Shown here piece by piece: positions 1 through 26,982 of a stretch of DNA of 26,982 nucleotides. The position numbers and the translations under genes are program-made. Every line of letters starts with the position of its first letter. Position 1 is the first letter of the stretch. Where the stretch lies: NCBI GenBank assembly GCA_030141605.1, contig JAQGDQ010001745.1, positions 1-26,982 of the forward strand. The letters run 5' to 3'. This DNA is from Tubiluchus corallicola (taxonomy: Eukaryota; Animalia; Priapulida). The notes beneath the pieces are model-generated. The model had not been told where the DNA came from and did no database searches. It saw only the letters and a list, made by a program, of their open reading frames with translations.

Positions 1-585
1 GTATTGAGTGTTTGGGTTAAGTAAAGCAATCAACACCATTACATGAGTGCTGTATTGAGTGTTTGGGTTAAGTAAAGCAATCAACACCATTACATCAGTG
101 CTGTATTGAGTGTTTGGGTTAAGTAAAGCAATCAACACCATTACATCAGTGCTGTATTGAGTGTTTGGGTTAAGTAAAGCAATCAACACCATTACATCAG
201 TGCTGTATTGAGTGTTTGGGTTAAGTAAAGCAATCAACACCATTACATGAGTGCTGTATTGAGTGTTTGGGTTAAGTAAAGCAATCAACACCATTACATG
301 AGTGCTGTATTGAGTGTTTGGGTTAAGTAAAGCAATCAACACCATTACATGAGTGCTGTATTGAGTGTTTGGGTTAAGTAAAGCAATCAACACCATTACA
401 TGAGTGCTGTATTGAGTGTTTGGGTTAAGCAAAGCAATCAACACCATTACATGAGTGCTGTATTGAGTGTTTGAGTTAAGTAAAGCAATCAACACCATTA
501 CATGAGTGCTGTATTGAGTGTTTGGGTTAAGTAAAGCAATAAACACCATTACATGAGTGCTGTATTGAGTGTTTGGGTTAAGTAA
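1..585. repeat. 51-bp tandem satellite, ~11.5 copies, runs off the left edge; reverse complement of the array at 9599-11330
   Basis: Unit GTATTGAGTGTTTGGGTTAAGTAAAGCAATCAACACCATTACATGAGTGCT repeats every 51 bp; units 2-4 carry CATCAG instead of CATGAG. Confidence 0.97.
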
Positions 586-1179
586 AATTAAACATTTTGG
601 GCACTAAAATAATTCTAGGTTGATCGCATGATAGTAATTGTGCAACGTGTGAACATTACTGTATATTTTTGCTTGATATGTCCTCATGATAGTTATTATT
701 CATCACTTATCATCATTCCAGTTCTATTTCTGTTATTCTGCAATAGGTAAGCCTATTGTGGAGTCTCAAACTCATGTGAGTACTGTCCTGTAAATTCCCC
801 ACACTGTGTGTTCTTTCTTAAAACAAGCCTGTATTCCAGAAAGTTTTCAATTGCTCACTGCTGTTTTCAGTAAGCCACTGAAGGCAAACAATCAGACCCA
901 GATTCTGCTGTAGACAGATATCGTTGTTTGTTTTCCCTGGCCAGAAGAATGTTGCAGTGAGCAATTGAAAATCTGCTAGAGCGGCAAGTTGGTTTAAGAA
1001 ACTTTAGCATAACTGCTGAAGTTACAAAACAAAAACAATGATATTAAATTCTCACAATGCCTTATGAGAACTACGTTAAGTGACATGTTGCATGCCAGCT
1101 TTAATTAGAAATGAATTAGACATTCACAATGGAAGTAAAGACCTTGAAGACGTTGATTTTGCAAAATTACTAATCATTT
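586..1179 (+). repeat. Left non-tandem arm of a large inverted repeat; partner at 9011-9598
   Basis: Aligns base by base to the reverse complement of 9011-9598; similarity stops after ...AATTACTAATCATTT (1179). Confidence 0.95.
814..1001. mobile_element. ~190-bp palindromic MITE-like element inside the inverted-repeat arm; other copies at 9190-9377 and (diverged) 7741-7940
   Basis: Outer IR TTTCTTAAA/TTTAAGAAA; perfect 18-bp inner IR TTTTCAATTGCTCACTGC (844-861) / GCAGTGAGCAATTGAAAA (954-971). Confidence 0.55.
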
Positions 1180-1185
1180 TAAATT

Positions 1186-1622
1186 CTACTTTTCTGTTTA
1201 TGCAATTTTTTTCTTGTGCCATTTTTTTCATTTTTTCTGTGCCATTTTTTACGGTGTCATTTTTTCCTGTGGCACTTTTACCTGTACCATTTTACCTACT
1301 TTTCTGTTTATGCAATTTTTTTCTTGCGGCATTTTTTGTCATTTTTTCTGTGCCATTTTTACGGTGTCATTTTTTCCTGTGGCACTTTTACCTGTACCAT
1401 TTTACCTACTTTTCTGTTTATGCAATTTTTTTCTTGTGCCATTTTTTTGTCATTTTTTCTGTGCCATTTTTTACGGTGTCATTTTTTCCTGTGGCACTTT
1501 TACCTGTTCCATTTTACCTACTTTTCTGTTTATGCAATTTTTTTCTTGCGCCATTTTTTTGTCATTTTTACCGTGTCATTTTTTCCTGTGCCACTTTTAC
1601 CCGTGCCATTTTTACCTACATT
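1186..1622. repeat. ~110-bp tandem repeat (~4 copies) built from ~16-bp TGTGCCATTTTT-like subrepeats; probably one end of a foldback-like non-autonomous element
   Basis: TTTCTGTTTATGC recurs at 1191, 1301, 1411 and 1523; terminus ...GTGCCATTTTTACCTACATT resembles the terminus at 16382-16423. Confidence 0.85.
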
Positions 1623-1901
1623 GGTAATAAACATGTTGTTTCCAGTGATGTTTTTACACGTTTAGGAGCCAGAACTACAGCCCATTAACCCAGCAAAGAG
1701 GATAATCGTGTTATCCCCAGTAGGCCCCCGAATTGCCCATGAATTATCCAGTTAAATGCTAGTAAACTTTAACCTGCAACCTGTTTACTAGGGCCAAGTT
1801 GTGGAAATGAACAATGAGTTTCTTGTTTGGCCAGGACAATGATGTCAAACAGCAGAATTACATGATTTGCCTGGATGACCACTTGTTCATCTATTAACAC
1901 C

Positions 1902-1987
1902 GTGGGGCTCCCTGTTAGGCTCCCACCTTTACTCCCCCTCCCACAGTGGGGTTCCCTGTTAAGCTCCCACCTTTACTCCCCCTCCCA
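1902..1987. repeat. 44-bp direct duplication (2 copies)
   Basis: GTGGGG(C/T)TCCCTGTTA(G/A)GCTCCCACCTTTACTCCCCCTCCCA at 1902 and 1946. Confidence 0.9.
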
Positions 1988-2064
1988 TCACCACGCGGCT
2001 CTTTTTCGTCAACGTTTTGTTCGTTTATTTTCACATCTTATTCACGTTGTCTTCTCCATCTGTA

Positions 2065-2126
2065 TTTCTTCCCTTCTCTTTCTTCCCACTCTCTCTCTCT
2101 CTCTCTCTCTCATCTCTCTTTCTCCG

Positions 2127-2158
<32 letters not shown>

Positions 2159-2262
2159 GTTCGCTCTCTCTGTCTCTCTCTCCTTCTTCCCCTCTCTCAC
2201 TTCTCTCTCTCTCTCTCTCTCTCTCTCATCTCTCTCTCTTTCTCTCTCTCTCTGTCTCTCTT

Positions 2263-2336
<74 letters not shown>

Positions 2337-2490
2337 TCTTCCACTCTCCTTCTCTTTCTGTCTCTCTCTCTCTCTCTTGCTCTCTCTCTCTTTCCCTCTT
2401 CCACTCTCCTTCTCTTTCTGTCTCTCTCTCTCTCTCTTGCTCTCTCTCTCTTTCCCTCTTCCCTCTCTCTCTCTCTCTCTCTCTCTCTTC
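2065..2490. repeat. Interrupted (CT)n microsatellite / polypyrimidine tract
   Basis: Long CT runs; a 60-bp block is duplicated (lines 2341 and 2401 are identical). Confidence 0.97.
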
Positions 2491-2928
2491 ATCCATCTAA
2501 TATTTCGTGCAGCTTGGGCCACTTTTTCTTCCCTTTCTGCCATCCTGTTTTCTACCTTTTGTCTCATGCTCCATCTTTCCTTCCCACTTTCTTCGGAGGT
2601 TGCCCCCGTAAACGCTTCGCCCTCACTCACTCTGTAAACCAACATACTGCCACGGGCGGTTACTCTTTGCCACCAAATGAAAAGAGGTGCAACGAAAGAG
2701 CAGCTGCCAGGGGTAACCGTTTCCTAGCGAAGGCAGGAAGGCTTTTGTTTGGTAGGGAATTTGTCATGTTAACAAAAGAGCCTCGATTTCTAGACGTAGT
2801 TTGACTTTGAGAAAACATGTACGTACACGTCCATACACGTTCAAACTGGAATTCTCAGAGTAACAGCATCAATTGACATTCATAAGGCTTTGATACTTGT
2901 TACAGATGAATAAGTGACTGTTTTCCAG

Positions 2929-3459
2929 CAGGGATGAGAATTTCCCGCGGATACGCGGAATTCCCAGTTTTTGGAAGACCAGTAGTGCCATTTTTGTAAA
3001 TCGCTTTAATCTGTTGAGAAATTTTTTACGGACCCAGTACATTATTTCAAAAGCTGACCGCTAGTTGGCAGGCCGTCACTTTGTTTACATCACGTACATC
3101 AGTGTAACCACGTGTATATCTCTATGTATAAAAATATAGAATCAATTGTGTGGAGTTATTTGAGTCAATTGCAGACAGTTTTTATATACTTTTGCATAGG
3201 AGCGGCCAGTACTTAGACGTTTTTGAGACAATTAGGTATCATGTATCCTTGATAGTTGGGTATTTTAAATTATGCATGAAACAAGGTAACTGATATTTTA
3301 AGTCCTCTTAGAGGCTCTCTATGGTCACAAAATTGCTATTTGTTGCTTTGCCCCCATGGGGACTTTGCCCCTCAACCCCATCTAATGATTAGGGGCCTAG
3401 GCGGTCCCAAAACCCCGGCCTATTTCTGAGTTTTTTGCAATTTGTCATTCTCATCCCTG
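2929..3459. mobile_element. Non-autonomous hAT-like DNA transposon (MITE), 531 bp
   Basis: Perfect 13-bp TIR CAGGGATGAGAAT (2929-2941) / ATTCTCATCCCTG (3447-3459), close to the Ac/Ds TIR CAGGGATGAAA; GC-rich subterminal motifs at 3349-3420; no clean 8-bp TSD. Confidence 0.7.
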
Positions 3460-4354
3460 AAATAAGCGACTATTAGTAATCATTCTAATTTCTAAAAGTC
3501 AGTTAACCTTAAAGGAAGATTTTTCATACACTACCCTATTTTCAAGTCGATAAAAAGGGCATATTTTAACACAATTAATACTGCAAAAGCGTTTCTGATA
3601 ATTAAATAATAGATTAAACACTTAATTAACTGCGGGCGAGCCCAGCTATTGATGACATCACAAACTAACATAACTTTCAACAGCAAAAATACTCCATGAG
3701 CGTGTTGCACGTGTTTGTGAAAGTGAAAATTGAAGTACAGTGCTACTGTAAGATATTCAGTGTGTTGTACTAAAGCTAGGCACGTTTTAAGATGAAAACT
3801 CAAATCTCTACTTTACCGCTGTGCTTACGCATGAGCTGTCGAACGTGTGTACTTCGTCACAAACAAACGCATTTGAACTGAGAGGTACAGCAGCTGTTTT
3901 TGTGCCATGCGTTTTCGAAATGCAGGCGCTAGTGCCCGTCTAACTAGCGAATGGCGAAATTCATGTAGCAGTGAAGAACTAGTGGCGCGAACGTGAAATT
4001 GTGTTAGTGTGATAACTATTTTTTCACGTAAGTCATTTTTGAAAAAATAGTTTTTTTTTTCAATATTTTAAAGAGTAGATTGTTTTGACCTACAGTTTAA
4101 GATTGGGTCAGGTTTTGTTTTAAAATCTTATATAATTGTCATGCTTTCTAGCCTCAAGTGGTGAATACATGCTATGTATATTTTGTCTTGGTGTTAGGCA
4201 GTAACAGTCTTGATTCAAACACACATTCAGTCTAGCCTTTTTACATTTCTCACTATTAGTCAGAGGTATGGTTTCAAAAATTTGACAAAACTTGGTAAAA
4301 ATTACAAATAGTTTTTTGTACATAAAAGATTCAATATTTGCTTCTCCAAATGAG

Positions 4355-5029
4355 TCTTGAACAGAGACAGAAATCACTTGAAAAGATAAACCATCATCGC
4401 ACAGAAACAACAGAACGTCTTCTTGATGGTCTTGAACAAAGACAGAAATCACTTGAAAAGATAAACCATCATCGCACAGAAACAACAGAACGTCTTCTTT
4501 ATGGTCTTGAACAGAGACAGAAATCGCTTGAAAGGATAAACCATCATCGTAGTGAAACAACAGAACGTCTTCTTGATGGTCTTGAACAGAGACAGAAATC
4601 ACTTGAAAAGATAAACCGTCATCGCACAGAAACAACAGAACGTCTTCTTTATGGTCTTGAACAGAGACAGAAATCGCTTGAAAGGATAAACCATCATCGT
4701 AGTGAAACAACAGAACGTCTTCTTGATGGTCTTGAACAGAGACAGAAATCACTTGAAAAGATGAACCGTCATCGCAGAGAAACAACAGAACGTCTTCTTA
4801 ATGGTCTTGAACAAAGACAGAAATCACTTGAAAAGATAAACCGTCATCACAGAGAAACAACAGAACGTCTGCTTGATGGTCTTGAACAAAGACAGAAATC
4901 ACTTGAAAAGATAAACCATCATCACAGAGAAACAACAGAACGTCTTCTTGATGGTCTTGAACAGAGACAGAAATCACTTGAAAAGATAAACCGTCATCGC
5001 AGAGAAACAACAGAACGTCTTCTTGATGG
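4355..5029. repeat. 75-bp tandem repeat, 9 copies; the unit is the GPCR C-terminal codons + stop + start of 3'UTR
   Basis: CTTGAACA recurs at 4356, 4431, 4506 ... 4956; the minus strand of the copy at 4955-5029 reads IKKTFCCFSAMTVYLFK*. Confidence 0.97.
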
Positions 5030-6602
5030 CATTTCTAAACTCTTTGATTCGAGCGGCATAAATGAACACGTTAAAAAGAGAGTTACTTATTCCGAGAGAG
5101 CCCACGTAGAGAAACACGTAACTATCTGGTTTCATGTTCACACAGACTGATCGTGGGCAAAATGCATACACTAACACACACGTCTTGTATGGTATCCACA
5201 ATACAAAGAAAATTCCCAGTACGAGAAGCAATGTCTTCATCATTCTAACAGTACTCTTCATCAAGTAACTATTTCTCGATTCCTGAGTCTCCGTGGCAAT
5301 TGATCCATTTGTCTCTTTGGATTTGATGTGGCAATTGATCCATTTGTCTCTTTGGTTTTGAAGTATCAATTGATCCATTTGTCTCTTTGGTTCTGATGTG
5401 GCAATTGATCCATTTGCCTCTTTCGTTCTGATGTGGCAATTGATCCATTTGTCTCTTTGGTTCTGATGTGGCAATTGATCCATTTGTCCCTTTGGTTCTG
5501 ATGTGGCAATTGATCCATTTGTCTCTTTGGTTCTGTTGTGGCAATTGATCCATTTGTCTCTTTGGTTTTGATGTGGCAATTGATCCATTTGTCTCTTTGG
5601 TTCTGATGTGGCAATTGATCCATTTGTCTCTTTGGTTTTGATATGGCAATTGATCCATTTGTCTCTTTGGTTCTGATGTGGCAATTGATCCATTCGTCTC
5701 TTTGGTTTTGATGTAGCAACTGATCCATTTGTCTCTTTGGTTTTGATGTGGCAATTGATCCATTTGTCTCTTTGGTTCTGATGTGGCAATTGATCCATTC
5801 GTCTCTTTGGTTTTGATGTAGCAACTGATCCATTTATCTCTTCGGTTTTGATGTGGCAATTGATCCATTTGTCTCTTTGGTTCTGATGTGGCAATTGATC
5901 CACTTGTCTCTTTGGTTCTGATATGGCAATTGATCCATTTATCTCTTCGGTTTTGATGTGGCCTCGCACGCTTATTGTCGTCTCAACATGTGATGAGTGA
6001 ATGCTTCGTAGGTGGCGTATTGTTTCCTTGGCTATACGTGTGTACAGAAAAATAACAAGAAAATAAGTTGACAGGTCAACCATCATGAGCCCCGCCCACC
6101 ATCGGGCTGCCCACGGCCCACTCAAAGTAAGGCAATGTCTCCTGAAAGATACCCGATCGTACGTCACACTTGTAAGAATAGCAGAAATGATCCCTACCAT
6201 CCAGGCAGCCACAATGAAACCCCAGATGAATTTGGCCGTCATAATGGTCCGGTGCCTAAGCGGATAAAATACGGCGAGGTACCGCTCTATGGAAAGAAAG
6301 AAGTACGAATAGATGGACGGTATGCTGCCGATCATAGCCAGCATTGTTGCGATCTGGCACCAATGCCCAGTATTCTGCAGCTGCAGCTGGTAAACTAAAA
6401 CGTGAAAAAGAATACTGATACCAAAGAAGGCATCGGCTGCCGAGAGGTTTCCGATAAAGTAATACGTCACACTTCTTAAATTCTTCGACTTGTAGATGAC
6501 GAAAATGACCATTCCGTTGGCAACGACCACGGCGACTGCCTCGAAACCCCAGACGCCTATGATGAACTGAGGAAAATCGTCTACTGATGTTGTTTCATTC
6601 AT
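4974..6602 (-). CDS. Intronless rhodopsin-like (class A) GPCR, ~542 aa, orphan; ICL3 greatly expanded by a 35-bp minisatellite
   Basis: First ATG of the ORF at 6602 (MNETT, N-glycosylation sequon, A at -3). TM1 VVANGMV, TM2 NLSAAD, Cys at top of TM3 and in ECL2, ERY motif (SIERYLAVFYP), TM4 Trp, TM5 ending LYTRI, TM6 FFVLWIPY, TM7 NSLFNVFIY, helix 8 EFRNAIKK, C-terminal CC. Ligand class cannot be assigned by eye. Confidence 0.93.
   Translation of the reverse strand: MNETTSVDDFPQFIIGVWGFEAVAVVVANGMVIFVIYKSKNLRSVTYYFIGNLSAADAFFGISILFHVLVYQLQLQNTGHWCQIATMLAMIGSIPSIYSYFFLSIERYLAVFYPLRHRTIMTAKFIWGFIVAAWMVGIISAILTSVTYDRVSFRRHCLTLSGPWAARWWAGLMMVDLSTYFLVIFLYTRIAKETIRHLRSIHSSHVETTISVRGHIKTEEINGSIAISEPKRQVDQLPHQNQRDKWINCHIKTEEINGSVATSKPKRRMDQLPHQNQRDKWINCHIKTKETNGSVATSKPKRRMDQLPHQNQRDKWINCHIKTKETNGSIATSEPKRQMDQLPHQNQRDKWINCHNRTKETNGSIATSEPKGQMDQLPHQNQRDKWINCHIRTKEANGSIATSEPKRQMDQLILQNQRDKWINCHIKSKETNGSIATETQESRNSYLMKSTVRMMKTLLLVLGIFFVLWIPYKTCVLVYAFCPRSVCVNMKPDSYVFLYVGSLGISNSLFNVFIYAARIKEFRNAIKKTFCCFSAMTVYLFK
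5293..5962. repeat. 35-bp coding minisatellite, 19 copies with no indels, inside GPCR ICL3
   Basis: Unit GTGGCAATTGATCCATTTGTCTCTTTGGTT(C/T)TGAT; first GTGGC at 5293, closing GTGGC at 5958 (665 = 19 x 35). Confidence 0.97.
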
Positions 6603-7740
6603 TTTCTCTCTCCTTCTTCGTTCTGTTTTTATCACAAGTGCACACACGAATGACAGGACCCCACACTTTTAATTGATTAATGGTGGTTATTATTAGTGAG
6701 AGCGTCGTCATCAAAGACTGAACTCCTATCAGGCTGTGTCATAACAATTGACTATTATTAGCACCAGTTATTGCAGTGTTTCACTGAGCTAGTAAGAAGA
6801 CAATAACCTAACAGATAGCCAAATCAGAAGCACGCCAAGTGCCCGTAGAGTAAAAACTCAGAATTACTTGCTCAGTATTTACTCAGAAATAATACGTAGT
6901 AAATACTTGAAGATCCACCCTGGCTCACAGTAGCATTGAAATAAACTCTCATTGAAATAAATTTGAGTTGAGAACATCTCAGCTGCTGAGTTGAATATCC
7001 CTAATAGATCTACGCCTAATAGATGAAAACATCACAAACCAATTTTCGAAGTCACGCCTTGCAGTCTGTACTACGAAACTAAAAGATGCTTACATCAACA
7101 ATTGTGGTCAGTGGTCAGTAGTCACTGTTATAACTCTCCATGCCAACTTATGCATAACTGGTAAAACTAGTATCTGCAAAAGAAGTTCTCATATCTGCAA
7201 GTCAGCACACTGAGTGACGTAGTTTCGCAGTGACACACTAATGCCTTCTGGGAAACCTAAAATTGCATGAATTGTGGCATCCTATAGCTATTTGACAATA
7301 CTATTAGATCCAGGGGTTTAGCTGCAAGACACTTAATCTCATAATGACCTTTAATCTCATTCAGGCCTACACGAATTTTCAATTTTGTCCCATTGCTTAT
7401 TTATGAAAGTTGACGGCATATTAATGCAATTCTCGTAAGAGTCGCAGAAAATTTAGATATTTGGCACGGTAATTCAAGGCAAATATGTGTTTATGTTGTC
7501 TATTTGTTTGTTTGTTAGAGAAGAACACTATTACAATTACGTACATAGATATACTACACACAATTGCACAATAGTAAACAAAATGAAAACAAAATTACTG
7601 ACAATTACCTATCAAGTGAGCAATTAACATGTGAACAACTAATAGGCAAATGCTTGCAGTCGAGCTAAAAGTTAAGATTTGAAACTCCAAGCTACATGCT
7701 GTCAAGTTAGTGCTAGGGGCAAAATAAAAAATGTAACTAG

Positions 7741-7940
7741 TTTTCCTCCAAACCAGATTTTGTTCCGGTAAATTTTCAGTAACTCACCGTAATTTTTGTC
7801 CAGCAACTGAACTTGAGCAATGCAGCTACAGACATATACCTGCTGTAGCGTCTGGTTTCAATTATTTGTTTTCAGCGGCTTGTTGAAAACTGCTGTGAGC
7901 AATTGAAATTTTAACCGAAACACAAGTCCGTTTGAGAAAA
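7741..7940. mobile_element. Old, diverged copy of the ~190-bp palindromic element
   Basis: TTCAGCGGCTTGTTGAAAACTGCTGTGAGCAATTGAAA (~7871-7908) aligns with TTCAGTGGCTTACTGAAAACAGCAGTGAGCAATTGAAA (~9309-9346); weaker collinear similarity over the full length. Confidence 0.6.
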
Positions 7941-8168
7941 CGTTGCATACGCGACAATAAAATGTTAGCACGTCTAAAGAAGTGCTTGATTCTGCCAGTT
8001 TTACCTAATGAAGGAAATACTAACACAACAGGTACAACAGACGAGAGTGCTAATTTATTATTATGATAATTTATCAAACGTGCGTGTGGCAGTAATTGCT
8101 CACACATCACGCAATTGCTACAATGTGCTACCCGGGATTTAATATCGGATTTTTCAATCATTCCCGTA

Positions 8169-8638
8169 TGTTATGTATTAATACGCCAGAAAGCATTGTA
8201 AATAAAGCAGTTCGGCAACGTGCATAATGGCATACTGTATTTCGTTATTTCTTCAGGTACATCAACATAAACATGGTGTCAGAAGTGGGATTTTTAACTG
8301 TAATGAAAGTCATTTTGTAATTTAAAGTTCAACGTTCTATTTGAATTTTGTAAAGTTTCCAATAGTCAAAAAAAGTTGAAATTTGTGTGCTGAAACTACA
8401 TAGATAAGAAAAGTGGCAAAGTCAATTTTACTGTTTCGTTAACCTTAAGATTGTCTACTATTGTTGTTAACAATGCCATGTTATGGTTTACTTTTGTTTT
8501 TTGTTCAAAAGAAAGCAGATTTTATGTATTAATGAGTCAGAACGCATTGTAAATAAAGTAGTTCGGCAACACGCATAATGATGTACTGTATTTCGTTATT
8601 TCTACTAGATAGAAATCCAAGTACATCAACATAAAACA
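8169..8638 (+). mobile_element. TRIM-like miniature LTR retroelement: LTR 8169-8273, PBS 8274-8291, non-coding interior, PPT-like tract 8507-8519, LTR 8520-8638
   Basis: Two similar direct repeats of 105 and 119 bp; the first has TGTTATGT...ACATAAACA ends; TGGTGTCAGAAGTGGGAT directly after it is complementary to a tRNA-Leu 3' end; purine tract AAAAGAAAGCAGA directly before the second. Confidence 0.8.
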
Positions 8639-9010
8639 TGGTACTCTTGTGATTATTTTATACATGCAAAGCAAATGTGCACATAGCAAGCAGAACGCAG
8701 CAAACAATTCATCAGTATTCATTATAAAAGACTGTAATAAAAACATTTGTAATAAAAACCATCACCTGCTTCTAAACAATTCTACTGCCTCTGTTTATGA
8801 TGTGGTGTTTAGAATTGGACAACCACAGATGTGATAGACTAGCGTTGTTTGTAAGGTCATAGATAATCGATAATACAAACCAAATCAATTATGAGTAAAC
8901 TTGTCAAGACTAGTGAGATTGTTACATATTGCACAAAAGAACGTGCTGCCACCTAGCACTCATACACAATTGAAGTACAAAGTGTCGTGATATACTGTAA
9001 TTGTAGGTGT

Positions 9011-9598
9011 AAATGATTAGTAATTTTGCAAAATCAACGTCTTCAAGGTCTTTACTTCCATTGTGAATGTCTAATTCATTTCTAATTAAAGCTGGCATGC
9101 AACGTGTCACTTAACGTAGTTCTCATAAGGCATTGTGGGAATTTAATATCATTGTTTTTGTTTTGTAACTTCAGCAGTTATGGCTAAAGTTTCTTAAACC
9201 AACTTGCCGCTCTAGCAGATTTTCAATTGCTCACTGCAACATTCTTCTGGCCAGGGAAAACAAACAACGATATCTGTCTACAGCAGAATCTGGGTCTGAT
9301 TGTTTGCCTTCAGTGGCTTACTGAAAACAGCAGTGAGCAATTGAAAACTTTCTGGAATACAGGCTTGTTTTAAGAAAGCACACAAAGTGTTGGGAATTTA
9401 CAGGACAGTACTCACATGAGTTTGAGACTCCATAATAGGTCTACCTATTGTAGAATAACAGAAATAGAACTGAAACGATGAATAATAACTATCATGAGGA
9501 TATATAAAGCAAAAATATACAGTAATGTTCACACGTTGCACAATTACTATCATGCGATCAACCTAGAATTATTTTAGTGCCCAAAATGCTTAATTTTT
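9011..9598 (-). repeat. Right non-tandem arm of the large inverted repeat
   Basis: Reverse complement of 586-1179. Confidence 0.95.
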
Positions 9599-11330
9599 TA
9601 CTTAACCCAAACATTTAATACAGCACTGATGTAATGGTGTTGATTGCTTTACTTAACCCAAACACTCAATACAGCACTCATGTAATGGTGTTGATTGCTT
9701 TACTTAACCCAAACACTCAATACAGCACTCATGTAATGGTGTTGATTGCTTTACTTAACCCAAACACTCAATACAGCACTCATGTAATGGTGTTGATTGC
9801 TTTACTTAACCCAAACACTCAATACAGCACTCATGTAATGGTGTTGATTGCTTTACTTAACCCAAACACTCAATACAGCACTCATGTAATGGTGTTGATT
9901 GCTTTACTTAACCCAAACACTCAATACAGCACTCATGTAATGGTGTTGATTGCTTTACTTAACCCAAACACTCAATACAGCACTCATGTAATGGTGTTGA
10001 TTGCTTTACTTAACCCAAACACTCAATACAGCACTCATGTAATGGTGTTGATTGCTTTACTTAACCCAAACACTCAATACAGCACTCATGTAATGGTGTT
10101 GATTGCTTTACTTAACCCAAACACTAATACAGCACTCATGTAATGGTGTTGATTGCTTTACTTAACCCAAACACTCAATACAGCACTCATGTAATGGTGT
10201 TGATTGCTTTACTTAACCCAAACACTCAATACAGCACTCATGTAATGGTGTTGATTGCTTTACTTAACCCAAACACTCAATACAGCACTCATGTAATGGT
10301 GTTGATTGCTTTACTTAACCCAAACACTCAATACAGCACTCATGTAATGGTGTTGATTGCTTTACTTAACCCAAACACTCAATACAGCACTCATGTAATG
10401 GTGTTGATTGCTTTACTTAACCCAAACACTCAATACAGCACTCATGTAATGGTGTTGATTGCTTTACTTAACCCAAACACTCAATACAGCACTCATGTAA
10501 TGGTGTTGATTGCTTTACTTAACCCAAACACTCAATACAGCACTCATGTAATGGTGTTGATTGCTTTACTTAACCCAAACACTCAATACAGCACTCATGT
10601 AATGGTGTTGATTGCTTTACTTAACCCAAACACTCAATACAGCACTCATGTAATGGTGTTGATTGCTTTACTTAACCCAAACACTCAATACAGCACTCAT
10701 GTAATGGTGTTGATTGCTTTACTTAACCCAAACACTCAATACAGCACTCATGTAATGGTGTTGATTGCTTTACTTAACCCAAACACTCAATACAGCACTC
10801 ATGTAATGGTGTTGATTGCTTTACTTAACCCAAACACTCAATACAGCACTCATGTAATGGTGTTGATTGCTTTACTTAACCCAAACACTCAATACAGCAC
10901 TCATGTAATGGTGTTGATTGCTTTACTTAACCCAAACACTCAATACAGCACTCATGTAATGGTGTTGATTGCTTTACTTAACCCAAACACTCAATACAGC
11001 ACTCATGTAATGGTGTTGATTGCTTTACTTAACCCAAACACTCAATACAGCACTCATGTAATGGTGTTGATTGCTTTACTTAACCCAAACACTCAATACA
11101 GCACTCATGTAATGGTGTTGATTGCTTTACTTAACCCAAACACTCAATACAGCACTCATGTAATGGTGTTGATTGCTTTACTTAACCCAAACACTCAATA
11201 CAGCACTCATGTAATGGTGTTGATTGCTTTACTTAACCCAAACACTCAATACAGCACTCATGTAATGGTGTTGATTGCTTTACTTAACCCAAACACTCAA
11301 TACAGCACTCATGTAATGATGTTGATTGCT
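9599..11330. repeat. 51-bp tandem satellite, ~34 nearly identical copies
   Basis: Unit ACTTAACCCAAACACTCAATACAGCACTCATGTAATGGTGTTGATTGCTTT; one 1-bp deletion near 10126; first and last units degenerate. Confidence 0.98.
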
Positions 11331-11351
11331 ATACTGAATAAGCACTGTAAT

Positions 11352-11426
11352 CAGTACTCGTTTCGGATGGTTTCGTTCGTCGTGCTGATTCTGGCTCTTT
11401 ACCAGAATGTACGTACCGATTACTAG
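11352..11426 (+). repeat. Short dispersed repeat with a 7-bp-stem hairpin at the end of the 51-bp array; second copy at 16714-16775
   Basis: TTCGTTCGTCGTGCYGATTCTGGCTSTTTACCAGAATGTA in both places; stem ATTCTGG/CCAGAAT. Confidence 0.75.
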
Positions 11427-11752
11427 GGAATGAAATAAACTAAGATGAATTCAAGCCAAGCTTCTACATGCGCGGTACTTCTTTATTCTCGCTTTGTAAT
11501 GCTGTAATCAGCATTAGCTACGTTTGAAATACCTACTTTATGACTTTATTTTATGGTAGCTAAGTTATGGTGCTTCATAAAAATGCGTTATTACTTAGTA
11601 GTATTACTGGCTGTTGGTAAGTCAGTAGATATTTGATGTTTCTTTTCAGCTTTAATTGACAAATGATTAGTAGTTATTAATAATTAGTAATTTTATTAAT
11701 TATTTAATATTAATGTTTGTTAGTATCAAAGGGAAATGGATCAAGGTGAGCA

Positions 11753-12000
11753 ATGTAATGTAATGTTATGTTATGTTATGTTATGTTATGTTATGTTATG
11801 TTATGTTATGTTATGTTATGTTATGTTATGTTATGTTATGTTATGTTATGTTATGTTATGCAATGTTATGTTATGTTACGTTACGTTACGTTATGTTATG
11901 TTATGCAATGCTATGTTATGTTATGTTACGTCATTGTTATGTTAAAATTATGCTATTCTGTGCTTCGCTATGCTATGTTGTGTTATGTTATGATATGCTG
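11753..12000. repeat. (TGTTA)n pentanucleotide microsatellite with a degenerate tail
   Basis: Direct reading. Confidence 0.97.
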
Positions 12001-12316
12001 TGTTGCTTTGTGCCTTTATGTAAAATTATATTATAAAATCATTACGTTCAGTTTGTTACGTAATGGTATGCTATGCTTTGCAGGAATCACATGCGCAGTT
12101 TTACAAACTGTAAAGAAATACGAATAATTTTGACGAGTTCGAATGAACGGCTAAAGAATTTATAACTCACAGGCATACGTAATCGATATCAAAGCTATCT
12201 AGTTAGTTTGCTATTTAATGCATGTGAGTCTTTATTCACCTTGTATTTTCCATTTTAGCTCTGCAACGTCAGCTGTTATTTTAACAGCTTTGGTTCCTGT
12301 TTTGAATATTTGGATA

Positions 12317-12588
12317 GTTGTTGTTGCACAAATTCTGCTGTACGATACAGTGTGTAAAATACTTTGATCACACTAGTTGTTGCACAAATTCTTCGGCAGA
12401 AACACTGCAGTACGATACAGTGTGTAAAATACTTTGATCACACTAGTTGTTGCACAAATTCTTCAGCAGAAACACTGCTGTACGATACAGTGTGTAAAAT
12501 ACTTTGATCACACTAGTTGTTTCACAAATTCTTCGGCAGAAACACTGCTGTGCGATACAGTGTGTAAAATACTTTGATCACACTAGTT
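12317..12588. repeat. 70-bp tandem repeat, ~3.7 copies
   Basis: T(A/G)CGATACAGTGTGTAAAATACTTTGATCACACTAG at 12341, 12411, 12481 and 12551. Confidence 0.95.
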
Positions 12589-12678
12589 TTGGGCTTTATG
12601 TAAACAAAACGTGTCAATATTATATGATTCTATACAGTTACTGCTGCAACAGCTATTAAACACCATACTCGAACATTT

Positions 12679-13233
12679 ATTAAGTAACCTTCTTCTGATA
12701 AGTTCTATTTTCGCTCGACAGATGGCAGTAAAATCGCCTGTTCAAAATTCAGCATTATCGGACATTACAGAACACCAATGAGAAGTTCTATGAAATGAAC
12801 AATGAAATAGTTCATTGATTAAATAACCTTCTTCTAATAAGTTCTATTTTCGCTCGACAGATGGCACTAAACTCGCCTGTTCAAAATTCAGCATTATCGG
12901 ACTTTACAGAACACCAATGAGAAGTTCTATGAAATGAACAATGAAATAGTTCATTGATTAAGTAACCTTCTTCTGATAAGTTCTATTTTCGCTCGACAGA
13001 TGGCACTAAAATCGCCTGTTCAAAATTCAGCATTATCGGACTTTACAGAACACCCAATGAGAAGTTTTATGAAATGAACAATGAAATAGTTCATTGATTA
13101 AGTAACCTTCCTCTGATAAGTTCTATTTTCGCGCGACAGATGACACTAAAATCGCCTGCTCAAAATTCAGCATTATCGGACTCTACAGAACACCAACGAG
13201 AAGTTCTATGAAATGAACAATGAAATGGTTCAT
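12679..13233. repeat. 139-bp tandem repeat, 4 copies
   Basis: TAA(G/A)TAACCTTC at 12681, 12820, 12959 and 13099. Confidence 0.95.
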
Positions 13234-13486
13234 ACCTATGTAAACGCTAGCTGATTTAAATTGGGAGGGTAAAAGTTTGAGAGGTACCCCTTTGCAATGA
13301 GCGACAATAGGGTAGCATCTATCAAAGTCCCAGGGATAACTTTACACCAGCCCGGCTGACCATTATTGCCTTCAGTGGCTTTCATCTTTTTCTTGGTTAA
13401 CGTTTAGAAAAAGTGAATTTTTATCATTTTATCAGGTTTACGTACAGCAAAGACCACAATCAGTATTATGCGATATTCAGCTACCA

Positions 13487-14988
13487 GTGATAATCATTGC
13501 TGTATGAAGAATGATTTAGTGAGAATCAGTGCTGTACGAAGAATGATATAGTGAGAATCATGCTGTATGAAGAATGATTTTGTGAGAATTAGTGCTGTAC
13601 GAAGAATGATTTAGTGAGAATCATGCTGTATGAAAAATGATTTTGTGAGAATTAGTGCTGTACGAAGAATGATGTAGTGAGAATCAGTGCTGTACGAAGA
13701 ATGATGTAGTGAGAATCAGTGCTGTACGAAGAATGATTTAGTGAGAATCAGTGCTGTACGAAGAATGATTTAGTGAGAATCAGTGCTGTACGAAGAATGA
13801 TTTAGTGAGAATCAGTGCTGTACGAAGAATGATTTAGTGAGAATCAGTGCTGTACGAAGAATGATTTAGTGAGAATCAGTGCTGTACGAAGAATGATTTA
13901 GTGAGAATCAGTGCTGTACGAAGAATGATTTAGTGAGAATCAGTGCTGTACGAAGAATGATTTAGTGAGAATCAGTGCTGTACGAAGAATGATTTAGTGA
14001 GAATCAGTGCTGTACGAAGAATGATTTAGTGAGAATCAGTGCTGTACGAAGAATGATTTAGTGAGAATCAGTGCTGTACGAAGAATGATTTAGTGAGAAT
14101 CAGTGCTGTACGAAGAATGATTTAGTGAGAATCAGTGCTGTACGAAGAATGATTTAGTGAGAATCAGTGCTGTACGAAGAATGATTTAGTGAGAATCAGT
14201 GCTGTACGAAGAATGATTTAGTGAGATTCAGTGCTGAACGAAGAATGATTTAGTGAGAATCAGTGCTGTACGAAGAATGATTTAGTGAGAATCAGTGCTG
14301 TACGAAGAATGATTTAGGAGAATCAGTGCTGACGAAGATGATTTAGTGAGAATCAGTGCTGTACGAAGAATGATTTAGTGAGAATCAGTGCTGTACGAAG
14401 AATGATTTAGTGAGAATCAGTGCTGTACGAAGAATGATTTAGTGAGAATCAGTGCTGTACGAAGAATGATTTAGTGAGAATCAGTGCTGTACGAAGAATG
14501 ATTTAGTGAGAATCAGTGCTGTACGAAGAATGATTTAGTGAGAATCAGTGCTGTACGAAGAATGATTTAGTGAGAATCAGTGCTGTACGAAGAATGATTT
14601 AGTGAGAATCAGTGCTGTACGAAGAATGATTTAGTGAGAATCAGTGCTGTACGAAGAATGATTTAGTGAGAATCAGTGCTGTACGAAGAATGATTTAGTG
14701 AGAATCAGTGCTGTACGAAGAATGATTTAGTGAGAATCAGTGCTGTACGAAGAATGATTTAGTGAGAATCAGTGCTGTACGAAGAATGATTTAGTGAGAA
14801 TCAGTGCTGTACGAAGAATGATTTAGTGAGAATCAGTGCTGTACGAAGAATGATTTAGTGAGAATCAGTGCTGTACGAAGAATGATTTAGTGAGAATCAG
14901 TGCTGTACGAAGAATGATTTAGTGAGAATCAGTGCTGTACGAAGAATGATTTAGTGAGAATCAGTGATGTACGAAGAATGATTTTGTG
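13487..14988. repeat. 32-bp tandem satellite, ~47 copies
   Basis: Unit GTGCTGTACGAAGAATGATTTAGTGAGAATCA; variant units at the left edge and a cluster of small errors at 14220-14340. Confidence 0.98.
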
Positions 14989-15469
14989 GAAAACTTTACT
15001 CAGTAGAAAGTTGTTTCCATGGCTGATTAGGAGCCCTGAAGATTTGCCATAGATCCACTATAATGATACAGCTGTAATAACCAGACGAATTCATCGTTCT
15101 TTGAAAAGTACTCGTATATCCAGACACAAATCCGCTCAAATTCTCCAAGCAAAAGTACAGTAGCATCCAGTACATGACAAATATTTGTGTCGTAACCCCC
15201 CCCCCGTTTATAATATATTATAAGCTTTAAATAACATGTTTACAACCATAGACTTAGCTGCATGAAGATTGTAGCCCCGGGTTGTAAGTAACACCTGACC
15301 TATTGTCTTATTTACATTGTACATTATTGACTATGCGTCTCGTGTTGATGGGCGGGCTGATCCATGCATGGGGTGCTCTCCAATTTTAGGTTTGTCTTCC
15401 TGCACTCAACACCTTTTCTTTTTAATAAACACGCGAAAGCTATATTAAAAGGTGCTGTACTAAAGAAAC

Positions 15470-15542
15470 ACTGTACCTTTACTGGAACTCGAACCCAAGA
15501 CCTTTCACTTTCTGGCAAACGAAAATTCACTGACGAGGATCG
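15470..15542 (-). other. tRNA-derived (SINE-head-like) remnant
   Basis: Minus strand ...AAGGTCTTGGGTTCGAGTTCCAGT... has a Pol III B-box-like GGTTCGAGTTCC (15484-15495); A box degenerate, no cloverleaf. Confidence 0.4.
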
Positions 15543-15679
15543 TATTTTGTTACAAGCTTTCGTTGTTGCGTCTTTTTGCAATTCTTTTCACTTTTAATTT
15601 TAGTTTTTAACTTGTTCCAACTTGTCTAAAAATCTTTTATTATTTTAATTCTTCATAGTCACGTGTCTTGAGTGACCGG

Positions 15680-16424
15680 TATTACGGTCACAGTAAAAAA
15701 GTCACAATTTTGGCTTAGTAAAAGTCACAGTAAAAAGTCACAATTTTGGCTTAGTAAAAGTCACAGTAAAAAGTCACAGTTTTGGCTTAGTAAAACTCAC
15801 AGCAAAAAAGCCACAATTTTGGCTTAGTAAAAATCACAGTAAAAAAGTCACAATTTTGGCTTAGTAAAAGTCACAGTAAATAAGTCACAATTTTGGCTTA
15901 GTAAAAGTCACAGTAAAAAAGTCACAATTTTGGCTTAGTAAAAGTCACAGTAAAAAAGCCACAATTTTGGCTTAGTAAAACTCACAGTAAAAAGGTCATA
16001 ATTTTGGCTTAGTAAAACTCACAGCAAAAAAGCCACAATTTTGGCTTAGTAAAAGTCACAGTAAAAGGTCACAATTTTGGCTTAGTAAAAGTCACAGTAA
16101 AAAGGTCACAATTTTGGCTTAGTAAAAGTCACAGTAAAAAAGTCACAATTTTGGCTTAGTAAAAGTCACAGTAAAAAGCCACATTTTGGGCTTAGTAAAA
16201 GTCACAGTAAACAAGTCACAATTTGGCTTAGTAAAAGTCACAGTAAAAAAGTCACAATTTTGGTTTAGTAAAAGTCACAGTAAAAATGCCACACTTTTGG
16301 CTTAGTAAAAGTCACAGTAAACTTTGCCTAGGTTAGGCTTAGGCATAGGTTCAGGGGTTAGCGTTATTTCTTATCCTGTACTTTTTTTCTGTGACCTTTT
16401 CACCTGTGTCTTTTTCCCTGGATT
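15680..16424. mobile_element. Foldback-like non-autonomous element: ~37-bp tandem array (~17 copies), telomere-like spacer, then inverted copies of the subrepeat
   Basis: Unit GTCACAGTAAAAAAGTCACAATTTTGGCTTAGTAAAA (15688-16320); TAGGTTAGGCTTAGGCATAGG...GGGGTTAG (16329-16361); TTTTTTTCTGTGACCTTTTCACCTGTG (16382-16408) is inverted relative to the array. Confidence 0.7.
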
Positions 16425-16863
16425 TTTATCCTCAGCAAACTATAACAAGTACTTCGGATAAAACATGCACATTTAAAGGGTACGTCGTCTATGTCCCAGA
16501 CAAGAACACGGCTCTTGTGTCTTAGCGCTTAGCACCCCATTCCGAATGACATGGATCCACCATGTTTGCATGGCTACTATGCATTATACTTAAGAAGTGT
16601 TTCAGAGCTGATTATATTAGCGCTCAAACACAGAGCTTATAATATATTTGCACACAGTTACGGATTGGGGTTAAAGTGGACAATGTTAAGTTGACCAACG
16701 CTTGCTTGTGGTTCAGTACTTGCTTCGTTCGTCGTGCCGATTCTGGCTGTTTACCAGAATGTATGTGCGTCCTAACAATGTGGTTTGCACAACTGTACCA
16801 TTTCAGTGGTTCATGTTGGAAGTACGTGAATGTGTCGTGTCAATGTTCCTCTTTTACGAATAA

Positions 16864-17221
<358 letters not shown>

Positions 17222-17310
17222 GCATCTAGGCTCCTGTCTTGCCACAAGCACTTAGTTAAGCAGGCGCTGTAACTTAATGTTGTATCTTAGCTCCCAGTCT
17301 CCTAACAATA

Positions 17311-17347
<37 letters not shown>

Positions 17348-17441
17348 CGATGATGATGACGACGACGACGATGATGATGAGGATGATGAGGATGGTGATG
17401 ATGACGACGACGATGATGATGATGGTGATGATGACGACGAC

Positions 17442-17513
<72 letters not shown>
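17311..17513. repeat. (GAT)n/(GAC)n microsatellite
   Basis: Direct reading. Confidence 0.97.
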
Positions 17514-17577
17514 ATAAATAATTAAACAGCCAAAATTAAAGGAAAACCGTATCTAATAAAGTGTGAAAACTTATTGA

Positions 17578-18386
<809 letters not shown>

Positions 18387-18604
18387 ATACCTGCCTATGA
18401 GATAATCCAAACCTGCTCTTATTGCAACCTTCAAACAAGCCACTGTAGCCTATATCTGCAATTTGAAATCCTCTTTTCCATAATAGTACAACCACTAACA
18501 CCTATATGCATTTGCAACAGTGTAAATAGGCATAATTAAGCTCCCTGACAAATTGCTCATAATTGCACAACTTTGATAAACGCTCTAAAAAGAGAATTAG
18601 GCCA

Positions 18605-18684
18605 CATTGTTTAAACAATGATTGTTTGTGCCACAATTGAGTGCCCATTGTTTAAACAGTGATTGTTTGTGTTACAATTGAGTG
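18605..18684. repeat. 41-bp duplication; first copy starts with the perfect 16-bp palindrome CATTGTTTAAACAATG
   Basis: Copies at 18605 and 18646. Confidence 0.8.
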
Positions 18685-18785
18685 ACAATTAGATGATAAT
18701 TTACTCACGAATTACAGTATCGCTGTTGAAATTTAATACTTTTATTAACCGTTCCGTGGGGGTGCTACTCACACTGTCATTTGTA

Positions 18786-19519
18786 AACAACCTTGAGTCA
18801 AAATCTTCAACAATTGGTATGATCGTATACAGAATTAATAAGGAAAATTCTCGGGATTAACAACCGCGAGTTAAAATCTTCAACAATTGGTATGATCGTA
18901 TACAGAATTAACAAGGAAAATTCTCGGGATTAACAACCGTGAGTCAAAATCTTCAACAATTGTTATGATCTTATACAGAATTAATCAGGAAAATTCTCGG
19001 GATTAACAACCTTGAGTCAAAATCTTCAACAATTGCTATGATCGTATACAGAATTAATCAGGAAAATTCTCGGGATTAACAACCGTGAGTCAAAATCTTC
19101 AACAATTGGTATGATCGTATACAGAATTAATCAGGAAAATTCTCGGGATCAACAACCGTGAGTCAAAATCTTCAACAATTGGTATGATCGTATACAGAAT
19201 TAACAAGGAAAATTCTCGGGATCAACAACCGTGAGTCAAAATCTTCAACAATTGGTATGATCGTATACAGAATTAACAAGGAAAATTCTCGGGATCAACA
19301 ACCGTGAGTCAAAATCTTCAACAATTGGTATGATCGTATACAGAATTAATAAGGAAAATTCTCGGGATCAACAACCGTGAGTCAAAATCTTCAACAATTG
19401 GTATGATCGTATACAGAATTAACAAGGAAAATTCTCGGGATCAACAACCGTGAGTCAAAATCTTCAACAATTGGTATGATCGTATACAGAATTAATCAGG
19501 AAAATTCTCGGGATTAACA
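18786..19519. repeat. 73-bp tandem repeat, 10 copies; a diverged inverted monomer follows at ~19580-19640
   Basis: Unit CAACCGTGAGTCAAAATCTTCAACAATTGGTATGATCGTATACAGAATTAACAAGGAAAATTCTCGGGATCAA, period 73. Confidence 0.97.
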
Positions 19520-20625
19520 CCCTTAGCTGTCACGTGACTGTTGGTCGTGGACGGTTGCTGCAATCACATCACAGATGATGATGTTAATTCCAAAGATCCT
19601 CCTTGTTACTTTAGTATATGATCATACCAATTGTTGAATTATCAAAAGAAGGACAGTACATGTTATGCAGACTACCCTCCAGTTTTTCTTTGGACTACTT
19701 ATCTGTGGAATTTCTCATCAGAAAATACTTCCACAAGAACTCCAATTTCACTCAATTCAAGAAAAATATCAAACATATAGCTTCTACACAACTAGTGGAA
19801 ACATTAATTCTATTCTGGACATCTATTCATATAATCACATCATTAAATGTAGTCCCTTTGCTTGAGGAGCCATTCGGTTTGTTTGGGGTGATTTGTACAA
19901 AAAACCTAATAGTCCTGTGTATGAGATTCTGTCGCTTAAGATGTAGGGTTTATTTTACTGTTACCTAAAACTATCTATAAAGTATAAAGGTAAATATGCT
20001 ATTGCTGTATAGAAATTTTAAGCTGCGATTCCTTTAAAAGTTATGACGTAACTGGTGGATTTCGTGACTTTTCGTAAACGCATCTTGACTTTCCGCAAGT
20101 GCACGCTACTTAAACTAATTAAAACTTCTGCAGTTTACCTAATAATTTATTCAAGACTATCACGCATTGTTTCATAAAAATTATTACGCTTTTGACAGAA
20201 GTTGGCAGTGGGCTGCTTTTCTTCAGTCGATGAATGACGTCATTGGTGGAAGAACGGGCTTCCAAATTAGGAACCTCCAAGCGTGAAATGATCCCGACTT
20301 TAAAGTCATTATACTAATTTCACGAGGCGCTTATCACACTTTTATTACTACATTATTCTAATGCTTTCCGTGAACATTGAATTAAGTCCAATTTCCCAGA
20401 AAGCTTGACTTTTCCTTTAACTCTCAGCACAATTGTCGGAAATTCATGTGCCAAAGTTTCAAAACTTTTTATTTCCTTTCAGTATTGGCACGTAGAAGGG
20501 AAGGGAGGGGAGGTCTCTTGGCAGCTGAGCCAGCGTGACCTTTCCAATCCAGCCCCTGATTCTCCTCAAACACGCCCACGCTGCACACCCGTCCCTCCGG
20601 CTATGTTCGAACAATAGAACCTTAC

Positions 20626-20698
20626 CTCTTTCTTTGCGCTCCTTTCTAGTAGGTGCGATGGAACGTTCGTCCTTGGAGGCGGTTGCTCCATAGTTGCT
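20626..20698 (-). other. Candidate 73-nt internal exon of an unidentified minus-strand gene
   Basis: Minus strand: CTAAC branch point (20724-20728), tract TCTTTTTTCTCTA, CAG| acceptor, exon, GAG|GTAAGG donor; two of three frames are open. Confidence 0.55.
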
Positions 20699-20885
20699 CT
20701 GTAGAGAAAAAAGAGTTCGTTTTGTTAGACGAGCAAACAGTCTACGATAGCTCATAACAGCCAATGACAATAATAACTACCATCCCCTGACTGTTCTTAG
20801 TTTCAGGGCTACGAATTTGTGGTGGTAAAAAAACTTGGCTTGAATTTACCAAACGAGAATAGAAAGAAGCACTGTCTATCTGTCA

Positions 20886-21952
20886 GCCTACCTGCCTACC
20901 TGTATAAGGATTTACTTATTTGCCTACCTATCTGTTTATTTACCCGCCTATCTACACACCTACCTACCTACGTACTTGCCTACCTACCTACCTGCCTACC
21001 TACCTACCTACTTGACTTATCTAACTGCCTACCTACTTACCTACCTACCTGCCTACCTACTTGACTTACCTACCTACCTGCCTACCTGCCTACCTACTTG
21101 ACTTATCTAACTGCCTACCTACCTACCTACCTACTTGACTTACCTACTTGACTTACCTACTTACCTACCTACCTACCTACCTACTTGACTTACCTACTTA
21201 CCTACCTACCTGCCTACCTACTTGTCTTACCTACCTGCCTACCTACCTACTTGTCTTACCTACCTGCCTACCTACCTGCCTACCTACCTACTTGTCTTAC
21301 CTACCTGCCTACCTACTTACCTGCCTACCCACCTACCTACTTCACTTACCTACCCTGCACACCTACGTACCTAGTTGACTTACCTACCTGCCTACCTACC
21401 TACCTACCTGCCTACCTACCTACCTACCTGCCTACCTACCTACTTGTCTTACCTACCGCGTAACTACCTACCTGCCTACCTACTTACCTGCCTACCCACC
21501 TACCTACTTCATGTACTTCACTTACCTACCCTGCACACCTACGTACCTAGTTGATTTACCTACCTGCCTACCTACCTACCTACCTGCCTACCTACCTACT
21601 TGTCTTACCTACCTGCCTACCTACCTACTGGTTTAACCTACCTGCCTACCTACTTACCTGCCTACCTACCTACTTGTCTTACCTACCGCCTAACTACCTA
21701 CCTACCTACCTGCCTACCTACCTACTTGTTTAACCTACCTGCCTAACTACCTACCTACTTACCTGCCTACCCACCTATCTACTTCACTTACCTACCCTGC
21801 ATACCTACTTACCTACTTGTATATCGACTTACCTACCTGCCTCCCTACCTACATATCTACTTACCTATCTAATAAACCTTTCTACCTAAATACCCATCTA
21901 CCTACGTATCCACCTATCAACCTGGCTGCCTGCCTGCCTGTCTACCTGCCTA
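20886..21952. repeat. Degenerate (ACCT)n tetranucleotide microsatellite
   Basis: CCTA/CCTG/CTTA units with recurring longer blocks. Confidence 0.97.
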
Positions 21953-22619
21953 TTTTGCTATCCATTCACCTGCATTTCTTCGCCTCTACTTTGAAAAGGT
22001 TAACCACATCACCTTATGAAAGCTAGCTTACTAAGCAGAACAACTAAACAATAGAAATTAGCAAAGTTTAACAGTTAATTAACATTCCAGCATGCCAACA
22101 ATAGACAATGTACAACAATGTGCAACAATAGACAATGTGCAACTATTACCAAACTGTACCAACACAATCATGTAATTTAAATATCATAGACATTTATTTT
22201 CTCCAAATGTGTCACAAATTTCCATTTTACGAAAAAAAACTTTATCCGTGGAGATGGGGCGAGGAAAGGGCGTAGGTCATCTAGTCACTAACCCCTCATA
22301 ATTTAATATTGATGACAGAAAAAAGAATCGATGACACAGGATGGAATTATTGTTAATTACTTAAATAAACTAATCAAAATAAAGCAATAACAAAAAGAAA
22401 ATATAAAAACAAACACAACGACAATAACAACAATAAGAACAACAACAATAACAATAGCAACAAGTGTGTTTATAGCAATAGCAAACGATAGCCATTGTTT
22501 ATAAACTAATTTTTAGATATAAACAGTGGTAAAATAAAATGACGATAAAATAATCACAATGTCGTAATTTATGTAGATTTATGTATCAAAAAATACCGAG
22601 TCTATTATAGTAAATTGTG

Positions 22620-23057
22620 TTAATCCTTTCAGTCCCAAATTATTTTTTAATATGAAAAAAATTTTTGGCTTGGTACTTTGTTACCAATGTATCCTGTGGG
22701 ACACACAACATTCTTTGTCATATGCAAAAAAGTCCGATTTTTTTAAAAACACAAAAAAAGTAAAAAATGTGCTTCATTTTGCAACAGCTGATAATTTTTT
22801 AAAGTATTTAAGACATTTAGTATGCATGCTATGCTGATCTGTACAAAGTCGTCTCTAAACTACTGTACCTTGCGCAGTTTTTTATGCTATGTAGATTTTC
22901 TAGTTTGCCATTTTATCACCATTTTAGTCTGTTGTTATTGGCTTAAATCAAAATAACTATTAACAGATCAAATAACTGTCAGTTTAAAATTGTATTAATT
23001 TTAAAGGCAGAAAATATTCTCGTATCCCACGGGATACAAAGGGTATGAAAACGTTAA
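22620..23057. mobile_element. piggyBac-like MITE (~430 bp) between TTAA sites
   Basis: TTAA|TCCTTTCAGTCCC ... GGGTATGAAAACG|TTAA imperfect TIRs; internal inverted motifs GTATCCTGTGGGACAC (22689) and GTATCCCACGGGATAC (23022). Confidence 0.6.
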
Positions 23058-23539
23058 TGTGATATAAAAAACATGTAATTATGGAACCATTCACATAATG
23101 AGATGACTTGAAATAAGAGGCTTAGGCAGAAATGAATGGCTTAACCTTGAAAAACTTATTCGAATCATACTGAGTAAATAGCTCTAAACTATCAATAGTT
23201 AAAAATGTGTAATTTTATACTTTAGAAAAGTTCTTAATCCTGTAAATGCTATTTATGCTTGAATGCTTAGGCTTGAATGTGCCTAGGTTTCTCAGTTAGT
23301 TATCTAAAGCTGTCTGTATCTCCTTTAACAATAAGTTATACAATAAACAAGTTTAGATAAACAAACGTATATAAATAAGTTTAGATAAACAAAGTTACGT
23401 AATATTATACAAAATGGTAGTACAATCCAACAACTAATTAAATTTTGATAACAAAGACAGGAAGACTTGGCATTAAAATGATTAGTTCAAAATGCTAAGG
23501 AAACTTTCCTTAGTGGTCTGTGGTAAATTGTCTGATGGT

Positions 23540-23980
23540 CTATTGCTATTGCTATTAATATTACTATTACTTATATTATTACTATTGCTATTGCTATTAA
23601 TATTACTATTACTTATATTATTACTATTGCTATTGCTATTAATATTACTATTACTTATATTATTACTATTGCTGTTGCTATGGCTATTACTATTACTTAT
23701 ACTATTACCGTTGCTATTACTATTACAATTGCTATTGCTATTGCTATTGCCATTGCTATTACTATTGCTATTGCTATTACTATTACAATTGTTATTGCTA
23801 TTACTATTAATATTACTATTGCAATTACTATTGCTATTGCTATTACTACTACTATTGGTATTACAATTACTATTACTATTACTATTGCTATTACTATTAC
23901 TATTACTATTACTATTGCTATTGCTATTGCTATTGCTATTGCTGTTGCTATTGCTATTGCTATTGCTATTGCTATTGCTA

Positions 23981-24015
<35 letters not shown>

Positions 24016-24318
24016 ATTCTATTGCTATTGCTATTGCTATTACTATTACTATTACTATTACTATTACTATTACTATTACTATTACTATTACTATTACTAT
24101 TACTATTACTATTACTATTACTATTGTTATTGCTATTGCTATTGCTATTGCTATTGCTATGGCTATTGCTATTGCTATTACTATTACTATTGCTATTGCT
24201 ATTGCTATTGCTATTGCTATTGCTATTGCTATTGCTATTACTATTACTATTAATATTACTATTGCAATTACTATTGCTATTGCTATTACTATTATTGCTA
24301 CTAATACTATTATTATTT
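23540..24318. repeat. (TATTGC/TATTAC)n hexanucleotide microsatellite
   Basis: Direct reading; a 45-bp block repeats about three times at the left end. Confidence 0.97.
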
Positions 24319-24706
24319 GACGTTTCAAATATTTTTTAAAAATACTTATAAATTTACTGCTTAAAGGAATATTAATATTAATCCATCGTGTCATACTAAG
24401 AATCTATTATAATCTAGAATTGAACATGATTAGTTAAGACCCTTCGTACACAGAACACACTAATATAGCATGTCAGCATGGATACAGACGTCTACCTACC
24501 TAGCTCTGCTACTGTAAAATCAATACTGTCTCTCTTGAATCACAACCACGTAATAATCCTATATCTTTTAACATAATCACATTTTACATCACAGTCGCGA
24601 TGCAATATCACATATCAACGTATCATCGTCACGTTCAAATGTCACCCGAATCTCAGGTGTGTAATACCCTTAACCGAAACAAGGTGCCTGTAGCGTGACT
24701 AAGCTG

Positions 24707-24820
24707 TGACGTCACGTGCCAGATATGGTAAAATGCAATCAGTCAGCTGGTACAGGTGAGCCGAGGTCGGTACGCTGGCAGCTGACGCCTTACACCTGGT
24801 GTTGCACGTGCTGCCAGCTG
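24707..24820. promoter_or_regulatory. Candidate enhancer/promoter: one CRE plus seven GC-core E-boxes
   Basis: TGACGTCA 24707; CACGTG 24713 and 24805; CAGCTG 24744, 24779 and 24815; CAGGTG 24753; CACCTG 24793. Confidence 0.55.
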
Positions 24821-25142
24821 TTGTCAGAGTTGAGAAATTCGTAAGTTTACAGTAACAATTGCGTTTGTCTGTTAATAATGTATTGTTGATGGTGTGGGCT
24901 TTTGTCTCAGTGAAACTGATACTTGAATATCTTAGTTCATTGTTTTGTCAGCTGCCTCCATGTCAAGCCATTGGCTGTAATACGACTGTGAAACGTATTA
25001 AAGGAGAAGATAACGCTATATTGAAGAATATTTTTCCGTTCAAAATTATGTTACATAGCAGAACGCTTACCCGCTTCAAAGACTTGTAATGTAATTTGCA
25101 AAAAAAATGTTAATTATTTATTTTTTAATATTTGCGCCACCG

Positions 25143-26593
25143 GAAGGGTATTTTAAAGTATTTCCTTTTGGTATTTATTTAAAAGGGAAGAAAGGGGAAT
25201 TTTAATGTCTTTCCTTTTGGTATTTATTTAAAAGGGAAGAAAGGGGAATTTTAATGTCTTTCCTTTTGGTATTTATTTAAAAGGTGAAGAAAGAGGGATT
25301 TTAAAGTATTTCCTTTTGGTATTTATTTAAAAGGTGGAGAAAAGGGAATTTTAATGTATTTCTTTTGGTATTTATATAAAAGGTGAAGAAAAGGGAATTT
25401 TAATGCATTTCTTTTGGTATTTATATAAAAGGGAAGAAATGGGGATTTTAATGTATTTCCTTTTGGTATTTATTTAAAAGGGAAGAAATGGGGATTTTAA
25501 AGTATTTCCTTTTGGTATTTATTTAAAAGGTGAAGAAAAGGGAATTTTAAAGTATTTCCTTTTGGTATTTATTTAAAAGGTGAAGAAAAGAGAATTTTAA
25601 TGTATTTCTTTTGGTATTTATTTAAAAGGGAAGAAAGGGGAATTTTAATGTATTTCATTTTGGTATTTATTTAAAAGGTGAAGAAAAGGGAATTTTAATG
25701 TATTTACTTTTGGTATTTATTTAAAAGGTGAAGAAAAGGGAATTTTAAAGTATTTCCTTTTGGTATTTATTTAAAAGGTGAAGAAAGGGGGATTGCAAAG
25801 TATTTCCTTTTGGTATTTATTTAAAAGGTGAAGAAAGGGGGATTTTAAAGTATTTCCTTTTGGTATTTATTTAAAAGGTGAAGAAAGGGGGATTTTAATG
25901 TATTTTTGGTATTTATTTAAAAGGTGAAGAAAGGGGGATTTTAATGTATTTACTTTTGGTATTTATTTAAAAGGTGAAGAAAGGGGGATTTTAAAGTATT
26001 TCCTTTTGGTATTTATTTAAAAGGTGAAGAAAGGGGGATTTTAATGTATTTCCTTTTGGTATTTATTTAAAAGGTGAAGAAAGGGGGATTGTAAAGTATT
26101 TCCTTTTGGTATTTATTTAAAAGGTGAAGAAAGGGGGATTTTAATGTATTTTTGGTATTTATTGAAAAAGTGAAAAAAAGAGAATTTTAATGTATTTCCT
26201 TTTGGTAATTATTTAAAAGGGAAGAAAAGGGAATTTTAATGTATTTCCTTTTGGTATTTATTTAAAAGGTGAAGAAAAGGGAATTGTAAAGTATTTCCTT
26301 TTGGTATTTATTTAAAAGGTGAAGAAAGGGGGATTGTAAAGTATTTCCTTTTGGTATTTATTTAAAAGGTGAAGAAAGGGGGATTGTAAAGTATTTCCTT
26401 TTGGTATTTATTTAAAAGGTGAAGAAAGGGGGATTTTAATGTATTTTTTGTATTTATTGAAAAAGTGAAGAAAAGAGAATTTTAATGTATTTCCTTTTGG
26501 TAATTATTTAAAAGGGAAGAAAAGGGAATTTTAATGTATTTCCTTTTGGTATTTATTTAAAAGGAAAGACAGGGGAATTTTAATGTATTTCCC
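25143..26593. repeat. ~50-bp AT-rich tandem satellite, ~29 copies
   Basis: Unit TATTTCCTTTTGGTATTTATTTAAAAGGTGAAGAAAGGGGGATTTTAAAG; period 50 at 25751, 25801 and 25851. Confidence 0.97.
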
Positions 26594-26899
26594 AAAATAT
26601 TTTATATCTAAAGTTATATTTTTTAAAACTTCATTTTCTGTTTGAACTGTTTTAAAGGATTTGCTAATTGAAAGTGAAAATTTTTAATAATTTATAATAA
26701 TCGTGCCACCTGGTAAAACGTCACTGTACCACTATCCCAGTGTGCAATGCAGGCTCACCCAAAATATATGATTGATCTTATTGACAACATAAAGTAACTT
26801 AAACTTTCCCTTGATTAGCAAAAAGTGGCCTACGAATGCTCTGATTATTTTCAAAATTAACGCAATGTTATCTAAATTTGTTTAAAACGTCTTACGCCA

Positions 26900-26901
<2 letters not shown>

Positions 26902-26982
<81 letters not shown>
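26902..26982. repeat. (CT)n microsatellite, runs off the right edge
   Basis: Direct reading. Confidence 0.98.

What the first reader, a model, noticed from the sequence alone, without database searches (positions are those of the whole stretch)
5293..5962. Frame-cycling 35-bp VNTR in ICL3: a candidate copy-number ON/OFF switch in an animal GPCR
Seen: 19 indel-free units of 35 bp, not a multiple of 3. The consensus unit has no stop in any minus-strand frame, so the protein passes through all three frames and forms a 35-aa super-repeat (HIKTKETNGSIATSEPKRQMDQLPHQNQRDKWINC) about six times. 19 = 1 + 18, and 18 x 35 = 210 codons, so only counts of 1 mod 3 reach TM6/TM7. The other two frames stop within ~12 codons after the array (HGDSGIEK*, PRRLRNREIVT*), one of them earlier at a variant unit (5366), giving a 5-TM protein with a long tail. 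Established: non-triplet coding repeats drive phase variation at bacterial contingency loci, and ICL3 controls G-protein and arrestin coupling. Inference: +/-1 or 2 units truncates the receptor and +/-3 tunes ICL3 length. Caveat: a random count is in frame one time in three.
Basis: partly seen in the sequence, partly recalled or inferred. Interest (0 to 1): 0.88.

Follow-up and report, generated by a model that had tools for sequence, protein, structure and literature searches.

The report
Non-triplet repeat inside a receptor loop
A 35-base DNA repeat, whose length is not a multiple of three, fills one inner loop of an unbroken animal cell-surface receptor gene; it likely grew partly in steps of three copies that keep the gene readable, so it is more likely a tolerated passenger than an on/off switch.

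Summary
A single open frame (minus 6602-4974, 542 aa, Pfam 7tm_1) encodes a class A GPCR. Its third intracellular loop holds 19 indel-free 35-bp units, read through all three frames; only counts of 1 mod 3 reach TM6/7. Both array junctions occur in public contigs, and a second sample carries the upstream one. An array-free paralog (83% alike over TM6-7) has a short loop in the same frame as one unit, so the array grew from one coding 35-mer. Allelic changes in the flank are mostly silent (10 of 15), whereas array variants are neutral (6 of 29). Rare unit variants recur three units apart and no neighbouring units are identical, which disfavours single-unit slippage. Controls weaken this: a non-coding array nearby shows the same period, and 47.5% of the window is tandem repeat. 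Best reading: a passenger minisatellite in a predicted disordered loop, kept in frame by purifying selection (0.6). The ON/OFF switch is not supported: copy-number variation, out-of-frame alleles and expression were not shown. The scan's index held no earlier report of this feature on other DNA.

The parts
4974..6602 (-). Single-ORF class A (rhodopsin-family) GPCR, 542 aa, ATG at 6602, TGA at 4976-4974; orphan, nearest named relative a Priapulus caudatus 'adenosine receptor A2a-like' protein
5963..6602 (-). N-terminus, TM1-TM5 and start of ICL3 (aa 1-213); allelic differences mostly silent
5293..5962 (-). 19 x 35-bp coding minisatellite plus terminal 5-bp GCCAC microhomology; encodes aa 214-435 as a 35-aa repeat, predicted mostly disordered
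5648..5857 (-). Units 4-6 and 7-9: two 105-bp blocks differing at 2 of 105 bases, the clearest trace of a three-unit (35-codon) duplication
5858..5962 (-). Units 1-3: a possible older three-unit block (unit 1 shares two rare variants with unit 4; 6 of 105 bases differ from units 4-6)
4974..5292 (-). End of ICL3, TM6, ECL3, TM7, helix 8 and C-tail; reached only when the unit count is 1 mod 3
4354..5029 (-). Second, independent tandem amplification in the same gene: 9 x 75 bp made of the last codons, the stop codon and the first downstream bases; copies 2-9 lie after the stop

Best explanation
The array is a 35-bp coding minisatellite in the third intracellular loop of an unbroken GPCR gene; it likely grew from one ancestral coding 35-mer and is likely a tolerated passenger whose count is held at 1 mod 3 by selection against truncated receptors. 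Steps: (1) Inferred: slippage or unequal exchange between two GCCAC pentamers 35 bp apart started the array, in a genome that makes minisatellites very often. (2) Shown: the unit has no stop in any sense frame, so translation runs through all three frames and gives a 35-aa repeat. (3) Predicted: the insert forms a disordered loop of about 180 aa and the seven-helix bundle still folds. (4) Inferred: gains or losses of 1 or 2 units give 5-TM null alleles that are purged or stay rare, while three-unit (105-bp) steps are kept. (5) Shown by silent/replacement counts: the amino-acid sequence of the repeat is not constrained.
For: A paralog contig in runs X1, X3 and X4 matches TM6-7 at 197 of 237 bases and has no array. 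In X3's 1127-letter contig, 112 letters lie where the window has 730; one unit would give 100, the same frame (that the two pieces belong to one contig is inferred from equal length and depth). ICL3 in 61 aligned relatives is 22-131 aa (median 36) against 266 here. Allelic coding differences over 5963-6602 are 10 silent and 5 replacement on 147/493 sites, pN/pS 0.15, binomial p 0.0004, with no stop or coding indel. Array variants are 6 silent of 29, against an expected fraction of 0.19. The three unit pairs that share two or more variants (1/4, 4/7, 5/8) are all three apart; mean distance is lowest at lag 3 (1.94 against 2.47-2.72 at lags 1, 2, 4, 5; permutation p 0.008); no neighbours are identical. 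Simulations gave both features in 60% of in-frame histories, 0-2% of short-step free histories and 6-10% of free 1-4 or 1-6 unit histories. AlphaFold2 with 62 sequences gives seven confident helices and pLDDT < 50 for aa 225-403. TRF arrays cover 47.5% of the window, and the same gene carries a second, 75-bp array.
Against: The lag-3 trace rests on about two events. Counting shared-variant pairs gives only p of about 0.09. A non-coding 37-bp array in the same window also has its lowest distances at lags 3 and 6. In a window around the observed values, in-frame and free multi-unit simulations are equally likely (0.14 against 0.11-0.15). Units 9-12 could also be read as a two-unit step. The silent excess concerns TM1-5 only and may predate the array; this gene's TM6-7 showed no allelic difference in X1 and was not covered in X3. 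Three of the 15 coding differences come only from X3 contigs under depth 5. The first step from 1 to 4 units needs a triple amplification or passage through null alleles. In human ESTs most non-triplet copy-number variants shifted the frame and three-copy steps were rare (PMC1273636, passages; short units). Expression was not shown.
Confidence: 0.6

Rival explanations
1. Decaying or dispensable duplicate. The array varies freely, this allele is in frame by the one-in-three chance, null alleles drift, and the array-free paralog covers the function.
For: An array-free paralog exists. Free multi-unit histories fit the array's internal pattern about as well in the near-observed window. The genome makes arrays constantly. 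This gene shows many allelic differences, while the paralog's listed differences from the window are the same in X1 and X3.
Against: pN/pS of 0.15 among alleles with only conservative replacements. No stop or indel in 665 array bases or in either coding flank. The lag-3 signal.
Confidence: 0.27
2. Adaptive ON/OFF switch. Frequent, reversible +/-1 unit changes toggle between a 7-TM receptor and a 5-TM form, between individuals or between cells, and this variability is selected.
For: The geometry allows it. A single-ORF gene might escape junction-dependent decay, so the 5-TM form could be made (inference). Truncated GPCRs can hold back full-length partners, as with D3nf (PMC5714154, passage). 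Weak hints that array composition differs between alleles: an X1 contig across two units at about half depth, and a consensus-to-unit-2 depth ratio of about 6.4 in X1 against about 1.9 in X3.
Against: No out-of-frame allele was seen. The array is imperfect, with no identical neighbours; mostly single-unit slippage gave both observed features in 0 of 408 simulated histories. The 5' end of the array appears to be shared by two samples. The organism looks diploid (half-depth bubbles), which blunts a one-allele switch. The depth hints are unreliable: X4, the same sample as X1, gives about 2.9 where about 5.3 is predicted.
Confidence: 0.06
3. The array lies in a new intron and is spliced out, so its frame does not matter.
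For: No RNA was available to exclude it. GT and AG dinucleotides exist near both ends.
Against: The eight GT sites between TM5 and the array score at most 4 of 7 on a simple donor consensus, and the 15 AG sites near the array end have at most 8 pyrimidines in 15 bases; the sense strand of the array is 46% A. The paralog and relatives are colinear on both sides.
Confidence: 0.04
4. Assembly artefact: the count of 19, or the array's position, is wrong.
For: Contigs from short reads cannot count units, and no piece spanning the array was examined.
Against: X1 contigs join unique flank to array at both ends with no differences, and break exactly where the window's own 31-mer graph predicts (5351 and 5873). 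Depths of three repeat contigs give about 6.7, 2.6 and 2.6 copies against 6, 2.8 and 2.0 predicted. X1 may be the window's source sample.
Confidence: 0.03

Closest known systems
DRD4 exon 3 48-bp VNTR (human dopamine D4 receptor; PMC3164202, abstract and outline seen)
   Same: A coding tandem repeat in the third intracellular loop of a class A GPCR, which lengthens the loop.
   Different: The DRD4 unit is 48 bp, so every count is in frame, and its variation is well documented. Here the unit is 35 bp, the protein period is three DNA units, two of three counts truncate the receptor, and variation is not yet shown. No homology of the repeat is claimed.
Bacterial simple-sequence-repeat contingency loci / translational phase variation (PMC3315296, PMC5909438; starts of abstracts seen)
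   Same: A non-triplet repeat inside a coding sequence, so unit count sets the downstream frame.
   Different: Those tracts are short perfect units that slip reversibly at high rate in haploid clones. This is a long, imperfect unit in mid-gene of an apparently diploid animal, with no trace of recent single-unit steps.
Frameshifting coding tandem-repeat polymorphisms in human genes (PMC1273636, passages)
   Same: Non-triplet coding repeats exist in animals; the paper estimates that up to 1% of proteins may carry frameshifting repeat polymorphisms.
   Different: The passages seen concern mostly 2-5 base units in short perfect arrays; none described a 665-bp array translated through all three frames.
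Ohno's oligomeric-repeat principle (recalled, not from a call; the search found no paper stating it)
   Same: A stop-free unit whose length is not a multiple of three encodes the same periodic peptide in all three frames.
   Different: It was proposed for primordial genes. Here it is realised inside a modern receptor, where the non-repetitive TM6-7 still needs one particular frame.
Truncated GPCR variants such as dopamine D3nf (PMC5714154 and PMC7756140, passages)
   Same: An out-of-frame allele here would be a truncated receptor with a new tail, possibly able to retain a full-length partner.
   Different: D3nf is a splice variant, not a DNA copy-number allele (that it arises by an ICL3 frameshift is recalled). 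No truncated product has been observed here.
Priapulus caudatus XP_014668944.1 'adenosine receptor A2a-like' and an unnamed Logan protein (P0022, P0021)
   Same: The two closest relatives among 1.84 billion representatives (E 9e-44 and 1e-50, about 35% identity), sharing RRHCLT in ECL2 and the ECL3 cysteines.
   Different: Both have short loops without a repeat. The name is an automatic annotation; the ligand is unknown.

Membership tests
Class A GPCR (Pfam PF00001) | Score above the Pfam gathering threshold over the whole profile | tested here: met
   118.9 bits against 30.5; profile 2-260 of 260
Class A GPCR (Pfam PF00001) | Seven-helix bundle with conserved motifs | tested here: met
   Confident helices in the model; N29, D57, ERY 106-108, W134, WIP 469-471, N511...Y515. 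The TM7 proline is V, and relatives have V or I.
Class A GPCR (Pfam PF00001) | Expressed and signalling | not testable with these tools
ICL3 coding VNTR (DRD4 type) | Tandem repeat inside the ICL3 coding sequence | tested here: met
   aa 214-435, between TM5 and TM6
ICL3 coding VNTR (DRD4 type) | Unit length a multiple of three | tested here: not met
   35 bp
ICL3 coding VNTR (DRD4 type) | Copy number varies between alleles | tested here: inconclusive
   Only contig-depth hints, which a same-sample control shows to be unreliable
Contingency locus / phase-variation switch | Non-triplet repeat sets the downstream frame | tested here: met
   In-silico counts 0-24
Contingency locus / phase-variation switch | Near-perfect tract with signs of frequent single-unit slippage | tested here: not met
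   13 unit types in 19, no identical neighbours, lag-3 sharing; single-unit model gave 0 of 408
Contingency locus / phase-variation switch | ON and OFF alleles coexist and interconvert | not testable with these tools
   Needs reads that span the array; only short-read contigs were listed

The most novel reading that the evidence does not exclude
A copy-number frame switch in an animal GPCR: in-frame (7-TM) and out-of-frame (5-TM, long repetitive tail) alleles coexist in the population or in somatic cells, the 5-TM form is made and damps the full receptor or its array-free paralog, and this on/off variation is maintained by selection. It would be a contingency locus in a metazoan signalling gene.
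Probability: 0.06. Interest if true: 0.85.

Novelty: new variant of a known kind. Interest (0 to 1): 0.4.

Why it matters
Coding repeats in animals are biased to triplet units. This is a clean natural case of a long non-triplet unit read through all three frames inside a receptor that appears to be under purifying selection. One PCR and long-read survey gives a three-way test: counts quantised at 1 mod 3 would show frame selection filtering a minisatellite; counts spread evenly would show a dispensable duplicate; out-of-frame alleles at stable frequency with expression would point to a switch, which would be new for animals. It also shows how a 40-aa receptor loop can become a 260-aa loop from one 35-bp slip.

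Tried and rejected
No whole genome is held for this window, so no genome-wide survey of paralogs or other coding arrays was possible. No RNA holder was listed, and run X6 (RNA by guess) laid nothing; neither is evidence on expression. X5 (another sample, same species label) showed only paralog-like contigs at depth 3-4, and X3 had no contig of this gene over TM6-7; such holes prove nothing. Reads were laid on the two flanks with one unit each, not on the whole array, so unit counts per allele stay open. The word-based homolog search with residues 1-215 found only distant insect receptors, and the search with alignment A1 added no close relative besides P0021. The exact protein is not in the collection. 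The three-sequence fold was too weak to use (mean pLDDT 49) and was replaced by the 62-sequence fold. P0028, the only listed best stretch confined to the array region (24%), is an unrelated-looking repetitive protein and was rejected as a low-complexity match. Absence of stops in the used frame is not significant by itself (about 6.7% of single changes give a stop; 0, 0 and 3 were seen in the three frames). The plus-strand 274-aa ORF at 4326-5150 has no family above cut-off and is taken as a by-product of the 75-bp array. Eight paper searches listed no report of a non-triplet ICL3 repeat or of an animal copy-number frame switch; the library lacks most subscription papers, and no supplements were read. 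PMC12871928 (passages) treats frameshifted repeats in general; the passages seen did not describe three-frame cycling. Look-ups of earlier findings by place and by sequence were empty, as was the first by words.

Full report
Observation. The finding is in the sequence as described. TRF reports 5293-5962, period 35, 19.1 copies, no indels. On the minus strand there are 19 full units (5962 down to 5298) followed by a last GCCAC; six units equal the consensus and the others differ at one to four bases. The array sits in one open frame from ATG 6602 to TGA 4974 (542 aa) that matches Pfam 7tm_1 over the whole profile (E 3.4e-34). An AlphaFold2 model with 62 sequences has seven confident helices and a low-confidence coil at aa 225-403, so the array is in ICL3. 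The consensus unit has no stop in any sense frame, which 6.1% of 20,000 shuffles achieve, and the three frames give rotations of one 35-aa repeat. In-silico alleles of 0-24 units reach TM7 only when n = 1 mod 3. What the sequence does not show is that the number varies.

Is it real DNA? No genome was held. Six public runs were listed, all as short-read contigs, none on record as RNA; X1, X2 and X4 are one sample, possibly the source, and X3 is another sample and study. I laid contigs on each flank with one unit. X1 joins unique sequence to the array at both ends with no differences at full depth, and its contigs end at 5351 and 5873, where the window's own 31-mer graph branches. Three repeat contigs have depths equal to about 6.7, 2.6 and 2.6 copies where the window predicts 6, 2.8 and 2.0, taking single-copy depth as about 165; the tool warns that depth is no copy number. 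X3 has the upstream junction and contigs with tandem units; one of these fits the unit-2 variant by length and number of differences (inferred). The array is therefore not private to one sample. Hints of allelic difference (a half-depth two-unit contig in X1; a lower consensus-to-unit-2 ratio in X3) are weak, because X4, the same sample as X1, also under-reports copies about twofold.

Origin. A paralog without the array is present in X1, X3 and X4, 83% alike over TM6-7. In X3's 1127-letter contig 112 letters separate the points that are 730 apart in the window; a one-unit gene would have 100, which is the same frame. The two nearest database relatives (an unnamed protein and Priapulus caudatus XP_014668944.1, about 35% identity) and 59 further aligned receptors have loops of 22-131 aa against 266 here. 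The array begins and ends with GCCAC, so the ancestor likely had one 30-mer between two 5-bp direct repeats, a typical substrate for slippage duplication (inference). The context makes such events ordinary: 47.5% of the window is tandem repeat, and the same gene has its C-terminal codons and stop amplified nine times as a 75-bp unit.

Selection. Of 28 rows of differences, I dropped three that belong to the paralog contig and ten upstream of the ATG. The other 15 are 10 silent and 5 conservative replacements (V7I, L69F, H80Y, I195V, H205R) on 147 silent and 493 replacement sites: pN/pS 0.15, p 0.0004. Three of the 15 come only from X3 contigs under depth 5. The gene's first five helices have thus been under purifying selection, although these alleles could be older than the array, and TM6-7 gave no allelic data. 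Inside the array 6 of 29 variant codons are silent, as expected without constraint (flank against array, Fisher p 0.007).

How the array grew. A switch that slips by single units should leave identical neighbours; growth filtered for frame should leave likeness three units apart. No neighbours are identical. Units 1/4, 4/7 and 5/8 share two or more variants, blocks 4-6 and 7-9 differ at 2 of 105 bases, and mean distance is lowest at lag 3 (permutation p 0.008). In toy simulations both features appeared in 0 of 408 and 1.8% of 387 accepted short-step free histories, in 6-10% of free multi-unit histories (328 and 259 accepted), and in 60% of 709 in-frame histories. Against this reading: a count of shared-variant pairs gives only p of about 0.09, the signal rests on about two events, a non-coding 37-bp array nearby also has a three-unit period, and close to the observed values the in-frame and free multi-unit models tie. 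Single-unit slippage as the main mode is disfavoured; frame-filtered growth is favoured but not proven. Splicing out is unlikely on sequence grounds (weak donors, no pyrimidine tract) but untested.

Mechanism. Most likely (0.6) the array is a passenger that lengthens a disordered loop; three-unit steps are silent for frame and survive, while other steps give 5-TM nulls that are purged. Next (0.27) is a dispensable duplicate that happens to be in frame. The adaptive switch (0.06), an intron (0.04) and an assembly error (0.03) follow. Any effect of the longer loop on G-protein or arrestin coupling is untested.

Comparison with what is known. The nearest case is the 48-bp DRD4 VNTR in ICL3 (PMC3164202; abstract and outline), which is always in frame. 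Frameshifting coding repeats are known in human genes, mostly with short units (PMC1273636; passages). Bacterial phase variation uses short perfect tracts (listings); this locus meets the frame criterion but fails the homogeneity and single-step criterion, and the population criterion could not be tested. Truncated receptors can be dominant negative (D3nf; passages in PMC5714154 and PMC7756140). That non-triplet stop-free repeats read alike in all frames is Ohno's idea (recalled). Eight searches listed no report of a non-triplet ICL3 repeat; PMC12871928 (passages) did not describe one in what I saw. Earlier notes of this scan record other minisatellites in GPCR genes of sharks and an annelid (not tested here), but not this feature.

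Verdict. A real and unusual anatomy, a new variant of the ICL3 coding repeat, with an ordinary most-likely cause and a cheap decisive test. Interest 0.4; 0.85 if a population survey showed a maintained on/off polymorphism.

Noticed in passing
window 4354-5029: Nine 75-bp copies of this receptor's own last codons and stop (helix-8 end, FCCF motif, TGA). In some copies the stop triplet is changed, but all lie after the first stop. The plus strand gives a stop-free 274-aa repetitive ORF (4326-5150).
   Followed up: partly
window 1-586 and 9597-11335: Two arrays of what reads as the same 51-bp unit in opposite orientation (11.5 and 34.1 copies, 98-99% matches), about 9 kb apart and flanking the receptor gene.
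   Followed up: no
window 15687-16321: Non-coding 36/37-bp array with a three-unit (110-bp) higher-order period; used as a control against the frame-selection reading.
   Followed up: partly
whole window: 47.5% of the 27 kb is tandem repeat: more than ten minisatellites and several long microsatellites, with no other recognisable long coding frame in the ORF list.
   Followed up: partly
runs X1, X3, X4, X5 laid on window 5030-5266: An array-free paralog of the receptor (83% alike over TM6-7; 17 silent and 7 replacement codons among the 24 scored, from 27 of 34 listed rows). X5 holds a slightly different version of it.
   Followed up: partly
protein hits P0021, P0022: The receptor belongs to a small orphan subfamily whose only named close member is from Priapulus caudatus, a lead (not a test) that the organism may be a priapulid or relative.
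   Followed up: partly
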